Of a DNA stretch of 64,000 nt, positions 1 to 64,000 are shown in pieces. The stretch's first letter is position 1, and the number at the start of each line of letters is the position of its first letter. The notes below the pieces were generated by a model. That model searched no databases and was not told where the DNA came from. It saw nothing but the letters and a program-made list of their open reading frames with translations. The stretch is from an uncultured Ruminococcus sp. (GTDB lineage Bacteria; Bacillota; Clostridia; Oscillospirales; Ruminococcaceae): assembly GCA_946537515.1 (NCBI GenBank), contig CAMNFV010000001.1:6812-70811 (forward strand), read 5' to 3'. A program made the translations under genes and the position numbers.

Positions 1-1345
1 ATTTATCAAAATCACAGCCGTATTCGCCGTCAGCGGCAAAATCCAAGCCGACACCGCTGTACGGAATGCCGAGCGCTTTGCAGATATGGTCCGCGGCAAG
101 ATACGAATTCTTCTCGTGCGTAATCGGTGACGGATGCCAGTCCGCGCCGATGCCGTCCTGCGTGATGTTATGCGTCGGAGATTCATAGCAGCTTGTTTTC
201 GGATCGTTGAATTCCTTGACGGCCGCCTCCAGATACGGATAGAGCTCCTGACAGCCCATGATTCCAAGCGTACAGATGATCGCCGCATCCGGATTGCACT
301 TGCGGATCTGCTTCAGAAACGCGAGATACTTTGTCTGATATTCCTTTGCGCGCGTTTCAAGTTCCTTGCTCGCATAGGAATCGTCGTTCGTGCCGAGATT
401 GACAAACACCGCATCAACCGGATGCGAAGCGAAATCCCACGGAACCGCATAATCACTCGATTTTGCAACATTTTCATAAACCGGCGGAACGAGCGAGTCC
501 TCATTTTTCGAGCCGTCACTCGTATAGCCGGATACAATGCCGTAGCCGCTGTAGCTGACTGCGCTGTAATCTGCATCGAGAAGCTGCGCGGTCAGATACG
601 CATAGGATTTTGAAAAATCCTCGGTCGCAGTCTCAAATCCGACATACTGCGAATCCGCGCCGACACCGTAAGCGCAGGTAATCGAATCACCGACGAATTC
701 GATTGTCAAGTCCTTCTTTGCGGTCGGCTGAACAGGTTTTGCAGCCGATGATTTCACATCAAACTGCTTGACGCCGATCGCGCCGTTATTCGCTTCGGAA
801 AGATGCATGACCTTGACTTTCGCTGTTCGTTTCGCCGTTCCGGAAAACAGCTCCACAACCTGTTCTGATTCACCCATGACAACATCCTTGATGAGCTTCC
901 CGTCCACATAGACACCGTAGCGCGGACGGTATTTCGCATCGGACCTGACATTGCCGTCGCCCTCGATCGTGACGCTCGCAGCAACACCGGTAACGGTACA
1001 CTCAACCGCTGAACCGCTGTGTACAAGCCAGGTCACACCCTCTTTGGTGACGGTTCTTCCGATCAGCTTGGTCTGCTCGGTAATCGCAGTCACCGTCTGA
1101 TCGCGAACCTCTCCGGTATCGGCATTGGCTTCCGCGAGCACCGCACGCTTCATCAGCGTTAAGTCGATCGCGTTGACAATGCCGTCCCCGTTGAAGTCGT
1201 CTGCCTTTGTCATGGTGCCGTTTGTCGTCAGCGTTTTCACCAGATGCCGTACATCGTTTCCGGAAGCTGCATCCGCCGTAATCGGCAGAACAGCCTGCAA
1301 TATCAGCATCGCCGCGACAAATACGGCAATTTTCTTTGTTTGCAT
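1..1345 (-). CDS. CE2-like acetyl-xylan esterase (SGNH hydrolase) with signal peptide and N-terminal dockerin-like Ca-loop. The C-terminus runs off the window.
   Basis: Absent from the ORF track because it has no stop inside the window. My minus-strand translation starts at ATG 1345, with GGGGAGGG 7 nt upstream: MQTKKIAVFVAAMLILQAVLPITADA. It continues through DFNGDGIVNAIDLTLMKRAV, a beta-sandwich region, then IEFVGDSITCAYG (GDS block), VNLGTNDD and GADWHPS. The frame is open to position 1. Confidence 0.8.
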   Translation of the reverse strand, partial: MQTKKIAVFVAAMLILQAVLPITADAASGNDVRHLVKTLTTNGTMTKADDFNGDGIVNAIDLTLMKRAVLAEANADTGEVRDQTVTAITEQTKLIGRTVTKEGVTWLVHSGSAVECTVTGVAASVTIEGDGNVRSDAKYRPRYGVYVDGKLIKDVVMGESEQVVELFSGTAKRTAKVKVMHLSEANNGAIGVKQFDVKSSAAKPVQPTAKKDLTIEFVGDSITCAYGVGADSQYVGFETATEDFSKSYAYLTAQLLDADYSAVSYSGYGIVSGYTSDGSKNEDSLVPPVYENVAKSSDYAVPWDFASHPVDAVFVNLGTNDDSYASKELETRAKEYQTKYLAFLKQIRKCNPDAAIICTLGIMGCQELYPYLEAAVKEFNDPKTSCYESPTHNITQDGIGADWHPSPITHEKNSYLAADHICKALGIPYSGVGLDFAADGEYGCDFDK

Positions 1346-1374
1346 GGCAAACCCTCCCCTCATTTAGTACTTTC

Positions 1375-1403
1375 ATTATAAAATATTCCAGCCCGCTTGT
1401 CAA
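1375..1403 (-). promoter_or_regulatory. SigA-type promoter for the CE2 gene
   Basis: Minus strand reads TTGACA (1403-1398), a 17-nt spacer, then TATAAT (1380-1375), about 30 nt upstream of the start codon. Confidence 0.6.
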
Positions 1404-1454
1404 TGATGAATCATCTTATCGCACAGCACAATCGTATAATTTTCAATATCAATC

Positions 1455-1490
1455 AAAAAATCCCGCACAGTCTCCTGTACGGGATTTTTT
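1455..1490. terminator. Bidirectional intrinsic terminator after the SpoIID-like gene
   Basis: AAAAAATCCCGCACAG-tctc-CTGTACGGGATTTTTT. The hairpin has one mismatch and is flanked by an A-run and a T-run. Confidence 0.7.
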
Positions 1491-1508
1491 CACATTCATA
1501 TATACGGA

Positions 1509-2801
1509 TCACATATCCTGCGTGGACTGATCCGCCGGTGTCTCTCCTGAATCCATACCGGTCACGGCATTCTGCTCAGCAGAAGCATTCGCATCAGACT
1601 GATACACAAATTCAAACTTCGGAGACTTCAAACCAAGTACGCCTCTAAGGTCATTGCCCTTCACGCGAACTTGCCCGCCGATGAGCGCGCTGGCTACATA
1701 GCCGCCGTCACCGTACTCAAGTTGAATCCAATCATATGGGTTGCCTGTCAGGGTAACATGGTAAGTGTTTTCGAGTTTGGATTTGAGATCAGCAGACTGA
1801 AATACCTTCGTGCTGTTGAAATGCGGATCGGAAGATTCGTCATGTCTGACGGGAACGCTCTGCAAATAAGGAAGATCTGCATAAAAAACATCCTTGCAGG
1901 AAGCAGTTGCACCGCCGCTGGATGCATAGAACGATGTGAGTGCCGGAGCGTTCTCATAATACACAACGATACCGAGAACGGATCGAACAGCATCCACGAT
2001 TTTTTCGGACGGATTCGGTTTGCAGATCATACCCGCGCCATATCCGTTATACAGATAGTAGGTATAAGCCGCAACTGCCTGTGCCTTAATGGCTTCGACA
2101 GAGAAGGAATCGCCCATTTCGTTATTGACGATCTGGGAAAGAATCGAAACAACGGTATCGGTCTTTCCGCCGACTGTCATGGTTTCCCATTCCGAAGTAC
2201 CGGTCTGAACCAGCATCGTTCCGGGATAGTAGAGACTTAAAATCTGGTCATACGTCCAACCGTCATACATTGCATAGAAGTTTGCGCCATTCTGGCTCAT
2301 ACCGACGCCGTGTCCGAAACCGGAGGAATAGAACACAACGCTGCCGGGTTCAGCGGCAATGGTTTCACGAGCAGTCACAACAGGTTCTTCATAGGTTGTG
2401 ACGGCAGACGTTACGGTGGTTATATTTGTTTCGCTGTCATCTGTGACAGCAGTTGTCGTTGCAGTAGTAGTCGTTGGCGTTTCGTCCGGCTCAGATTCAA
2501 CTGCCTCATACCGAACAAGCATAAGGCTGTCATCATATTCATAAAGATCAGCCTTCCGCAAATCGGCAACTTCATATGCGTCTGCACCCGACTGAAGGCT
2601 GCTGCGCGAGTCGGCAGGTCCCAAAACGGCTTGTACGTCCGTTTCGATCTCAAAGCCTCCTGTTGTAGCGGCAAACGCAGTATTGGCAGCTCCTGAGCGC
2701 AGCATGGCGTCTCTGTCGCTCTGAATTGCACATGTACTGGTGAAACACAGAGCCATTGCAACCAGAATCGCCACGCGGTTTCTTCGCGTTCGAGCTTGCA
2801 T
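1509..2801 (-). CDS. SpoIID/LytB-domain protein (cell-wall amidase enhancer / lytic transglycosylase family), secreted, with a Thr-rich linker
   Basis: ORF 1509-2828. I prefer ATG 2801 (MQARTRRNRVAILVAMALCF) because GGAGAG lies 5 nt upstream. Motifs: SSGFGHGVGMSQNGANFYA and FYASSGGATAS. Confidence 0.8.
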   Translation of the reverse strand: MQARTRRNRVAILVAMALCFTSTCAIQSDRDAMLRSGAANTAFAATTGGFEIETDVQAVLGPADSRSSLQSGADAYEVADLRKADLYEYDDSLMLVRYEAVESEPDETPTTTTATTTAVTDDSETNITTVTSAVTTYEEPVVTARETIAAEPGSVVFYSSGFGHGVGMSQNGANFYAMYDGWTYDQILSLYYPGTMLVQTGTSEWETMTVGGKTDTVVSILSQIVNNEMGDSFSVEAIKAQAVAAYTYYLYNGYGAGMICKPNPSEKIVDAVRSVLGIVVYYENAPALTSFYASSGGATASCKDVFYADLPYLQSVPVRHDESSDPHFNSTKVFQSADLKSKLENTYHVTLTGNPYDWIQLEYGDGGYVASALIGGQVRVKGNDLRGVLGLKSPKFEFVYQSDANASAEQNAVTGMDSGETPADQSTQDM

Positions 2802-3120
2802 AGTTTCTCTCCAATATATCAATCTCACCGGGTTAGCCCGGCTTTATTTCCCCAAGATTGCTGTGGGGATTTTGTCTAATCGTTTGTGTCCTCCCTTCGC
2901 CGTCCGGCCGATCCCAATCCGACCTTTCAGCGCGCGCCATCCGGGAACGACGCGTTGTTCTGCGTCGCAGTTTTCCTGCGTACATCTCTCTGTTAAGCTG
3001 ATAGATCTCAGATCGCGGAGATGTGCTCCGCAGCTCCCGCCGCGGGTGAGGGTGGCCGTTCGCTCACCGCTCAGATACGATTTGAGACAGCATAACCGAA
3101 AGAAAACAGTCCGCACAAAG
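2802..3120 (-). promoter_or_regulatory. Candidate structured 5' leader or riboswitch-like element upstream of the SpoIID-like gene; class unassigned
   Basis: GC-rich spacer of about 320 nt with no credible ORF. It contains a closing helix AAUCGU...ACGAUU and several perfect local hairpins: GGUGAG/CUCACC, GCGGAG/CUCCGC, CGCAG/CUGCG, GACGC/GCGUC, UCCCCA/UGGGGA and CCGGG/CCCGG. Confidence 0.35.
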
Positions 3121-3193
3121 CGGAAACAAGTACGTTTACCTCCTTGACATCCCATTTCCCTTCAGTTTGATTTCGGTGAAATCAAAACCTGAA

Positions 3194-4765
3194 TTACGTA
3201 TTCGGGCCATATGGCACGAACTTCTTGGGATCGTAATTAACAGGGCGGCCTCCTTTGTAGTAGGCCTTAGGGTACAGCACATTGTCATTCAATGTGGCAT
3301 TCTCTGTTCCCTCTTTGGGGTCCTCGCCTTCATCGGCGCGGACTTCTCGACACATCAGAATCAGCTTGGCATTGGGAACCAGTCCGTTGCACGTGTACAG
3401 CGACAAGAGTTGATCTCCATACCGCACATCAACATCCGTGTTGATCATGGTGCGTTTCTTTGCTTCGTTAACATAATCATAGAACGACGCTTCGTCGGGG
3501 AAATCCAACGTATTCCAGCAATCAAAGGCATATTCAGAAGTATAATCCTCGCCGTCTACAACAAAGATTGCAAAGATTTTGAACTGATATTCCTTATAGA
3601 GGGAATAATAATTTACGATCGGGTGTGCGCGGTAGAATGACGGATTGTTGATATAGTCGCGCAGACTTCCGAACATCGTTCTATTATTCATGTTGTGTCC
3701 GTAAATGAAAACATTTCCGGAGTTGTCGCAGATGCGACGGTGATCGACTACTTCATCAAAGTGATTCCGGAAGTCCATGAAAATACAGCCAGATTTGCTC
3801 TGTTCCTGTTTGAACGTCCGGTTCAGATAGTAGTCGTTCGGGTTCATGTTCGGATCACTTAGCTTTTGTTTTTGTACAACAGGATAACTGACCTCAGTAC
3901 CCTCGATATTGACATAGCCGACAACATCGGGGTTGATCGGGAGCAGCATCTTACCATACTCGTTGAGTTCCAGCCACTCGATCATTTCGCCAGTCTGGGG
4001 ATCCTCTACATAACTGTCATTTGAGAAATGCCTGTTCGCCTTTGCAGCATCAATCCGTGCCTGAATTTCCTGGTAGCTTTTTTTAGCCTTGTACAGGTCG
4101 ATATAATAGCTTCCGATCAGATATGTGCAGACACCGACAACAATCAGCGCGAGCGAAAAGACAATTTTCCGCATTGACTCAAATACAGAGTCGCCCTTCC
4201 AGGGTACAAAAAACTGCAAGATCTCCTTGAACGTATATTGGTTGCGCTTTTTCTTCCCGTTTTCCTTCCGCTGCCGCGGTGCCGCCTCCGAAACAACCTC
4301 CTCCCGAGTCACCGTGTGTGTCTCAGGTCTTGGCCGATCCGTATGCCGCACAGCAGCCTTTGGTCTTTCTGCAGGTGCAGTTGTGACCGCCTCCCGCCGG
4401 ACTCTCCGTCCTGCGGACGCTTCCGTTCTGCCGGAAGAATATTCGACATTCGGCTGTGCATCTTGTGTAGCGTGACGTTTTGCTTCGACTTCATCTAAAA
4501 TTGCCGATATGTCGTCCCGTTTATGACTCTGGCCTCTTTCCGTTTCCCGAAGAACATCTCTCAGCTTCTCCTCCGCTGAAATATCCGCACGTCCCGCGGC
4601 ACCCTTCAGCATCCGATGTGCACCGTATGTTCTCCCGGTCCCGTTCCGAGCGCCATTCGCCCGAAGCGAGGAATCATTCCCGGGTACTGCATTCTGCGCA
4701 CCGGCAGTTTCCTGCGGTGCATCAGGGCAGCTAGGTTCTTGATAGGGATTTTGCCTGATATCCAT
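3194..4765 (-). CDS. Class B sortase with a low-complexity cytoplasmic N-terminal extension of about 230 aa and one TM helix
   Basis: ORF 3194-4888. Start placed at ATG 4765 (MDIRQNPYQEP) with GGAGG 7 nt upstream. C-terminal domain motifs: IYGHNMNNRTMFGSLRDY and LLSLYTCNG (catalytic Cys). Confidence 0.8.
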   Translation of the reverse strand: MDIRQNPYQEPSCPDAPQETAGAQNAVPGNDSSLRANGARNGTGRTYGAHRMLKGAAGRADISAEEKLRDVLRETERGQSHKRDDISAILDEVEAKRHATQDAQPNVEYSSGRTEASAGRRVRREAVTTAPAERPKAAVRHTDRPRPETHTVTREEVVSEAAPRQRKENGKKKRNQYTFKEILQFFVPWKGDSVFESMRKIVFSLALIVVGVCTYLIGSYYIDLYKAKKSYQEIQARIDAAKANRHFSNDSYVEDPQTGEMIEWLELNEYGKMLLPINPDVVGYVNIEGTEVSYPVVQKQKLSDPNMNPNDYYLNRTFKQEQSKSGCIFMDFRNHFDEVVDHRRICDNSGNVFIYGHNMNNRTMFGSLRDYINNPSFYRAHPIVNYYSLYKEYQFKIFAIFVVDGEDYTSEYAFDCWNTLDFPDEASFYDYVNEAKKRTMINTDVDVRYGDQLLSLYTCNGLVPNAKLILMCREVRADEGEDPKEGTENATLNDNVLYPKAYYKGGRPVNYDPKKFVPYGPNT

Positions 4766-5291
4766 TTGAACGCCTCCATCATTTGCAGTTGAATCTGCTT
4801 CCGGACGGCCTAGAAACAGCGCGTCTTTCCGCAGAGAGCATCTGCACAGGTTATGCATGTGAGAGTCTGTACATCTCTCATTCAGCAATCATTCTCCTTA
4901 AAGGAGATTCACATTTCATGAGATTTCGCCGGATGCCGCCGGTCTCCCAACGACAGCATGTGCATCTGACAGGCAGAAACCGTGTCAGCGGCGCGGACGG
5001 AAGTTCCGCCGTTCCGCTCCGGAATCCCGCCGATCCGGTTCCGCGCAGGCTTTTCGTACTGTGATACGGCTGCTGGTACGCAGTCACCGGCTGTGCCGGC
5101 AGATCACAGTCCGGAAATCCGTTGATTCGCCGGACAGGACATGAAGCGAGTTTCGCTTCATCCGGTCAGAGCAGTCGCAGTTCCGGTATCATAACACGGG
5201 ATGCGCCTGACACTGATGTATTCGTTCAGAGAACAGTCTCACCGCTTCGCGGCAGTTGCCGCAGGCCGCAGTAAACCTATTCTCAATGAAC
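4766..5291 (-). ncRNA. Long GC-rich structured leader or candidate ncRNA between the promoter and the sortase start; class unassigned
   Basis: About 520 nt with no convincing ORF. Many perfect stems are present: AUGAAGCGA/UCGCUUCAU, GCGGCA/UGCCGC, CUGUGAU/AUCACAG, GCGCGGA/UCCGCGC, CUGACA/UGUCAG and CCGGC/GCCGG. Confidence 0.3.
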
Positions 5292-5321
5292 ATTGTACTA
5301 CATCTTGGGGTGTATTGTCAA
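5292..5321 (-). promoter_or_regulatory. SigA-type promoter driving the 4766-5291 leader/RNA
   Basis: Minus strand reads TTGACA (5321-5316), an 18-nt spacer, then TACAAT (5297-5292). Confidence 0.55.
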
Positions 5322-5452
5322 GGCATACACCGTATATTTTGTGGTTTGTTATAAATCGGGCAGGAATAATTTGTCGAAATTCAACATTCACTCCAAATCA
5401 TTATATGATATAATTGAGTATCAGCTTGCAAAATGTTCCACATGAAACATCA

Positions 5453-6664
5453 TCAGAGCATCTGCTCCTCGGAGATATGCTGCGCAAAGACTTTCTTTGT
5501 TGCACCTGCAACGGCCGCTTCGACCAGCGGCGCGAAATCGACCTCAGCCTGTGCAGCAGCCACATCCTCCAGATGCGGGCGCAGCTTCGGATGCCGCGGC
5601 GTAAAGACCGTGCAGCAATCCTCATACGGCTGGATCGAGATATCAAATGTATCAATTTTGCGGGATATCTCAACGATTTCCGTCTTATCCATACCAATCA
5701 GCGGGCGCAGGACCGGCATTGTCGCGACAGCATCCGTGCATTGGAGTGCCGGGAGCGTCTGGCTCGCAACCTGACCGAGGCTTTCACCCGTAATGATCGC
5801 GCCGCATTCCTCACGCTCTGCAAGCCGGCACGCAATCTCCATCATCAGACGGCGCATCAGAATTGTGAAATATTCTTCCGGGCAATTCCGCTGAAGCTGT
5901 TCCTGAATCTCCGTAAACGGGACGCAATAGAACGCCATGCTGCCGCACCAGGGCGTCAGCTTCTCACAGAGCTGCTCGACCTTCAGCAGCGCACGTTCCG
6001 AGGTATACGGCGGCGAAGCAAAATGACATGCCGTCACGCGCAGACCGCGCTTCGCCATCATATAAGCTGCAACCGGGCTGTCAATTCCGCCGGAGAGCAG
6101 CAGCATCGCATTGCCTGCCGTCCCGACCGGCAATCCGCCCGCACCTCTCTCACGCGCCGCATGAACGTAAGCATTCTGATCGCGAATCTCAACCGTCACC
6201 GTAACATCCGGATGATTGACATCTACCGTCAGATGCGGATAGTGCTCCAGCAGAATCCCGCCGAGTTCGGCGCAGATCTGCGGCGACTTCATCGGAAATG
6301 CCTTATCAGCACGTTTCGCCTCAACCTTGAAGGTCTTGGCTGCATTCAATGCATCCGCCAGATACGGCACGGAACGCGCAGAAATATCCGCAAAGGATTT
6401 TTCACATGTCAGCGCACGCGCAAGTGCCGCAATGCCAAACACCTTTTTCAGGCGCGGCATCGCTGCAGCAAGCAGTTCGCCGCTGGCTTCATCCGTTTCC
6501 GCTTCCGGCACAACGTAGATCGTAGACTGCGCCTTGGAATACGAAAACTTACCGAGCTTTTTCAGCCGGTAACGGATATTTCGCAGAAGGACATCCTCAA
6601 AGGAGCCCCTGTTCAGTCCCTTGAGCGCCATTTCGCCGTATTTTACCAGAATAATCTCTCTCAT
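5453..6664 (-). CDS. thiI: tRNA 4-thiouridine(8) synthase / tRNA sulfurtransferase ThiI
   Basis: 403 aa. MREIILVKYGEMALKG (ferredoxin-like/THUMP N-terminus) and the PP-loop LLLSGGIDSPVAAYMMAKRG. RBS GAGG 8 nt upstream. Confidence 0.9.
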   Translation of the reverse strand: MREIILVKYGEMALKGLNRGSFEDVLLRNIRYRLKKLGKFSYSKAQSTIYVVPEAETDEASGELLAAAMPRLKKVFGIAALARALTCEKSFADISARSVPYLADALNAAKTFKVEAKRADKAFPMKSPQICAELGGILLEHYPHLTVDVNHPDVTVTVEIRDQNAYVHAARERGAGGLPVGTAGNAMLLLSGGIDSPVAAYMMAKRGLRVTACHFASPPYTSERALLKVEQLCEKLTPWCGSMAFYCVPFTEIQEQLQRNCPEEYFTILMRRLMMEIACRLAEREECGAIITGESLGQVASQTLPALQCTDAVATMPVLRPLIGMDKTEIVEISRKIDTFDISIQPYEDCCTVFTPRHPKLRPHLEDVAAAQAEVDFAPLVEAAVAGATKKVFAQHISEEQML

Positions 6665-6803
6665 GTCACAAACCTCGTTTATAATATAATCAGTTCAGCA
6701 GCTCCATTTTATACGGAGCCTCAATTTGATAGCAGAATCATGTTCGGAATATGATCTGCCTGACCAACCCCTTATATATAGTACATTTGTTAGTTTCAGG
6801 GTT

Positions 6804-7352
6804 TTACTTGTATGCATTTGAATCGCATTCTTCATTATGATCACTCCTTTTTGTTTCACATTCAGGATTACCGTTTTTTAGAATCCTAAATATAAAAACG
6901 CAATATACAATATATGCGAAAGCGCATGAAATATAGTTGTATCTTGATAAACCATATATTTCACTGTCTGAGAACAGTTTATCAAACAAGGGACTGAATG
7001 TAAATACGAATAACAATAATGCGATCATAATATTTTTCAATAATATGATTTTATGATACAAATAATCCCTGCTGTCAAACGCTTGCGGATTTGTAGCTAC
7101 CGATAATAAGTCTGCTGACTTATTTCTTATGAACCTGAAAACAAAGAAGCCAAGTGCGTACAGAACAAACCACTCAAATGCAGCTTGTTTATTGTTGCTG
7201 TTCAGCAAGACAATCGTAACGCTCCCAACAATGCTGTAAATAACAGATAGTATGCAAAGCGCCTTCTTCTTGCCTGCCAGTTCACTTGCATATTGTAAAT
7301 TTAGAATTGTAAATACGATTGGAATACAATTACCATATAAATTAGTATTCAT
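6804..7352 (-). CDS. Hypothetical multi-pass membrane protein in an AT-rich segment
   Basis: 182-aa ORF with 4-5 hydrophobic segments. No recognisable family and no clear Shine-Dalgarno. Locally AT-rich compared with its neighbours. Confidence 0.5.
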   Translation of the reverse strand: MNTNLYGNCIPIVFTILNLQYASELAGKKKALCILSVIYSIVGSVTIVLLNSNNKQAAFEWFVLYALGFFVFRFIRNKSADLLSVATNPQAFDSRDYLYHKIILLKNIMIALLLFVFTFSPLFDKLFSDSEIYGLSRYNYISCAFAYIVYCVFIFRILKNGNPECETKRSDHNEECDSNAYK

Positions 7353-7387
7353 AATATTAAAAATAATAGTATAATCCTGACAAAGCG

Positions 7388-7843
7388 TCAGGAGAATTCT
7401 GTTTTCTCATTCAGCAGCCGGTACATCGTGATCATATCCGGATTGTGCTGAAAGCCGTTTTTCAGATAAAAGTGCTCACTCGGATAGCCGCGCGTCGTTT
7501 GTAATACAATTCCGACACACCCTGCCGCACGCATTTCCTGTTCGATCTGCTGTATCATCCGACTGCCGATGCCTTTGCCCTGCACCTCCGCCGAGACACA
7601 GAACTCATCAATCACATATTCCTTACCATATAAATATGTACACACTCTGCCGGCAGCCAGCGCAAGAATCCGGCCGTCCTCCTCGTATACAAACCCGACA
7701 GAAAACGGTGTGCCCGTCAGCTCGGAGATGCGTGTTTCCGCAAGAGACTGTGTCCAGTTTTCATTCCACGGCTCCGCGGAGAATGCGCTGCAAAATACAT
7801 CTGCACAGCTTTGCAGGTCGCGCTGCTCATATTTTCTGATCAT
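7388..7843 (-). CDS. GNAT family N-acetyltransferase
   Basis: 151 aa. Acetyl-CoA-binding block VQGKGIGSRMIQQIEQEMRAAG. GAGGAA RBS. Confidence 0.8.
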   Translation of the reverse strand: MIRKYEQRDLQSCADVFCSAFSAEPWNENWTQSLAETRISELTGTPFSVGFVYEEDGRILALAAGRVCTYLYGKEYVIDEFCVSAEVQGKGIGSRMIQQIEQEMRAAGCVGIVLQTTRGYPSEHFYLKNGFQHNPDMITMYRLLNEKTEFS

Positions 7844-7852
7844 GTATATTCC

Positions 7853-8989
7853 TCATCGTTTGTGGACAAGCTGTTGCTGTGCAGCCTTCAGCGCTTCGCA
7901 AAGGGCGGTAATCTCTTCCGGCGTATTTTCCGCGCAGAAGCTGACACGCAATGTACTGTCCGCAAGATCCTGCTTGATGCCGAACTGCTGCAAAACGCCG
8001 CTCTGCTTGCCCTTGGAACATGCAGATCCGCTTGACACATAGATCTCCCTGTCAGAGAGGAAATGCAGCATGGTTTCCGAACGCAGTCCCTTGACCGAGA
8101 AACTCAGAATATATGGGCTGCCGTCTTCAGGTGAATTGATCGAAATGCCGTCAAGCGCCGAGAGCTGCCGGATACATTCAGCACGCAGTCCGGAAACATA
8201 TTCCGCACGCGCAGCGATCGTGCCGCGCAGCGTATCGACAGCCGCACCGAATCCGACGATCAGCGGTACAGATTCCGTACCGGGACGCATCGTCCCCTCC
8301 TGCTCGCCGCCCTTCATCAGCGGAATCAGCCGGACGCCTTTTTTGTGATACAGCGCGCCGACGCCCTTGCAGGCATGAACCTTGTGTCCGCTGACAGTCA
8401 GCAGATCGGCGTTCAGCTTCAACGGGCTGACCGGCAGTTTCATAAAACCCTGCACCGCATCGCAATGCGTGATCACCTGCGGAAAATTTCGTTTGATCTG
8501 CGCAAACGCCTGCTGTACCGGAAGCAAAGCGCCCGTTTCGTTATTCACAAGCATCATGCTGAGCAGGCAGGTGTCATCATTCACAGCAGCTGCGATTTGT
8601 TCCGCGTGCAGGATGCCGTCCGCATCCGGCGCCACACGGATCACCTCATAGCCCTCTGCCTCCAGCATGTCAAATGCGCCGCGCACAGATGCGTGCTCAA
8701 CAGTTGTCGTAATCACGCGGCGTTTCCGTCTGCCGTATGCATACGCTGCACCGCGAATCGCAAGATGATTGCTTTCCGTCGCACCGGATGTAAACATGAC
8801 AGCAGCAGCTTCGCATCCAAGCGCCGAAGCAATCTGCTTGCGCGCCTGCTCCATACAAAGCTGCGCTTCGAGTCCGAACCGGTGCAGAGAGGACGGATTG
8901 CCGTATGTTTCGCGCATCATTCCGCACATCGCGTTCAGACACGCTTCCCCCGGACGGGATGTCGCGGCGGAATCCAGATAAATCGTCAT
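7853..8989 (-). CDS. Cysteine desulfurase (NifS/IscS/NifZ class, PLP-dependent)
   Basis: ORF 7853-9193, trimmed to ATG 8989 (MTIYLDSAATSRPGE). The longer ORF would run through the tRNA-Leu gene and its promoter. Motifs: SGHKVHACKGVGALY (PLP Lys) and SSGSACS (active Cys loop). Confidence 0.85.
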   Translation of the reverse strand: MTIYLDSAATSRPGEACLNAMCGMMRETYGNPSSLHRFGLEAQLCMEQARKQIASALGCEAAAVMFTSGATESNHLAIRGAAYAYGRRKRRVITTTVEHASVRGAFDMLEAEGYEVIRVAPDADGILHAEQIAAAVNDDTCLLSMMLVNNETGALLPVQQAFAQIKRNFPQVITHCDAVQGFMKLPVSPLKLNADLLTVSGHKVHACKGVGALYHKKGVRLIPLMKGGEQEGTMRPGTESVPLIVGFGAAVDTLRGTIAARAEYVSGLRAECIRQLSALDGISINSPEDGSPYILSFSVKGLRSETMLHFLSDREIYVSSGSACSKGKQSGVLQQFGIKQDLADSTLRVSFCAENTPEEITALCEALKAAQQQLVHKR

Positions 8990-9088
8990 TTTTGTGAGAA
9001 TCCACTCCCTCATTTTAACTCTGAATCTATTATAACATACTTTTGCGAAAAATGCAAAAAAACTTTTTGAAAAATTTGCGAAAACCCC

Positions 9089-9117
9089 TTGACAAAACTT
9101 TCGGAATGTGCTATAAT
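9089..9117 (+). promoter_or_regulatory. Consensus SigA promoter of the tRNA operon
   Basis: TTGACA (9089-9094), 17-nt spacer, TGcTATAAT (extended -10; TATAAT at 9112-9117). Confidence 0.75.
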
Positions 9118-9150
9118 AACAAAGTCGCAGGAAAACAGCGGCAAGGATGT

Positions 9151-9234
9151 GCGGATATGGCGGAATTGGCAGACGCGCATGGTTCAGGTCCATGTGATAG
9201 CAATATCATGGAGGTTCAAGTCCTCTTATCCGCA
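9151..9234 (+). tRNA. tRNA-Leu (anticodon CAG), long variable arm
   Basis: Acceptor GCGGATA/TATCCGC. Anticodon stem CATGG/CCATG with loop TTCAGGT. Long variable arm. T-arm GGAGGTTCAAGTCCTCT. No encoded CCA. Confidence 0.9.
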
Positions 9235-9241
9235 TCCAAAG

Positions 9242-9274
9242 CCCTCATACAAACCGTATGAGGGTATTTTTATT
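9242..9274 (+). terminator. Intrinsic terminator between the two tRNA genes
   Basis: CCCTCATAC-aaacc-GTATGAGGG followed by TATTTTTATT. The T-run abuts the 5' end of tRNA-Gly. Confidence 0.7.
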
Positions 9275-9345
9275 GCAGGCGTAGTTTAATGGTAAAACAT
9301 CAGCTTCCCAAGCTGAGGTCGGGGGTTCGATTCCCCTCGCCTGCT
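9275..9345 (+). tRNA. tRNA-Gly (anticodon CCC)
   Basis: Acceptor GCAGGCG/CGCCTGC plus discriminator T. Anticodon stem TCAGC/GCTGA with loop TTCCCAA. T-arm GGGGGTTCGATTCCCCT. Confidence 0.9.
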
Positions 9346-9353
9346 TACGTGGT

Positions 9354-9407
9354 AAAGCATCGCATTTGCGTCATTTGTGCGTAGGTGCGATGCTTTTCCG
9401 TTTTATT
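9354..9407 (+). terminator. Terminator after tRNA-Gly
   Basis: AAAGCATCGCA ... TGCGATGCTTT followed by TCCGTTTTATT. Confidence 0.6.
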
Positions 9408-9747
9408 ATAATAGGCCGCTGCGCTCGGATTTCAGGATCTGTTCGGCAGAAATCAATGAAAGCAGATAGTAATTCCGGTCTGCGACTACCTTCCGCATCA
9501 GCTCCTTCAGATTTTTCACACGGGCGCGTTCAAACAGCGCATCCAGTTGTTTCATGGAGCAGTTGTTTGTGTAATAATCGTAAAGCTCTGCCGCAGTTTG
9601 ATTCAAATGCGCTAACCGCAGCGCTTCAGCGGCCGCGACTGCTTCCGGCTCGCCCTCCAAAACCGGCACGCGCAAACGGAACTGCCCGTCCAGATACTTC
9701 CGCTCATCTGGGCAGGCCGTGCCGAGCTGCATCGACTTATATTCCAT
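9406..9747 (-). CDS. Hypothetical small protein (113 aa)
   Basis: ORF 9406-9807, trimmed to ATG 9747 (MEYKSMQLGTACPDERKY) with GGAGG 6 nt upstream. No family recognised. Confidence 0.5.
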   Translation of the reverse strand: MEYKSMQLGTACPDERKYLDGQFRLRVPVLEGEPEAVAAAEALRLAHLNQTAAELYDYYTNNCSMKQLDALFERARVKNLKELMRKVVADRNYYLLSLISAEQILKSERSGLL

Positions 9748-9849
9748 ATATGCCTCCGTTGTATGATATATAGTATTATATCGTTTCGATGTCGATTTGT
9801 CAAGCAAAACGCCTGTGCATTCACAATGAATACACAGGCGTTCATTCGT

Positions 9850-12732
9850 TTATGCCGGAGAAACAGCCAGATAATCAATATTCGGGCCGCCCTGATCGGT
9901 TTCAGAAGTCATGCGGATCGTGTTCATACCGGGCTGAAGTGTCAGCGAAAGCTTAATATCTGCCCAGGTCGTCCATGCGCCGGTTCCGTTGAAATCAACC
10001 GACTGCCCTGCGCCGCCGTTGACAGAAATCTTCATGACACGGTTCGATTCGCTGCCGTTCGCGACACGGAGCGTACCGTTATAAGTACCGGATTTTGCAG
10101 CATATACGCGGAATTCCACATAGCTGCCGGTCACATTATCGAGATTCAGATACGCCGCATCCTTGAAGCCTGCGTTCGTCGATTCCTCGATACCCTGTGC
10201 ATAGCCGGCGTCGATCGCATAATAGAAGCCGCCGTCATAGGAATCCGATCCGAGCAGATATTTTTGCAGCGCAACTGCATCCGCAATCGTCACAGCGCCG
10301 TCGCCGTTGACATCTGCCGGACGCTTTTCCACTCTGGAGCGCGAAGGCTTGAGAATCTCCTGCTTCATCAGCGAGAGATCAGCTGCATTCACGATGCCGT
10401 CATCGTCAAGATCTCCGGAGATGAAATCCGGAGCAGCCGGATGGAACGAGATCGTTTCCAGTACCCATGTCTGGCACTTTTCGCCGTTCTTTTCCCATTC
10501 CTGTACATTTGCGCCGGCCGCTGCGGATGCCGAAGCAACCTCAACGCACTTTTCAAAGCCGCTAGTCTGCGTCAGGATGATATAGCCGCCGGATACGCGC
10601 CGGAACTGCACCGTCTGTGCCGCTGCATCTTTGCTCTTCTGCACGGATGCATTTCCGTTATCAATCGTCAGAATCTGGCCTGCCGTATTCTTCAGGACAT
10701 AACCGTCCTCGCCGGATGCCTGCAATGTCCAGATCGCATTGGCATTTTCTGCATTTTTATCCTGCACCGCATTGCCGTCTGCACCGGTCAGATAGAGGCC
10801 GCTGCTGAGATTGCGGAGCACAAATGCCTTGGAAGTATCCATAACCGCCGGGGAATCAGAGCCGCTGAGCTGGCCGTTGATCGTCACCGCCGGGCGATCC
10901 GGAAGCGGCTGATCGGAACCGAGATAGAAGCTCGGATGCGGCGGCTGATTGTAGCAGTTCTGCTCGGATGCAACCTGCATTCTGTACTGCATATCGTGCA
11001 TCAGCGTAGTGATGCGGGAATCCGTTGTGTAGGGTGTGCAGAAGATGCGGAGCGTCTTGCTGTCCTGAGAATGCAGGATCAGCTCCTCACGCCAGTCTCC
11101 GAAGATATCCGCGGAGAGATTCGGCGTTGCCTTAGTACCGTTGCAGGAATCAAAACCGGTTGCAGTAAACAGCGTTTCGATCTTACCGGCCTGATTGACC
11201 TTTGTGATCGTATTGCCGTCGAGCAGCTCACGTTCAAGATCGCCGTCCCACCAGATCAGGAAGTTCATCGCCGGGCAGTCCATTGCGAGCGTCTTGCCGC
11301 TGCCGTCAAAGACCGCTTCGGAAAGAGATCCCCAGAATTCACCGCCGGGATTGCCAGCCCAGACATTGCCCGCGCAGCATCTGCCGGTATCCTTGCGGCG
11401 GTTTTCATGCACCAGGATCTTACCGGTCGCCGCGTCAATCAGGGAAACGCCCCAAGGTTCATGCTCATGGCAGACCCAGAATTCCTGTCCGGGGTGATCC
11501 GGCAGAAAGTCACTCAGATGCATCGCGTCGCCGTGGCCGAGATTCGTAGACCAGAGCACCTTGCCGTTGTCATCAAATGCAACTGCACCGACAAGAATCT
11601 CATCCTTGCCGTCACCGTCAACATCAGCCGGCATACAGTTGTGGTTGCCGTTGCCCCAGCCGGTGTAATTGGTCTGCGCAAAACCGGAATCATATGCCCA
11701 GCGCTTGACGAGTTTTTTATTGACCACATCATATGCGACAGCCGTCATACGGGTATAGTATCCACGGAATGAAACCGCGCTCGGATGTACGCCGTCAAGA
11801 TAAGCAACCGTTCCGAGGAAACGGTCGCAGCGGTTGCCGTAATCATCACCCCATGTGGCTTTTGTAACAGTTCCGCGCGGATGCTCATAGCTGACTGTAT
11901 CAAGCAGCGCACCCGTTTCGCCGTCAAACAGCGAATAATACTCCGGACCGGAAAGGATATAGCCGCCGGAATTGCGGTAATCCTTTGACGCGTCTCCGAC
12001 AATCTTTCCCTTTGCATCGACGGTGCCGTCTGCGGTTTTGCAGGTCATTTCGCATTTGCCGTCATTGTCAAAGTCTGCGACAAGGAATTGCGTATAGTGC
12101 GCACCTGCGCGGATATTCTTACCGAGATCAATGCGCCAGAGCTTCTCGCCGGTCAGACGGTAGCAGTCAATATAAACATTGCCGGTATAGCCTGACTGTG
12201 AATTATCCTTCGCATTGGTCGGATTCCATTTCAGGAAGATCTCATATACGCCGTCGCCGTCCACATCACCGACCGAGCAGTCATTCGCCTCATAGGTATA
12301 GGCAACGCCGTCCGGTGACGTGCCGCCGCGCGGAATATCCAGCGGAATATCAAAATAGGACTGGCCGGAGACCATGGAGCAGGTATCCGAGCTGACCTTT
12401 TTCCCGCCGACGACCGTATCGACGCGGTATTTGGAATTCGCGCTGCCGGATGCATCGAGGTAGCTGGTCGCCTTGCCCGCTTCGCTCGTATAAATCAGCG
12501 TATCATCGCGGAAGAGCTGGAATTCCGCTCTGTCATTGTCATTCGCAAGGAACCGCCAGCTGACCATCATCCCCTTGCCGGTATTGTAGGCGATCAAACC
12601 GCGGTCGAGCAGCTCCGCGACATTCTGACCCGTTCCGTATGCAGCAGATGTCGTCAATGAAGCAGGCACCGGAAGCATACCGGCCGCAGCGACAATCGCC
12701 GCAACGACCGTACAACTTTTCTTGATTTTCAT
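9850..12732 (-). CDS. PL11 rhamnogalacturonan lyase (YesW-like beta-propeller) + ricin-B/CBM13-like module + dockerin + C-terminal CBM35/6-like module
   Basis: Signal peptide. Catalytic region YTYEANDCSVGDVDGDGVYEIFLKWNPTNAKDNSQSGYTGNVYIDCY and FLVADFDNDGKCEM (FG-GAP-like Ca sites). Dockerin: GDLDDDGIVNAADLSLMKQ...ADVNGDGAVTIADAVALQKYL. C-terminus: GAWTTWADIKLSLTLQPGMNTIRM...PNIDYLAV. ATG 12732 preferred over the GTG at 12741. Confidence 0.85.
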   Translation of the reverse strand: MKIKKSCTVVAAIVAAAGMLPVPASLTTSAAYGTGQNVAELLDRGLIAYNTGKGMMVSWRFLANDNDRAEFQLFRDDTLIYTSEAGKATSYLDASGSANSKYRVDTVVGGKKVSSDTCSMVSGQSYFDIPLDIPRGGTSPDGVAYTYEANDCSVGDVDGDGVYEIFLKWNPTNAKDNSQSGYTGNVYIDCYRLTGEKLWRIDLGKNIRAGAHYTQFLVADFDNDGKCEMTCKTADGTVDAKGKIVGDASKDYRNSGGYILSGPEYYSLFDGETGALLDTVSYEHPRGTVTKATWGDDYGNRCDRFLGTVAYLDGVHPSAVSFRGYYTRMTAVAYDVVNKKLVKRWAYDSGFAQTNYTGWGNGNHNCMPADVDGDGKDEILVGAVAFDDNGKVLWSTNLGHGDAMHLSDFLPDHPGQEFWVCHEHEPWGVSLIDAATGKILVHENRRKDTGRCCAGNVWAGNPGGEFWGSLSEAVFDGSGKTLAMDCPAMNFLIWWDGDLERELLDGNTITKVNQAGKIETLFTATGFDSCNGTKATPNLSADIFGDWREELILHSQDSKTLRIFCTPYTTDSRITTLMHDMQYRMQVASEQNCYNQPPHPSFYLGSDQPLPDRPAVTINGQLSGSDSPAVMDTSKAFVLRNLSSGLYLTGADGNAVQDKNAENANAIWTLQASGEDGYVLKNTAGQILTIDNGNASVQKSKDAAAQTVQFRRVSGGYIILTQTSGFEKCVEVASASAAAGANVQEWEKNGEKCQTWVLETISFHPAAPDFISGDLDDDGIVNAADLSLMKQEILKPSRSRVEKRPADVNGDGAVTIADAVALQKYLLGSDSYDGGFYYAIDAGYAQGIEESTNAGFKDAAYLNLDNVTGSYVEFRVYAAKSGTYNGTLRVANGSESNRVMKISVNGGAGQSVDFNGTGAWTTWADIKLSLTLQPGMNTIRMTSETDQGGPNIDYLAVSPA

Positions 12733-12910
12733 ACATTTCACCCTTTCTCAATGGCAACCATATGCTTTCTCACACAATTCTCCATTCTTTTTATTTATTA
12801 TAGCATACCACTCCGCAAAAAGATAGTGTATTTTCGGTGCAAAAACTGGATAAAATATAGATTCTGTCCGTATTTCTCCGGAAACTTGTATGATACTTTT
12901 ACATACATGT

Positions 12911-12946
12911 GAAAAAGCACCGAGTCCGAAGACCCGGTGCTTTCTC
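12911..12946 (-). terminator. Intrinsic terminator downstream of the dockerin protein gene
   Basis: Minus strand reads AAAGCACCGGGTC-ttcg-GACTCGGTGCTTT followed by TTTC. Confidence 0.65.
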
Positions 12947-12985
12947 TCGTTCCGATTCTCTTTATGATATAGGCAAATGTCAGAT

Positions 12986-14536
12986 TTAAGCGGCAGGCGG
13001 TGCCGGGACTTTATGATAAACTTCAATGATCCACTCAAACGGATCGGTTTTATAAGTCTTCGGCTCGCCAGGTTTCGGATTGCTGATATCGGTCAGCGTC
13101 ACGAGCGCATAATAGTGCCGAACCTCCGATTCCGTGATCTCCGTCTCGATCGTTGTGGAGTATTTGCTGCCGATTCCTGTGCTCTTCAGCTGAGAGCATG
13201 GGATTTCCTCATCGGTATCGGCATTGAACAACTTCACTTCGATTTTGGTTTTCGTCGGTGTCAGCGCAAGCGGAATGGTGAAATAAAAATTATAGGATTC
13301 AGTAATCGTCGTATCCTCCGGAAAAGAATACGAATTGTACTGCCGTTCACCCTGGAACGTGATTTTCGGAGTTTCCTGTTCCTTTCCCGCTGTCATCAGC
13401 ACTTGCTTCAGCAGACTGAGGTCTGCGGCATTGACGATATTATCTTCGTTCAGGTCTGCGAGTACCCAGAAATACAACTCGCCGTCACCGACCAGGTACT
13501 TGCTCAGCATGACCGCATCCGCGATCGTCAGCTGCTCGTCATAATTCACATCGCCGGGAATCGGCTCCTTAAACTGCCCCGGATCAATGATAATCACTTC
13601 ATCCGGTGAAGCCGCAGCGAAATACTGAACGCTCTCTTCTCTGTGCTGCTTTTCCGGATCATCGGTATATCCCATAAAAGTTGCAGCCGTGAGTTTCACA
13701 AGACCGTTGCTGAGCGGACGGTAAACCATGAATATAGAATCCGATTCACCTGCCAGCATCCCCAGCCGATCCTGATGAATATTCTCCGAAGCGATGCACG
13801 CCAGTCTCGTTGTGCCGGTCTGCTTGATTTCCAATTCCTGTCCGGTGCTGTGATTGACCCGGCCGCAGTATACTATATAGTTATCATGCAGCGTGATTGC
13901 TTCGGAATCCTTATGGTTGTTATAAAACGCATCAAATTCTTGAATACTGTCCGGCACCCAGCTGTAAATATCATCTTCGGTGATTTTGTCGTCCTGGTCA
14001 CAGCTGAATTCATAGCAATCGGAATTCAGAAGCTTTGTACCATTATAAATCAGCTGCTTCTCAATTTTCAGCGTGGTATCAGGTTGCATGGAATACACAG
14101 TCAGATGATACTTGTTCGGCGCTTCATAGGCATTCTTTTCTTCATTAAACGCCATGAATTCCAGGTCGCGCATCAGATTCCTATATTCCTGATACTCCTT
14201 TGAATTTTCATCCGGCGCCTCAGGCTTCGGAATCGAATCAAACACGACATCACGATAAACGGAATACGGATTTTCCACTTCGCCGGTCGCATCTATCTTT
14301 TCCGAATACGAATACTTAGCATCCCGAAGCTGCTTCTCCAGAACACAGACCAGACCATCCGCGATATGCGTTGCACCGTACTGATTGGAGAATTCCATTG
14401 CGCTCATATAATCGGTCGGGACCCAGTCCGGTACCGGGACATCCGGCGGAACAGGTTCAGCAAAAGCGGGAAAACTATTCAGAGAAGAAAGTACTAAGAC
14501 TGCCGCTGCAAATCCTGCTGCGATTGTTCGTTTCAT
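12986..14536 (-). CDS. Secreted dockerin-containing protein of unknown function
   Basis: 516 aa. Signal peptide MKRTIAAGFAAAVLVLSSLNSFPAFA. Internal dockerin GDVNYDEQLTIADAVMLSKYL...ADLNEDNIVNAADLSLLKQVL. The flanking modules are unrecognised. AAGGAGG RBS. Confidence 0.75.
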   Translation of the reverse strand: MKRTIAAGFAAAVLVLSSLNSFPAFAEPVPPDVPVPDWVPTDYMSAMEFSNQYGATHIADGLVCVLEKQLRDAKYSYSEKIDATGEVENPYSVYRDVVFDSIPKPEAPDENSKEYQEYRNLMRDLEFMAFNEEKNAYEAPNKYHLTVYSMQPDTTLKIEKQLIYNGTKLLNSDCYEFSCDQDDKITEDDIYSWVPDSIQEFDAFYNNHKDSEAITLHDNYIVYCGRVNHSTGQELEIKQTGTTRLACIASENIHQDRLGMLAGESDSIFMVYRPLSNGLVKLTAATFMGYTDDPEKQHREESVQYFAAASPDEVIIIDPGQFKEPIPGDVNYDEQLTIADAVMLSKYLVGDGELYFWVLADLNEDNIVNAADLSLLKQVLMTAGKEQETPKITFQGERQYNSYSFPEDTTITESYNFYFTIPLALTPTKTKIEVKLFNADTDEEIPCSQLKSTGIGSKYSTTIETEITESEVRHYYALVTLTDISNPKPGEPKTYKTDPFEWIIEVYHKVPAPPAA

Positions 14537-14549
14537 AATCGTTCCTCCT

Positions 14550-15638
14550 TTATTTCGCTGGTTTCATCACTTCCGCAATTTCAATCATAGTATCTGCATT
14601 TTTCTTATAGCCGGAGATCTGGCAGACTGCATTGCCGTCAAACCAGGTAATCATGCAGCCCCATTTGGAATCCTGCTTGCGGAGATCATGCCGGTATGCA
14701 GGATTGCCGCCGATTTCGGTCTCTGTCAGATCATAGCCCTGCACAGAGAACTGGAACGGTACGAGCGAATTTCTGTAATAGACAAAGAAGCGATAGCTGC
14801 GGTTTTCTGCCGTATCGGTCACGCGATATGCAATGCCGTCCAGACTGCTCTCGGAGAAATCCTCTGATACGACAAAACGGTCATCCGCAGCAAAATAATC
14901 GTAAACTGCCGGCGCGAGATCAGCGCTGTATGCATATTTCAGCAGAGAACTGTCGCCGTTATCCGACACCGTAAAGCCGGATTTTACAGAGCCGCTCTTG
15001 AGCCCAGTCGTTTCATATACCAGCGTTTCTGTCAGTACGGTTTCCGTCACCGCGAGCGTTTCCGATACAGGAACTGTTTCTGTCTGTACGACAGGCGGTT
15101 CTGTACTTTGCGGTTCGGGTTCCTGAATGATAGTTGCTTCTGTCTGTGTCGCCGTAACCTCCGTTTCCGGCATGGAAGAAACCGTTGTCTGCAAAGGCTC
15201 TTCTTCTTTTTCCGTCAGAACTGTTGTAACTGTTTCCGGGACTTGCGCCTGTTCGGTTTCCGTATGCGGCGCAGTCGTTTCTGTGACAATCTCGATCTGA
15301 TCCGAATTCTGAACCGGGAACGTCATGCCCTGCTTCGATGTGGAGATCAGTCCGTAACCGATTATGCCGGCAATACCTGCCGTCAGTACCAGGCAGGCAG
15401 CCGTTGCATACCGGTTGACATACATCCGGATCGGTTTCTTCGCAGGCATCGCATCCGATTCATCCGGCTGAACGCCCTCATTTTCAGCCGTACCTTCGGG
15501 CAACTGCGAAAGATATTTCCGGTAACTGCGGCGGAACACCCGTTCCATATCCCAGTCTGCGGGATACTGTTCCGCGATTTTCTCTGCCGTTTTCACATCA
15601 ACATTCCGAAGCTGATGCAAATCCGGATTTCGTTTCAT
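14550..15638 (-). CDS. Anti-sigma-factor-like single-pass membrane protein with Thr/Glu-rich linker and DUF4367-like extracellular C-terminal domain
   Basis: 362 aa. TM helix YATAACLVLTAGIAGIIGYGLI. C-terminus ITWFDGNAVCQISGYKKNADTMIEIAEVM. Lies immediately downstream of the sigma-factor gene. GGAGGGGG RBS. Confidence 0.6.
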   Translation of the reverse strand: MKRNPDLHQLRNVDVKTAEKIAEQYPADWDMERVFRRSYRKYLSQLPEGTAENEGVQPDESDAMPAKKPIRMYVNRYATAACLVLTAGIAGIIGYGLISTSKQGMTFPVQNSDQIEIVTETTAPHTETEQAQVPETVTTVLTEKEEEPLQTTVSSMPETEVTATQTEATIIQEPEPQSTEPPVVQTETVPVSETLAVTETVLTETLVYETTGLKSGSVKSGFTVSDNGDSSLLKYAYSADLAPAVYDYFAADDRFVVSEDFSESSLDGIAYRVTDTAENRSYRFFVYYRNSLVPFQFSVQGYDLTETEIGGNPAYRHDLRKQDSKWGCMITWFDGNAVCQISGYKKNADTMIEIAEVMKPAK

Positions 15639-15651
15639 AGTACCCCCTCCT

Positions 15652-16257
15652 TCATAAAGTCATTCCCTTTTCCTCAAGCCGCTTCCGCAGCCGTTTCAAC
15701 GCTCTGCTCAGCCGCACTCTGACATTGATCGTCTGAAGATTGACTGCTTTCGCGATTTCCTCAGATTTCCTGTTATAAAAATACTTCTGTATGATAATTG
15801 TCGCATCCGGCTCGCCGAGTGCCTGTATTTCAGCAAACAGCTCCGATGAGACCGCTGCCGCCTCGGTTTCAGCCTCAACATCCTCTGATGAGACCGGCTC
15901 CGGAACCGATTCATCAGAAAGGGACAGCGTGTCCTTGCGGGACGCCTGCTTCCGGAACCGGTCTATGGCCGCCCGCTTTGCAGTAACGCCGATATAGCCC
16001 TGCAAAGCGCCCTCTGCAATATTGTCAAAATGCAGAAACACACTCGCAAATACATCGCTGACACATTCTTCTGCATCCTCCTTGGTGCAGATCTTGCGCA
16101 GTCTGCCCCAGACGATCGCATAAACATATGCCTGATACTGCAAAAACAACGCTCTGAAGCCGTCCTCCCTCGACTGTCCGATCAGATCGCGCAGTTCATG
16201 CTCGGTCATTTTGGTATACCTCGAATCGAAAACCTTATTTGCAAAAACTGTTTTCAT
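15652..16257 (-). CDS. ECF-type RNA polymerase sigma-70 family factor
   Basis: 201 aa. Region 2: FRALFLQYQAYVYAIVWGRL...AEECVSDVFASVF. Region 4 HTH: SEEIAKAVNLQTINVRVRLSRALKRLRK. The start is uncertain; M17 is an alternative. Confidence 0.8.
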   Translation of the reverse strand: MKTVFANKVFDSRYTKMTEHELRDLIGQSREDGFRALFLQYQAYVYAIVWGRLRKICTKEDAEECVSDVFASVFLHFDNIAEGALQGYIGVTAKRAAIDRFRKQASRKDTLSLSDESVPEPVSSEDVEAETEAAAVSSELFAEIQALGEPDATIIIQKYFYNRKSEEIAKAVNLQTINVRVRLSRALKRLRKRLEEKGMTL

Positions 16258-16325
16258 ATAATATAATCGTTTCCCGCAGCAGAAATGTTACGCGAAATCG
16301 AAATATTTCACAGCTTTACAGTTTT

Positions 16326-16354
16326 AGTATACATCAGATACCGTTATTTGTCAA
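16326..16354 (-). promoter_or_regulatory. SigA-type promoter of the sigma/anti-sigma/dockerin operon
   Basis: Minus strand reads TTGACA (16354-16349), 17-nt spacer, TATACT (16331-16326). Confidence 0.6.
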
Positions 16355-16478
16355 CATTTACGCAGCATACCGTTGCGGCAGGTCAGCTGTGAAAGAAATA
16401 CCGAAAAGAGGATCAGACTTATTCGCCACAGGCGGAGAAAAGGAGCCATAACCAGATGAAAGACGCTTGATTCACGGC

Positions 16479-16514
16479 AAAAGAAAAAAGGGAACCGGCT
16501 TTACATCGGCTCCC
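16479..16514 (-). terminator. Orphan intrinsic terminator (minus strand) with no annotated gene upstream
   Basis: Minus strand reads GGGAGCCG-auguaaagc-CGGUUCCC (8 bp including one G.U pair) followed by UUUUUUCUUUUG. Confidence 0.55.
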
Positions 16515-16704
16515 GTTTCATCGCAAAATGATTTCAGATAGATTTATGGCTGAAGATAAAAAAGCCATGGGCAATGGACTGCGGAGAGAGACAGACAGTG
16601 AATCTAGTGCATTGCTGCATAAAAGCTGAATTTGTCGTTGTTTACAATTTAGCTGTTTCGATTTTGTATGATATAACGAATTTTCACTATTTGCGCAAAG
16701 TGTA

Positions 16705-16760
16705 TTGACACGGTGTCAGAATAATGCTATAATATCTATAATGACACAATGTCAGAATAA
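16705..16760 (+). promoter_or_regulatory. Consensus SigA promoter overlapped and followed by a duplicated palindromic operator
   Basis: TTGACA (16705-16710), 17-nt spacer, TGcTATAAT (TATAAT at 16728-16733). Two 19-nt direct copies sit 36 nt apart: TGACACGGTGTCAGAATAA (16706-16724) and TGACACAATGTCAGAATAA (16742-16760). Each contains the inverted repeat TGACAC-n-GTGTCA or ATGTCA. Confidence 0.65.
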
Positions 16761-16793
16761 AATGCTTATTACAATCAAACGGAGAGTGTTATT

Positions 16794-17729
16794 ATGAAAA
16801 ACTTACCAAAGATCGCGCTCGGAGCATGGGCATGGGGCAATGACGGCACATTCGGCGGCAGCCTGACAGAGGGTACGCTCCGCCCGATCTTCGACAAGGC
16901 TATGGAAAACGGACTCAACCTCTGGGACACCGCTTATGCCTACGGAATGGGCACTTCCGAGAAGATGCTTGCAGGCTTTATGAAGGGACTGCCGAGAGAC
17001 AGCTATCTGGTCTCTGACAAGTTCACGCCGCAATGCGCAGACAGTTCTTCCCTGACAGCGATGCAGGACATGATCGAAATGCAGCTGAAACTCATGGAGC
17101 TTGACCGCTTTGATATTTACTGGATTCACAATGTCTGGGGCGCACCGAAATGGACAGAAGAGCTTGCAAAGTATTTCGAGGGAAAAGAGAACCTGCCGAT
17201 GATCGGTGTTTCCAATCACAACCTCGCGGAGATTAAACAGGCGGCTGATATCCTCAACGCGCACGGTCTGAAGCTCTCGGCTGTGCAGAACCATTACAGC
17301 CTGATCAACCGTTCCTCGGAGAATTCGGGCATTCTGGATTACTGCAAGGAAAACGATATCACGTTCTTCTCCTACATGGTACTGGAACAGGGCGCACTTT
17401 CCGGCAAGTATGACACCGCACACCCGATGCCCGCAGGCTCGGCAAGAGCTGACAGCTATAACCCCATTCTCGACAAGCTGGAGGTCATGAACAAGGCGCT
17501 CAGCAGAATCGCTGACAAGTACGGCGTAGGGATTGCACAGGTGCCGGTTGCGTGGGCAATCGCAAAGGGGACGCTGCCGATCATCGGTGTCACAAAGGTC
17601 AGCCATGTGGAAGACGCAGTAAAAGCTGTGAATATCACTCTCACAGCAGATGAAGTCGCTGAACTTGAGCATGTTGCGGATAGTCTCGGACTGAATGTGA
17701 TCCGATTCTGGGAAAAGGAAATAAAGTAA
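16794..17729 (+). CDS. Aldo/keto reductase family oxidoreductase
   Basis: 311 aa. LGAWAWGNDG, LWDTAYAYGMGTSEKML, IGVSNHN, and the C-terminal IIGVTKVSHVEDAV block. Confidence 0.85.
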   Translation: MKNLPKIALGAWAWGNDGTFGGSLTEGTLRPIFDKAMENGLNLWDTAYAYGMGTSEKMLAGFMKGLPRDSYLVSDKFTPQCADSSSLTAMQDMIEMQLKLMELDRFDIYWIHNVWGAPKWTEELAKYFEGKENLPMIGVSNHNLAEIKQAADILNAHGLKLSAVQNHYSLINRSSENSGILDYCKENDITFFSYMVLEQGALSGKYDTAHPMPAGSARADSYNPILDKLEVMNKALSRIADKYGVGIAQVPVAWAIAKGTLPIIGVTKVSHVEDAVKAVNITLTADEVAELEHVADSLGLNVIRFWEKEIK

Positions 17730-17742
17730 GTAGGTGAAATGT

Positions 17743-18468
17743 ATGAAAAAACTGATGATCTCAATGCTGGCTGCGCTGTGTATGCTGGGCTTCACCGCCT
17801 GCGGAAATACAGAAAACAGCGCTGCTCAGGCAGAAACGGCTGTACAGACACAAGCTGCTGTACAGGAAACACAGGCACAGCAGACGGAACAGTCTGCCGA
17901 TGTGACCGAATCGGAACAATCCAATGAAGAAAAGGCTGCCCCCGAACAGACCGAGATTCAGCCGGAGAATACAGATACAAATGAGGTTGCTGAAAATAAT
18001 ACAATCGTCGTGTATTTCTCCGCAACCGGTACAACAAAAGGTGTTGCAGAGCGTATCGCAAGTGTTACGGGCGCGGAGCTTTTCGAGCTGATTCCTGCCG
18101 AGCCCTACACCGAAGCTGACCTTGACTGGCATGATAAAAACAGCCGCACAACAATCGAGATGAACGATCCGAATGTGCGCCCTGCGATTGCAAACGATAC
18201 GGTCGATCTGAGCAGCTGCACGACTGTGTATATCGGGTACCCGATTTGGTGGGGCGATGCGCCGAGGATAATGAGTACATTCGTTGAAGCGCATGATTTT
18301 GACGAAAAAACGGTCATTCCCTTCTGCACTTCGGGCGGCAGCGGTATCGGCAGAAGCGGTGAAAATCTTGCATCACAGGCAGGCAGCGGAAACTGGCTTT
18401 CCGGCGGCAGACTGGACGCAGGCATCTCCGAAAGTGAGATACAGGACTGGATCAACAATATGAATTAA
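17743..18468 (+). CDS. Flavodoxin-like protein with lipoprotein signal peptide (predicted extracytoplasmic)
   Basis: ATG 17743 with AGGTG 6 nt upstream. MKKLMISMLAALCMLGFTAC (lipobox). Acidic/Gln-rich linker. Flavodoxin fold: IVVYFSATGTTKGVAERIA...IGYPIWWGDAPRIM. Confidence 0.75.
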   Translation: MKKLMISMLAALCMLGFTACGNTENSAAQAETAVQTQAAVQETQAQQTEQSADVTESEQSNEEKAAPEQTEIQPENTDTNEVAENNTIVVYFSATGTTKGVAERIASVTGAELFELIPAEPYTEADLDWHDKNSRTTIEMNDPNVRPAIANDTVDLSSCTTVYIGYPIWWGDAPRIMSTFVEAHDFDEKTVIPFCTSGGSGIGRSGENLASQAGSGNWLSGGRLDAGISESEIQDWINNMN

Positions 18469-18484
18469 ACAGGGAGGGACTGTG

Positions 18485-19429
18485 ATGCAGACAAAGACCG
18501 GTATTATCAAAAGGATCGTCGATGTGGTGCTGACAGTCCTTTTACTGTTTCTGACGGCGTTTCAGGTCACGGGCGAAACGCTGCACGAGTGGCTCGGCAT
18601 CGGCATGACTGTAACGCTGATATTGCACCATATCCTCAACCGCAAGTGGTACAAAGCTGTGCTCAAAGGGAAGTATTCGCCCTATCGCATTGCCGTGACG
18701 GCGGTGAATACGCTGCTGCTCATTTCAATCGCCCTGACCGCGTTCAGCGGAATGTCCATGAGCAGCCACGCAGTCCCCTTTCTGTACGGTCTGATCAATG
18801 TCATGACCGCCAGAGAACTGCACCTTGCAATGTCATACTGGTCATTTATCCTCATGGGCGTGCATATCGGCCTGCATGTGAAAGCCATGACCGCAAAACT
18901 GCCGGACAAAGGCAGAATTGTTTTCAAGGGAATCCTCACAGGCATTTCAGGCGTTGGATTATGGCTGTTCCTGAAAAGCGGCATCGTGAATTATATCACG
19001 TTCCGGACGCATTTTGCATTTCTCGATTATACCGCTGCAAAGTGGCTGATTATCCTGCAAAATCTTGCAATGCTGCTGTTTTTTGTGCTGATCGGGTATG
19101 TTCTCTCTGAGATCGCGCAAAAAAATGAGAATCAGAAGTATTCCCCTGCCCCGCTCCTATGGCTCGGTATTGCAGCGATCATCGGCATCGTGCTGAATGC
19201 CGGATTCAAAGAAAAAAGCGACACGATCAGCTTTGAACATGCTGACCGGACGACTTCACAAAGCACAACTGCGCAAACGACTGCTGAGCAAACAGAACCG
19301 GTTACGGCATCAGAGGACAGCATGACCGTTCCGAAAGAGGTCAATGACGGATTTATACTGATCGAAGGCGGCAGCTTCAATATCGCTGTATTCTTTGAAC
19401 CGCCAGCGCACCGTTTCTGCAAAGCGTGA
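18485..19429 (+). CDS. DUF4405-like (cytochrome-b-like) membrane protein; the C-terminal extracytoplasmic module appears truncated
   Basis: ATG 18485 (GGGAGGG RBS). N-terminus HEWLGIGMTVTLILHHILNRKWY plus about 6 TM helices. The tail ...VNDGFILIEGGSFNI looks like the first strand of an FGE/SUMF1-type domain, then ends after 14 unrelated residues. Confidence 0.6.
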   Translation: MQTKTGIIKRIVDVVLTVLLLFLTAFQVTGETLHEWLGIGMTVTLILHHILNRKWYKAVLKGKYSPYRIAVTAVNTLLLISIALTAFSGMSMSSHAVPFLYGLINVMTARELHLAMSYWSFILMGVHIGLHVKAMTAKLPDKGRIVFKGILTGISGVGLWLFLKSGIVNYITFRTHFAFLDYTAAKWLIILQNLAMLLFFVLIGYVLSEIAQKNENQKYSPAPLLWLGIAAIIGIVLNAGFKEKSDTISFEHADRTTSQSTTAQTTAEQTEPVTASEDSMTVPKEVNDGFILIEGGSFNIAVFFEPPAHRFCKA

Positions 19430-19431
19430 CA

Positions 19432-19506
19432 CTAAAAAGTGCTGCGGCTGATGTCCGCTTCGTCAATGATCTCCTGAACCGTGAGTGCCGAATATATTAT
19501 CTTTTC
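19432..19506 (-). pseudogene. Fragment of a TetR-family regulator (HTH only)
   Basis: The minus frame reads LEKIIYSALTVQEIIDEADISRSTF then TAG. This matches the TetR N-terminal HTH signature, and no remainder of the gene is present. Confidence 0.5.
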
Positions 19507-19514
19507 CAATAACA

Positions 19515-19548
19515 AAACGAGCCGTTGTGATACGGCTCGTTTCTTTCA
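19515..19548. terminator. Bidirectional terminator between the convergent DUF4405 and thiolase genes
   Basis: AAACGAGCCGT-tgtgat-ACGGCTCGTTT (11 bp) with T-rich tracts on both strands. Confidence 0.7.
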
Positions 19549-19558
19549 TCAATGTGTT

Positions 19559-20809
19559 TTATTCCATTCCTACTATATAAACATAATTCGTAGTAGCACT
19601 GCCACCGATATTCAGCATCATAGCATTTTTAACATTCTCGATTTGATATTCGCCTGCTTTTCCTGTGACCTGCTTATACAAATCAAGGAACATTCTTGCT
19701 CCGGAAGCACCGACAGGATGACCACAACCGATCAGGCCTCCGCTCGGATTAATAGGCTTGTTTCCGCCAAAAGCAATGGTTCCATTTTCTATCGCTTCGT
19801 ACTCATGTCCCGGTGCTGTGATACCAAAGCTTGAAATAGCCGCATACTCTGAACTTGTAAAGCAATCGTGTGTCTCAAAGCAGTCGATATCATCAACAGT
19901 CAACCCGCTTCTTTTATATGCATCAAGCACGGTCTGTCTTGTCCACGGAAGAACATAGTCCGAATCAGCATTGTCAGCCATTTTCTTATCAAAAAGCATC
20001 GGTGCAACTCTGTGCCCATAGCCCTTGATAACAGGTTTATTCTTTATGCCATGCTCTTTCATGAATTTTTCCGAACAAAGCACAACGACAGCTGCTCCGT
20101 CAGTAACCTGTGAACAATCGGAAACTGCAAGCTTACCGCCGACTAATGGGTTCGTATCTGTTCCTCTTGTGCTTGCCTGTTCGAAGCTCATAAACCACTT
20201 TCTTGTCTGTGCGAGCGGATTTCTCTTGGCATTTTCATAATTAATGACGCTGATTCTCGCAAGCGCATCCATATATCGTTTTTCATCAAGCTCCGGATAT
20301 TTTTTCAATGTTTCATCAGCAAGCTTTCCGAACAGCTTCGGAAAAGGAAGATCAATTCCTTCGCCTTCCTTTTTATAGTAAGCAGCCCGGCCGAGAAAAT
20401 CACCGCCGAGTTTGGAATCAACAGTCTTCATAAGCTCCCAGCCTACTACGATTGCCAAATCATATTCGTCAGCCATTATCTTTGTCTGTGCTGCATCAAT
20501 CGCTACAGAGCTGGATGCACAAGCTGCTTCATATCTGGCAGAAGGCACACCATAAAATGCAGGATCAACTTCAGTAAGAAATGCGCCGAGATGTCCCTGC
20601 TCTGTATATTTTTCAGCAATAAAATTACCTACAAAGCAAGCAACTCTATTGTCCTTATTCAGCGCTTTCACATCATCAAGAGTGATGCCGGCATCGGCCA
20701 AACCATCAGCGATTACTTCTTTCAGTAACGCTACCATGTTTTTGCCTTCTTTTTTCCAGTTACGCTCAAAATCGGTCTGAGCACCACCAAGTACATAAAC
20801 CTTACTCAT
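19559..20809 (-). CDS. Thiolase-family protein (acetyl-CoA C-acetyltransferase / SCP-x-like)
   Basis: 416 aa. [15 protein letters not shown] (nucleophile Cys), [10 protein letters not shown] and [17 protein letters not shown] (C-terminal His/Cys blocks). GGGGAGG RBS. Low-GC gene. Confidence 0.8.
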
Positions 20810-20815
20810 CTGCGC

Positions 20816-22135
20816 TTACCTCCCCGATTTGAAATACAGTCTGTAATCATACTTTGAAGGCTTCATGTATGCTAAAAGTTTGTCGATGTCAACCTTACCG
20901 CAAATTTCAGGCAGTCTCTCCCTGATCAGTGCAGGAACATCTGCAACTGTAGATAATGCCTGGTACATTGCAAGCGGAGGACACCAGTTAAAGCCTGTTG
21001 CCATAACATCATCAGCTGCCTCAATGGTATACCCGACTTCTTCAGTTGCATAAAGCGAATACACGATGTATTTCAGAAGGAATGAGAGGCAGATCTCAGC
21101 TTCCTGCGAACGATTATTCACCAGTCTTTCAAAAGCCTTGGCATAATCGCCTTCCTTTATGAATTTTTTCATCTTACTTGCAAATGGAAATACATAGGGA
21201 ATCACATCACGGTAAAATCCGGTGTTTAAATCGAGAACCGTATTACGCTTCAAGCCGTTATCATATCGAATCGTCTGATACAGACCCATTCCGGATTTGC
21301 GTCCGAGTTTTTTCTCTTCAACCAGTTTCTGGACGAAATCAGGAAGAATAAAAGTCTCATGCGCATAGTCATTTGTGTTTTCGTAAAGGTTGTCTACAAT
21401 CGCCTTATGAACATCGAGTCCGACAAAATCAGATGTTACAAGCGGAGCCATTGCTCTTCCGGTGAATGAACCGAGAAGCGCGTCAATGTAGTCAATACCG
21501 CCGTTGTCCTTATATTTTTCAGCATACTGTAACGCTTCGTTGATAAACTGAAAACCGATACGATTTCCGAGAAATGCAGGTGAATCCTTCACCTCAACAA
21601 CTGTACGGAACAGCTTATTCTTGAGATATGCCTTTAATTCTTCCGCCAATTCCCTGTCCGAGTACTTTGTTGGAGTGAATTCACAGAGCGGCATATTATA
21701 CGGCGGATTGAACATATGAACGCCGAAGAAATGACTTCTCAGATTCTCAGGATAGCATTCCGCCAGCGTCGTAATAGAAAGGCCTGATGTACCGGTACAC
21801 GCAACAGCATGAGGCTGCAATGCTTTCGCAATCTTACTGTGAACATCCTTCTTGACTTCAATATTCTCTGCTGCACTTTCAAAGACTATATCTGAATCAG
21901 ATACACACTTTTCAAGCATTGAGAAATCTGCCGGAATCAAGTTCTTGGAAATACTGTCAGCTCTGACTGACTTTACGATTCTCGGAATCGTTTTCTTTAC
22001 TTTTTCTATGTCGCGGGCAACACAGTATACTTTCGCATTACCAAATGAAGCAAAAATACCTGCGACATTTGCGCCCATAGTACCTGTTGCGCCAACAACT
22101 GTTACAACTGATGCTTTCAAACACAAATCCTCCAT
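20816..22135 (-). CDS. 3-hydroxyacyl-CoA dehydrogenase family protein (long form)
   Basis: Rossmann VVTVVGATGTMGANVAG, GVHMFNPP, DSPAFLGNRIGF. The start is ambiguous between ATG 22135 and TTG 22150, which overlaps the upstream gene. Confidence 0.8.
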   Translation of the reverse strand: MEDLCLKASVVTVVGATGTMGANVAGIFASFGNAKVYCVARDIEKVKKTIPRIVKSVRADSISKNLIPADFSMLEKCVSDSDIVFESAAENIEVKKDVHSKIAKALQPHAVACTGTSGLSITTLAECYPENLRSHFFGVHMFNPPYNMPLCEFTPTKYSDRELAEELKAYLKNKLFRTVVEVKDSPAFLGNRIGFQFINEALQYAEKYKDNGGIDYIDALLGSFTGRAMAPLVTSDFVGLDVHKAIVDNLYENTNDYAHETFILPDFVQKLVEEKKLGRKSGMGLYQTIRYDNGLKRNTVLDLNTGFYRDVIPYVFPFASKMKKFIKEGDYAKAFERLVNNRSQEAEICLSFLLKYIVYSLYATEEVGYTIEAADDVMATGFNWCPPLAMYQALSTVADVPALIRERLPEICGKVDIDKLLAYMKPSKYDYRLYFKSGR

Positions 22136-22139
22136 AAAC

Positions 22140-22790
22140 TTATTCTTCAAAAAACTTAATCGGCTTCGCCGGACTTCCGACGGCTGTGCATTTATCAGGG
22201 ATATCCTTTACGACAACAGCTCCTGCTCCGACGATTGAGTAATTACCAACCGTTTTGCCCTGAATGATCTGCATTCCTGTTCCAAGTTCAGAGCAATATC
22301 CGATATTTGTAATTCCGGATACATTTACAGAAGGATACAATGTTACAAAATCCTGCAAAACAGCGTCATGACCAACGGTACAATCAAGATTGATGATAAC
22401 ATGAGAACCAATTTCAATATTCACAGTTATGATTGAATGCGCGCAAATAATAGTACCTTCACCAACAGTAACCAAATCAGAAATTTCGACAGACGGGTCT
22501 ATCACTGTACCAAATTTGATATCAGGATTGATCTCTTTCACCCGGTTTACAATCTTTTCTCTTGTTCTTGAAGCGCCAACAGCACAAACAAAATATGCAT
22601 CTGTAAATTTTCCTGCATCCTCTGTTTTACCAAGAACAGAGTATCCGTTAATCAACTTTCCCTGAATCTCATCATCATCATCAAGGAAGCCAAGAAGATT
22701 CCAGGCTGGTTCTTTCGCATTGATTCGTTCTACTAACCAAGCAACTTCACGACCAAAGCCGCTTGCTCCGATAATAATTAAGTCTTTCAT
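22140..22790 (-). CDS. NeuD/PglD-family sugar acyltransferase (left-handed beta-helix)
   Basis: 216 aa. N-terminal Rossmann-like LIIIGASGFGREVAWLV. Hexapeptide repeats IGSHVIINLDCTVGHDAVLQDFVTLYPSVNVSG. Confidence 0.8.
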   Translation of the reverse strand: MKDLIIIGASGFGREVAWLVERINAKEPAWNLLGFLDDDDEIQGKLINGYSVLGKTEDAGKFTDAYFVCAVGASRTREKIVNRVKEINPDIKFGTVIDPSVEISDLVTVGEGTIICAHSIITVNIEIGSHVIINLDCTVGHDAVLQDFVTLYPSVNVSGITNIGYCSELGTGMQIIQGKTVGNYSIVGAGAVVVKDIPDKCTAVGSPAKPIKFFEE

Positions 22791-23539
22791 TATAATTCCT
22801 CATCCGTTCCCATAAATTCAGTCATAGTTGCAGATTCTGCTCCGCTAATGCCTTCTCTTTTGACGACTGCTTTCACAGTATCAAAAATAATCTTTAAATC
22901 ACCTTTGAAGGTGATATGATCCACATATGCAACATCAAAGTCGAATTTATCTTCCCATGACATCGCATTTCTGCCGTGCGCCTGTGAATATCCGGTAAGA
23001 CCCGGTCTCACTTCATGCCTTCTTGCCTGATGCTTGTTATACCGCTCCAGGTATCTTACAAGCAGCGGTCTCGGTCCGACAATAGCCATATCTCCCTTGA
23101 TGATATTGAGGAGTTCCGGCAGCTCATCTAAGCTGGTACTTCTGAGGAGCTTGCCGAATTTCGTAAGTCTCACATCATCAGGAAGCAGATCACCATTTTC
23201 ATCGCGTTCATCTGTCATCGTTCTGAACTTATAAAGCTTGAAAATCTTCTCATTTCTGCCCGGCCGGTCCTGCGTGAACAAAACAGGCGAGCCGAGCTTC
23301 GTGCGAACAAGTAACGCTGTCAAAGCTAACACAGGAGACAGAACGATCAATGCGCCTGTACTCAGGAAACAATCAAGCGGTCTTTTGATGAATCGCTCAT
23401 AGACACCATATGATTTATGAGCCATTGCTTTGACTTTGTTTTTTTGTTCATCCATTCTGTCTGCAATAAAAGCGAGTCCGGCAGTGAACGCAGCAAATGC
23501 GGAAATAACAGCAGTGATCACTGCTAAAGTCTTTACCAA
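22790..23539 (-). CDS. Small phosphoglycosyl (undecaprenyl-phosphate sugar-phosphate) transferase, PglC/WbaP-C/EpsL type
   Basis: YERFIKRPLDCFLSTGALIVLSPVLALTALLV, FTQDRPG, KFRTM, DELPQ-like DELPELLNIIKGDMAIVGPRP. The ORF start at 23539 is TTG; internal ATGs at 23455 and 23425 are possible. Confidence 0.8.
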   Translation of the reverse strand: MVKTLAVITAVISAFAAFTAGLAFIADRMDEQKNKVKAMAHKSYGVYERFIKRPLDCFLSTGALIVLSPVLALTALLVRTKLGSPVLFTQDRPGRNEKIFKLYKFRTMTDERDENGDLLPDDVRLTKFGKLLRSTSLDELPELLNIIKGDMAIVGPRPLLVRYLERYNKHQARRHEVRPGLTGYSQAHGRNAMSWEDKFDFDVAYVDHITFKGDLKIIFDTVKAVVKREGISGAESATMTEFMGTDEEL

Positions 23540-24388
23540 CTTTTTGATATGATCACATCCTTACTTAAAACATTTACAAAAGATTCCATTCATCACATCC
23601 TGCTGTTTAGATTTCATCTTATCATAAGACGGCAGGTACATTCCTCTAAAATGACACACCGCCATTTTTTCTTCCGATTAAAAACCGCTTTCTCAGAATC
23701 ATCACCTTTCAAGGCATTTTGCCGGAAAGTGCAATTTCTGATCCAGCGGTTAACCGGGAATGTACTGGCGTTTTTACAATGATAACTCTGCAACAAATTT
23801 AGTAAAAAATTATAATCATGAGTTATTCAATCTGAATAGTGTGTCACTATCTGTTTTTATCTTTATTATTATAGCATAAATCGGAAATAACGTCAAGTGA
23901 ATGCTGAACGGTTTACAGTTCTATTCCTTCAATTTTGTCTACCTTCACAATCATATCCCCGTAACTTGTATTGTCATAGTCATTTTTACGAATAAAAACA
24001 GGAGATACGGGGAAGCAGACCATTGCCAAATCTGCTGGATTCAAAGCTGCATCTTCTGCCAAAAGGCGTTTGAGGAAAATATCCCGGCTTGAATAATTTG
24101 AGATTTCTCCGCTTGATTATTGTTAAATAATGTCGTAAAACGAAGCAGAACCGCTTCCTTGCCAGTCTGAAAGAAGTGCCTTAGCCGACAAAATCAGAAT
24201 GCAGAAATCAGTCCGGCCATCTGATGCCCTATGCTTTGTGTAAGTATCAGGATATCCGCCTTCGCCGAACTGACTGAACTTGAATTAACGCGCTCCAAAT
24301 ATATTGACTTTTTACAATCAATCATGTATAATTGGAAATATCAATATCCTTTCATATGCGGAAGGATAAAATGAAATGAGGGATGACA

Positions 24389-25177
24389 ATGATCAAAACA
24401 AACTTTTTTACAGAAACACCGGCACATAAAGTCACACAGCAACTCGGATGTTTTTCCGTTATTGAATATGTGAAAGATATATCCGTTTCGCCGGCTACTG
24501 CAACAAATGCCTATTTCTGCAGCGAAATGGGTGTCAGGAAGCGTCAGGTCGCGGCCTCGCTCAACGGTGATGCGATCGTCATTCAGTCGGGTGCGATGCA
24601 ATGGTTTGCAGGCAATGTGACAGCTGCGACGGATATCAAAGGTGCCGGCGACTTCATGAAGAAGATGCTGACCAGCAAGGTCACGGGCGAAACTGCCGTG
24701 AAACCGAAATATTCCGGAACCGGTTTGCTCGTAATGGAACCTACATACAATTACATTCTGCTGGAAGACCTTTCGCAGTGGGGCGGCAATCTCGTAGTTG
24801 AGGACGGCCTGTTCCTCGCCTGTAATGACAGCGTTCAGCTTTCCGTTGTTGCAAGATCGAATGTCTCCTCAGCTGTACTCGGCGGTGAGGGCCTGTTCAA
24901 TACCTGCCTGAAAGGTCAGGGTGTCGTCGTACTGGAAAGCCCTGTTCCGCGTGAAGAACTCGTCGTAATCGACCTGGAAAACGATACACTCAAGATCGAC
25001 GGGAATTATGCCATTGCCTGGACAGCAGGCCTTCAGTTTACGGTTGAGCGGACAACAAAGACGCTCGTCGGCTCCGCTGCTTCCGGAGAAGGTCTTGTGA
25101 ATGTTTTCCGCGGTACCGGCAGAGTGCTCATGGCTCCGGTCAGAAGTAATTTTAATATCTCCACACCGTCGAAGTAA
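24389..25177 (+). CDS. AIM24 / DUF124 family protein
   Basis: ORF from 24383. ATG 24389 has GAGGGA 5 nt upstream. Motifs: SGTGLLVMEP...LVVEDGLFLAC...GGEGLFNTCLKGQGVVVLES...GEGLVNVFRGTGRVLMAP. Confidence 0.75.
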   Translation: MIKTNFFTETPAHKVTQQLGCFSVIEYVKDISVSPATATNAYFCSEMGVRKRQVAASLNGDAIVIQSGAMQWFAGNVTAATDIKGAGDFMKKMLTSKVTGETAVKPKYSGTGLLVMEPTYNYILLEDLSQWGGNLVVEDGLFLACNDSVQLSVVARSNVSSAVLGGEGLFNTCLKGQGVVVLESPVPREELVVIDLENDTLKIDGNYAIAWTAGLQFTVERTTKTLVGSAASGEGLVNVFRGTGRVLMAPVRSNFNISTPSK

Positions 25178-25197
25178 ACATCTTTCTGATAAAATTT

Positions 25198-25290
25198 AAC
25201 CCTCTGTGTGCAGCAGCGTCAGCACACAGAGGGTTACCTGATATTAATGAAAGCAGCGAGTTGTAATAAACAGCCCGCTGCTTTTGTGTT
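25198..25290. terminator. Pair of hairpins separating the convergent AIM24 and macrodomain genes
   Basis: AACCCTCTGTGTGC...GCACACAGAGGGTT (14 bp) and AGCAGCG...CGCTGCT followed by TTTGTGTT. Confidence 0.6.
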
Positions 25291-25317
25291 AAGAGAATTT
25301 GCGCCTGCTTATGGTAT

Positions 25318-26094
25318 TCAGACTATGCCGCCGGCTGCACCAAGTAATGTTTCATAGTAATCATAATCTTCCTGCTGAAACACATTGAAAATCACCTGTA
25401 TATCGTGACTTTTTCGGAACTCTCTGACAGTACGCACAGCAATCTGAGCCGCCTGCGCCTGCGGAAATCCAAACACTCCCGTTGAAATACAGCAGAAGGC
25501 GATACTCCCGATGCCATTCTCTACTGCAAGTGCGAGACAGCTTTTGTAGGAGCTTTCAAGCAGACGGCAATGCTCGTCTGAAAGCGGCCCATCCACAATC
25601 GGACCGACTGTGTGTATCACATAGTCACTAGGCAGATTATAAGCAGGGGTGATCTTTGCCTGGCCGGTCGGTTCTTCATGCCCTTGTTTCGCCATAATCT
25701 GACTGCACCGATAACGCAGACGCACACCGGCAAAGGTATGAATACAGTTGTCGATGCAGCTATGACACGGCTGCCAGCAGCCCGTCATACCTGAATTTGC
25801 AGCATTGACAATCGCACCGCATTTCAGCGTAGTGATATCGCCTTTCCAAAGATAAATCCCCTCTTCGATATATGAGAGGTCTGCAATATCCGTGATCCCT
25901 TTGCTGCGGGTCAAAGCCGTGAGATATTCGTCTTCAGCGTTGAGATAGTCATCGTTTGCTTTCACAGCAGGACGAATATTGACAAGGCTTCTGTAAAACC
26001 TGAATTGATCCGCCTGTGCTTCAGGTATCTCTATCCTGCAAAGGTCATTCCGCTCAGAAAGAAGATAGTTGATCAGAAATTCTGCTTGACTCAT
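25318..26094 (-). CDS. Macrodomain protein-ADP-ribose hydrolase (Cys/His-rich, Zn-macrodomain-like class)
   Basis: 258 aa. GAIVNAANSGMTGCWQPCHSCIDNCIH, VIHTVGP and CCISTGVFGFP. The N-terminal helical extension resembles those of sirtuin-linked macrodomains. Confidence 0.75.
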   Translation of the reverse strand: MSQAEFLINYLLSERNDLCRIEIPEAQADQFRFYRSLVNIRPAVKANDDYLNAEDEYLTALTRSKGITDIADLSYIEEGIYLWKGDITTLKCGAIVNAANSGMTGCWQPCHSCIDNCIHTFAGVRLRYRCSQIMAKQGHEEPTGQAKITPAYNLPSDYVIHTVGPIVDGPLSDEHCRLLESSYKSCLALAVENGIGSIAFCCISTGVFGFPQAQAAQIAVRTVREFRKSHDIQVIFNVFQQEDYDYYETLLGAAGGIV

Positions 26095-26191
26095 AAAATC
26101 ACCATCCTTCTTTCCATATCATAGCACAAAAATCTGATTTTTACAAGCCTGAATATGCAAGAGGTTCATCTCAGAGCCATAGTATGAACGA

Positions 26192-27338
26192 TCAGCCCGG
26201 CATTCCCATCAAGTCTTTCACCTGTAACGATTCAGAACTGCTCAAACGGCGATATGTTTGCAGAATCAGAACAAAGGCAACTGCAAATGTCAGGATATCA
26301 GAGACCGGCATCGAATACAGCACACCGTCCAGGCCAAAGAATCTCGGCAAAATCACCGCAAATCCGACACCAAATACAATTTCGCGAATCATTGAAAGCG
26401 CGGTCGATTCAACCGGCTTTCCCATTGCCTGAAGAAAAATAAAGCAGGCCTTATTCACGCAGGCAAAAATCATCATGCAAAGATAAATCCGGAAGGCGCG
26501 AATTGCAAATTCTGTATAATAGCTGCTCTCATTCGCTGCGCCGAAGATCCGGATCAGCTGCTCCGGGAACAATTCTACAATCAAAAGTGCTGCTGCACCG
26601 ACGATCGCTTCTGCTGTCAAAAGGCTCGTAAACAGCTTTCGTACTCTGAGATACAATTCAGCGCCCATATTGAATCCGACGATCGGAATGCACCCGGCTG
26701 CCATACCGACAACGATCGAGATCACAATCTGAAAGAACTTCATGACAATTCCGACAACCGCCATCGGAATCTGTGCAAACTGCGGCTGCCCGAAAACCGG
26801 ATCCAGCGCGCTGTATTTGCAGATCATATTATTGATTGCGGCCATAGCGGCAACAAGCGAGATCTGCGAAAGGAAACTCGTAATACCAAGCGTCAGCGTT
26901 CTGCCGATCACAGGAGCAGACGGCTTATAATCGGCAGCTTCAGGACGAATCTGTTTCATATGCCGCAAATACCATAACACCAGAAATGAGATACAATGCA
27001 CTCAGGAGCAGACTGCTGACGACGGTCAGCATAACAGAATTCGCGACACTTCGCTTTGCACTTGCCAGCTCATTCCGGTCAAGACTCAGGCTGACAAATG
27101 CACAGCAGCCGTCACCGATCATGACTGCGATCGCAAGTGCGATCACCGTCAGCGGAAATACAACTGTATTCGCCGCATTTCCATATGATCCGAGATATGA
27201 CGCATTTGCGATAAAAATCTGATCGACAATATTATATAATGCGCCGACCAGAAGCGAAATGATGCACGGGATCGCATACTGTTTCATCAGTTTCCTGACG
27301 GGTTCCCGTCCAAGACGGAGATTTACTGTTTGTTCCAT
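26192..27338 (-). pseudogene. MATE-family efflux transporter, disrupted by a frame change plus an apparent internal loss
   Basis: Two overlapping ORFs in different frames: 26940-27338 (MEQTVNLRLGREPVRKLMKQYAIPCIISLLVGALYNIVDQIFI...) and 26192-27001 (...RTLTLGITSFLSQISLV...). Together they give about 375 homologous residues, against roughly 450 expected for MATE proteins. Confidence 0.65.
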
Positions 27339-27671
27339 TGGTGAAAAATCCTCCTCAAACTAAAAACAGCATGTGCCCAGAGCTGGATTTATGCCCAAGG
27401 CGACACGCTGTTTTTATGAATATGAAATTGTATCCGCTTCTGCGGACAGAAAAAACGTGCAGCAAAACCGGATTTCCGCAGAATTGCTGCACGTTCTTTG
27501 CTTTCACATCAAATTATACCGAAAAGTTCAATGGGAGAAGAATAATAATCCTGACTTTTCGCTTCTTGGGTGTAAAAACGGAGCCGCGCACGGCGCGGTT
27601 ATATCATATTGTCTGAAAAAATGCAAATGGGAATTTTGCACAAAGATTCAGCGGCTTTTGCTGCCGGGAAA

Positions 27672-28004
27672 TCAGTTGTCATGTTCATGCATCTCGTCAA
27701 GCTTTTCTTCCGCGTCGGTCATCATTTCCGTCAGAACAGACTCCGCGGAATCCATTGCGGATTCTGCGCGGTCAATGATATCCGGTTCATCCCGATCGGT
27801 TTTCCGGTGGACATCATCCTCTTCATAGAGTTTATGATCGCGGTCTGTTTCTGTCACAGATTTCGCGGTCGTAGCTTTAGATACGGTTGTCGTTGCAGTA
27901 CGGGGCTGTTCAGCCTGATTCGTCAGCCGCTCCGTCCCGCATCCGGTCATCAGAATGCCGCAGAGCAGCGCCGCGAATCCGACATGATATTTTCGGTTCA
28001 TCAT
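27672..28004 (-). CDS. Small acidic lipoprotein, unknown function
   Basis: 110 aa. MMNRKYHVGFAALLCGILMTGC (lipobox) followed by a Thr/Asp/Glu-rich sequence. Confidence 0.55.
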   Translation of the reverse strand: MMNRKYHVGFAALLCGILMTGCGTERLTNQAEQPRTATTTVSKATTAKSVTETDRDHKLYEEDDVHRKTDRDEPDIIDRAESAMDSAESVLTEMMTDAEEKLDEMHEHDN

Positions 28005-28203
28005 AAAGGGATCGTTCCTTTCCGGCGATCAATCGCCAATCTCCCTGTATTCAGATACAGGGCAAATGTATCATGCCCCGAATCATCATCATTATGCATT
28101 CCCGTTTTTTTATTGTAAATCAATTTTTGAAATATGCAACCGTTTTATGAAAAAAGGTAGTATAATAATAGGAGCTCCGATCACGCACGAAGGGAGGAAC
28201 GAC

Positions 28204-28761
28204 ATGGACGATCAGACAATTATCGCATTATTCTTTCAGCGGGATGAATCTGCCCTGAAAGAAACTGCACAGAAGTATACTGCATACTGCCGGAACATTG
28301 CACTGCATCTTCTGTCGGATCAGCAGGATGCAGACGAAGTGCTGAATGATACATGGCTCGCGGCGTGGAACAGTATTCCCCCGCACAAACCGGAACATTT
28401 GCCGGGATTTCTCGGAAAGCTGACTCGCAATATCAGTCTGAAACGGATTCGCGCAGACCGGACACAGAAACGCAGTACGCCGGAATATCGCCTGGTTTAT
28501 GAGGAGATCGCAGACTGGCTGCAATCGCCGGAGAATGTCGAACAGCAAATCACACAGCAGGAATTGACCGCTTCGATCAATCTATTTCTCGGAAAACTGT
28601 CTGACACCGAACGAAATGTATTTGTCCGACGTTACTATTATATGCAGCCGGTCGCGGAAATTGCAGAAGCACAGGGATTTTCTAGCAGCAAAGTCAAATC
28701 CATGCTGCTGCGTATCCGCAAAAAGTTATATACTTATCTGAAAAAGGAGGACTTGCTATGA
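28204..28761 (+). CDS. ECF-type sigma-70 family factor
   Basis: ORF from 28066, trimmed to ATG 28204 (GGGAGG RBS). Motifs: DADEVLNDTWLAAW (region 2) and ERNVFVRRYYYMQPVAEIAEAQGFSSSKVKSMLLRIRKKL (region 4). Confidence 0.8.
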   Translation: MDDQTIIALFFQRDESALKETAQKYTAYCRNIALHLLSDQQDADEVLNDTWLAAWNSIPPHKPEHLPGFLGKLTRNISLKRIRADRTQKRSTPEYRLVYEEIADWLQSPENVEQQITQQELTASINLFLGKLSDTERNVFVRRYYYMQPVAEIAEAQGFSSSKVKSMLLRIRKKLYTYLKKEDLL

Positions 28762-29798
28762 ATCCTGATTTATTTCTGGATGCTGTCGGTCAGATCGACG
28801 AACGGTATCTCAATGTTGATATTCCGAAACAGCGCATCACACACCGCAGACTAAAAAAGCGCCTCATCGCTGTCGCCGCAGCTGCGATCGTTCTCATTGG
28901 TACGCTTCCGGCAATGACGGCTTTCGGCGTTGAGCCTGCATATGAAATGCTGTACAGAATGGCGCCTGCCGCTGCACAGCAGTTTACACCGGTCAGGAAA
29001 TCCTGTACCGATAACGGCATCGAAATGACCGTCATCTCCGCGAAACGGGACGGCAGCGAGGCAAGCATTTATCTTGCTATGCATGATATATCAGGCACTT
29101 GTCCTGACGGTAAATGGGATCTGTATGACAGCTATCACATCAATGTACCCCGAGATATCACAGGACATTGCAGCTTCTCGGAATATGATGCAGATACACA
29201 CACGGCATATTTTGTGGTGCATCTGGAGACGATGGACGGCAGCCCGATGCCGGACGGAAAAGTCACGTTCTCCGTTCGTGAGATGCTGCTGGGTCAGAGA
29301 GAAGAAACAGGGTCATCGCTTGCAGATATTGACATGAGCAGTATTCCGTATGAACCGCAAACCACGGAACTTCCTGTAATAATCAGCGGTTATGGGTATT
29401 TTCCGTATGAACCGCATGGGCATAAGGAGTTACCTTGTTCAAAGGACTATCGTTTTCTGATCGCACAGGAACAACCGCTGTGTACACCGGCTCCGTATGT
29501 TTCAGTCATGAACATCGGCTATATTGACGGCGCGCTGCATATTCTGATACGGTATGAGGATAATCTGCACACTGACAGTCATGGCCATATCAATCTGCTT
29601 GATAAAAACGGGAAAGAGATCGGTGATAAGACAGAAATCGGCTTTCACTATTGGGATGAACAGCAGATCGACAGTTATACCGAACAGATCATCCCTGTTC
29701 CCTATGAAATGCTGAATGAATGCAGCCTGCAAGGTGAATTCAGGTCTTCACAGAGATTTACTTCCGGCAACTGGCATGTAACATTTCCGCTGGAATAA
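28758..29798 (+). CDS. Anti-sigma-factor-like single-pass membrane protein
   Basis: The start overlaps the sigma gene stop (ATGA). TM helix LIAVAAAAIVLIGTLPAMTAF. Extracellular domain of about 280 aa from no family I recognise. Confidence 0.6.
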   Translation: MNPDLFLDAVGQIDERYLNVDIPKQRITHRRLKKRLIAVAAAAIVLIGTLPAMTAFGVEPAYEMLYRMAPAAAQQFTPVRKSCTDNGIEMTVISAKRDGSEASIYLAMHDISGTCPDGKWDLYDSYHINVPRDITGHCSFSEYDADTHTAYFVVHLETMDGSPMPDGKVTFSVREMLLGQREETGSSLADIDMSSIPYEPQTTELPVIISGYGYFPYEPHGHKELPCSKDYRFLIAQEQPLCTPAPYVSVMNIGYIDGALHILIRYEDNLHTDSHGHINLLDKNGKEIGDKTEIGFHYWDEQQIDSYTEQIIPVPYEMLNECSLQGEFRSSQRFTSGNWHVTFPLE

Positions 29799-29800
29799 AC

Positions 29801-29838
29801 AAAATCCGCTCCAATCGACCTGAATGGAGCGGATTTTT
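29801..29838. terminator. Bidirectional intrinsic terminator
   Basis: AAAATCCGCTCCA-atcgacctga-(a)TGGAGCGGATTTTT. Confidence 0.75.
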
Positions 29839-29839
29839 C

Positions 29840-30316
29840 TTATGCCTGAAGATCGGCAGTTTTGCCGTTTGTAGCGGCAAGGAACGCATCCGGCGAGAGG
29901 AAAATCTGCGTGCCGAGTCTGCCGCCGCTGACGATGATCTCATCATAAAGCGTTGCGGTCTCATCAAGAAAGACCGGGTAATCCTTTTTCATCCCGATTG
30001 CGGTACAGCCGCCGCGGATATAGCCTGTCACCGCAAGGATCTCCTTGACAGGCAGCAGCTGCACAGACTTCTCCCCTGCTGCGGCCGCCGCTTTTTTCAG
30101 ATCCATTTCCGCTGTCCCCTGCATCACAAATGCATAATGCTCGCCGCTCTTGCCGACGCACATCAGCGTTTTGAAGGTCTGCTCCGGATCCTGCCCGAGC
30201 ATCTGCGCGATCTGTACCGCATCGGTAAATTCATCACATTCATAGAAATTCACGCGGTGCGGCAGCTTTTTCTGCTCCAGAATCCGCATCGCATTGGTCT
30301 TTTGCTGTTTTGCCAA
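29840..30316 (-). CDS. ybaK: Cys-tRNA(Pro)/Cys-tRNA(Cys) deacylase YbaK
   Basis: ORF 29840-30361. TTG 30316 preferred (AGGAAG 7 nt upstream), giving (M)AKQQKTNAMRILEQ. Motifs: TLMCVGKSGEHYAFVMQG and AVTGYIRGGCTAIGMKK. Confidence 0.8.
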   Translation of the reverse strand: MAKQQKTNAMRILEQKKLPHRVNFYECDEFTDAVQIAQMLGQDPEQTFKTLMCVGKSGEHYAFVMQGTAEMDLKKAAAAAGEKSVQLLPVKEILAVTGYIRGGCTAIGMKKDYPVFLDETATLYDEIIVSGGRLGTQIFLSPDAFLAATNGKTADLQA

Positions 30317-30401
30317 AGCGCCCACTTCCTTAACAAAGATTATTCTTATACAGTATACCATAATCCTACAAAAAAATCAACTCTCCCGATACGATGCATG
30401 T

Positions 30402-30430
30402 TTGACTTTTTGATAGAGTTGTGATACAAT
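30402..30430 (+). promoter_or_regulatory. SigA-type promoter of the CobW-like / two-component gene set
   Basis: TTGACT (30402-30407), 17-nt spacer, TGaTACAAT (TACAAT at 30425-30430). Confidence 0.6.
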
Positions 30431-30467
30431 AACTGTGAATGAAAACCGAAAGGAAGGTGCTTGATTT

Positions 30468-31439
30468 ATGACGAAAATTGATCTGATCACCGGCATTCTC
30501 GGAGCCGGGAAAACGACGTTCCTGCTCAAATATGCACGGCATCTCATCGACAGCGGCCAGCGCATTGCGATCCTTGAAAATGATTTCGGCGCGGTCAACG
30601 CGGATATGGCGCTGCTGCAGGAGCTCAAATGCGAAAACTGCCAGCTCGAAATGATCTCCGGCGGCGGTGATGCACATTGTCACCGCAGACGCTTCCGGAC
30701 ACAGCTCATCGCGCTCGGAATGCAGCATTTTGACCGTGTCCTGATCGAGCCGTCCGGCATCTTTGATATGGACGAATTCTTTGATATTCTCCATGAACCG
30801 CCGGTCGATCAATGGTTTGAAATTACAAGTATTCTGACGATCCTCAATGCAGAAACTGAGGACCTGCTGACAGAGGAAATGGAGTATTTGCTTGCATCGG
30901 AAGCAGCCTGCGCCGGCAAACTGCTTTTGAGTAAACTCCCGCAGGAGAATCCGCAGGAACGGGCGGCAGAGATTCTTGCACATCTCAATGATGCGCTTGC
31001 CGGTATTCAATGCGACCGGCGATTCAGCGAAAACGATCTGTTCCTGAAAGACTGGAATCATCTGAATGCAGAAGATTTCACAATGCTTTCCGGCGCCGGA
31101 TACCGCAATGCAAGCTATGTCAAAAAATATCAGACGGATATGCTGCGCAGCGCAGTCCACTATTTCATGCATATCTGCCTGCCGGAACAGGAAATCGAAT
31201 CCGTCATCCGCGGCATTCTGGAAGACAGCGAATGCGGCCATATCTACCGGATGAAAGGTTCACTCCCGGCAGCCGACGGCACATGGCTGACGGTCAATGC
31301 CGAGAAAAACCGTATATCAGTCGCGCCGGCTGCAAACGGTCAGGCGGTTCTCATTGCGATCGGAGAAGACCTCAACCGCGAAGCCATTGACAGGCATCTG
31401 AAAGCGCAGAATAGCGATCCGGAGTATGTCTCGATCTGA
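30468..31439 (+). CDS. G3E-family (CobW/COG0523-like) GTPase with a non-canonical metal motif
   Basis: 323 aa. Walker A GILGAGKTTFL, ENDFG, IEPSGIFD. The usual GCxCC position reads ISGGGDAHCHRR and is preceded by CENC. Confidence 0.7.
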   Translation: MTKIDLITGILGAGKTTFLLKYARHLIDSGQRIAILENDFGAVNADMALLQELKCENCQLEMISGGGDAHCHRRRFRTQLIALGMQHFDRVLIEPSGIFDMDEFFDILHEPPVDQWFEITSILTILNAETEDLLTEEMEYLLASEAACAGKLLLSKLPQENPQERAAEILAHLNDALAGIQCDRRFSENDLFLKDWNHLNAEDFTMLSGAGYRNASYVKKYQTDMLRSAVHYFMHICLPEQEIESVIRGILEDSECGHIYRMKGSLPAADGTWLTVNAEKNRISVAPAANGQAVLIAIGEDLNREAIDRHLKAQNSDPEYVSI

Positions 31440-31538
31440 TTTGTGATCCTGCCCGATCCCTCCGGCAGAAAAATCACACAGAATGGATATACAAAGGATA
31501 CATCGCTCCGTTATCATAGAATCAGGGAGGTGAACAAC

Positions 31539-32216
31539 ATGGGTTACAGCATCCTGCTTGCAGAGGATGATCCGCAGATCCGCGAGATCATTACGGATTA
31601 TTTTTCGCAGAAGAGCGACGGCGAAATCTGCCTGACATGCGCAGAAAGCGGCACAGAAGCGCTTGATTTCTTCCGGAACAAAGCGTTTGATCTCATCATG
31701 CTGGATATCATGATGCCCGGCATCGACGGCTTTTCACTCTGCCGCGAAATCCGCGCCGGGAGTGATGTGCCGGTTCTCTTTCTCACGGCGCGCGCCCGCG
31801 AGGAAGACCTGCTCTACGGCTATGAACTCGGCTGCGATGACTACGTGATCAAGCCGTTTTCGCTTGCGGCGCTCTATGCAAAATGCACGGCGCTCCTGAA
31901 ACGCGCAAGCGGGACAATCCTGATCCCGGAGCTCGTCTGCGGCAGAATCCGGATGAATCTGCGGACACTCGCTGTCACAGCGAACGGTATCCCCGTGGAG
32001 CTTGCACCCAAGGAGTTCGCCTTACTGAAATTCCTGCTGGAACACAAAAACTGGGTCGTCTCGCGCGATATGCTGCTCGACCGCATCTGGGGCGCCGATT
32101 ATTTCGGCAGCGACAGGGTTGTCGATAACCATATCAAAAAACTGCGCCGGAAACTCGGTGATGCAGGCAGCCAGATTCGCACCGTGATCACGAAAGGCTA
32201 CCGGCTGACGGAATAA
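31539..32216 (+). CDS. OmpR-family response regulator
   Basis: ORF from 31443, trimmed to ATG 31539 (AGGGAGG RBS). ILLAEDDPQIREII, DLIMLDIMMPGIDG and a winged-helix C-terminus ending TVITKGYRL. Confidence 0.85.
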   Translation: MGYSILLAEDDPQIREIITDYFSQKSDGEICLTCAESGTEALDFFRNKAFDLIMLDIMMPGIDGFSLCREIRAGSDVPVLFLTARAREEDLLYGYELGCDDYVIKPFSLAALYAKCTALLKRASGTILIPELVCGRIRMNLRTLAVTANGIPVELAPKEFALLKFLLEHKNWVVSRDMLLDRIWGADYFGSDRVVDNHIKKLRRKLGDAGSQIRTVITKGYRLTE

Positions 32217-32236
32217 CAGCAAACGGAGGGATCATT

Positions 32237-33949
32237 ATGAAACAGGCAAGAAAACGCAGTTACTTCTCGTATTTTGCGAAAACGCTCGCAATTTTCCTTG
32301 CAGTTACCGCGGCGATCGGCGGAACTGCACTCTATGGTAAATATCAGAACCGTGTTGACAATACGACAATGGACTGCCAATCCAGACTGAATGCACTTGA
32401 AACGTGGCTCAGCAACCCGAAACACGCAGACCCGTCCTATGAGGATATCCGCGCCGAACTCGCATTCTGCTGCACAACCGACCCGTCCATAGACTCTGCA
32501 TTGATCCTCTATGACCGCGAAACCGGCAAAACCTATGACAGCACCGAACTGGTCTGGAGCTCCGTGCGCTTTCATGCGGATAATACCAAGCAGATCGCAA
32601 AGCTGAAAAAAGCAGCACCGACGCTTGCAGAAGAAAGCGCGCAGGATGACGGACGATATCTCATCAATCGCATCGTTGAAGATCCGGAGCGGATCAGGGA
32701 GCTTACGCCGCTTCAGCGGGAATCTTATGAATATTCTCTCCAAATCCGTGATCTTTACATTTGCGGCAGCGAGGTATACCCCGGAAAAATCGAAGTTTAC
32801 AGCGGCAAAAGACCGCTCCTTGACAAATTATTCAACCTGGATCTTCTAAATGATTTAAACCACCTGAAAGACATAGACCACGATCCGCCTGCCGGAAAGA
32901 ACTGTCTCCACTTTATAACCGAAAAAACAGTCGCAATCCCGGAGGACACAATCCGCGCAGATATGCTGATTTATATTCCGGTCGGCACAGCGCCGGACAG
33001 TCCCGCGATGAAGGAAGTTTACCGATATATGGCGCATAATCAGGGTGATTACAGCGTCAGCCCGGAGGGGGCATTTGAGTTTGAGAATATTCCAAAAAGA
33101 GCAGTCCTAACAGCGATTTCTTCCCCGTATTATCCGGAAGGAAACCGAGAAGATGCAAAGTATGAGATTTACTATATCGCCTTTTATGATTTCTGGCAGG
33201 AATATCTGCCGCGGCTGCTGTTCTGCACCGGCATCATCTTCCTGATCGAACTGCTGATCGCGGCGCTCATTGCAAAAATCATGCACATGAAGTACCGCAA
33301 GGCTTATGAGATGAATGAATACCGCCGGAATCTGACGGCAGCGCTTGCACATGATCTCAAATCGCCGCTGACCGCGATCTCCGGCTATGCAGAAAATCTG
33401 CGGGAGAATATTCACACCGAGAAGCGCGAAACATATGCAGATGCGATCCTTGAAAATACGCAGTATATGGACAAAATCATTGCAGATGTGCTGAACCTCG
33501 CAAAGCTGGAACGAATGCAGCCCGATCAGAAAGCAGAGGTCGATCTGAAGCAGCTTGCAGATGACGCACTCGCCCGCTATGCAGAACAAATCTCTGAAAA
33601 GCAGCTGACATACAGCTGTACCGGTTCCTGCACCGTCAAGGGCAATGCGCCGATGCTCTCGCAGGCAATCGGCAACCTCATTGACAATGCCGTTCGCTAT
33701 ACACCGGATGGCGGCAGCATCGAAATCCGTGCATTGGAAAAGGGATTTGCGATCCGGAATGATGCAGCAGATGTCCCCGATCCGGCGACAGTCTGCGAGC
33801 CGCTTATCAAGGGCGATACTGCAAGAACATCCCGCTCCGGAAGCGGCATGGGACTTGCAATCGTCCGTCAGATTATGCAGCTGCACAGATACCGCTTCTC
33901 TGTCAAATCGGAGAACGGCAAATTCACGGCAAAAATCAAAGTATCATAA
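32237..33949 (+). CDS. Sensor histidine kinase with a large extracytoplasmic domain (about 290 aa)
   Basis: 570 aa, two TM helices. H-box LAHDLKSPLTAISGYAENL, N-box NLIDNAVRYTP, G-box GSGMGLAIV. Confidence 0.85.
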   Translation: MKQARKRSYFSYFAKTLAIFLAVTAAIGGTALYGKYQNRVDNTTMDCQSRLNALETWLSNPKHADPSYEDIRAELAFCCTTDPSIDSALILYDRETGKTYDSTELVWSSVRFHADNTKQIAKLKKAAPTLAEESAQDDGRYLINRIVEDPERIRELTPLQRESYEYSLQIRDLYICGSEVYPGKIEVYSGKRPLLDKLFNLDLLNDLNHLKDIDHDPPAGKNCLHFITEKTVAIPEDTIRADMLIYIPVGTAPDSPAMKEVYRYMAHNQGDYSVSPEGAFEFENIPKRAVLTAISSPYYPEGNREDAKYEIYYIAFYDFWQEYLPRLLFCTGIIFLIELLIAALIAKIMHMKYRKAYEMNEYRRNLTAALAHDLKSPLTAISGYAENLRENIHTEKRETYADAILENTQYMDKIIADVLNLAKLERMQPDQKAEVDLKQLADDALARYAEQISEKQLTYSCTGSCTVKGNAPMLSQAIGNLIDNAVRYTPDGGSIEIRALEKGFAIRNDAADVPDPATVCEPLIKGDTARTSRSGSGMGLAIVRQIMQLHRYRFSVKSENGKFTAKIKVS

Positions 33950-33956
33950 TTCACCG

Positions 33957-33987
33957 CCGGTATCTTCGGATACCGGCTTTTATTTCG
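33957..33987 (+). terminator. Intrinsic terminator after the kinase gene
   Basis: CCGGTATC-ttcg-GATACCGG followed by CTTTTATTTCG. Confidence 0.75.
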
Positions 33988-34091
33988 TCAAAACAAAAGA
34001 AAAATCGCCAAAAACGGAATCTGCAAAATCCACATAAATTTACTCGGTTTTTATGTCCGTTTAGCTGAAACCGAGAAAATTTCGGTTTTTG

Positions 34092-34120
34092 TTGCCGAAG
34101 GAACTGTTTTTTGCTATAAT
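34092..34120 (+). promoter_or_regulatory. SigA-type promoter of the Suf-like pair
   Basis: TTGCCG (34092-34097), 17-nt spacer, TGcTATAAT (TATAAT at 34115-34120). Confidence 0.55.
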
Positions 34121-34158
34121 AGAGTGGAAGTGAGACTCTCAATATGAAAGGAGTGCAG

Positions 34159-34890
34159 ATGATGCTGCAACTGAATTCGATCGCTTTTCATGCAGAAACC
34201 AATGACGGAAAGGCTGAAATAATCCGCGATATCAGCCTGCACATTGATGCAAATAAATTTATCGTGATTACCGGCCCGAACGGCGGCGGTAAATCCACAC
34301 TCGCAAAAATCATTGCCGGAATCGAAACACCGACTTCCGGTACAATCACATTCCAGGGCGAGGATATTACCGATCTCTCGATCACGGACCGCGCAAAGCG
34401 CGGCATCGGCTTTGCATTTCAGCAGCCGGTCCGCTTCAAAGGTCTGACCGTTCTGGATCTGCTGCGGATTGCTTCCGGCAAGCAGATCACGATCGCAGAA
34501 GCTTGCGAATATCTCTCCGAGGTCGGCCTCTGCGCAAAGGATTATATCCACCGCGAGGTCAATGCTTCGCTCTCCGGCGGTGAGCTCAAGCGCATTGAAA
34601 TTGCGACAATCCTTGCGCGCGATGTCAAGCTCGCGATATTCGATGAACCGGAAGCCGGCATCGACCTCTGGAGTTTCCAGAATCTGATCCGTATCTTTGA
34701 GAAAATGCGTGAATCCACACAGGATCGTACAATTCTTGTCATTTCGCATCAGGAGCGGATTCTGAATATTGCAGATGAGATCATTGTGCTCGCAGACGGC
34801 AAAATCGAAAAGCAGGGTCCGAAGGAGCAGATCCTGCCCTCGATCATCGGCACACAGTACGCAGCAGATGTCTGCCGGAAATTATCCTGA
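34159..34890 (+). CDS. sufC: SufC-like Fe-S cluster assembly ABC ATPase
   Basis: ORF from 34144. ATG 34159 follows AAAGGAG. Walker A GPNGGGKST, signature LSGGELKR, Walker B LAIFDEPEAGID, H-loop ISHQ. Confidence 0.75.
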   Translation: MMLQLNSIAFHAETNDGKAEIIRDISLHIDANKFIVITGPNGGGKSTLAKIIAGIETPTSGTITFQGEDITDLSITDRAKRGIGFAFQQPVRFKGLTVLDLLRIASGKQITIAEACEYLSEVGLCAKDYIHREVNASLSGGELKRIEIATILARDVKLAIFDEPEAGIDLWSFQNLIRIFEKMRESTQDRTILVISHQERILNIADEIIVLADGKIEKQGPKEQILPSIIGTQYAADVCRKLS

Positions 34891-34904
34891 GGAGGCGGTC
34901 AGTC

Positions 34905-35822
34905 ATGGATGCAATTCAAAAACAGCTTTTGCAGGAGGTTGCTGACCTGCACGATATCCCGGAGGGTGCCTATAATCTCCGCGCAAACGGCGAGTCTGTC
35001 GGCAGAAAATCGACAGCAAATATCGAAATCATCTCCAAAACGGATGTCAGCGGCATTGATATCCGGATTAAGCCGAATACCAAGAAAGAGAGCGTGCATA
35101 TTCCGGTTGTTCTCAGCGAGAGCGGCCTGAAAGAAACCGTTTACAACGATTTCTATATCGGTGAAAACAGCGATGTGCTGATCGTTGCGGGCTGCGGGAT
35201 CGACAACTGCGGCACACAGGATTCCGAGCACGACGGCGTTCACCGCTTCTATATCGGCAAGAATGCAAAGATCCGCTATGTGGAAAAGCACTATGGCTCC
35301 GGCAGCGGCGACGGCAAGCGGATTCTGAATCCGCAGACCGAGGTCTATATGGAAGAAGGCAGCACCTGCGAAATGGAAATGGTGCAGATCAAGGGCGTTG
35401 ATTCTACCGAACGCACCACAATCGCGAAGCTCGCTGCCGATGCAAAACTGATCGTTCATGAGCGACTGATGACGCACGGTGAACAGCATGCGCTGAGCAT
35501 CTACAAGGTCGAACTCAACGGCGACGGCTCCAGCGCGGATGTTGTTTCCCGTTCTGTCGCAAGAGATCATTCCTATCAGAAACTGGATATGTGCATCTCC
35601 GGCAATGCTGCGTGCAGCGGTCATACGGAATGCGATTCCATTATCATGGATCACGGAACGATTCTGGCTGTTCCCTCTCTGGAAGCGAACAGTATTGATG
35701 CAGCGCTCGTTCATGAGGCTGCAATCGGAAAAATCGCCGGCGAACAGCTGACAAAGCTGATGACACTCGGTCTGACAGAGGCCGAGGCCGAAGAGCAGAT
35801 CATCAACGGATTCCTGAAATAA
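34905..35822 (+). CDS. SufB/SufD-family Fe-S assembly scaffold protein (short form)
   Basis: 305 aa. Beta-helix repeats. C-terminus HEAAIGKIAGEQLTKLMTLGLTEAEAEEQIINGFL, typical of SufB/D. Confidence 0.75.
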   Translation: MDAIQKQLLQEVADLHDIPEGAYNLRANGESVGRKSTANIEIISKTDVSGIDIRIKPNTKKESVHIPVVLSESGLKETVYNDFYIGENSDVLIVAGCGIDNCGTQDSEHDGVHRFYIGKNAKIRYVEKHYGSGSGDGKRILNPQTEVYMEEGSTCEMEMVQIKGVDSTERTTIAKLAADAKLIVHERLMTHGEQHALSIYKVELNGDGSSADVVSRSVARDHSYQKLDMCISGNAACSGHTECDSIIMDHGTILAVPSLEANSIDAALVHEAAIGKIAGEQLTKLMTLGLTEAEAEEQIINGFLK

Positions 35823-35825
35823 ACA

Positions 35826-35863
35826 AAAACTGCTGCGGTCAAAACGACTGCAGCAGTTTTTTT
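35826..35863 (+). terminator. Intrinsic terminator after the Suf-like genes
   Basis: AAAACTGCTGC-ggtcaaaacgac-TGCAGCAGTTTTTTT. Confidence 0.75.
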
Positions 35864-36021
35864 CGCATCGGAATGATTACTCCGATGACGCATCAAATTT
35901 CAGGAACCGTCCGAAGTTGCTTCATCGGTTCTGTGAGGCTATTATATCAGGAAAAACAAGAAAATGCAAGTGTTTCACTTAGATTGTAAATAGAATGTCA
36001 TGAAACTGACATATTGATTAC

Positions 36022-36058
36022 AAAAATGCCCCGAAGCATCTTTGTCACTTCGGGGCAT
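36022..36058 (-). terminator. Intrinsic terminator after prfC
   Basis: Minus strand reads ATGCCCCGAAG-tgacaaagatg-CTTCGGGGCAT followed by TTTT. Confidence 0.75.
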
Positions 36059-36091
36059 ATCTTCTATATGAGTATCGGACTGATTATTCCT

Positions 36092-37684
36092 TTAATTTTT
36101 ACTGAAATCGCGCAGTTCAAGGCCTTCGTTTCGCTCAAGCGCCCAGCGGATATTCCACTCACTCGTGAAGAGCAGCAGATACTGGTCACGGAAATCCTGC
36201 ACAAGCTTAGTATCTTCGCTGATGATAAGCTGCGGCTTTTTGTCGGTCGGGATGCCGCCGATCCAGCGAATATACTGATAGCTCAGCGGTTCGCGAATAA
36301 TCTCAACATTGTATTCCGTACGCATACGATGCTCGAAAACCTCGAATTGCAGCACGCCGACCACGCCGACGATGACTTCTTCCATACCGGTTTCCGGCTC
36401 ATGGAAAATCTGAATCGCACCTTCCTGCGCGATCTGCATAACGCCCTTGACGAACTGCTTGCGCTTCATGGTATCCTTATGACGCACGCGGGCAAAATGC
36501 TCCGGCGCAAAGGTCGGGATACCCTCAAAGCAAACCTTTTTGTTCGGCGCGCAGATTGTATCACCGATCGAGAAAATACCGGGATCAAACACACCGATGA
36601 TATCACCGGCAAATGCTTCGTCAATGATCTCACGGTTTTCCGCCATCATCATCTGCGGCTGCGAGAGGCGCATTTTCTTGTCGCCCTGTACATGATAGAC
36701 TTCCATATCGCGCGTAAACTTTCCGGAGCAGATGCGCAGGAATGTCACGCGGTCACGGTGTGCCTTATTCATATTCGCCTGAATCTTGAACACAAATGCA
36801 GAGAAGTTCTCATCGAACGGCGAAACCGTTTCACCGTCCGATGCAAGACGGGCAAGCGGCGGCGGTGTCAGTTCCAGAAAGCGCTTCAGGAACGGCTCGA
36901 CACCGAAATTCGTCAATGCGGAACCGAAGAATACCGGAGAAAGTTCACCGGAATGGATCGCCTTCAGATCAAAATCTTCGGATGCGCCGTCAAGGAGTTC
37001 AATATCCTCTGCAAGCTGCGCATGGTTGTCCTTGCCGATCAGATCTGCCAGCGCGGGATCATCCGGCGTAACCTCTGTCTTGGAAACGGTGTGCATTCCG
37101 CCCGTTCCCTCGAAAGAGAGAATGTGGCGTGTTTCCAGATCAAACACACCGCGGAAATCCTTGCCGCAGCCAATCGGCCAGTTGACCGCATAGGTCTTGA
37201 TGCCAAGCTCACGCTCGATCTCTTCCATAAGATCAAAGGGATTCTGTGCTTCGCGGTCCATTTTATTGATGAATGTGAAGATCGGGATATGCCGCATGAC
37301 ACAGACATGGAAGAGCTTTCTGGTCTGCGGTTCGACGCCCTTTGCTGCGTCAATGACCATAATCGCGGCATCGGCAGCCATCAGCGTGCGGTAGGTATCC
37401 TCCGAAAAATCCTGGTGTCCGGGTGTATCCAGGATATTGATGCAGCAGCCGTCATACTCAAACTGCATGACCGATGATGTGACCGAGATACCGCGCTGCT
37501 TTTCGATCTCCATCCAATCCGAGACAGCGTGGCGGGCATTCTTTTTTCCCTTAACTGCACCGGCCATTGCGATCGCACCGCCGTAGAGCAGCAGCTTTTC
37601 AGTCAATGTTGTTTTACCGGCGTCAGGGTGCGAAATAATCGCAAATGTTCTTCTGCGCCGGATTTCTTCCTCGATTGTAGGCAA
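36092..37684 (-). CDS. prfC: Peptide chain release factor 3 (GTPase)
   Basis: 530 aa. TTG start with GGAGGA 7 nt upstream. RRTFAIISHPDAGKTTLTEKLL, DTPGHQDF, NKMD. Confidence 0.9.
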   Translation of the reverse strand: MPTIEEEIRRRRTFAIISHPDAGKTTLTEKLLLYGGAIAMAGAVKGKKNARHAVSDWMEIEKQRGISVTSSVMQFEYDGCCINILDTPGHQDFSEDTYRTLMAADAAIMVIDAAKGVEPQTRKLFHVCVMRHIPIFTFINKMDREAQNPFDLMEEIERELGIKTYAVNWPIGCGKDFRGVFDLETRHILSFEGTGGMHTVSKTEVTPDDPALADLIGKDNHAQLAEDIELLDGASEDFDLKAIHSGELSPVFFGSALTNFGVEPFLKRFLELTPPPLARLASDGETVSPFDENFSAFVFKIQANMNKAHRDRVTFLRICSGKFTRDMEVYHVQGDKKMRLSQPQMMMAENREIIDEAFAGDIIGVFDPGIFSIGDTICAPNKKVCFEGIPTFAPEHFARVRHKDTMKRKQFVKGVMQIAQEGAIQIFHEPETGMEEVIVGVVGVLQFEVFEHRMRTEYNVEIIREPLSYQYIRWIGGIPTDKKPQLIISEDTKLVQDFRDQYLLLFTSEWNIRWALERNEGLELRDFSKN

Positions 37685-37775
37685 GCTGAATTCCTCCGTT
37701 CAGTTGAATCAAAGTCAGATTTGCATAACATTACTATTATATCATATTTCATCTGAAAATGCAAGTGCCCGCAGA

Positions 37776-37807
37776 CAAAAAACAGCCCGTATTCTGCATA
37801 CGGGCTG
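37776..37807 (-). terminator. Intrinsic terminator after the small Cys-rich ORF
   Basis: Minus strand reads CAGCCCGTAT-gcaga-ATACGGGCTG followed by TTTTTTG. Confidence 0.75.
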
Positions 37808-37814
37808 CAATCTT

Positions 37815-37985
37815 TTACTGTTTTCCGGCGATCTTGTATTCATCACCGTCGCGATAATACGGACAATGCGCATGAGAATCCTGCATGTACCTTGCATATT
37901 CATCCTCATCGAGATTCATCTCGCAGACATAGCACTCCCAGTCATCATCATAGGCATTGTAGGCACAGGTATCACACTCATTCAT
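37815..37985 (-). CDS. Small Cys-rich protein (56 aa), DUF6472-like zinc-ribbon candidate
   Basis: Not in the ORF track (under 60 aa). GGGGGAAC RBS 5 nt before ATG 37985. Sequence: MNECDTCAYNAYDDDWECYVCEMNLDEDEYARYMQDSHAHCPYYRDGDEYKIAGKQ. Starts 22 nt after the asnB-like stop and is followed by a terminator. Confidence 0.6.
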   Translation of the reverse strand: MNECDTCAYNAYDDDWECYVCEMNLDEDEYARYMQDSHAHCPYYRDGDEYKIAGKQ

Positions 37986-38007
37986 CAGAGTTCCCCCGTT
38001 TCATTCA

Positions 38008-39546
38008 TCAGCGTTTGACAAAATACTCCTCATACCAGACAAGGAAGGTATAGATCGTCCAGATCTTGCGCCAGAGATCAGAATTTCCGCCGACATATTC
38101 CTCATAAATCGCACGAACCTCATCCGGCTTGAAGAATTTTGCACAGATATCACTGCCGAGCAGTCTGCGGACATCGCCGTTATACTGCTCATCGGCAAGC
38201 CACAGGCGGATCGGAACAATAAAGCCGAGCTTCTTGCGGAATGCAATTTCCTCCGGCAGAACCTTTGCCGCAGCGGTACGGAATGCAACTTTATTCTGTT
38301 CCTCATTGACCTTGAACTTCGACGGCATCCGCGATGCAATGTCAAAGATGCGGCGATCCGTCAGCGGCATCCGGATCTCAAGCCCGGCAGCCGTACTCAT
38401 CTTATCGACATTCAGATAGATATCGCCTTCCAGCCAGATCTGAATATCGACATCGGACATTTTCGTCAGCGGATCAAGCCCCTCGGTCTCCTCATAAATG
38501 TGCTGCACAAGCTTAATCGGCAGCACCTCCGGGTCATAATGCTGCAAAATCCGCTCTTTCTCATCTTCCTTCATGATGTTGGTATTGCCGACATAGAAGG
38601 TCTTGAGATTGTCGCCGTAGCGCTCTGCATTGCGGTACATATTGTAACCGCCGAAGAATTCATCCGCACCCTCGCCGGAATAACAAAGCTTCGTGTGCTC
38701 TGCCGTTGCATTGCAGCCGAGTGTAAATACGATTGCAGATGCATCACCGAGCGGCTGCTCCATATTGTACATCACATACGGAACGATGTCAAAATACTGC
38801 TGCGGCGTGATCTTCGCAACAGAATGTTCCACGCCAAGCAGTTCGGCTGTCTTTGACGCAATCCGCGATTCATCGAAGCGCTCCTCATCATAGCCGCAGG
38901 AATCCGCGCGCTTTGCATCGGACATTGCCAGCACATAGGACGAATCCACACCGCCGGACAGGAAGGATTCAGCCGTCTCATCCGGTGTCTTGACCTCCTG
39001 CATCATCAGCTGAAGCGTCGCATGGATCTCATCTGCAAATTCGTCGAGCGATTTGCTGTTATCCGGGTGAAACTCCGGCTTCCAGTATCGCGTCAGGCTG
39101 ATTTTTCCGTTCTGAAATTCAAGCAGACAGCCGGGCATCAGCTTCTTGACACCCTTGAAAAATGTATCCTCACCTGCCACATAAGTCAGCGTCAGGTAGA
39201 TCTGAAGCATACTCTCATTGAGTTCCTTGACAAAGCCTTCCTGCGAAAGGATCTCGCGGATCATCGTACCGTAGAGCAGTCTGCCGTCTGCGGTCTGATA
39301 ATAATAGAACGGCTTGGTGCCGAACTGATCGCGGATGCAGATCAGCTTATCCGCTTCCGTATCATAAAGCGCGAATGCGAACATGCCGTAAAGATGATCC
39401 GGCAGCGCATTGCCCCAGGTCTCATAGCCCTTGATCAGGATCGCCTGCTCCCGCTCTTCACGGGAAAGCGTCTTGTCAATCGAGAGCTCTGTGCAGAGCG
39501 CTTCCCAGTTGCGGATGTGACCGCGGTAAGTTTTCAGTTGAATCAT
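38008..39546 (-). CDS. Asparagine synthase (AsnB) family protein lacking the N-terminal glutaminase nucleophile
   Basis: 512 aa. Begins MIQLKTYRGHIRNWEAL and aligns by eye to E. coli AsnB from about residue 70 (...GMFAFALYD). PP-loop SFLSGGVDSS is present. It has its own promoter and RBS (ACGGAG). Confidence 0.8.
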   Translation of the reverse strand: MIQLKTYRGHIRNWEALCTELSIDKTLSREEREQAILIKGYETWGNALPDHLYGMFAFALYDTEADKLICIRDQFGTKPFYYYQTADGRLLYGTMIREILSQEGFVKELNESMLQIYLTLTYVAGEDTFFKGVKKLMPGCLLEFQNGKISLTRYWKPEFHPDNSKSLDEFADEIHATLQLMMQEVKTPDETAESFLSGGVDSSYVLAMSDAKRADSCGYDEERFDESRIASKTAELLGVEHSVAKITPQQYFDIVPYVMYNMEQPLGDASAIVFTLGCNATAEHTKLCYSGEGADEFFGGYNMYRNAERYGDNLKTFYVGNTNIMKEDEKERILQHYDPEVLPIKLVQHIYEETEGLDPLTKMSDVDIQIWLEGDIYLNVDKMSTAAGLEIRMPLTDRRIFDIASRMPSKFKVNEEQNKVAFRTAAAKVLPEEIAFRKKLGFIVPIRLWLADEQYNGDVRRLLGSDICAKFFKPDEVRAIYEEYVGGNSDLWRKIWTIYTFLVWYEEYFVKR

Positions 39547-39613
39547 AAAGATACTCCGTTCCGTGCGGTGGGTGTCTTTTGCCGCACTTTTGATATATAT
39601 GCGTGATAGTTAT

Positions 39614-39642
39614 ATTATATCACACCGGACGTAAAATTGCAA
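39614..39642 (-). promoter_or_regulatory. SigA-type promoter of the asnB-like gene
   Basis: Minus strand reads TTGCAA (39642-39637), 17-nt spacer, TATAAT (39619-39614). Confidence 0.55.
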
Positions 39643-39669
39643 TAAATTCCAAATGAAAAAAACGACTTC

Positions 39670-39713
39670 TGCAAATCAGAATGAAAGGCGCCCCTGCTGA
39701 AACAAAGGCGCCT
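39670..39713 (-). terminator. Terminator after the acyl-CoA synthetase fusion gene
   Basis: Minus strand reads AGGCGCC-tttgtttcagcagg-GGCGCCT followed by TTCATTCTGATTT. Confidence 0.55.
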
Positions 39714-39718
39714 GAAAA

Positions 39719-42055
39719 TTATTTCTGATATTTTGCCTTATCCATTTCACGGATCGCTGCACGGCGGATCTTGCCGCTGCCGACCGTCTTCGGCAGTTCG
39801 TCAACGAACTCCACGACACGCGGATACTTATAGGGCGCAGTTCCCTTCTTGACATAATCCTGAATATCCTTGACAAGCGCATCCGAAGGAACCGTCCCTT
39901 TCGTCAGAACAATCGTCGCCTTGACAACCTGTCCGCGAATCTCATCCGGGACACCGGTTACAGCGCATTCCAGAACATACGGCAGTTCCATAAGCACGCT
40001 CTCGATCTCGAACGGTCCGATCCGGTAGCCGGAAGACTTGATGACATCATCGACACGGCCGACATACCAGAAATAACCGTCTTCATCGACCCATGCGGTA
40101 TCGCCGGTATGATAGTAGCCGTCACGCCAGGTTTCTTCGGTGGTTTCCTTGTCGCCGTAGTAGCAGAGTGCAAGACCGGGAACACCTTCCGGCTTCAGCT
40201 TGATGCAGATCTCGCCGGTCTCACCGACAGCCGCCGGTGTGCCGTCCGGCAGAAGCACCTGCACATCATACTGCGGATTCGGTCTGCCCATGCTGCCGGG
40301 CTTGGGCTCCATACCGACGACATTCGCGATCGAAAGCGTCGTTTCGGTCTGACCAAAGCCCTCCATCAGCTTGAGGCCGGTTGCACGCTGGAACTGATAG
40401 AATACTTCCGGATTCAGCGCTTCACCTGCGATGCAGGCATATTTCAGCGAAGAGAGATCATATCTGCCGAGATCTTCCTTGATGAAGAAGCGGTACATGG
40501 TCGGCGGTGCGCAGAACGATGTAACATGATACTTCTTGAACATCGGCAGGATATCGTCTGCATGGAAGCGGTCGAAATCATAGACAAATACAGCAGATTC
40601 GCACATCCACTGACCGTAAAGCTTGCCCCAGAGGGCCTTGCCCCAGCCGGTATCAGAGATTGTGAAGTGCAGGCCGTTCGGATCGGCATTCTGCCAGTAA
40701 CGGGCCGTGACATAGTGACCGAGCGGATACTGATAGCTGTGCAGCACGAGCTTCGGGTTGCCGGAAGTACCGGAACTGAAGAAGATCAGCATCGGATCGG
40801 TGCCGCAGGGTGTTTCCGCAGTCCGTGCGAAATGTGTACTGTATGCCGGGAGCTCTGCATTGAAGTCATGCCAGCCCTCGCGCTGACCGTTGACCAGCAC
40901 TTTCGTTTTCAGCGACGGACAGTTTGCAGCAGCCAGATCGACCTCATTTGCGACATCGCCGTCCGCGGTACAAACGATCGCTGAAACCTCTGCGGAATTG
41001 AATCTGTATTCAAAATCATGCTTCTTGAGCATATTGGATGCCGGGATGGCCAGCGCGCCGATGCGGTGCAGCGCGACAATCGAGAACCAGAACTGGAAGT
41101 GCCGCTTCAGAACGAGCATGACGCGGTCGCCCTTCTTGATACCGAGCGACTTGAAATAGTTTGCCGTCTGGCAGGAATACTTTTTGATATCCTTGAAGGT
41201 GAAGCGGCGCTCATTATGATTGACATCGACATAGATCATCGCGGTTTTATCCGGACATTTCTCAGCCATTGCATCGACAATATCGAATGCGAAGTTGAAC
41301 TCATCCTGATGCTCAAAATGTACGCCGCTGAGGATGCCTTCCTCATTTGTTTCGCAGGTGACGAACTTCTCTGCGACCGGATGCATCAGGCCTGCCTTAT
41401 CGACATTGGTCGAATGATGCTCCGCTACATGCTCATGATACTCAGAAAGACCGGTTGTGCCGTGCGGCGCCATGACAAATGCATAGATCTCACAGTCTTC
41501 ACCGCCGAGTGCAACCTCATCATGCGGCATGGAGCTGTCATAGTAAATGCAGTCTCCTTCGTGCAGAATCTCGGTATGTGAGCCGACGATCATACGCAGC
41601 GTGCCCTTGAGGACGATATCCATTTCCTGACCCGCATGACTTGCAAGGTGAAGCGGCTTGGAAAGTGCTTCCTCGGAATACGGGATCACAACATGAAAAG
41701 GCTCAACGGTCTTGTTCTTGAATTTCGATGCAAGGCGGTTATAGACAAAGCCCTCTCTGCGGACAATCGGCACACCCTCGCCCTTTCTGGTAACGGTATA
41801 GCCGCTCAGCTCCGGGCTGCTGCCTTCCATCAGTTCCGAAATCTCAACATGAAACGCATTTGCGCATTTATAGATAAACGTAAAGCTGAAATCCTTTTCG
41901 CCGGATTCAAACTTCTTGTAGTCCTCAACGGAATAATCCGTTTTCGCAGCCATTTCCTCAACAGAAATACCGAGATCCTCACGCAGACGCGCAATTCGCT
42001 CTGCAACCTCTTTGATTCTGGCTTCGGCATTCTGAAGGTTCTTCTGGTCGCTCAT
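39719..42055 (-). CDS. Fusion protein: XRE-type HTH + cupin domain + AMP-forming (medium/short-chain) acyl-CoA synthetase
   Basis: ORF 39719-42151, trimmed to ATG 42055 (GGAGAG RBS). HTH: RIARLREDLGISVEEMAAKTDYSVEDYKKFESGEK. Cupin: HAGQEMDIVLKGTLRMIVGSHTEILHEGDCIYYDSSMPH. AMP-binding cores: FFSSGTSGNPKLV, YHTGDTAWVDEDGYFWYVGRVDDVIKSSGYRIGPFEIES and LPKTVGSGKIRR. Confidence 0.85.
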   Translation of the reverse strand: MSDQKNLQNAEARIKEVAERIARLREDLGISVEEMAAKTDYSVEDYKKFESGEKDFSFTFIYKCANAFHVEISELMEGSSPELSGYTVTRKGEGVPIVRREGFVYNRLASKFKNKTVEPFHVVIPYSEEALSKPLHLASHAGQEMDIVLKGTLRMIVGSHTEILHEGDCIYYDSSMPHDEVALGGEDCEIYAFVMAPHGTTGLSEYHEHVAEHHSTNVDKAGLMHPVAEKFVTCETNEEGILSGVHFEHQDEFNFAFDIVDAMAEKCPDKTAMIYVDVNHNERRFTFKDIKKYSCQTANYFKSLGIKKGDRVMLVLKRHFQFWFSIVALHRIGALAIPASNMLKKHDFEYRFNSAEVSAIVCTADGDVANEVDLAAANCPSLKTKVLVNGQREGWHDFNAELPAYSTHFARTAETPCGTDPMLIFFSSGTSGNPKLVLHSYQYPLGHYVTARYWQNADPNGLHFTISDTGWGKALWGKLYGQWMCESAVFVYDFDRFHADDILPMFKKYHVTSFCAPPTMYRFFIKEDLGRYDLSSLKYACIAGEALNPEVFYQFQRATGLKLMEGFGQTETTLSIANVVGMEPKPGSMGRPNPQYDVQVLLPDGTPAAVGETGEICIKLKPEGVPGLALCYYGDKETTEETWRDGYYHTGDTAWVDEDGYFWYVGRVDDVIKSSGYRIGPFEIESVLMELPYVLECAVTGVPDEIRGQVVKATIVLTKGTVPSDALVKDIQDYVKKGTAPYKYPRVVEFVDELPKTVGSGKIRRAAIREMDKAKYQK

Positions 42056-42073
42056 TGAAATCTCTCCTATCCT

Positions 42074-42352
42074 AAAAAAATAAAAAACCCGTCCCAAAGA
42101 AAAATCTTTGAGACGAGTATCATCCAAATGATTACCCGCGGTACCACTCAAATTGTGCCGCTATTGCGTAACACCACTTTCAGGTTCCAACAAACCCTAT
42201 TCTTTCACGCAGACTCACGGGAACGCTTACTTTGACCATTCAGCGCTCCGGCTCAGAAGGGATACACAGCATTGCATGACACCGGCTCACACCACCCGCC
42301 GGCTCTCTGAAGACATTGGCAATCCTCTGCTTGGCTTCCTCATTGCCTTTCG
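42074..42352 (-). promoter_or_regulatory. T-box leader (tRNA-sensing transcription attenuator), probable specifier AUC (Ile)
   Basis: Minus strand shows the following. K-turn GGC-AAUGAG-GAAG / CUUC-UGA-GCC. AGAGAG bulge. Distal hairpin CCGGC-GGGUGGUGUGA-GCCGG. Stem II GGAGCGCU..AGCGUUCC. T-box AAUUUGAGUGGUACCGCGGG (42154-42135). Terminator CUCGUCUCAAAG-auuuuu-CUUUGGGACGGG followed by U6AU7 (42117-42074). An alternative antiterminator pairing is UUUGAG/CUCAAA. Confidence 0.8.
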
Positions 42353-42358
42353 ATGTGT

Positions 42359-42387
42359 ATTGTATCACAAAAAATTTTATTTGTCAA
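42359..42387 (-). promoter_or_regulatory. SigA-type promoter of the T-box leader
   Basis: Minus strand reads TTGACA (42387-42382), 17-nt spacer, TACAAT (42364-42359), directly after the nth stop codon. Confidence 0.7.
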
Positions 42388-42395
42388 GCCCTTTT

Positions 42396-43046
42396 TCAAA
42401 TTTTCTTGGGGATTTTCGTAAATTCGGGATTGACGCAAAATGATTTCAGCGGACAATCCGCGCATTTCGGATTCCTGGCCGTACAGGTATCGCGGCCGAA
42501 CAGCACGATCTGATGACAATACCGCGATGAACGATCCGGCGGCAGAATCTTCCGCAGATCCTCTTCCACATGCTCCGGTGCATGACGTTTTGTCAGGCCG
42601 AGGCGGCCGGAAATCCGGATGCAATGCGTATCCGTCACAACTGAAGACTGCCCGTATACATCGCCGAGCAGCAGATTTGCCGTCTTGCGCCCGATGCCGG
42701 AAAGCGTCAGCAGATCGTCCATATTGTCCGGCACCTTTCCGCCGTATACATCACGCACACGCTGGCACATCTCCTTGATGCTCTTTGCCTTTGCGCGGTA
42801 GAATCCGCAGGGCTTGACCGCGTTTTCGAGCGCCGTAATATCCGCATCCGCGAAGGAATCCAGCGTCGGGAATTCGCGGAACAGATCCTTTGTTACGATA
42901 TTGACGCGCGCATCGGTACACTGCGCCGAAAGCCGCGTTGCGATCATCAGCTGATAGGGCTCGTCATATTCCAGCGAGCATTTTGCATCCGGATAGACCG
43001 TATCGAGAATATCGCAGATCTGTTCAGCCTTGTCTTTCAGTTTCAT
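42396..43046 (-). CDS. nth: Endonuclease III (DNA glycosylase/AP lyase)
   Basis: 216 aa. HhH-GPD LLTLSGIGRKTANLLLG and the 4Fe-4S cluster CTARNPKCADCPLKSFC. Confidence 0.9.
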   Translation of the reverse strand: MKLKDKAEQICDILDTVYPDAKCSLEYDEPYQLMIATRLSAQCTDARVNIVTKDLFREFPTLDSFADADITALENAVKPCGFYRAKAKSIKEMCQRVRDVYGGKVPDNMDDLLTLSGIGRKTANLLLGDVYGQSSVVTDTHCIRISGRLGLTKRHAPEHVEEDLRKILPPDRSSRYCHQIVLFGRDTCTARNPKCADCPLKSFCVNPEFTKIPKKI

Positions 43047-43234
43047 CTTGATCCCTCGTTTTTATCGCGGCAGAACGTGATGACCATATTGCTGCGGATA
43101 TCCTTGTTCGCATCAAATGCGACCGATACGACTTCCCAGCCGTCCTGTGCCTCCGAAGCCATGACGCCCTCTGCATAGGTATAATCGTTTTTGATATTTC
43201 TGCGTTCAATTTCAATAATCTTATACTCTTTCAT
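43043..43234 (-). CDS. DUF4177-like small protein
   Basis: 63 aa. MKEYKIIEIE...ASEAQDGWEVVSVAF. GAGGAGG RBS. The stop overlaps the nth start (ATGA). Confidence 0.6.
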   Translation of the reverse strand: MKEYKIIEIERRNIKNDYTYAEGVMASEAQDGWEVVSVAFDANKDIRSNMVITFCRDKNEGSR

Positions 43235-43311
43235 TTCGGAGCCTCCTCACTTGACATCCTGAAGATTTCGTGGTATCATTACACCAGAACATTCACAAGG
43301 AGTTGTCACAT

Positions 43312-43854
43312 ATGGGAACCGCACATCATTTTGAGCCGGAGAAGCTCATCTGTGCCGTATTGTATACCGATGAAGCCGCCGCTGAAGCCGCAGTCGCAAA
43401 GCTGAAAGCGGCATTCGGCGAAACCGATCTTGAATCCGAAGCATACAGCTTTTCTGCGATCTCGCCCTATTATGACGGCGAAATGGGCGGCACCGTCTAC
43501 CGCAAGATGCTTTCATTTTCAGTCTGCCGCGATCCGCAGGAGCTCGCCGCGATCAAGACGCTGACGAACAGCATCGAGCAGGAAACCGCCGATGCCGGCA
43601 ACCGTCATATCAATCTCGATCCGGGATTTGTCAGCCCGGGCAGGCTGTCGCTCGCAACGACCAAGAACGCCGGCCACCGCATCCCGCTCTCCGACGGCAT
43701 CTATGCAGAACTCACGCTGTTCTATGCGCGCCGTGCCTGGCATCCGTTCCCGTGGACATACATGGATTTCAAGCTGCCGCAGGTACATGAATTCTTATCA
43801 AAGGCACGCCGAATTTACATGCAGCAGCGGAAAAGCTGGCTTTCCAGCGACTGA
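43312..43854 (+). CDS. DUF4416 family protein
   Basis: ORF from 43270, trimmed to ATG 43312. Motifs: INLDPGFVSPGRLSLATTKNAGHRIPLSDGIYAELTLFY...WTYMDF. Confidence 0.7.
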   Translation: MGTAHHFEPEKLICAVLYTDEAAAEAAVAKLKAAFGETDLESEAYSFSAISPYYDGEMGGTVYRKMLSFSVCRDPQELAAIKTLTNSIEQETADAGNRHINLDPGFVSPGRLSLATTKNAGHRIPLSDGIYAELTLFYARRAWHPFPWTYMDFKLPQVHEFLSKARRIYMQQRKSWLSSD

Positions 43855-44840
43855 CGCATCTGCCGGACACGGCTCGTCAGCTGTTCACCGGTAAGTCCCA
43901 GCATACATCCTGTCCACACGGCACCGTAGGCAAAGGCAAGCGTCATCCCGCCGAGCGGAATTGCACCCTCCTGCACCAGATCATACCCGGAACCATAGCT
44001 CTGGATCTGTTCCTGACACGGTGCCAGATAGCAGGGAATCTCCAGACTCCGGCAGCGCTGTATCAGCGTCTGAACAGCATACGGCGAAAAGCGAACCGAA
44101 TTTGCGGTTTCGGAATGATAGGTTCCGTGTACGACAGCAGCTGCATCATCAAGTGCAATTTTGTCATAACGAAGCCCGTTGTACGGACGGATCAGCATAA
44201 TTTCCGGCGCAGCCTTGGCATGTGCCACAAGCATCTGCAAATCTGTGCAGGTGCTTTTTTTATAGACCGGCTCTGCATCCAGAACAGCAGACATTTTCCG
44301 CATCGTTCTGCTGTAAAAGGAGCGGCTTTCATGCTGGCACGGCTGCAATTCAAAGCCGCGGTGCAGATACATTTCTCCGTCGCTGTTTTCGTAAATGACC
44401 CAGACGCCGCCGGAAAGATGCTTGCAGGTCAGCTTGACGGCTGCATCAAAATTCGCATGGCCGTTGGTCTGGGGTTCATTCAGCGGTTCAATCGCAGAAA
44501 CAAGCAGCACAGGGATTGAAATGCCGATCAGCGCAGCAGAAAGCATTGCCGCAGTCTGATCAAGCGTATCCGTCCCGTGGGCAATGATAATTCCGTCATA
44601 GCGGCGAAGATCGAGCGCCGCAATCGTTTGCAGCAGCGTACACCAGTCATCCGGCGTCAGATCCTCGCTCAATGCATTCAGCGGCATCTGCACATCAAAT
44701 TCAACCGATGAATACGGATGTGCCAGCCGGTAATGCTGTTCGAGAACTGTTGACGCTTTACTGACATCACTCCGGCGTGTACCGTCTGAACCGGCGCGGC
44801 TGCAAATTGTACCGCCGGTCAGGATCAACGCAATCCGCAT
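43815..44840 (-). CDS. ansA: L-asparaginase (type I family)
   Basis: 341 aa. ILTGGTICS (nucleophile Thr block) and IIIAHGTDTLDQTAAML. The 3' end overlaps the convergent DUF4416 gene by 40 nt. Confidence 0.8.
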   Translation of the reverse strand: MRIALILTGGTICSRAGSDGTRRSDVSKASTVLEQHYRLAHPYSSVEFDVQMPLNALSEDLTPDDWCTLLQTIAALDLRRYDGIIIAHGTDTLDQTAAMLSAALIGISIPVLLVSAIEPLNEPQTNGHANFDAAVKLTCKHLSGGVWVIYENSDGEMYLHRGFELQPCQHESRSFYSRTMRKMSAVLDAEPVYKKSTCTDLQMLVAHAKAAPEIMLIRPYNGLRYDKIALDDAAAVVHGTYHSETANSVRFSPYAVQTLIQRCRSLEIPCYLAPCQEQIQSYGSGYDLVQEGAIPLGGMTLAFAYGAVWTGCMLGLTGEQLTSRVRQMRQSLESQLFRCCM

Positions 44841-44853
44841 ATTCTGCCCCCAA

Positions 44854-45747
44854 TCACGACGGCTCCGATGGAACCGTCTGGAATGTCACGCATACGATCT
44901 CCGGATGATTGAACAGCCGCAGCGGGAATCCGCTGTTTCCGAGTCCGCGGCTCAGATACATGGTCGTATCTCCTTCGGTATAAATGCCGTCGGAGTATTT
45001 CGGAAAGAATCCCTGATCCGGTCCGTACAGTCCCTGATGCGTAAAGGGAATGCGCCATTGCCCGCCGTGGGTATGGCCGGAGAACACAAGATCCACGCCG
45101 GATTCCGCATAATAATCACGCAGATACTGCGGTTCATGCGCGAGCAAAATCTGAAAATCATCCGGTGCTTCATCCGCCAGCGTTTTCAGGATATTCGCCT
45201 GAAGAGACAAATCATCGAGTCCGATCAGAGAAAACGTCTGTCCGGTTGCCGATTCGATCTGGATTGTCTCATTATTCATGAAATGCACGCCGAATTCCTG
45301 AATCTTCTCCTCAAATGAGCTCAAATCGGATTTCGGCAAATAGTGCTCGTGATTGCCGTATACATAATACGTCGGCGCGATGTCCACAATTTGCTGCATA
45401 AAAAGCAGCGCAGCCTGAATATTTGTATGATTGCTTGCATCAATAAAATCACCGGTCAGCACGATAATATCCGGATTCAGATCGCGGATCTGCTGCATCA
45501 GGCCGGCATTCTTCTCTGCAAAGATCTTGTTATGAAGATCCGTCAGCTGAACAATGCGATACCCGTTGAATGAGACAGAAAGCGCATCTGTTTCATATGT
45601 ATAATTCGTAATCTCAATCCGGTTATTTGCACCGTAAGCCATGGCAATAAACAACAGAACCAGCAGCAGCCGGATTCCGATTCCGCGCCAGGTCCGCGCT
45701 CTTTTCGCCTTTTTCTCGATTTGTTCTGCATTGCTTTGATTTTGCAT
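44854..45747 (-). CDS. Membrane-anchored metallophosphoesterase (YkuE/YaeI-like)
   Basis: 297 aa. QLTDLHN, LTGDFID, GNHEH, SGHTHGGQ. Confidence 0.85.
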   Translation of the reverse strand: MQNQSNAEQIEKKAKRARTWRGIGIRLLLVLLFIAMAYGANNRIEITNYTYETDALSVSFNGYRIVQLTDLHNKIFAEKNAGLMQQIRDLNPDIIVLTGDFIDASNHTNIQAALLFMQQIVDIAPTYYVYGNHEHYLPKSDLSSFEEKIQEFGVHFMNNETIQIESATGQTFSLIGLDDLSLQANILKTLADEAPDDFQILLAHEPQYLRDYYAESGVDLVFSGHTHGGQWRIPFTHQGLYGPDQGFFPKYSDGIYTEGDTTMYLSRGLGNSGFPLRLFNHPEIVCVTFQTVPSEPS

Positions 45748-45831
45748 ACAGAGAATCCTCCTGCATTATAATAATCCGTTTGATACAAGCCGCAACCGCG
45801 CAGGCATACACCTGCGCGATTGTAGTTTCCA

Positions 45832-45966
45832 TTAGAATTCAATCAGCTTTGCAATGTATTTCAGATTCTGAATTATATCAACGCCGTCCAATTTGCCGTT
45901 GCAGTATGCATCGGCATTCAGCTTACCCTGCAAAGAAATGTTCGCCTCAGAATTCTCAGCATAAAA
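45832..45966 (-). pseudogene. Orphan dockerin fragment (second Ca-loop and helix only)
   Basis: The C-terminal 44 codons of ORF 45832-46083 read FYAENSEANISLQGKLNADAYCNGKLDGVDIIQNLKYIAKLIEF. This parallels the GH9 dockerin (FVAEDSEANISAVGKKNADVNHNGNIDNEDVTKVLKFIAKLI) and the GH10 dockerin. There is no catalytic module, signal peptide or RBS upstream. Confidence 0.6.
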
Positions 45967-46106
45967 TCCTACGATCCAATGCAAAAAATTAAAATATGCA
46001 TCAATCTGTGTATATGCGAACGCGGATACGGCTAGAAAAGCCGTATCCGTGCCCGAATCTGAAATTATAATGTTTTCACGCAATAAGTACCATTCAGAGA
46101 AAAGAA

Positions 46107-48317
46107 TCAGTGCGCCAGATCATCTTCACTGATAAGCTTTGCAATGAACTTCAGAACCTTTGTGACATCTTCATTATCAATGTTGCCGTTGTGGTTGACG
46201 TCTGCATTCTTCTTGCCGACCGCGGAGATATTCGCTTCGGAATCCTCAGCAACGAAACGTGCAATCAGAACCGCATCAGAAACATCGGCCTTGCCGCTGC
46301 AGTTCGCATCGCCCCACTTATTTGCCTCAACCTCACGCTGCGTCGTGCTGGTAGTTGTGGTCGTGGTCGTAGTGGTAGTCGATGTGGTAGTTGTCGTGGT
46401 GGTTGTCGTCGTAGTAGTGGTGGAAGTTGTAGTTGTAGCGGAAGTAGTGTTGTTAGAAGAACTGTTCTTGCCGCCCATGTGAAGAACAACCTTGTCGATG
46501 ACAACATCATCACCGTGCGGCCACCAAACCATAGCCTTGACAGTCTGACCGACATTGGAAGGAATTTCGTAGTCAATCGCGACGGTCTTGTCCGAATTCA
46601 CCTTCACGCCGGAGAAGTCAACCTGCTCCCATTTACCCGTCCAAGTACCGAAACCGCCGGATACTTCAGTATCGTTCGACTTAACGGTAAGGTAAAGCGT
46701 TGCAGATTTTGCACCCTGCGGCTTGAATTCCGCAGCGTTGTTCATTGCGCCGTCATCGCCCTTGAACGGTCCGACTTCCATATCGGAAGGCATGAGGACG
46801 ATATCATTTCCGTCGCTGGAAGGAGTGGTATTCTGCTGGGTCGGCTGAGTCTGCTGCTGCGTCGGCTGAGTCTGCTGCTGCGTCGGCTGAGTCTGCTGCT
46901 GGGTCGGCTGAGTCTGCTGCTGCGTCGGCTCAGTCGTCTGAGAAGAACTGCCGACAGTATAAACCTTATCGACACCTGCAATATTGCTGTCCGGAGTACC
47001 GGTCTTATAGAAGTGATAGAGACCGGCTGCTGCGCCGACAAAACCTGCGTTATAGTCAAGCGCAACCTCATTTCCGATATAATCGGAACGCTTATCTGCA
47101 TAGGTACCGTTTTCATCCACAGGTCCGCCGCAGAGAGCGCCTACGAGAACATGTGCGGATTCGATACCGTCTGTTTCGGCAGAGTTTGTACCGGAAGCTG
47201 CTCTGTGGTGCGGCTTGCTGGAAGCGTTCGGCTTGAAGCCGACAACGAGGCAGTGTGTCTGACCGTTTGCAAATGCCTTGTCGCCGGTGATATACTCCAT
47301 CTGACCCTTTGCCCAGGCGGAGTCGCCCTTACCGTGCTTTGCAGCAACAAGTGCGCACAACTGCGCATTTGCGTTGTATCTTGCAGAGCCCCACTTGCTA
47401 TAGAACAGGTAATTGTTGCCGTTGTACTTCGAGAGTTCCTTCGCACTGCCCCAGTCGCCGGTAATCTCGCCCTTGAGAATTGCTGCGCCCAATGCAACAT
47501 TTTCCCAGTTCATGCACCACCATGCTTCAGGTGCTGCGTTCACGCCGCTCATGTAGGCATTATCCTTGGTTGCGAGGTAGAGCCAGCATGCAGCCCATGC
47601 AAGTTCATCGGCTGTTCCGCTCTCACCGCTGCCATAGAACTGACAGGAGTAAGCTCCGGGGCTGGACTTTGCGAAGTTATAGAGTGCTTTTGCATACTTC
47701 AGGTCATCGGCATTGCCGAAGTTCACGTAGTTTGCAGCAAGTGCAGCAGCATATTCCGCTGCAACGTTTGCGCAGTCGCCGGACTTCCAAAGCATACGGC
47801 CTCTGTCGCCCTGAGACTCAGGGGGACCCCAGTAAGCATGGTCGGGCTCGCCCTCACCTTTCTCAACGAGAAGGCTCGAAACATTGTCTCCGTTGAGCTT
47901 TGTAGAATCACGGAAGAACTTTGCGAAGCGGTCAGTGATCAACTTGAGGTGCGCTTCCTGACCGGTAGACTTATAGGCATCAGCGAATTCGTAGTAGCTC
48001 CAGCCGAGTACAGAAGCTGTGTAGCCCTGCGGAACGCCGAACATGACGTGGTCACCGGCATCATGATAACCGCCGACAACCTCATCATTGGTATGGCAGT
48101 TGCCGCGCCATGTGAATGCGCTGTTCTTATCGACGTCATTACCGCACATGTTGCCGTCATAAAAATAAAGGCTGTACTGGAGAAGCTTTGCGTAGTTGTC
48201 GCTGTCAGCAGCACTTGCAGTCATCGGTGAAGCTGCACCGACAGTCAGCATGGCTCCAACGGTCAACACAGCGCTCGTACAGACAGCGCCGACGCGATGG
48301 AAAAAGTGTTTTTTCAT
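46107..48317 (-). CDS. GH9 endoglucanase + Gln/Thr/Pro repeat linker + unassigned beta-rich module + poly-Thr linker + dockerin
   Basis: 736 aa. Signal peptide. YAKLLQYSLYFYDGNMCG, GGYHDAGDHVMFGVP, LVGALCGGP, ALDYNAGFVGA. Dockerin: GDANCSGKADVSDAVLIARF...ADVNHNGNIDNEDVTKVLKFIAKL. Confidence 0.9.
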   Translation of the reverse strand: MKKHFFHRVGAVCTSAVLTVGAMLTVGAASPMTASAADSDNYAKLLQYSLYFYDGNMCGNDVDKNSAFTWRGNCHTNDEVVGGYHDAGDHVMFGVPQGYTASVLGWSYYEFADAYKSTGQEAHLKLITDRFAKFFRDSTKLNGDNVSSLLVEKGEGEPDHAYWGPPESQGDRGRMLWKSGDCANVAAEYAAALAANYVNFGNADDLKYAKALYNFAKSSPGAYSCQFYGSGESGTADELAWAACWLYLATKDNAYMSGVNAAPEAWWCMNWENVALGAAILKGEITGDWGSAKELSKYNGNNYLFYSKWGSARYNANAQLCALVAAKHGKGDSAWAKGQMEYITGDKAFANGQTHCLVVGFKPNASSKPHHRAASGTNSAETDGIESAHVLVGALCGGPVDENGTYADKRSDYIGNEVALDYNAGFVGAAAGLYHFYKTGTPDSNIAGVDKVYTVGSSSQTTEPTQQQTQPTQQQTQPTQQQTQPTQQQTQPTQQNTTPSSDGNDIVLMPSDMEVGPFKGDDGAMNNAAEFKPQGAKSATLYLTVKSNDTEVSGGFGTWTGKWEQVDFSGVKVNSDKTVAIDYEIPSNVGQTVKAMVWWPHGDDVVIDKVVLHMGGKNSSSNNTTSATTTTSTTTTTTTTTTTTTSTTTTTTTTTTSTTQREVEANKWGDANCSGKADVSDAVLIARFVAEDSEANISAVGKKNADVNHNGNIDNEDVTKVLKFIAKLISEDDLAH
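46343..46455 (-). repeat. Low-complexity coding tract (poly-Thr/Ser linker)
   Basis: Encodes NTTSATTTTSTTTTTTTTTTTTTSTTTTTTTTTTSTT. The DNA is a degenerate GTNGTNGTN run on the plus strand. Confidence 0.85.
46833..46934 (-). repeat. About 5 tandem copies of a 21-nt unit encoding the (TQPTQQQ)n linker
   Basis: The plus strand reads ctgctgctgcgtcggctgagt repeated with one or two substitutions per copy, in frame within the GH9 ORF. Confidence 0.9.
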
Positions 48318-48669
48318 GTAGAATCCCCTCTCAATAAGATTAAGTTTTGATCCGGAAGTTCCCTCTCATCCGGATTGCCGGAGATCGGCATCTTTATTAT
48401 ATACGAAAACAAGTAGTATTATATAGACAAACTATGAATGAATAATGAACAATCGTTGAACATTTGCCAATCTGTTCACTTGTAGATTGCTCATTCTGTA
48501 TAACAAAATAAATTGCGAGTTGTTAAATATGCCGAAGATGCTTTCATTTGCAATATATTTTTATTTGCTGTGATATTTCTAAATTTCGATGCATTCATTA
48601 TATTTTGTAAACGGGCTCTCAAAATATACTATTTGTATATTTGTTGCATTCATCTGTACGGCAGCCGAT

Positions 48670-48698
48670 TTGACAAATATGCATCTGCGTGATATACT
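48670..48698 (+). promoter_or_regulatory. SigA-type promoter of the MoxR operon
   Basis: TTGACA (48670-48675), 17-nt spacer, TATACT (48693-48698). Confidence 0.6.
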
Positions 48699-48738
48699 AT
48701 ATAGTATGCTTATCAATCTGAATTGAAAGGAGCCGCAT

Positions 48739-49704
48739 ATGTCCGATTCTTTCCGCTTGTCTGATATCCCTGCCCTGACCGCCTCGCTGATGTCTGAAGC
48801 CGGCCGCGTCATCATCGGTTCATCCGATACAATCCGGATGCTGACGGCCGCCATCCTCTGCGGTGAACATGTTCTTCTGGAAGACCTGCCCGGAACCGGC
48901 AAAACGACGCTCGTCAAAGCTTTTGCGCGCCTGACCGGCTGTGATGCCAAGCGTGTGCAATGTACACCGGATCTGATGCCGGCTGACCTGACCGGTTTTG
49001 AAATGCTGCAGCAGGATGCGTCCGGAACCAGGCAAATGGTATTTCGGGAAGGCCCCGTTTTTACCAATTTGCTCCTGGCAGATGAAATCAACCGCATGGC
49101 GCCGCGGTCACAGTCCGGCCTGCTGGAATGTATGGCCGAGCATCAGGTAACTGCCGGCGGCAAAACATACAGACTCCCGCAGCCGTTTTTTGTCATCGCA
49201 ACGCAGAATCCGATCGAATTACAGGGAACCTTCCCGCTCCCGGAAGCCCAGCTTGACCGTTTCTTTATGCGGCTTTCCATGGGGAATCCTGACCGGGATC
49301 AGGAGCGCGCCATTCTTGCAGACCGTCAGAAGGCTGATCCGCTGGATGCACTCTCCGCAGTCACCTCTCCGGAGCAGATCCTTTCTGTTCAGCAGGCTGT
49401 CCGGGAAGTATCCGCATCCGAGGCGGTTCTGGATTATCTGCTTTCTCTTGTTGAAGCAACCCGCAATCATCCCAAGCTCCGGTTCGGACTGAGTACCCGC
49501 GCTGCGATTGCGCTGCGTCATGCTGCACAGGCGCTGGCCGCAATGGAAGGAAGAGATTATCTGCTGCCGGATGATATCAAAGCCGCTTGGATTCCCGTTT
49601 GCGGACACCGCATTCAGGCTTCTGACGGCCTGCTCTCCGAGCGGAAAGCATCGGAAGCGATCCTCGCGGATATCCTCGCACAGACAGAGGTACCCAAGCA
49701 ATGA
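48739..49704 (+). CDS. MoxR-family AAA+ ATPase
   Basis: 321 aa. Walker A LEDLPGTGKTTLVKA, Walker B LLADEINR, TQNPIELQGTFPLPEAQLDRF. Confidence 0.9.
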   Translation: MSDSFRLSDIPALTASLMSEAGRVIIGSSDTIRMLTAAILCGEHVLLEDLPGTGKTTLVKAFARLTGCDAKRVQCTPDLMPADLTGFEMLQQDASGTRQMVFREGPVFTNLLLADEINRMAPRSQSGLLECMAEHQVTAGGKTYRLPQPFFVIATQNPIELQGTFPLPEAQLDRFFMRLSMGNPDRDQERAILADRQKADPLDALSAVTSPEQILSVQQAVREVSASEAVLDYLLSLVEATRNHPKLRFGLSTRAAIALRHAAQALAAMEGRDYLLPDDIKAAWIPVCGHRIQASDGLLSERKASEAILADILAQTEVPKQ

Positions 49705-50813
49705 TGCTCGTATTGCTGCTCATCATGATCGGATTGGTCATCTGGATTACGCAGCAAATGATCGAACGCTTCGGCTTTCGCAATCTGACCTACTCGCTTC
49801 GGTTTTCGGCCGATGAAGCAACGGAAGGCGATACCGTGGAGCTGATCGAAACAATCATCAGCCGGAAACCGATTCCGCTGCCGTGGGTAAAAGCAGAATT
49901 GACAACACACTCTGCGCTGCAATTTGCTTCCGCTTGTTCTTCCGTATCAGAGGAGACCAGGTTCGTTTCCAGCTACTTCTGCCTGTTTCCGTATAAAAAG
50001 ATCGAACGGCGCTGGCATGTGACATGTACAAAGCGCGGGCTGTTTACAGTTTCCCATGTGGTTCTTGTCATCAGCGATCTGTTCGGCACGGCGGAATGGT
50101 CGAATCCGCTGCCTGATGTTTCTGCAAATCTGATTGTTCTGCCTGCGGTGCATCCGCTCGATGAACTCACCGATTTACCGCAAAATTTCGGCGGTGAAAT
50201 TCTGCGGCAGCGCACAATTATTCCTGATCGCTTTGCAATCTGCGGCATCCGGGAATATGCAGACGGAGACTCTGTCAGGGATATCAGCTGGGCTGCATCC
50301 GCAAGAACTGTGGATCCTATGGTCTGGCAATTTCAGGAGACTGCATCTCCGGAACTGACCATAATGCTCAATCTGGAAACCAGGGCAACAGACCGCGATC
50401 TCGTTTCTGACCGTGTTCTGTATGAAGATGCGATCCGGCTGTGTGCCGGATTACTCGGAACAGCAGTTCAGATGCATATGCCGGTCAAACTGATCGCGAA
50501 TACCGAGATCGAAGGATGCCCTGTCGATTCCCGCTCAGGCTGCGGCCGGCAAGGGCTTCTGCATCTGCTGCGGCTTCTTGCCGCGCTGCCTGACAATATC
50601 TCCTGTAAATTCACCCGGATGCTCCGGCGCACACTTGCTGCAAATCAGCATTCCGTCGTGATTGTTCTCACGCCGTATGTTTCGGAAGAGCTCAGTCAGA
50701 TTGCGGCCGAAACCGGTATCCTCATTCTATCGCTCAAAGCGCCTGATTTTCCGGTACTCCGCGGAAATATCCGGCACATAAAACTCCTGAAAGAAAGGAA
50801 TATTTCTTCATGA
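49701..50813 (+). CDS. DUF58 domain protein (MoxR partner)
   Basis: 370 aa. N-terminal TM helix. GIREYADGDSVRDISW (the DUF58 signature region). The start overlaps the MoxR stop. Confidence 0.8.
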   Translation: MMLVLLLIMIGLVIWITQQMIERFGFRNLTYSLRFSADEATEGDTVELIETIISRKPIPLPWVKAELTTHSALQFASACSSVSEETRFVSSYFCLFPYKKIERRWHVTCTKRGLFTVSHVVLVISDLFGTAEWSNPLPDVSANLIVLPAVHPLDELTDLPQNFGGEILRQRTIIPDRFAICGIREYADGDSVRDISWAASARTVDPMVWQFQETASPELTIMLNLETRATDRDLVSDRVLYEDAIRLCAGLLGTAVQMHMPVKLIANTEIEGCPVDSRSGCGRQGLLHLLRLLAALPDNISCKFTRMLRRTLAANQHSVVIVLTPYVSEELSQIAAETGILILSLKAPDFPVLRGNIRHIKLLKERNISS

Positions 50814-51394
50814 AACACGCATTTATTTCAGCAATTCTTGCCGCATTGACGGCAACCGCACTCCTCACCGGCTGCGGCAGCGAAACTGCCGGCCAAAACG
50901 GCGACGCAAACAGCAGCAATCAAGCTGCACCTGCTGCCCAGGAAATCGGCAATGATCTGACAATCGGTGTTGCATCATTGACCGCACATGCCGGCGACAA
51001 GGCTGTTCCGGTCAGCGTCAATATCTGGAATAATCCCGGATACGGTGCAACGGGTATGCAGCTGATCTATGATCCCGCGCTGACGCCCGTCAAAACCGGT
51101 GAGGTCTCCCCGAATTCCAATTATCCGTTCGCGAAATGCACACTCGGAGAAGCTGCGGAAGACTTTATGCAGTCCTGCCTGATCGGTGAAGAGGCCCATT
51201 TGATTGCCTTCGGCGGCATGTCTACAACAAACTGTACCAATGACGGTGCAATCTTTACTGTCTATTTTGATATTCCGGCTGATGCCAAAGCCGGTCAGCA
51301 GTATACATTCCAATGCAATCTTGACTCGCTGAACACCGCAGATAAAGAAAAGCTAACCGCTGCTACAATCGAAGGAACGCTGACAATCGAATAA
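50810..51394 (+). CDS. Cohesin-like domain lipoprotein
   Basis: 194 aa. MKHAFISAILAALTATALLTGC (lipobox). The remainder has a cohesin-like pattern: LTIGVASLTAHAGDKAVPVSVNIWNNPGYGATGMQLIYDPALTP...DGAIFTVYFDIPADAKAGQQYTF. The start overlaps the DUF58 stop (ATGA). Confidence 0.55.
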   Translation: MKHAFISAILAALTATALLTGCGSETAGQNGDANSSNQAAPAAQEIGNDLTIGVASLTAHAGDKAVPVSVNIWNNPGYGATGMQLIYDPALTPVKTGEVSPNSNYPFAKCTLGEAAEDFMQSCLIGEEAHLIAFGGMSTTNCTNDGAIFTVYFDIPADAKAGQQYTFQCNLDSLNTADKEKLTAATIEGTLTIE

Positions 51395-51400
51395 CAAAAC

Positions 51401-51436
51401 GCGCCTCGTTTGCATGAAACGGGGCGCTTCCTTTAT
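51401..51436 (+). terminator. Intrinsic terminator after the cohesin-like gene
   Basis: GCGCCTCGTTT-gcatg-AAACGGGGCGC followed by TTCCTTTATC. Confidence 0.65.
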
Positions 51437-51513
51437 CCGAAACGGAAATCCGACGATATTCGCAAAACACGCTGCATATAATAGAAAGACCGATACCGAG
51501 AGGAGTCTTTCTA

Positions 51514-52740
51514 ATGCGAAAGCGGATATTTTTGCTGATTGCGCAGATTTTTCTGCTGATTCTCATGACAGGATGCTATCATGATTCCGGCGCACCGCCC
51601 GTCAGCAGATTTGAGCAGTCTTATGACCAGCTGCATCTCATAGAACGGGAAAAGAATGTGCAGAAACCGGAGCCTGTTACAGCTGCATGGATTCCGTATT
51701 TTACCGTATCGGAGCTGGTGAAATCTTCTGATCCGGCGCAGATCGCTTCTGATATCGAAGCCTATCTGCAAAGTCTCGCGGATATGGGCATCAATACTGT
51801 TTTCGTGCATGTCTGTGCATTCGGTGAAAGCAGCTATCCTTCCGCATATTACCCGGTTCTGCCGCCGGCTGACCGGATAGATATCATGGAAATATTCCGA
51901 TCCTGCTGCGATGCACTTGGCCTATCCTTCCATGCATGGATCAATCCGCTCCGGCTGCAAACAAAGGAATATATGGATGCGCAGCCTGAAGGTTCGCTGC
52001 TGCAATCATGGTATCGCGATCCGCAGCAGCGGAAAGAAAAGCTGTCTGAATGGGACGGCAGATATTACCTCAATCCCGCCGCGGAATCGACGGGCGCATT
52101 TTTATCCGATGTGATCACCGAACTGATTACAAAATATCATCCGGACGGCATCCATATTGATGATTACTTCTATCCGACGGCAGAAGCAGCCTTTGACGCA
52201 GAAGAATTCCGGCAATCCGGCGCGGATGATCTGCCGGAATGGCGGCGCAGCAATATTACGAAGCTGGTCCGGCAATTATATGCCGCAGCACATGCCGCAG
52301 ACTCTGAAATCATCTTTTCGATCAGCCCGCAGGGAAATCTGAATGAGAATCAGAATAAACAATTCGCAGATGTCCCCGCCTGGATACAGGAAGCACAAAC
52401 ATGCGACTGGATCATCCCGCAGCTTTATTTCGGCTACGATCATGAGAAACTGCCCTTTGATCAGCTGCTCCGGGAATGGGCTGATCTGCCGCGCAATCAG
52501 AATGTCAGACTGATGATCGGCCTGGCTGCCTATAAAGTCGGGAAAGAGGATTCTTTCGCGGGTTCCGGTTCGGATGAATGGCAAAAATCAGAAGGGCTTC
52601 TTGCACGTCAGACAGCAGATGCCGGCAGCTATCCGGAGATCAGCGGGATTGCGCTGTATCATGCGGATGCGCTGCGGTCACTTCCGGTTTCTGAACAGCA
52701 GGCATTGCAGAATATGCTGTCAGCTTTCCGCAAAACATGA
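51514..52740 (+). CDS. Glycosyl-hydrolase-like family 10 (GHL10/DUF187, YngK-like) lipoprotein
   Basis: 408 aa. LLILMTGC lipobox. AAWIPYF...LADMGINTVFVHVCAFGESSYPS, HAWINPLR, DGIHIDDYFYP. Confidence 0.7.
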   Translation: MRKRIFLLIAQIFLLILMTGCYHDSGAPPVSRFEQSYDQLHLIEREKNVQKPEPVTAAWIPYFTVSELVKSSDPAQIASDIEAYLQSLADMGINTVFVHVCAFGESSYPSAYYPVLPPADRIDIMEIFRSCCDALGLSFHAWINPLRLQTKEYMDAQPEGSLLQSWYRDPQQRKEKLSEWDGRYYLNPAAESTGAFLSDVITELITKYHPDGIHIDDYFYPTAEAAFDAEEFRQSGADDLPEWRRSNITKLVRQLYAAAHAADSEIIFSISPQGNLNENQNKQFADVPAWIQEAQTCDWIIPQLYFGYDHEKLPFDQLLREWADLPRNQNVRLMIGLAAYKVGKEDSFAGSGSDEWQKSEGLLARQTADAGSYPEISGIALYHADALRSLPVSEQQALQNMLSAFRKT

Positions 52741-52744
52741 AGCA

Positions 52745-52787
52745 AACAAAACCGCAGAGTCATTCCATTCTCTGCGGTCTGTTTTTA
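52745..52787. terminator. Bidirectional terminator between convergent genes
   Basis: ACCGCAGAG-tcattccatt-CTCTGCGGT followed by CTGTTTTT, with an A-rich tract upstream. Confidence 0.7.
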
Positions 52788-53426
52788 TTCTTCTGTTTGA
52801 AGTGTGGATTCGATCCCGAGTTCCTTCAGCGCAGCCTCAAACTGAGCTGAATAGCGCTCCGCGATATTTCCGGCGCCGATCAGCGGCTCTGCAACCTGTT
52901 TTCCGTTTGCATCCACGAAAAGTGTGGTCGGTGTATATAAAAGCTGCTCATACAGTTTCTGCAAATCACCGTCACCGGATGCAAGTGTAATACCGGTAAA
53001 GCCGCATTCAGTCAGAAATTTACCGATCTCGCTGCCCGACGCGGAAATATCCGCATCCAGACACCATGTCATAATATTCAGATTCTCCGGGAGAGATTTT
53101 GCATATTCTGCAAGTTCCGGCATCTCTCTGACGCAAGGGCCGCAGGTCGTAGACCAGATATTGATCGCAGTCACATCTGCCTCGGCAAAATCGGCAGGCG
53201 TAAAGCTGCTCCCTTCTATGGTCTTCGCCTGGAAGCTCAGCAGGTCAGGGAAATCGGATTCAGATTCTGATACAGATTCAGAATCGCTGCGCTCATCCGG
53301 CGCAGCAGTTTCCGGTTTTGAATCAGATGACTGCGCTGTATCAATCGAATCAGGGAGAGTGGATAAACCGCAGGCGCTCAGCAGCAAACCGCCTGTCATC
53401 AGCAAAAGTGCCCCTAAATGTTTCAT
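52785..53426 (-). CDS. TlpA/ResA-like thiol-disulfide oxidoreductase lipoprotein
   Basis: ORF to 53600, trimmed to ATG 53426 (GAGGAA RBS). MKHLGALLLMTGGLLLSAC lipobox. Thioredoxin motif INIWSTTCGPCVREMPEL. Confidence 0.8.
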   Translation of the reverse strand: MKHLGALLLMTGGLLLSACGLSTLPDSIDTAQSSDSKPETAAPDERSDSESVSESESDFPDLLSFQAKTIEGSSFTPADFAEADVTAINIWSTTCGPCVREMPELAEYAKSLPENLNIMTWCLDADISASGSEIGKFLTECGFTGITLASGDGDLQKLYEQLLYTPTTLFVDANGKQVAEPLIGAGNIAERYSAQFEAALKELGIESTLQTEE

Positions 53427-53521
53427 TTTATTTCCTCGTTTCGTTAGGCTGTATGACTCCGTGTCTTCTATCTTTTGATGTATTCTACCATGCGATTGTG
53501 ATAAATGCATGATATTTGCAT

Positions 53522-53561
53522 AAAAGAAACAGCACAGCAGTTTTTTTCTCTGCTGTGCTGT
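53522..53561 (-). terminator. Intrinsic terminator after the GH10 gene
   Basis: Minus strand reads ACAGCACAGCAG-agaaaaaaa-CTGCTGTGCTGT followed by TTCTTTT. Confidence 0.75.
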
Positions 53562-53574
53562 AAAATATTGCCGC

Positions 53575-56500
53575 TTATAATGAATCCACGAGCTTTGCAA
53601 TATACTTCAGAATCTGAATGACATCTTCTCCGGTCAGTCCGGCTTTTCCGTCAACATCCGCGTTGATCTTACCCTGTGCCTGAATATTTGCATCGCTGTC
53701 CTCTGCAACAAAACGTGCAAGCAGAACGGCATCGGATACATCAACCGCCTCATCAAGATTGACATCGCCGGGCAATCCGGCAGATTCACCTGTCAGCTTC
53801 AGAACGCCGAAGCAATGCGTATCGGTATAGCCCATACCGGATTTATCGCCGCTCCAGATGACGGAACCTGCGCGCTCGCCGGTATTTGCATCATCATTGA
53901 TCTGGATATCAAAGCCGACTGTCTGGCCGGATTTCAGCACGCCGCCGACTGCCGGAATTGCCAGCTCAACGAGATAGCCGCCGGATGTCAGGGCCGCTGC
54001 CGACTTGAAATCGTCAACTGATCTGTTGTCAGATACCGATTTGCTGTTGTCATAACCGACGCGGCATTGGATATCATCCGTCTGATACGAAGTTGTTTTC
54101 TCGTTATTCTGATCGAAGAAGACCTCGACGGTATCGCATTCCCAATGGTTGCCGCTGGATGCGTGCGTGCCGTTCGGATCGGTTACTTCAACCAGTACGT
54201 AGAGATTCTTGCTGTCCCAGAGCACTCTTGCAATGCCCTGCGCATTGGTACCGCTTTTGCCCATGGTAAATGTATCGACTCTGAGCTCCGGTGCATTCTT
54301 CCATGCATCGTCAATCTTACCGTCAATCTGAACGGTACCCGATGCTGCTTCACCGTAGGTCGGAGCCGAAGCAAGCGTGATCATTCCGGAATTTTCTTTG
54401 GAAAGGCTGCCTTCCAGGCTGTTCCATGCATCATCGCCGAGTGCGATATCAAAGCTGTACTGTGCGCCGGGCTTTGCATCGCTGACAAGGATCGAAGTCA
54501 CATAGGTCTCGCCTGCCTTCATGCTCCTGGAAGCTGCTTCCTTGCCGTCGAGCATGGCTGTCATCTTCGCGTCCTTCTTCGCCGTCACAGAAACGACAAG
54601 TCCGGAAGCATCGCTGTATACGGTCTTGAAGGAACCGGAATTGCCGATTGCCGCAGCTGCCTGCATATCAAATGCTTTCTTCTGTTTCTCCAGGATCTCA
54701 GCCTCAGACTCGCCGGCAGCACTCGGAATGATGATCGCATCCTTGCTCTTAACGGTCTGAATCTCCTTTGTCGGATCAAGCACCGCATAGAACGAAGGCT
54801 TTGCGTGATAATCCTCATCAAAGAGAACCGGATAGCCGCCGATCCAGCTGGTCGAATCGGTGATGCCCCAGATCACGACTGCCGTGACATTTGCGCCGTT
54901 CTTCTTCGCCGCGATGATCGTATTCATGATATCGCTGTAACGCTGTGCAAGCTCAAGCTGCGAAGAACGGGTATTGCTCTTATTGTTGATATCAAGCTCG
55001 GTGACATGGATTTCCAGCCCGAGATCGCCGTACTTTTTCAGCGCTTCCGCATAGCTTTCCTTTGTCGGAGAGCTCATCTGGAGATGCGACTGCATGCCGA
55101 TGCCGTCAATCAGCTTATCTTCCTGAAGGCCTTTGACCATTTTGATGATCGCGTCGCGCTTTGCCGGCGTATACTCATTGAAATCATTGTAGAAGAGCTT
55201 TGTACCGGCCGGTGCATATTCTCTTGCATACTTGAATGCATACGTGATATAATCTTCACCGATCGTCTTGATCCACGGCGAATATGCCTCATTTTCCTCT
55301 GTCGATCCGGGCTTCCGGTAGGAACCGTCATCGAGGAACGCTTCATTGACAACATCCCAGCAGTAGAAATTGACATTCGGATAATCCGCTTTGATCTGCG
55401 TGAAAACAGCCTTGATGTAATTTTCCATACGCTTGAGCATTGTCTCACGCGAAGCCCATTCGCCGCCTGCTTGATAGCCCTTGCGGAAGAACCAGTCCGG
55501 TGTCTGGCTGTGCCATACAAGCGTATGGCCGCGAACCGGGAGTTTCAGCGATTCTGCATATTTCAGCAGCTTATCTGCACCCTGCAAATTGATCACAACA
55601 TCGGTCTCGCTGCCGGATGCCTGCATTTTCTTCTCATCCAGAAGCGCTTCCGGCTTCAGCTCATTGCCGAGCGTCAGGGAATTGAAGTGCTTCTTGATGA
55701 TATCCTGTGCGGCCTTCGGTGTGATCTCGGAATCCGTTGCAGCACATCCGAGCTTGAACAGATCCTCGTAGCCGTCCTTGAGATTCGGAATATCGGTTTC
55801 AATTTCCGGCTCTGCAAGCGCCTTGCATTCCACATCGTCAATATAGAAATCCATGCGCAGATCCTGATCGGACGGATTGCTCGACCACTTCGGCTGCACA
55901 TAGAATGCGATATTCGTCGCGCCTTCCGGAATCGTATACCGCGTGGAAATCTGAACCCACTCGCCTCTTGCAGTCACTTCATCCGCAAGATTCATATACT
56001 GCATCGTGCCGCCGAGATTGTACATCAGATAGCTCTGGAAGGATGCCGTATCCGTCCAGTCCTTGCCGTCATACGCAACCCAGCAGGAGAAGGAATAGTA
56101 GCCGCCTTGCTTGCAATAGAGCGTGCAGTCTACCGCCGGGCTCATCCAGAGCTCGGAACGGTTATTGGTATACAGCGAATACTTGCCGCTGTGTGCCATT
56201 TTATCAGAGACCTTGATATCGCAGGATCTGCCGTACCAGTCGGCAACCTTTCCGTCATCGAAATCATAGGAGAAGCCTTCCGCATCGGCGCCCTCATGCT
56301 TTTCGCCGGTCGCTGTGCAGTCGTCAATATAATACGGAAGATCGGTATCGCTGCATTGTGTATACAGCGTAATACCCGTGACACCCTCAGGGAATGTGAC
56401 ATCGGCTTTCAGCTCGCTCCATTCGCCCTTTGTCGCATTAACCTGTCCGACGCTGCCGTAACGGGTTTCACCGTTCTGCACATATTTATATCCGAGCTGG

Positions 56501-56850
56501 AAGGACTGCGACGCGCTGGCAGACTCATCATCGTAATAAAACCAAAGCGAACAGGAATAACTTTCGCCGGCATAGAAATAGCCGACCTTGCTGCATTCTG
56601 CACCCTGCCAGTCCTGCTCACGGTCCGTGATAAACATACTGGTTGTTCCGCCGTGCGCCTGTTTGGTTGAGAGCGAAACGGTTGCGGCATCGCCGTGTGA
56701 TGCCCAGCCGCAGGATTTGCCGTCCTCAAAATCATCTGAGAACAGCTCGACCGGTTCTGCATATGCGGTCATCTGCACCGGTAATACAGACATCGCGCTG
56801 CACAGAACAGCCGCGGCGCTGACTGCGCCGAAGATTCTCGATCCTTTCAT
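53575..56850 (-). CDS. Multimodular GH10 endo-xylanase: 2x CBM22-like + GH10 + unassigned module + CBM9-like + dockerin
   Basis: 1091 aa. Signal peptide. CBM22-like: FSDDFEDGKSCGW...YYIDDC and FDFDDGKVADWYGR...FYIDDVE. GH10: GHTLVWHSQTPDWFF, WDVVNEAF, HVTELDI, WGITDSTSW. CBM9-like: IDGKIDDAWKNAPELRV...DTVEVFFD. Dockerin: GDVNLDEAVDVSDAVLLARF...ADVDGKAGLTGEDVIQILKYIAKL. Confidence 0.9.
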   Translation of the reverse strand: MKGSRIFGAVSAAAVLCSAMSVLPVQMTAYAEPVELFSDDFEDGKSCGWASHGDAATVSLSTKQAHGGTTSMFITDREQDWQGAECSKVGYFYAGESYSCSLWFYYDDESASASQSFQLGYKYVQNGETRYGSVGQVNATKGEWSELKADVTFPEGVTGITLYTQCSDTDLPYYIDDCTATGEKHEGADAEGFSYDFDDGKVADWYGRSCDIKVSDKMAHSGKYSLYTNNRSELWMSPAVDCTLYCKQGGYYSFSCWVAYDGKDWTDTASFQSYLMYNLGGTMQYMNLADEVTARGEWVQISTRYTIPEGATNIAFYVQPKWSSNPSDQDLRMDFYIDDVECKALAEPEIETDIPNLKDGYEDLFKLGCAATDSEITPKAAQDIIKKHFNSLTLGNELKPEALLDEKKMQASGSETDVVINLQGADKLLKYAESLKLPVRGHTLVWHSQTPDWFFRKGYQAGGEWASRETMLKRMENYIKAVFTQIKADYPNVNFYCWDVVNEAFLDDGSYRKPGSTEENEAYSPWIKTIGEDYITYAFKYAREYAPAGTKLFYNDFNEYTPAKRDAIIKMVKGLQEDKLIDGIGMQSHLQMSSPTKESYAEALKKYGDLGLEIHVTELDINNKSNTRSSQLELAQRYSDIMNTIIAAKKNGANVTAVVIWGITDSTSWIGGYPVLFDEDYHAKPSFYAVLDPTKEIQTVKSKDAIIIPSAAGESEAEILEKQKKAFDMQAAAAIGNSGSFKTVYSDASGLVVSVTAKKDAKMTAMLDGKEAASRSMKAGETYVTSILVSDAKPGAQYSFDIALGDDAWNSLEGSLSKENSGMITLASAPTYGEAASGTVQIDGKIDDAWKNAPELRVDTFTMGKSGTNAQGIARVLWDSKNLYVLVEVTDPNGTHASSGNHWECDTVEVFFDQNNEKTTSYQTDDIQCRVGYDNSKSVSDNRSVDDFKSAAALTSGGYLVELAIPAVGGVLKSGQTVGFDIQINDDANTGERAGSVIWSGDKSGMGYTDTHCFGVLKLTGESAGLPGDVNLDEAVDVSDAVLLARFVAEDSDANIQAQGKINADVDGKAGLTGEDVIQILKYIAKLVDSL

Positions 56851-57079
56851 ATTTTCTTTCCCCTTTAAAATAATATTGCGGTATTATGACTATATAATAC
56901 CACAATCATGATATCACAAAATGTGCAAAAAGTCAATGAAAAACGCGAAACATCGCAAGACTTGCAAATATTGCGATTCTTTCTGTTCTGTCATTTTTAT
57001 GCGTTCCCATTGAAATTTTGTCTATATTATGGTATACTGATAGAAAACTTGCTATTCGGTAGAGAAAGGATGTGTACCT

Positions 57080-57754
57080 ATGCCGAATATTTTACTCGTA
57101 GAAGATGATGAACAGCTTGCCCGCACGCTGATTCGGTTTCTGCAATCAGAAGGATTTCAGGTGATCCACGCAACCGGTCAGACAGACGGTCTCGCAAAAT
57201 ACCGGCAAAACAGCTTTGACTGTGCGCTGCTCGATATCTCATTACAGGACGGAAACGGCTTTTCAATCTGCTCTGCAATCAAAGCAGATTCTGATACACC
57301 GGTTATCTTCCTGACTGCATCTGCGGATGAAGCCTGCACAGTCGCCGGATTCGACGTCGGCGCGGATGATTATATCGGGAAACCGTTCCGCCCGCGTGAA
57401 CTGATCGCCCGCATCAAGAATGCCATGCGCCGCAAGCATCGCGGCTCCACGCTGCTCACCTGTCAGAATTTACAGCTCGATCAGTCCAAGGGCGTTGTGA
57501 CGAAAAGCGGCAGCGAGCTGTTTCTCTCCGCACTTGAATACCGGCTGCTGCTCGTGCTCCTGACCAATAAGGATCAGCTGCTCTCCCGCGACAGACTGAT
57601 TGATGAGCTATGGTCTGCATCCAGCGAATTTGTTTCTGATAATACGCTGAATGTCTATATGAAGCGACTGCGCGAGAAAATCGAAGATGATCCGCAAAAT
57701 CCGAAGATCATCAAAACCGTCCGCGGAATGGGCTATAAGGTCGTGTCGCAATGA
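57080..57754 (+). CDS. OmpR-family response regulator
   Basis: 224 aa. ILLVEDDEQLARTL, DCALLDISLQDGNG, and a C-terminal winged helix ending TVRGMGYKV. Confidence 0.85.
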   Translation: MPNILLVEDDEQLARTLIRFLQSEGFQVIHATGQTDGLAKYRQNSFDCALLDISLQDGNGFSICSAIKADSDTPVIFLTASADEACTVAGFDVGADDYIGKPFRPRELIARIKNAMRRKHRGSTLLTCQNLQLDQSKGVVTKSGSELFLSALEYRLLLVLLTNKDQLLSRDRLIDELWSASSEFVSDNTLNVYMKRLREKIEDDPQNPKIIKTVRGMGYKVVSQ

Positions 57755-58746
57755 AGAATTACAGCGGACGAGAAACCGTCATACACATCTTTATAATCGC
57801 AGCTGCAACGGTCATCTGCGCGATCATTCATCCGGCCTCTGCGGTTGTTGTGCTGGCTGCCGGACTGATCGCGGAAGCGGTTCACAAATACTATGCGAAT
57901 CAGCGTGCGCAGCAGATTATTGGACTCTGCGATGAAATCAGCCGGATTCTCCACGGCGCCGATGAGGTGACATTTGATGCCTGCAATGAAGGAGAACTGA
58001 GCATCCTTGCTGCGGAAATCCGGAAAATGACCGTGCGGCTGCGTGAACAGAATGCTGCGCTCCGGCAGGAACGCGGATTTATGCAGGAATCCCTTGAGGA
58101 TATTTCGCATCAGCTCCGCACGCCGCTGACATCGGTCATATTGCTGGCCGATTTGATGCGCAAACCGAATCTGACCAAAGCACAGCAGGCCGAAAACCTC
58201 AATGAACTGCTCTCGCTGCTCTCCCGGATGCAATGGCTGATCGAAACGCTGCTCGGCCTTTCCCGGCTCGATGCAGGCTCCGTCAGCTTCCAGCAGTCGG
58301 AATTCTCCGTCCGGACGATGATTGCAGATGCGCTGGAGCCGATCTCAATCGCGCTGGAACTGAAAGACATAGCCGTAGATATTCAAATAGATGAAAAGGC
58401 GACTATTACCGGCGATTTGCCCTACTGCACGGAAGCATTCTGCAATCTGCTCAAGAATTGTATGGAGCATACGCCGGAAGGCGGTTCGATCTCCATTCAG
58501 GCTGAGACCACAGCGCTGTATCAGGGCATCCTGATCACCGATACCGGAAACGGCATCGCAGAGGACGACCTGCCGCATGTATTCGAGCGTTTCTATCGCG
58601 GCAATTCCTTTTCCAAATCCGGTTACGGCATCGGACTCGCATTCGCAAGAAGAATCATTACCGCCCAGGGCGGCAGCATCCAGGTTCGGAATGCTCCGCC
58701 GAAAGGTGCGCAATTTGATATCCGGTTCTATCATTCCGTCGTATAA
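57751..58746 (+). CDS. Small intramembrane-sensing-type histidine kinase
   Basis: 331 aa. Two N-terminal TM helices with almost no loop. H-box ISHQLRTPLTSV, N-box LLKNCMEHTP, G-box GYGIGLAFA. The start overlaps the regulator stop. Confidence 0.85.
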   Translation: MKNYSGRETVIHIFIIAAATVICAIIHPASAVVVLAAGLIAEAVHKYYANQRAQQIIGLCDEISRILHGADEVTFDACNEGELSILAAEIRKMTVRLREQNAALRQERGFMQESLEDISHQLRTPLTSVILLADLMRKPNLTKAQQAENLNELLSLLSRMQWLIETLLGLSRLDAGSVSFQQSEFSVRTMIADALEPISIALELKDIAVDIQIDEKATITGDLPYCTEAFCNLLKNCMEHTPEGGSISIQAETTALYQGILITDTGNGIAEDDLPHVFERFYRGNSFSKSGYGIGLAFARRIITAQGGSIQVRNAPPKGAQFDIRFYHSVV

Positions 58747-58786
58747 AAGCAAGCTGCAAATGCACCCCGCAGCTTGCTTTTTGTTA
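58747..58786 (+). terminator. Intrinsic terminator after the kinase
   Basis: AAAGCAAGCTGC-aaatgcaccc-GCAGCTTGCTTT followed by TTGTTA. Confidence 0.75.
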
Positions 58787-58861
58787 TGACCGCTGTTTGA
58801 CAAACCGCGCAGTTCATGCTATAATATAATGATAGATTATTGAAGAAAGGCTGATCCTTGC

Positions 58862-59776
58862 ATGGTAATCCCCTTTGCCCCGCCTGTTCTCACAGACAGA
58901 GCAGCAATCTGTAAAGCAGTATCGGATGCAAAGGCCGTCGAAAACGACGCATCCTTTGTGAATATATATCTACTCCGGCAAAAATACGGCATTGAAATTG
59001 CATTTTCTGACACAATGCTCCTGCGGCGTTATCAGGACGGTTTCCGCCGCGATACCTACGGCTTTCCGCTCGGAGAGGGCGATCTCCGTCATGCGCTGAA
59101 GCTGCTGCGTGATGATGCGGCAGCGCGGGCGCTTCCGCTCCGGCTGACGATGCTGACGAAAGCTCAATGTGAACGGCTTCAGCTGGAATTCCCGGATTGC
59201 TTTACATTCACGCCGGCTGAGAATTATACGGAATATCTGTATCTGCGTGAAAATCTCGCTGAAATGCGCGGCAGCCGGTACCATGGCAAGCGCAATCACA
59301 TCTCACAATTCTGGCGCGCCTATCCGGATGCATATATTCAGCCGCTGATTCCTGAGAATGCCGAATTTGCACTGCAAATCGCGGATCAATGGCTCGCTGC
59401 ACGGCCTGATCCTTCCGAAAGCTCGCTGCAATTTGAACGCGCCTGCATCAAAGAAGCTGCTGCGAATCTGGAAGCGCTCGGGCTTTCCGGCCTGCTGCTC
59501 TACGCAGAGGGTCAGCCAATCGGCATGACAATGGTTTCAGAGATTTCAGCCGGGATCTATGATATTCATTATGAAAAAGTCATCCCCGGATATCCGCACG
59601 CCTGGCCGGTTGTTGCGAATGAAATGGCAAAATGCCTCTCCGGCGCGCAGTATCTGAACCGCGAAGAGGATCTCGGAGAAAACGGAATGCGGACATCCAA
59701 ACAGTCCTACCGGCCGGATATTCTCAATGAAAAATTTATCGCGGAATGGCATGGAAAGGAGTCAGACCTATGCTGA
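58862..59776 (+). CDS. DUF2156-like protein (lysyl-phosphatidylglycerol synthase C-terminal-domain-like fold)
   Basis: 304 aa. YEYLYLRENLAEMRGSRYHGKRNHISQF and YAEGQPIGMTMVS. The family call comes from my recollection of the motif only. Confidence 0.5.
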   Translation: MVIPFAPPVLTDRAAICKAVSDAKAVENDASFVNIYLLRQKYGIEIAFSDTMLLRRYQDGFRRDTYGFPLGEGDLRHALKLLRDDAAARALPLRLTMLTKAQCERLQLEFPDCFTFTPAENYTEYLYLRENLAEMRGSRYHGKRNHISQFWRAYPDAYIQPLIPENAEFALQIADQWLAARPDPSESSLQFERACIKEAAANLEALGLSGLLLYAEGQPIGMTMVSEISAGIYDIHYEKVIPGYPHAWPVVANEMAKCLSGAQYLNREEDLGENGMRTSKQSYRPDILNEKFIAEWHGKESDLC

Positions 59777-60243
59777 GTTCGATTCTCTCCGGAAGCACAT
59801 GTGCAAAATGCAGAAACTGCTGCATTTTTGAGGAACAAAGCGCATGGGAGCTGCCGACATTCTCCGTCGGGGCCGCGGCGCGTCTTGCCGATCATCCCGA
59901 TTATCCGATGACAGAGGAAAACGGCAGATACCGGATCGCACTCCCCTATGATGAAACTCATGCTGCACAGCCCTGCCCGTTCCTCGATCCGGATTCCGGA
60001 TGTACGCTTCCGGCATCAGAAAAACCGTTTGCCTGCTCGCTGTGGCCGGTTCGGCTGATGCGCGATCCTGAATCCGGTGAACCGCGTCTTGCGCTGTATC
60101 AGGGGTGTCCCGGCGTTCCTGCCGACGACCATGCAGGCCTTGATGCCCTGCTGGATTCCGGTCTGCGGGAACGTATTTTTGCAGAGGCGGACGCCGATCC
60201 GTCATTGATTTTACCGTATCACCGCAATTACCGTTTTCTCTGA
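59770..60243 (+). CDS. YkgJ-like Cys-cluster protein
   Basis: ORF from 59746, trimmed to ATG 59770 (AAGGAG 8 nt upstream; overlaps the previous stop). CAKCRNCC (CxxCxxCC) plus a CPFLDPDSGC motif. Confidence 0.5.
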   Translation: MLSSILSGSTCAKCRNCCIFEEQSAWELPTFSVGAAARLADHPDYPMTEENGRYRIALPYDETHAAQPCPFLDPDSGCTLPASEKPFACSLWPVRLMRDPESGEPRLALYQGCPGVPADDHAGLDALLDSGLRERIFAEADADPSLILPYHRNYRFL

Positions 60244-60270
60244 ACGATGCCAATCAAAGGAGGCTTTCCA

Positions 60271-61698
60271 ATGCCGCATTATCCGCAGCCGGAAGCTGTT
60301 TTCCGGTATTTCTCCGAACTCGCTTCCATTCCGCACGGTTCCGGCCATACAGAGCTGATCCGTGAATGGGCTCTTGATACTGCAAAACGTCTGAATCTTG
60401 ATGCATATGCCGATGAAACCGGAAATGTTGTCATCCGGAAACCCGCATCGCCGGGCTATGAATCGCATCCGCGTGTCATTTTGCAGGGGCATATGGATAT
60501 GGTCTGCGCAAAGCTGCCGGACTGTAATAAGGATATGGAGACCGAAGGCCTTGACCTGATCTGGGGCGAGGAATTTCTCACAGCAGACGGCACAACACTC
60601 GGCGGCGATGACGGCATTGCGATCGCCTATGCATTTGCGATTCTCGAATCCGATACGATTCCGCATCCGCCGCTCACGGCCGTCTTTACGGTCGATGAGG
60701 AAACCGGCATGGACGGCGCAGCGGCAATCAGCCCGGATGCGCTGGAGGGTACCTATCTTATCAACATTGACTCCGAAGACGAAGGCATCTTCACAGTCGG
60801 ATGCGCAGGCGGTGTCCGTTCGCATCTTTGCTATCCGGTTCAGCTTTCTCCTGCAAAGGGCTCACTTGTTGCACTTTCACTCTGCGGGCTTACCGGCGGA
60901 CACTCCGGTACAGAGATTCATAAGCCGCTCCTGAATGCAAATACGCTGATGCTGCATCTGCTGCGATCGGTTCCGCAGAAGCTCCGTCTTTGCACATGGG
61001 AGGGCGGTATCCGGGATAATGTCATTCCGACAGACTGTACCGCAGAGGTTGTCGTGCCGGATCCGGATGCAAAGGCATTCATGCAAGCCGTCACGGAGAA
61101 ACTGAATCAGATCAAAGCAGAATATCCGCATGAATCCGGTATAACCCTTAAAACAAGCATCGCCCCGAACTGCGAGCCCCTTGCAGTCGAACATACAGAT
61201 GCGCTGCTGGATGCACTCGCGCTCCTGCCGAACGGCGTACAGAAAATGAATGAAAGACTCGGTATGCCGCAGACCTCGCTGAATCTCGGAATCTTCACGC
61301 TGCCGGAATACGGAGAATCCATGCATGTCGATGCGCTCATCCGCAGCGGAAGCAATGCCGAAAAGCGGCAGCTGGCTGACAGGCTCCGGCAGCTCGCGGA
61401 GCAGGCAGGCGGAAGCACCTCGGAATCCGGTGATTATCCGGCATGGGAGTATGTACCGGATACCGTCCTTGAACAGACCGCTGTCAAGGTGTTCTGTGAT
61501 CTCTACGGCGGGAAACCGAAGATCGAAACCATTCATGCCGGGCTGGAATGCGGCATTCTCAATGCCAAGGCGCCGCAGCTGCAATGCATCTCGATCGGCC
61601 CGGATCTGCTCGATATCCATACCCCGCGTGAGCGGCTCTCAATCGCGTCCGCAGCCCGTACATGGGATTTCCTGCTGGCGCTTCTCAAAGCACTCTGA
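60271..61698 (+). CDS. pepD: Aminoacyl-histidine (Xaa-His) dipeptidase PepD, M20 family
   Basis: ORF from 60247, trimmed to ATG 60271 (AAGGAGG). FSELASIPHGSGH, LQGHMDMVC, GGDDGIAIAY, DEETGMDGA, TIHAGLECG. Confidence 0.85.
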   Translation: MPHYPQPEAVFRYFSELASIPHGSGHTELIREWALDTAKRLNLDAYADETGNVVIRKPASPGYESHPRVILQGHMDMVCAKLPDCNKDMETEGLDLIWGEEFLTADGTTLGGDDGIAIAYAFAILESDTIPHPPLTAVFTVDEETGMDGAAAISPDALEGTYLINIDSEDEGIFTVGCAGGVRSHLCYPVQLSPAKGSLVALSLCGLTGGHSGTEIHKPLLNANTLMLHLLRSVPQKLRLCTWEGGIRDNVIPTDCTAEVVVPDPDAKAFMQAVTEKLNQIKAEYPHESGITLKTSIAPNCEPLAVEHTDALLDALALLPNGVQKMNERLGMPQTSLNLGIFTLPEYGESMHVDALIRSGSNAEKRQLADRLRQLAEQAGGSTSESGDYPAWEYVPDTVLEQTAVKVFCDLYGGKPKIETIHAGLECGILNAKAPQLQCISIGPDLLDIHTPRERLSIASAARTWDFLLALLKAL

Positions 61699-61716
61699 CC
61701 GACAGGAGGAATCAAC

Positions 61717-62853
61717 ATGCGATTTCTGCACCTGGCAGACCTGCATCTCGGCAAAATCCTGCATAAGCAAAATCTGCTTGAAGATCAGAAATTTATCTTA
61801 GAGCAAATCCTGCAAATCGCTGCGGAGCAACAGATAGGCGCCGTGCTGATCGCCGGTGATGTCTATCAGCGAAATGCGCCCTCTGCGGAAGCAATGTCCG
61901 TATTCAGCGGATTTGTCACGGCACTTGCAGCGCGGCATCTTCCCTGTTATATCATCAGCGGCAATCATGATTCCGCGGAGCGCGTCGCATATCTCGCGCC
62001 GCTTGCACAGCTTTCCGGCATCTTCATTTCAGGCGCGGATACGGCTAAAATCTATACATATGAGATACAGGATGCATACGGAGAGATCCGGCTGCATCTG
62101 ATGCCGTTTACAACACCGATGCAGGTACGTGCAGCTTATCCGGAACAGGCTGAGAAAATAGAGAATTACAATGATGCAATCCGTGTTGTATTACAGCATC
62201 ATCCGGTCGATCCGGCAAAACGCAATATCCTTATCGCGCATCAGTTTCTGACCGGCGCACAGGTCTGTGATTCGGAAGAGCTTGCGATCGGCGGGCTTGA
62301 TAATGTATCTGCGGCGCTGTTTGACGACTTTGATTATGTTGCGCTCGGTCATCTGCACGGGCCGCAGCAGGTCACCAGGCCGGAGATCCGCTATGCCGGC
62401 TCACCGCTGAAATATTCATTCTCTGAAGCAAATCAACACAAATCGGTGACAATCATTGAGATCCGCGAGAAAGGGAATGTTCAGATCGAAACGGTTCCGC
62501 TCAAGCCGCTGCATGAAATGCGGATTCTCTCCGGAAGCTTCCGGGAACTCATGGAAATGCCGCCTTCAGAGGACTATGTGCAGCTGACCGTCACAGACGC
62601 AGCACCCCCGGCGAATGCTGCCCGTGCGCTGCATACGGTTTTTCCGAATTGCCTGCAAACACTTTTCAGCAATGAGGATTCCGGGGAAGCATTCTTCGGA
62701 AACAGCGAAACGCTCCCGGAGAAATCTGATTTTCTGACGCTGCTGACAGAGTTTTACGCGGCACAGCATGACGGTGCGGCGCTCACAGATATGCAGAATC
62801 AGATCGTCAGAGAAATTCTTGAAGCGCTCGATCAGAAAGCAGGTGCACAATGA
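61717..62853 (+). CDS. sbcD: Exonuclease SbcCD, nuclease subunit D
   Basis: 378 aa. MRFLHLADLHLGK, IAGDVYQ, ISGNHDS, ALGHLH. Confidence 0.9.
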   Translation: MRFLHLADLHLGKILHKQNLLEDQKFILEQILQIAAEQQIGAVLIAGDVYQRNAPSAEAMSVFSGFVTALAARHLPCYIISGNHDSAERVAYLAPLAQLSGIFISGADTAKIYTYEIQDAYGEIRLHLMPFTTPMQVRAAYPEQAEKIENYNDAIRVVLQHHPVDPAKRNILIAHQFLTGAQVCDSEELAIGGLDNVSAALFDDFDYVALGHLHGPQQVTRPEIRYAGSPLKYSFSEANQHKSVTIIEIREKGNVQIETVPLKPLHEMRILSGSFRELMEMPPSEDYVQLTVTDAAPPANAARALHTVFPNCLQTLFSNEDSGEAFFGNSETLPEKSDFLTLLTEFYAAQHDGAALTDMQNQIVREILEALDQKAGAQ

Positions 62854-64000
62854 AGCCGAAAATTCTGACGTTTCAGGCGTTCGGCCCCTACGCGCAGAAA
62901 ATCACCGTCGATTTCACAAAACTGGAACGGGATGGGCTCTTTCTGGTCTGCGGCCCGACCGGTGCCGGAAAAACGACGATCTTTGATGCGATCGCCTATG
63001 CATTATTCGGCGAAGCAAGCGGCGGCCCGGAACGGCGCAGCGCTGACAGCTTCCGCTCGGACTATGCCGCAGCCGATACCGAGACATTCGCAGAGTTGGA
63101 ATTTGAACATCGCGGCGAATGCTACCGTGTACGGCGCTCCCCGGAATATCTCTGTGCCAAAAAAGTCGGCGAGGGCATGAAGGTCAGCAAGCGCACCGCT
63201 GCCCTGCATCTGCCGGACGGTAAGGTGCTCGAAAATATCAAAGAAGTCAACGCGAAAATCCAGGAGCTCATCGGACTGACACGCGCACAGTTCGCGCAGA
63301 CTGTCATGATCGCACAGGGCGACTTCCGGAAGATCCTGACCGCATCCTCGGCCGACCGGAAGGCAATCTTTCAGAAGCTGTTTGATACGGTTCGGTATGC
63401 GGATTTTCAGGATATGCTCGGAAATCTGGAATCCGGAGCGAAATCAAAGATCGCATCGCTGGAACAGGAAATCCTGCTGACAGTCCGTGACCTGATCCTT
63501 CCGGAAGGAACGGACGATCCGGAATTGCTCATCAAATTGCAGTCAGAACCTTCCTATGCGGAAAAGGCCATTGCACCGCTCAAAAAGCTCTGCAAGGAAC
63601 AGCGCATTCAGCTGGAAACGCTCCGTGCAGATACGGAACGCTGTACCGATACACTTGCAAAAGTGACCAAGGAAGCCGATACAGCGAGAATGCAGAATAA
63701 ACTGCTCGCTGATCTCCATGCGGCCGAACAGCAGGCAGAACAGCTCGATGCACAGGCCGGTGAAATGGAACTGTATGAGGAACAGCTCAATCTGTCGCGT
63801 CATGCTGCTGCGCTGCTTCGGGATTATCATGCGGTGGAAAATGCAGACCGGCAGCTGGATACCGCACGGCAGGTACTCAAATCACATCTCGAATCGCTGC
63901 CCGCACTCGAAACTGCAAAAGATGAGAGTCTCGCTGCCCTGAAAGCCGCTGAAGAATCCGCATCGAACATTCCGGAACTGGAAGCACAGCGAAATCAGGC
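62850..64000 (+). CDS. sbcC: Exonuclease SbcCD, ATPase subunit C (N-terminal part; runs off the window)
   Basis: Not in the ORF track (no stop in the window). ATG 62850 overlaps the sbcD stop (ATGA). My translation: MKPKILTFQAFGPYAQKITVDF...LVCGPTGAGKTTIFDAIAYALFG...MIAQGDFRKIL, then coiled-coil sequence. Open to 64000. Confidence 0.85.
   Translation, partial: MKPKILTFQAFGPYAQKITVDFTKLERDGLFLVCGPTGAGKTTIFDAIAYALFGEASGGPERRSADSFRSDYAAADTETFAELEFEHRGECYRVRRSPEYLCAKKVGEGMKVSKRTAALHLPDGKVLENIKEVNAKIQELIGLTRAQFAQTVMIAQGDFRKILTASSADRKAIFQKLFDTVRYADFQDMLGNLESGAKSKIASLEQEILLTVRDLILPEGTDDPELLIKLQSEPSYAEKAIAPLKKLCKEQRIQLETLRADTERCTDTLAKVTKEADTARMQNKLLADLHAAEQQAEQLDAQAGEMELYEEQLNLSRHAAALLRDYHAVENADRQLDTARQVLKSHLESLPALETAKDESLAALKAAEESASNIPELEAQRNQ

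Follow-up and report, generated by a model that had tools for sequence, protein, structure and literature searches.

The window analysed here is a DNA stretch of 64,000 nt, and all coordinates are positions within it. On its minus strand lies a gene for a 778-residue protein, in which an HTH_3 domain (31.8 bits; Pfam cut-off 23) and a Cupin_2 domain (40.4 bits; cut-off 27.2) precede the AMP-binding and AMP-binding_C domains of an acyl-CoA synthetase. The preliminary description of this DNA had named the same HTH-cupin-synthetase fusion as the target of a T-box, and the sequence features that it listed were all recovered at their positions (Table 1). Among them is the consensus promoter following nth, which starts 9 nt beyond the nth stop codon (42396-42398) and matches the consensus at 11 of 12 positions, with a TG upstream of the -10 element. 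Orthologous loci carry an equivalent promoter (TTGACA-17-TATAAT) and keep AAAGGAG at the ribosome-binding site. Since a terminator-like hairpin follows the stop codon, the fusion gene is monocistronic.

Table 1. Features of the T-box leader and the controlled gene, in window coordinates
Feature	Position	Strand	Details and basis
Sigma-70-type promoter	42387..42359	-	TTGACA 42387-42382, 17-nt spacer, TG-extended TACAAT 42364-42359
T-box leader RF00230, complete	42106..42352	-	Rfam covariance model
Stem I	42251..42346	-	Base pairs G42346-C42251, C42345-G42252; Rfam alignment and covariation
Stem I contents	within 42251..42346	-	K-turn, lower helix GAAG/CUUC, specifier loop, AGAGAG bulge, distal loop
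Specifier codon AUC (Ile)	42263-42261	-	Followed by C42260, then the lower helix
T-box sequence AAUUUGAGUGGUACCGCGGG	42154-42135	-	Sequence and Rfam alignment
UGGU, predicted to pair with the tRNA ACCA end	42146-42143	-	In the T-box bulge
Antiterminator	42107..42152	-	Helix UUUGAG/CUCAAA, 7-nt bulge UGGUACC, upper helix
Intrinsic terminator and U-run	42074..42118	-	14-bp hairpin at 42118-42087
Ribosome-binding site GGAGAG	42062..42067	-	6 nt 5' of the ATG
Coding sequence, 778 aa	39719..42055	-	ATG 42055 to stop; HTH-cupin and Macs/MbcS-type acyl-CoA synthetase
N-terminal module	41480..41995	-	XRE-type HTH_3 aa 21-75, Cupin_2 aa 136-192; Pfam
AMP-binding and AMP-binding_C	39785..41269	-	aa 263-619 and aa 683-757; Pfam
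Terminator-like hairpin	39686..39713	-	Past the stop codon
Promoter of the neighbouring gene	39642-39614		Beyond the terminator-like hairpin of the fusion gene

An Rfam cmscan search confirmed the T-box, which had been recognised from its sequence hallmarks: the leader matches RF00230 with 105.8 bits (gathering threshold 93; E 2.4e-22) and covers the model from position 1 to 219 of 219. In the Rfam alignment the K-turn reads AAUGAG/UGA, the Stem I distal loop is GGGUGGUGUGA and stem II contains GAA...AGUA. The terminator hairpin (-21.6 kcal/mol, z -7.0) has 14 pairs, not the 12 reported earlier; its U-run and the competing antiterminator are as described. The terminator exceeds the antiterminator (-13.1 kcal/mol) in stability, shares CUCGUCUCAAAG with it and competes with it. 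Two caveats attached earlier to the specifier loop were justified. The S-turn consensus AGUA/GAA is absent from the window loop, where the aligned positions read AGCA/GUG, and AUC is followed by C. Across the leader family the specifier loop is apparently reduced and accompanied by an extra helix (GGUC/GACY in a large clade).

To compare leaders, we used 80 orthologous loci from different species, in species-level genomes. The T-box sequence TGGTACCGCG lies approximately 100 nt 5' of the gene in 64 of them, and a further locus (L050) carries the variant TGGTCCCGCG, giving 65 T-box leaders in all, with orthologous leaders scoring 93-115 bits against RF00230. The Rfam scan found no T-box in 11 loci, one of which (L052) is a paralogue that shares its genome with a T-box copy, so not every family member is under T-box control. 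In three others the contig is cut off too near the gene for a call. By far most of the loci belong to Oscillospiraceae and Ruminococcus of the rumen and gut, the cultured R. flavefaciens SAb67 among them, and an Ile T-box accompanies the fusion gene in about 65 Clostridia species from these habitats.

The AUC specifier had been proposed tentatively. In all 65 orthologous leaders ATC is invariant at the same position, with a single base between it and the lower Stem I helix. The following base was counted in 55 leaders (A 30, C 23, G 2); most other lineages have the canonical A, whereas the clade of the window has C rather than a purine. The bulge is UGGU in every one of the 65 leaders, which implies a tRNA with discriminator A, as the preliminary description had argued. 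Discriminator A fits bacterial tRNA-Ile. Covariation was assessed for 16 Stem I pairs in 43 leaders: 91% of the cells are paired, a share that drops to 35-51% once the partner column is shifted, 11 of the 16 pairs have changed on both sides, and none of 500 shuffles matches the observed values. The base pair of Stem I is GC in 24 leaders and AU in 18, a pair of the lower helix is AU in 39 and GC in 4 (GAAG/CUUC becoming GAGG/CCUC), and five of six distal-helix pairs show changes on both sides. With an invariant ATC, uniform UGGU bulges and covarying helices on both sides, comparison of the leaders makes the predicted Ile specifier a firm call.

The leader resembles the known Ile T-boxes of Firmicutes ileS and ilv genes in its full match to RF00230, its K-turn, AG bulge and distal loop, the AUC codon, the UGGU bulge and the terminator/antiterminator pair. 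It differs from them in the loop without an AGUA/GAA S-turn, in the C after the codon and above all in its target, which is an acyl-CoA synthetase fusion rather than an aminoacyl-tRNA synthetase, an ilv/leu gene or a transporter. No such fusion was found as a target in the T-box surveys consulted (including Wels 2008, PMC3766115). The RNA class is known, and the kind of target is new.

What the N-terminal HTH-cupin module contributes was approached through structure and profile comparisons. Foldseek searches with its AlphaFold2 model (mean pLDDT 73) matched hydroxypropylphosphonate epoxidase, HppE (1ZZ7 and related entries, E 8e-12) and the HTH_3-cupin regulator 1Y9Q. Profile alignment to HppE extends across both domains (E 5e-6) and places H140, E144 and H178, which are invariant in the cupin of this family, on the HppE metal-binding motif HAGNE...PH; these residues correspond to H138/E142/H180, the iron triad of HppE. 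An HTH-like alpha domain followed by a cupin with a His-X3-Glu...His triad is shared with the HTH-cupin iron enzymes HppE, HEPD, MPnS and Psf4. Because identity to HppE is only about 20% and TM-scores are 0.33-0.45, we do not assign the module to the HppE-like enzymes. It also differs from HppE in having no phosphonate context and in its link to a CoA ligase, by fusion or gene coupling, and O2 or peroxide chemistry is unlikely since the host is a strict anaerobe.

The same comparisons bear on an idea raised in the preliminary description, namely that the fusion is a BirA-like enzyme/repressor. In such a bifunctional protein the HTH-cupin part would bind DNA and act on the promoter of the fusion gene or on others, on top of the T-box, and the acyl-adenylate or acyl-CoA might be its co-repressor. 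We consider this unlikely. The above-threshold HTH_3 match speaks for it, as do a distant, weak full-length similarity to PuuR and 1Y9Q and the label "XRE regulator" that source databases give to stand-alone homologues of the module; the score against the PuuR equivalog model is 14.8 bits, with a cut-off of 211. BirA itself, the biotin protein ligase and bio repressor, is similar in concept only: it too forms adenylates and carries a domain of DNA-binding type at its N terminus, but its folds and families are unrelated, and nothing in the window protein points to DNA binding. Both domains match HppE, an enzyme that does not bind DNA, with the His/Glu/His triad aligned. Unlike in regulators of the PuuR/1Y9Q type, the recognition helix is acidic: V43, E44 (at least 90% conserved) and D45 occupy the positions of the base-contacting Q28, Q29 and S30 of the 434 repressor. 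No conserved operator was found at the promoter of the fusion gene: within the window's clade neither its spacer nor its flanks show conservation, and the single palindrome there is A/T-rich and clade-variable. In a sister clade, one conserved element lies near these promoters, and its compensatory changes are those of an RNA helix. Finally, the module is also found as a separate, translationally coupled gene 5' of the synthetase gene and has been fused to the synthetase repeatedly, an arrangement that suits subunits better than regulators. We read the HTH-cupin module as an obligate partner of the synthetase, probably a metal-binding accessory or regulatory domain and not a DNA-binding repressor.

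Over 529 residues the synthetase part shares 57% identity with MacsMa, the medium-chain acyl-CoA synthetase of Methanosarcina acetivorans (PDB 3ETC; 680 bits). The top NCBIfam model for the synthetase is MbcS, the methylbutyryl-CoA synthetase of S. aureus (NF047394; 447.4 bits, profile positions 22-524 of 525). With an equivalog cut-off of 850 bits, this score does not make the window protein an orthologue of MbcS. Residues K473 and W476 (motif GWGK473ALW476GK) correspond to K256 and W259 of MacsMa, and G568 (EGFGQTET) to the Gly found in place of the acetate-pocket Trp416 of Acs, positions whose roles have been described (PMC10455477); all three are conserved or invariant in the fusion family. 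For MacsMa, which has neither an HTH-cupin module nor a T-box, 2-methylbutyrate is the preferred acid and the only one taken through both reaction steps (PMC10455477), and S. aureus MbcS, which also lacks the N-terminal module, acts selectively on 2-methylbutyrate and isobutyrate (PMC10026030). Judged by these homologies, the product most likely belongs to the MacsMa/MbcS type of AMP-forming acyl-CoA synthetases for short branched-chain acids, with 2-methylbutyrate as substrate. Since both relatives prefer 2-methylbutyrate, activation of this acid upon Ile starvation is the best-supported reading that we can infer. The earlier suggestion of 2-methylbutyrate or a close relative gains real support, at the level of homology, from MacsMa and from the top model.

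Overall, we think it probable that a standard transcription-terminating tRNA-Ile T-box controls this lone gene and that the product activates 2-methylbutyrate toward Ile. Transcription would start at a strong constitutive promoter and by default would stop at the 14-bp terminator ahead of the gene. Uncharged tRNA-Ile(GAU) would pair with the leader twice, first through its anticodon with the AUC of the specifier loop and then through its free ACCA end with the UGGU of the T-box bulge. The second contact would stabilise the antiterminator and allow the gene to be transcribed. The fusion synthetase may then convert 2-methylbutyrate present in the rumen or gut to 2-methylbutyryl-CoA, from which reductive carboxylation to 2-keto-3-methylvalerate and transamination would yield Ile. 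Rumen microbes are known to use 2-methylbutyrate as a precursor of Ile (PMC7356843; PMC10658910). The gene context of orthologous loci varies, and neither a 2-oxoacid:ferredoxin oxidoreductase nor an aminotransferase is a conserved neighbour in them, so the pathway downstream of the ligase is assumed here rather than seen.

The same T-box and the same 2-methylbutyryl-CoA could instead serve to prime anteiso fatty acids when Ile is short, a use that we regard as improbable. Low-Ile T-box logic is compatible with it, and MbcS, the best NCBIfam match, feeds fatty-acid priming in exactly this way in S. aureus (PMC10026030; PMC11167679). Against it, T-boxes characteristically serve the recharging of the cognate tRNA through aminoacyl-tRNA synthetases, biosynthesis and transport (Wels 2008; PMC3766115). 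Moreover, related loci have a Leu (CUC) T-box over a leuA-like gene together with a different acyl-CoA synthetase fusion, which ties such ligases to amino-acid synthesis. Lipid and Ile uses of 2-methylbutyryl-CoA are not mutually exclusive.

The conversion of propionate to 2-oxobutyrate is a known anaerobic route to Ile, and it counts in favour of another acid as substrate. That the fusion leads to Ile by way of propionate, propionyl-CoA, 2-oxobutyrate and the ilv pathway, or is a broad short-chain or acetate ligase, is nevertheless very improbable: MacsMa adenylates C3-C8 acids and acetate--CoA ligase models give strong partial scores (348.8 bits), but all acetate and propionate ligase models in NCBIfam stay far short of their own cut-offs, Gly takes the place of the acetate-pocket Trp, a trait shared with medium-chain enzymes, the equivalent of MacsMa W259 is kept, and MacsMa forms no CoA ester from propionate (PMC10455477).

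With activation of 2-methylbutyrate toward Ile as the preferred reading, the locus offers a candidate gene and a regulatory logic for Ile synthesis from a branched fatty acid, also in R. flavefaciens SAb67, and widens the T-box regulon beyond aminoacyl-tRNA synthetases, biosynthesis and transport to the salvage of carbon-skeleton precursors. Cellulolytic ruminococci and many other rumen and gut anaerobes require branched-chain volatile fatty acids, and isoacid supplements are given in ruminant nutrition because of this requirement. Our literature search found no paper naming the genes that activate these acids. The widespread HTH-cupin partner of acyl-CoA synthetases is called a transcription factor by annotation pipelines, perhaps wrongly. 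More tentatively, and at somewhat less than even chances, branched-chain amino-acid T-boxes may have been recruited for the salvage of the matching volatile fatty acids (2-methylbutyrate for Ile and, through an unrelated ligase fusion, perhaps isovalerate for Leu), with an HppE-like metal-binding cupin as obligate partner. If so, the function of this cupin partner would be new, be it as allosteric sensor, oligomerisation scaffold or catalyst, and the branched-acid requirement of cellulolytic ruminococci, which has long been known, would gain its first handle at the level of genes.

The fusion gene, which encodes a 778-aa protein made of an HTH-cupin module and an AMP-forming acyl-CoA synthetase, is preceded by a T-box leader. 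The preliminary description had proposed this, and a scan with Rfam 15 bears it out: RF00230, the sole cis-regulatory match in the whole window, scored 105.8 bits against a gathering threshold of 93 (E 2.4e-22) and matched the model over its full length (positions 1-219 of 219). The K-turn AAUGAG/UGA, the AGAGAG bulge, the distal loop, stem II with GAA...AGUA and AAUUUGAGUGGUACCGCGGG are all visible in the Rfam alignment. The leader departs from canonical T-boxes in having no AGUA/GAA S-turn consensus and in carrying a pyrimidine (C) directly 3' of its specifier codon. The terminator (14 bp, -21.6 kcal/mol, z -7.0) shares the CUCGUCUCAAAG strand with an antiterminator that has a 7-nt UGGUACC bulge and an energy of -13.1 kcal/mol. 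Given this difference in energy, the default is termination, as in classical T-boxes.

Reading of the minus strand from 42600 to 39600 gives the order end of nth, promoter, leader of about 300 nt, ribosome-binding site and open reading frame (see table). Because a terminator-like hairpin follows the open reading frame and the next gene has a promoter of its own, the unit is monocistronic. That next gene encodes an asparagine-synthase homologue; its match to the asnB model begins at profile position 74 and its sequence opens with MIQLKTYRG..., which suggests that an N-terminal stretch of the glutaminase domain, Cys nucleophile included, is missing. A gene of the asparaginase family is found nearby. 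Dockerin-bearing proteins are also encoded in the window, among them a family-11 rhamnogalacturonan lyase, in keeping with a cellulosomal Ruminococcus, as is a cluster of thiolase-like, 3-hydroxyacyl-CoA-dehydrogenase-like, PglD-N acetyltransferase-like and sugar transferase genes.

Coordinates of the fusion-gene unit, other genes of the window and features of related loci (window positions unless preceded by a locus handle)
Feature	Position	Strand	Remark
nth (endonuclease III)	43046-42396	-	precedes promoter by nine bases
Promoter TTGACA-17-TACAAT with upstream TG	42387-42359	-	11/12 consensus positions
RF00230 T-box	42352-42106	-	
Specifier codon AUC	42263-42261	-	
Leader terminator	42118-42087	-	
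Ribosome-binding site GGAGAG	between leader and ATG	-	
Fusion open reading frame	ATG 42055 to stop 39719	-	
Terminator-like hairpin 3' of fusion frame	39713-39686	-	
Promoter of next gene	39642-39614	-	
Asparagine-synthase homologue	38008-39546	-	
Asparaginase-family gene	43815-44840	-	
Dockerin proteins and thiolase-like/sugar-transferase cluster, given jointly	9850-12741, 12986-14536, 19559-23539	-	
ACT/metallo-beta-lactamase-fold gene	L001:3009-4451		
Leu T-box	L007:9505-9759	-	upstream of L007:6865-9447(-)
Leu T-boxes, other loci	L073:1468-1714, L032:1450-1693, L054:1452-1692, L045:246-485		
Third T-box of L032 locus	L032:11599-11850		
Split-form gene pairs	L081:6001-8270, L084:6001-8249, L086:562-2810		

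More than 120 full-length homologues of the fusion protein were found (63-100% identity), mostly in Oscillospiraceae and Ruminococcus MAGs. Out of roughly 500 family loci we compared 80 from the scan, one genome per species and each designated by a handle (L001, L002 and so on); they include Ruminococcus flavefaciens SAb67 (L002, 89% identity) and an uncultured Ruminococcus (L001, 94%). In 64 of the 80 loci TGGTACCGCG precedes the gene by about 100 nt; L050 has its variant TGGTCCCGCG. Among the loci scanned with Rfam, the T-box was above threshold in the orthologous loci L001, L002, L007, L032, L069 and L073; Rfam showed none in 11 loci (L022, L023, L025, L027, L030, L037, L052, L057, L060, L068 and L071), and the contigs of L006, L009 and L066 end too near the gene upstream for a judgement. 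One copy without a T-box, L052, and the T-box copy L003 are paralogues within a single MAG. Several T-box-less members have in common a leader of about 100 nt, which begins with AUGUAAGC(A/U)CAGG, follows a consensus promoter and includes a hairpin. A neighbour-joining tree built on the synthetase part shows T-box copies scattered across the whole fusion family, with MacsMa, the Methanosarcina acetivorans acyl-CoA synthetase, and forms in which module and synthetase are separate genes falling outside.

The preliminary description had named isoleucine tentatively as the cognate amino acid. Rfam aligns GUGUAUCC as the 3' side of the specifier loop, with AUC in the codon columns and C in the "purine" column. 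Every leader with TGGTACCGCG or the L050 variant has ATC one base 5' of the lower Stem I helix, while the bases 5' of it vary (gtgtATCc, gcccATCa, acttATCa) and the base 3' of it is A in 30, C in 23 and G in 2 of the 55 leaders counted. The register is fixed by covariation: the closing pair of Stem I occurs as G-C (24 leaders) or A-U (18), the lower helix alternates between GAAG/CUUC and GAGG/CCUC, and in the distal helix both sides have changed at five of the six pairs. Counted on a Stem I structure that we specified ourselves, 91% of cells are paired overall, versus 35-51% with slid partners, and none of 500 shuffles matched the observed values. RNAalifold on a MAFFT alignment of Stem I recovered the distal helix alone, because the middle of the alignment is structurally inconsistent between clades. 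UGGU, present in all leaders, implies discriminator A and so fits tRNA-Ile, which has this base; neither the window nor the fetched loci contained a tRNA-Ile gene in which to check A73. Other specifiers (UGU for Cys, UAU for Tyr, GUA for Val and UCC for Ser) are ruled out, since ATC is the only codon that never varies and that stands in register with the covarying lower helix. The L050 T-box, which precedes the gene at 512 by about 120 nt, carries an A-to-C change in a bulge that is invariant elsewhere (UGGUCCCGCG), with the ATC specifier and the terminator intact. Conservation of ATC, helix covariation and UGGU across leaders make the codon call firm, and we regard a T-box with an isoleucine specifier as almost certain.

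The large non-flavefaciens sister clade has a further element, absent from the window's clade. There a conserved element, CAAAUUUGAAUAUCAC, lies near the leader start and its reverse complement after the terminator, a pair that we considered as an operator for the HTH domain and reassigned to an RNA helix on the evidence of RNAduplex, changes that preserve G-U pairs, a shifted register in L036 and L053, and full compensation in the L063 variant. The strand formed by the leader's 5' end, AAAUUUGAAUA-UC-ACAAA, base-pairs with a second strand, UUUGU-UU-UAUUCAAAUUU, located at and just after the terminator U-tract; energies lie between -10 and -19 kcal/mol (z between -3 and -9.5), in L024, L026, L033, L045, L047, L048, L063, L077 and about 20 more loci. 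In read-through transcripts this helix, with arms 28 nt before Stem I and 35 nt from the terminator U-run, would enclose the T-box entirely.

Pfam domains of the fusion protein are HTH_3 (21-75), Cupin_2 (136-192), AMP-binding (263-619) and AMP-binding_C (683-757). Among proteins of solved structure, the synthetase part best matches MacsMa (PDB 3ETC; 680 bits, 57% identity over 529 aa), which prefers 2-methylbutyrate and completes the CoA ester with that acid only (PMC10455477). Of the pocket residues highlighted in that study, the acetate-pocket Trp of Acs is replaced by Gly (EGFGQTET), and equivalents of MacsMa Trp259 and Lys256 are present (GWGK473ALW476GK); both features are invariant in the family. 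The best NCBIfam model, at 447 bits and below its equivalog cut-off of 850, is MbcS, the Staphylococcus aureus methylbutyryl-CoA synthetase, which is selective for 2-methylbutyrate and isobutyrate (PMC10026030). As 2-methylbutyrate is a recognised isoleucine precursor in rumen microbes and methanogens (PMC7356843; PMC10658910), the likeness to MacsMa and MbcS makes an isoleucine-starvation signal acting on a 2-methylbutyrate-type ligase coherent. The best-supported reading is that isoleucine starvation switches on such a ligase, its substrate being predicted from sequence. The product, 2-methylbutyryl-CoA, would then be reductively carboxylated and transaminated. We consider this 2-methylbutyrate-to-isoleucine function somewhat more probable than not.

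Genomic context varies by locus. Clustering of 755 neighbouring ORFs from the 80 loci gave no conserved operon partner (VOR/OFOR, ilvE or transporter) in more than nine loci and no oxidoreductase or aminotransferase as a conserved neighbour, and Pfam scans of the 26 window ORFs found no relevant pathway genes. A gene of 470-480 aa with an ACT domain and a metallo-beta-lactamase fold lies directly 3' of the fusion gene, overlapping it or within 90 nt, in six loci (L001, L004, L024, L034, L055 and L063), and upstream of it in L077; it is found in the window's closest relatives, L001 and L004, but is absent at that position in the window.

For the HTH-cupin module, a BirA-like repressor role had been suggested, but the results tend to speak against it. 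Residues 1-247, modelled with AlphaFold2 (mean pLDDT 73), are predicted to form a five-helix HTH-like domain and a cupin barrel. The top structural matches of the model are hydroxypropylphosphonate epoxidase (HppE) and relatives, non-heme-iron enzymes with the same two-domain layout, followed by 1Y9Q, an uncharacterised protein annotated as a regulator. The family sequence profile detects HppE over both domains (E 5e-6), and in the profile alignment the invariant H140, E144 and H178 align with its HAGNE...PH motif, the iron-binding triad of that enzyme. The putative DNA-reading helix has V43-E44-D45 where the 434 repressor has Q28-Q29-S30, with E44 conserved in at least 90% of sequences, stand-alone homologues included. 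PuuR and other regulator models scored far below their cut-offs. The fusion promoter shows no conserved operator: its spacer differs among members of the clade, and the sole palindrome nearby is A/T-rich and not conserved. In the split form, which has no T-box, a separate HTH-cupin gene of 188-196 aa, whose product shares about 50% identity with the module in the window, lies 2-11 nt upstream of a synthetase gene of 556-558 aa. Fusion and tight gene coupling together suggest that HTH-cupin is a stoichiometric partner of the enzyme. The module could be a metal-dependent sensor (e.g. for feedback by isoleucine), a scaffold or a catalyst; DNA binding by it is unlikely.

In several related genomes a second T-box-driven acyl-CoA-synthetase fusion adjoins the gene with the isoleucine T-box. 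This T-box has a leucine specifier (GAA-CUC-A; 93-130 bits) and drives the gene for the 820-860-aa fusion protein, either alone or together with a preceding leuA-like gene. In the fusion protein a xylose-isomerase-like TIM barrel is joined to AMP-binding domains (best NCBIfam model PRK12583, 709 bits); the protein may be an isovalerate-activating counterpart. The L032 locus has a third T-box (101.8 bits) with an apparent UUC (Phe) specifier.

Full-text searches found no paper combining a T-box with an acyl-CoA synthetase or ligase, with 2-methylbutyrate or with an HTH-cupin-synthetase fusion, and the T-box target surveys covered (Wels 2008; PMC3766115) mention no CoA-related target. Taken by itself, the leader RNA is an ordinary T-box of a well-known class; what is new is the target of the T-box, together with its metabolic implication.
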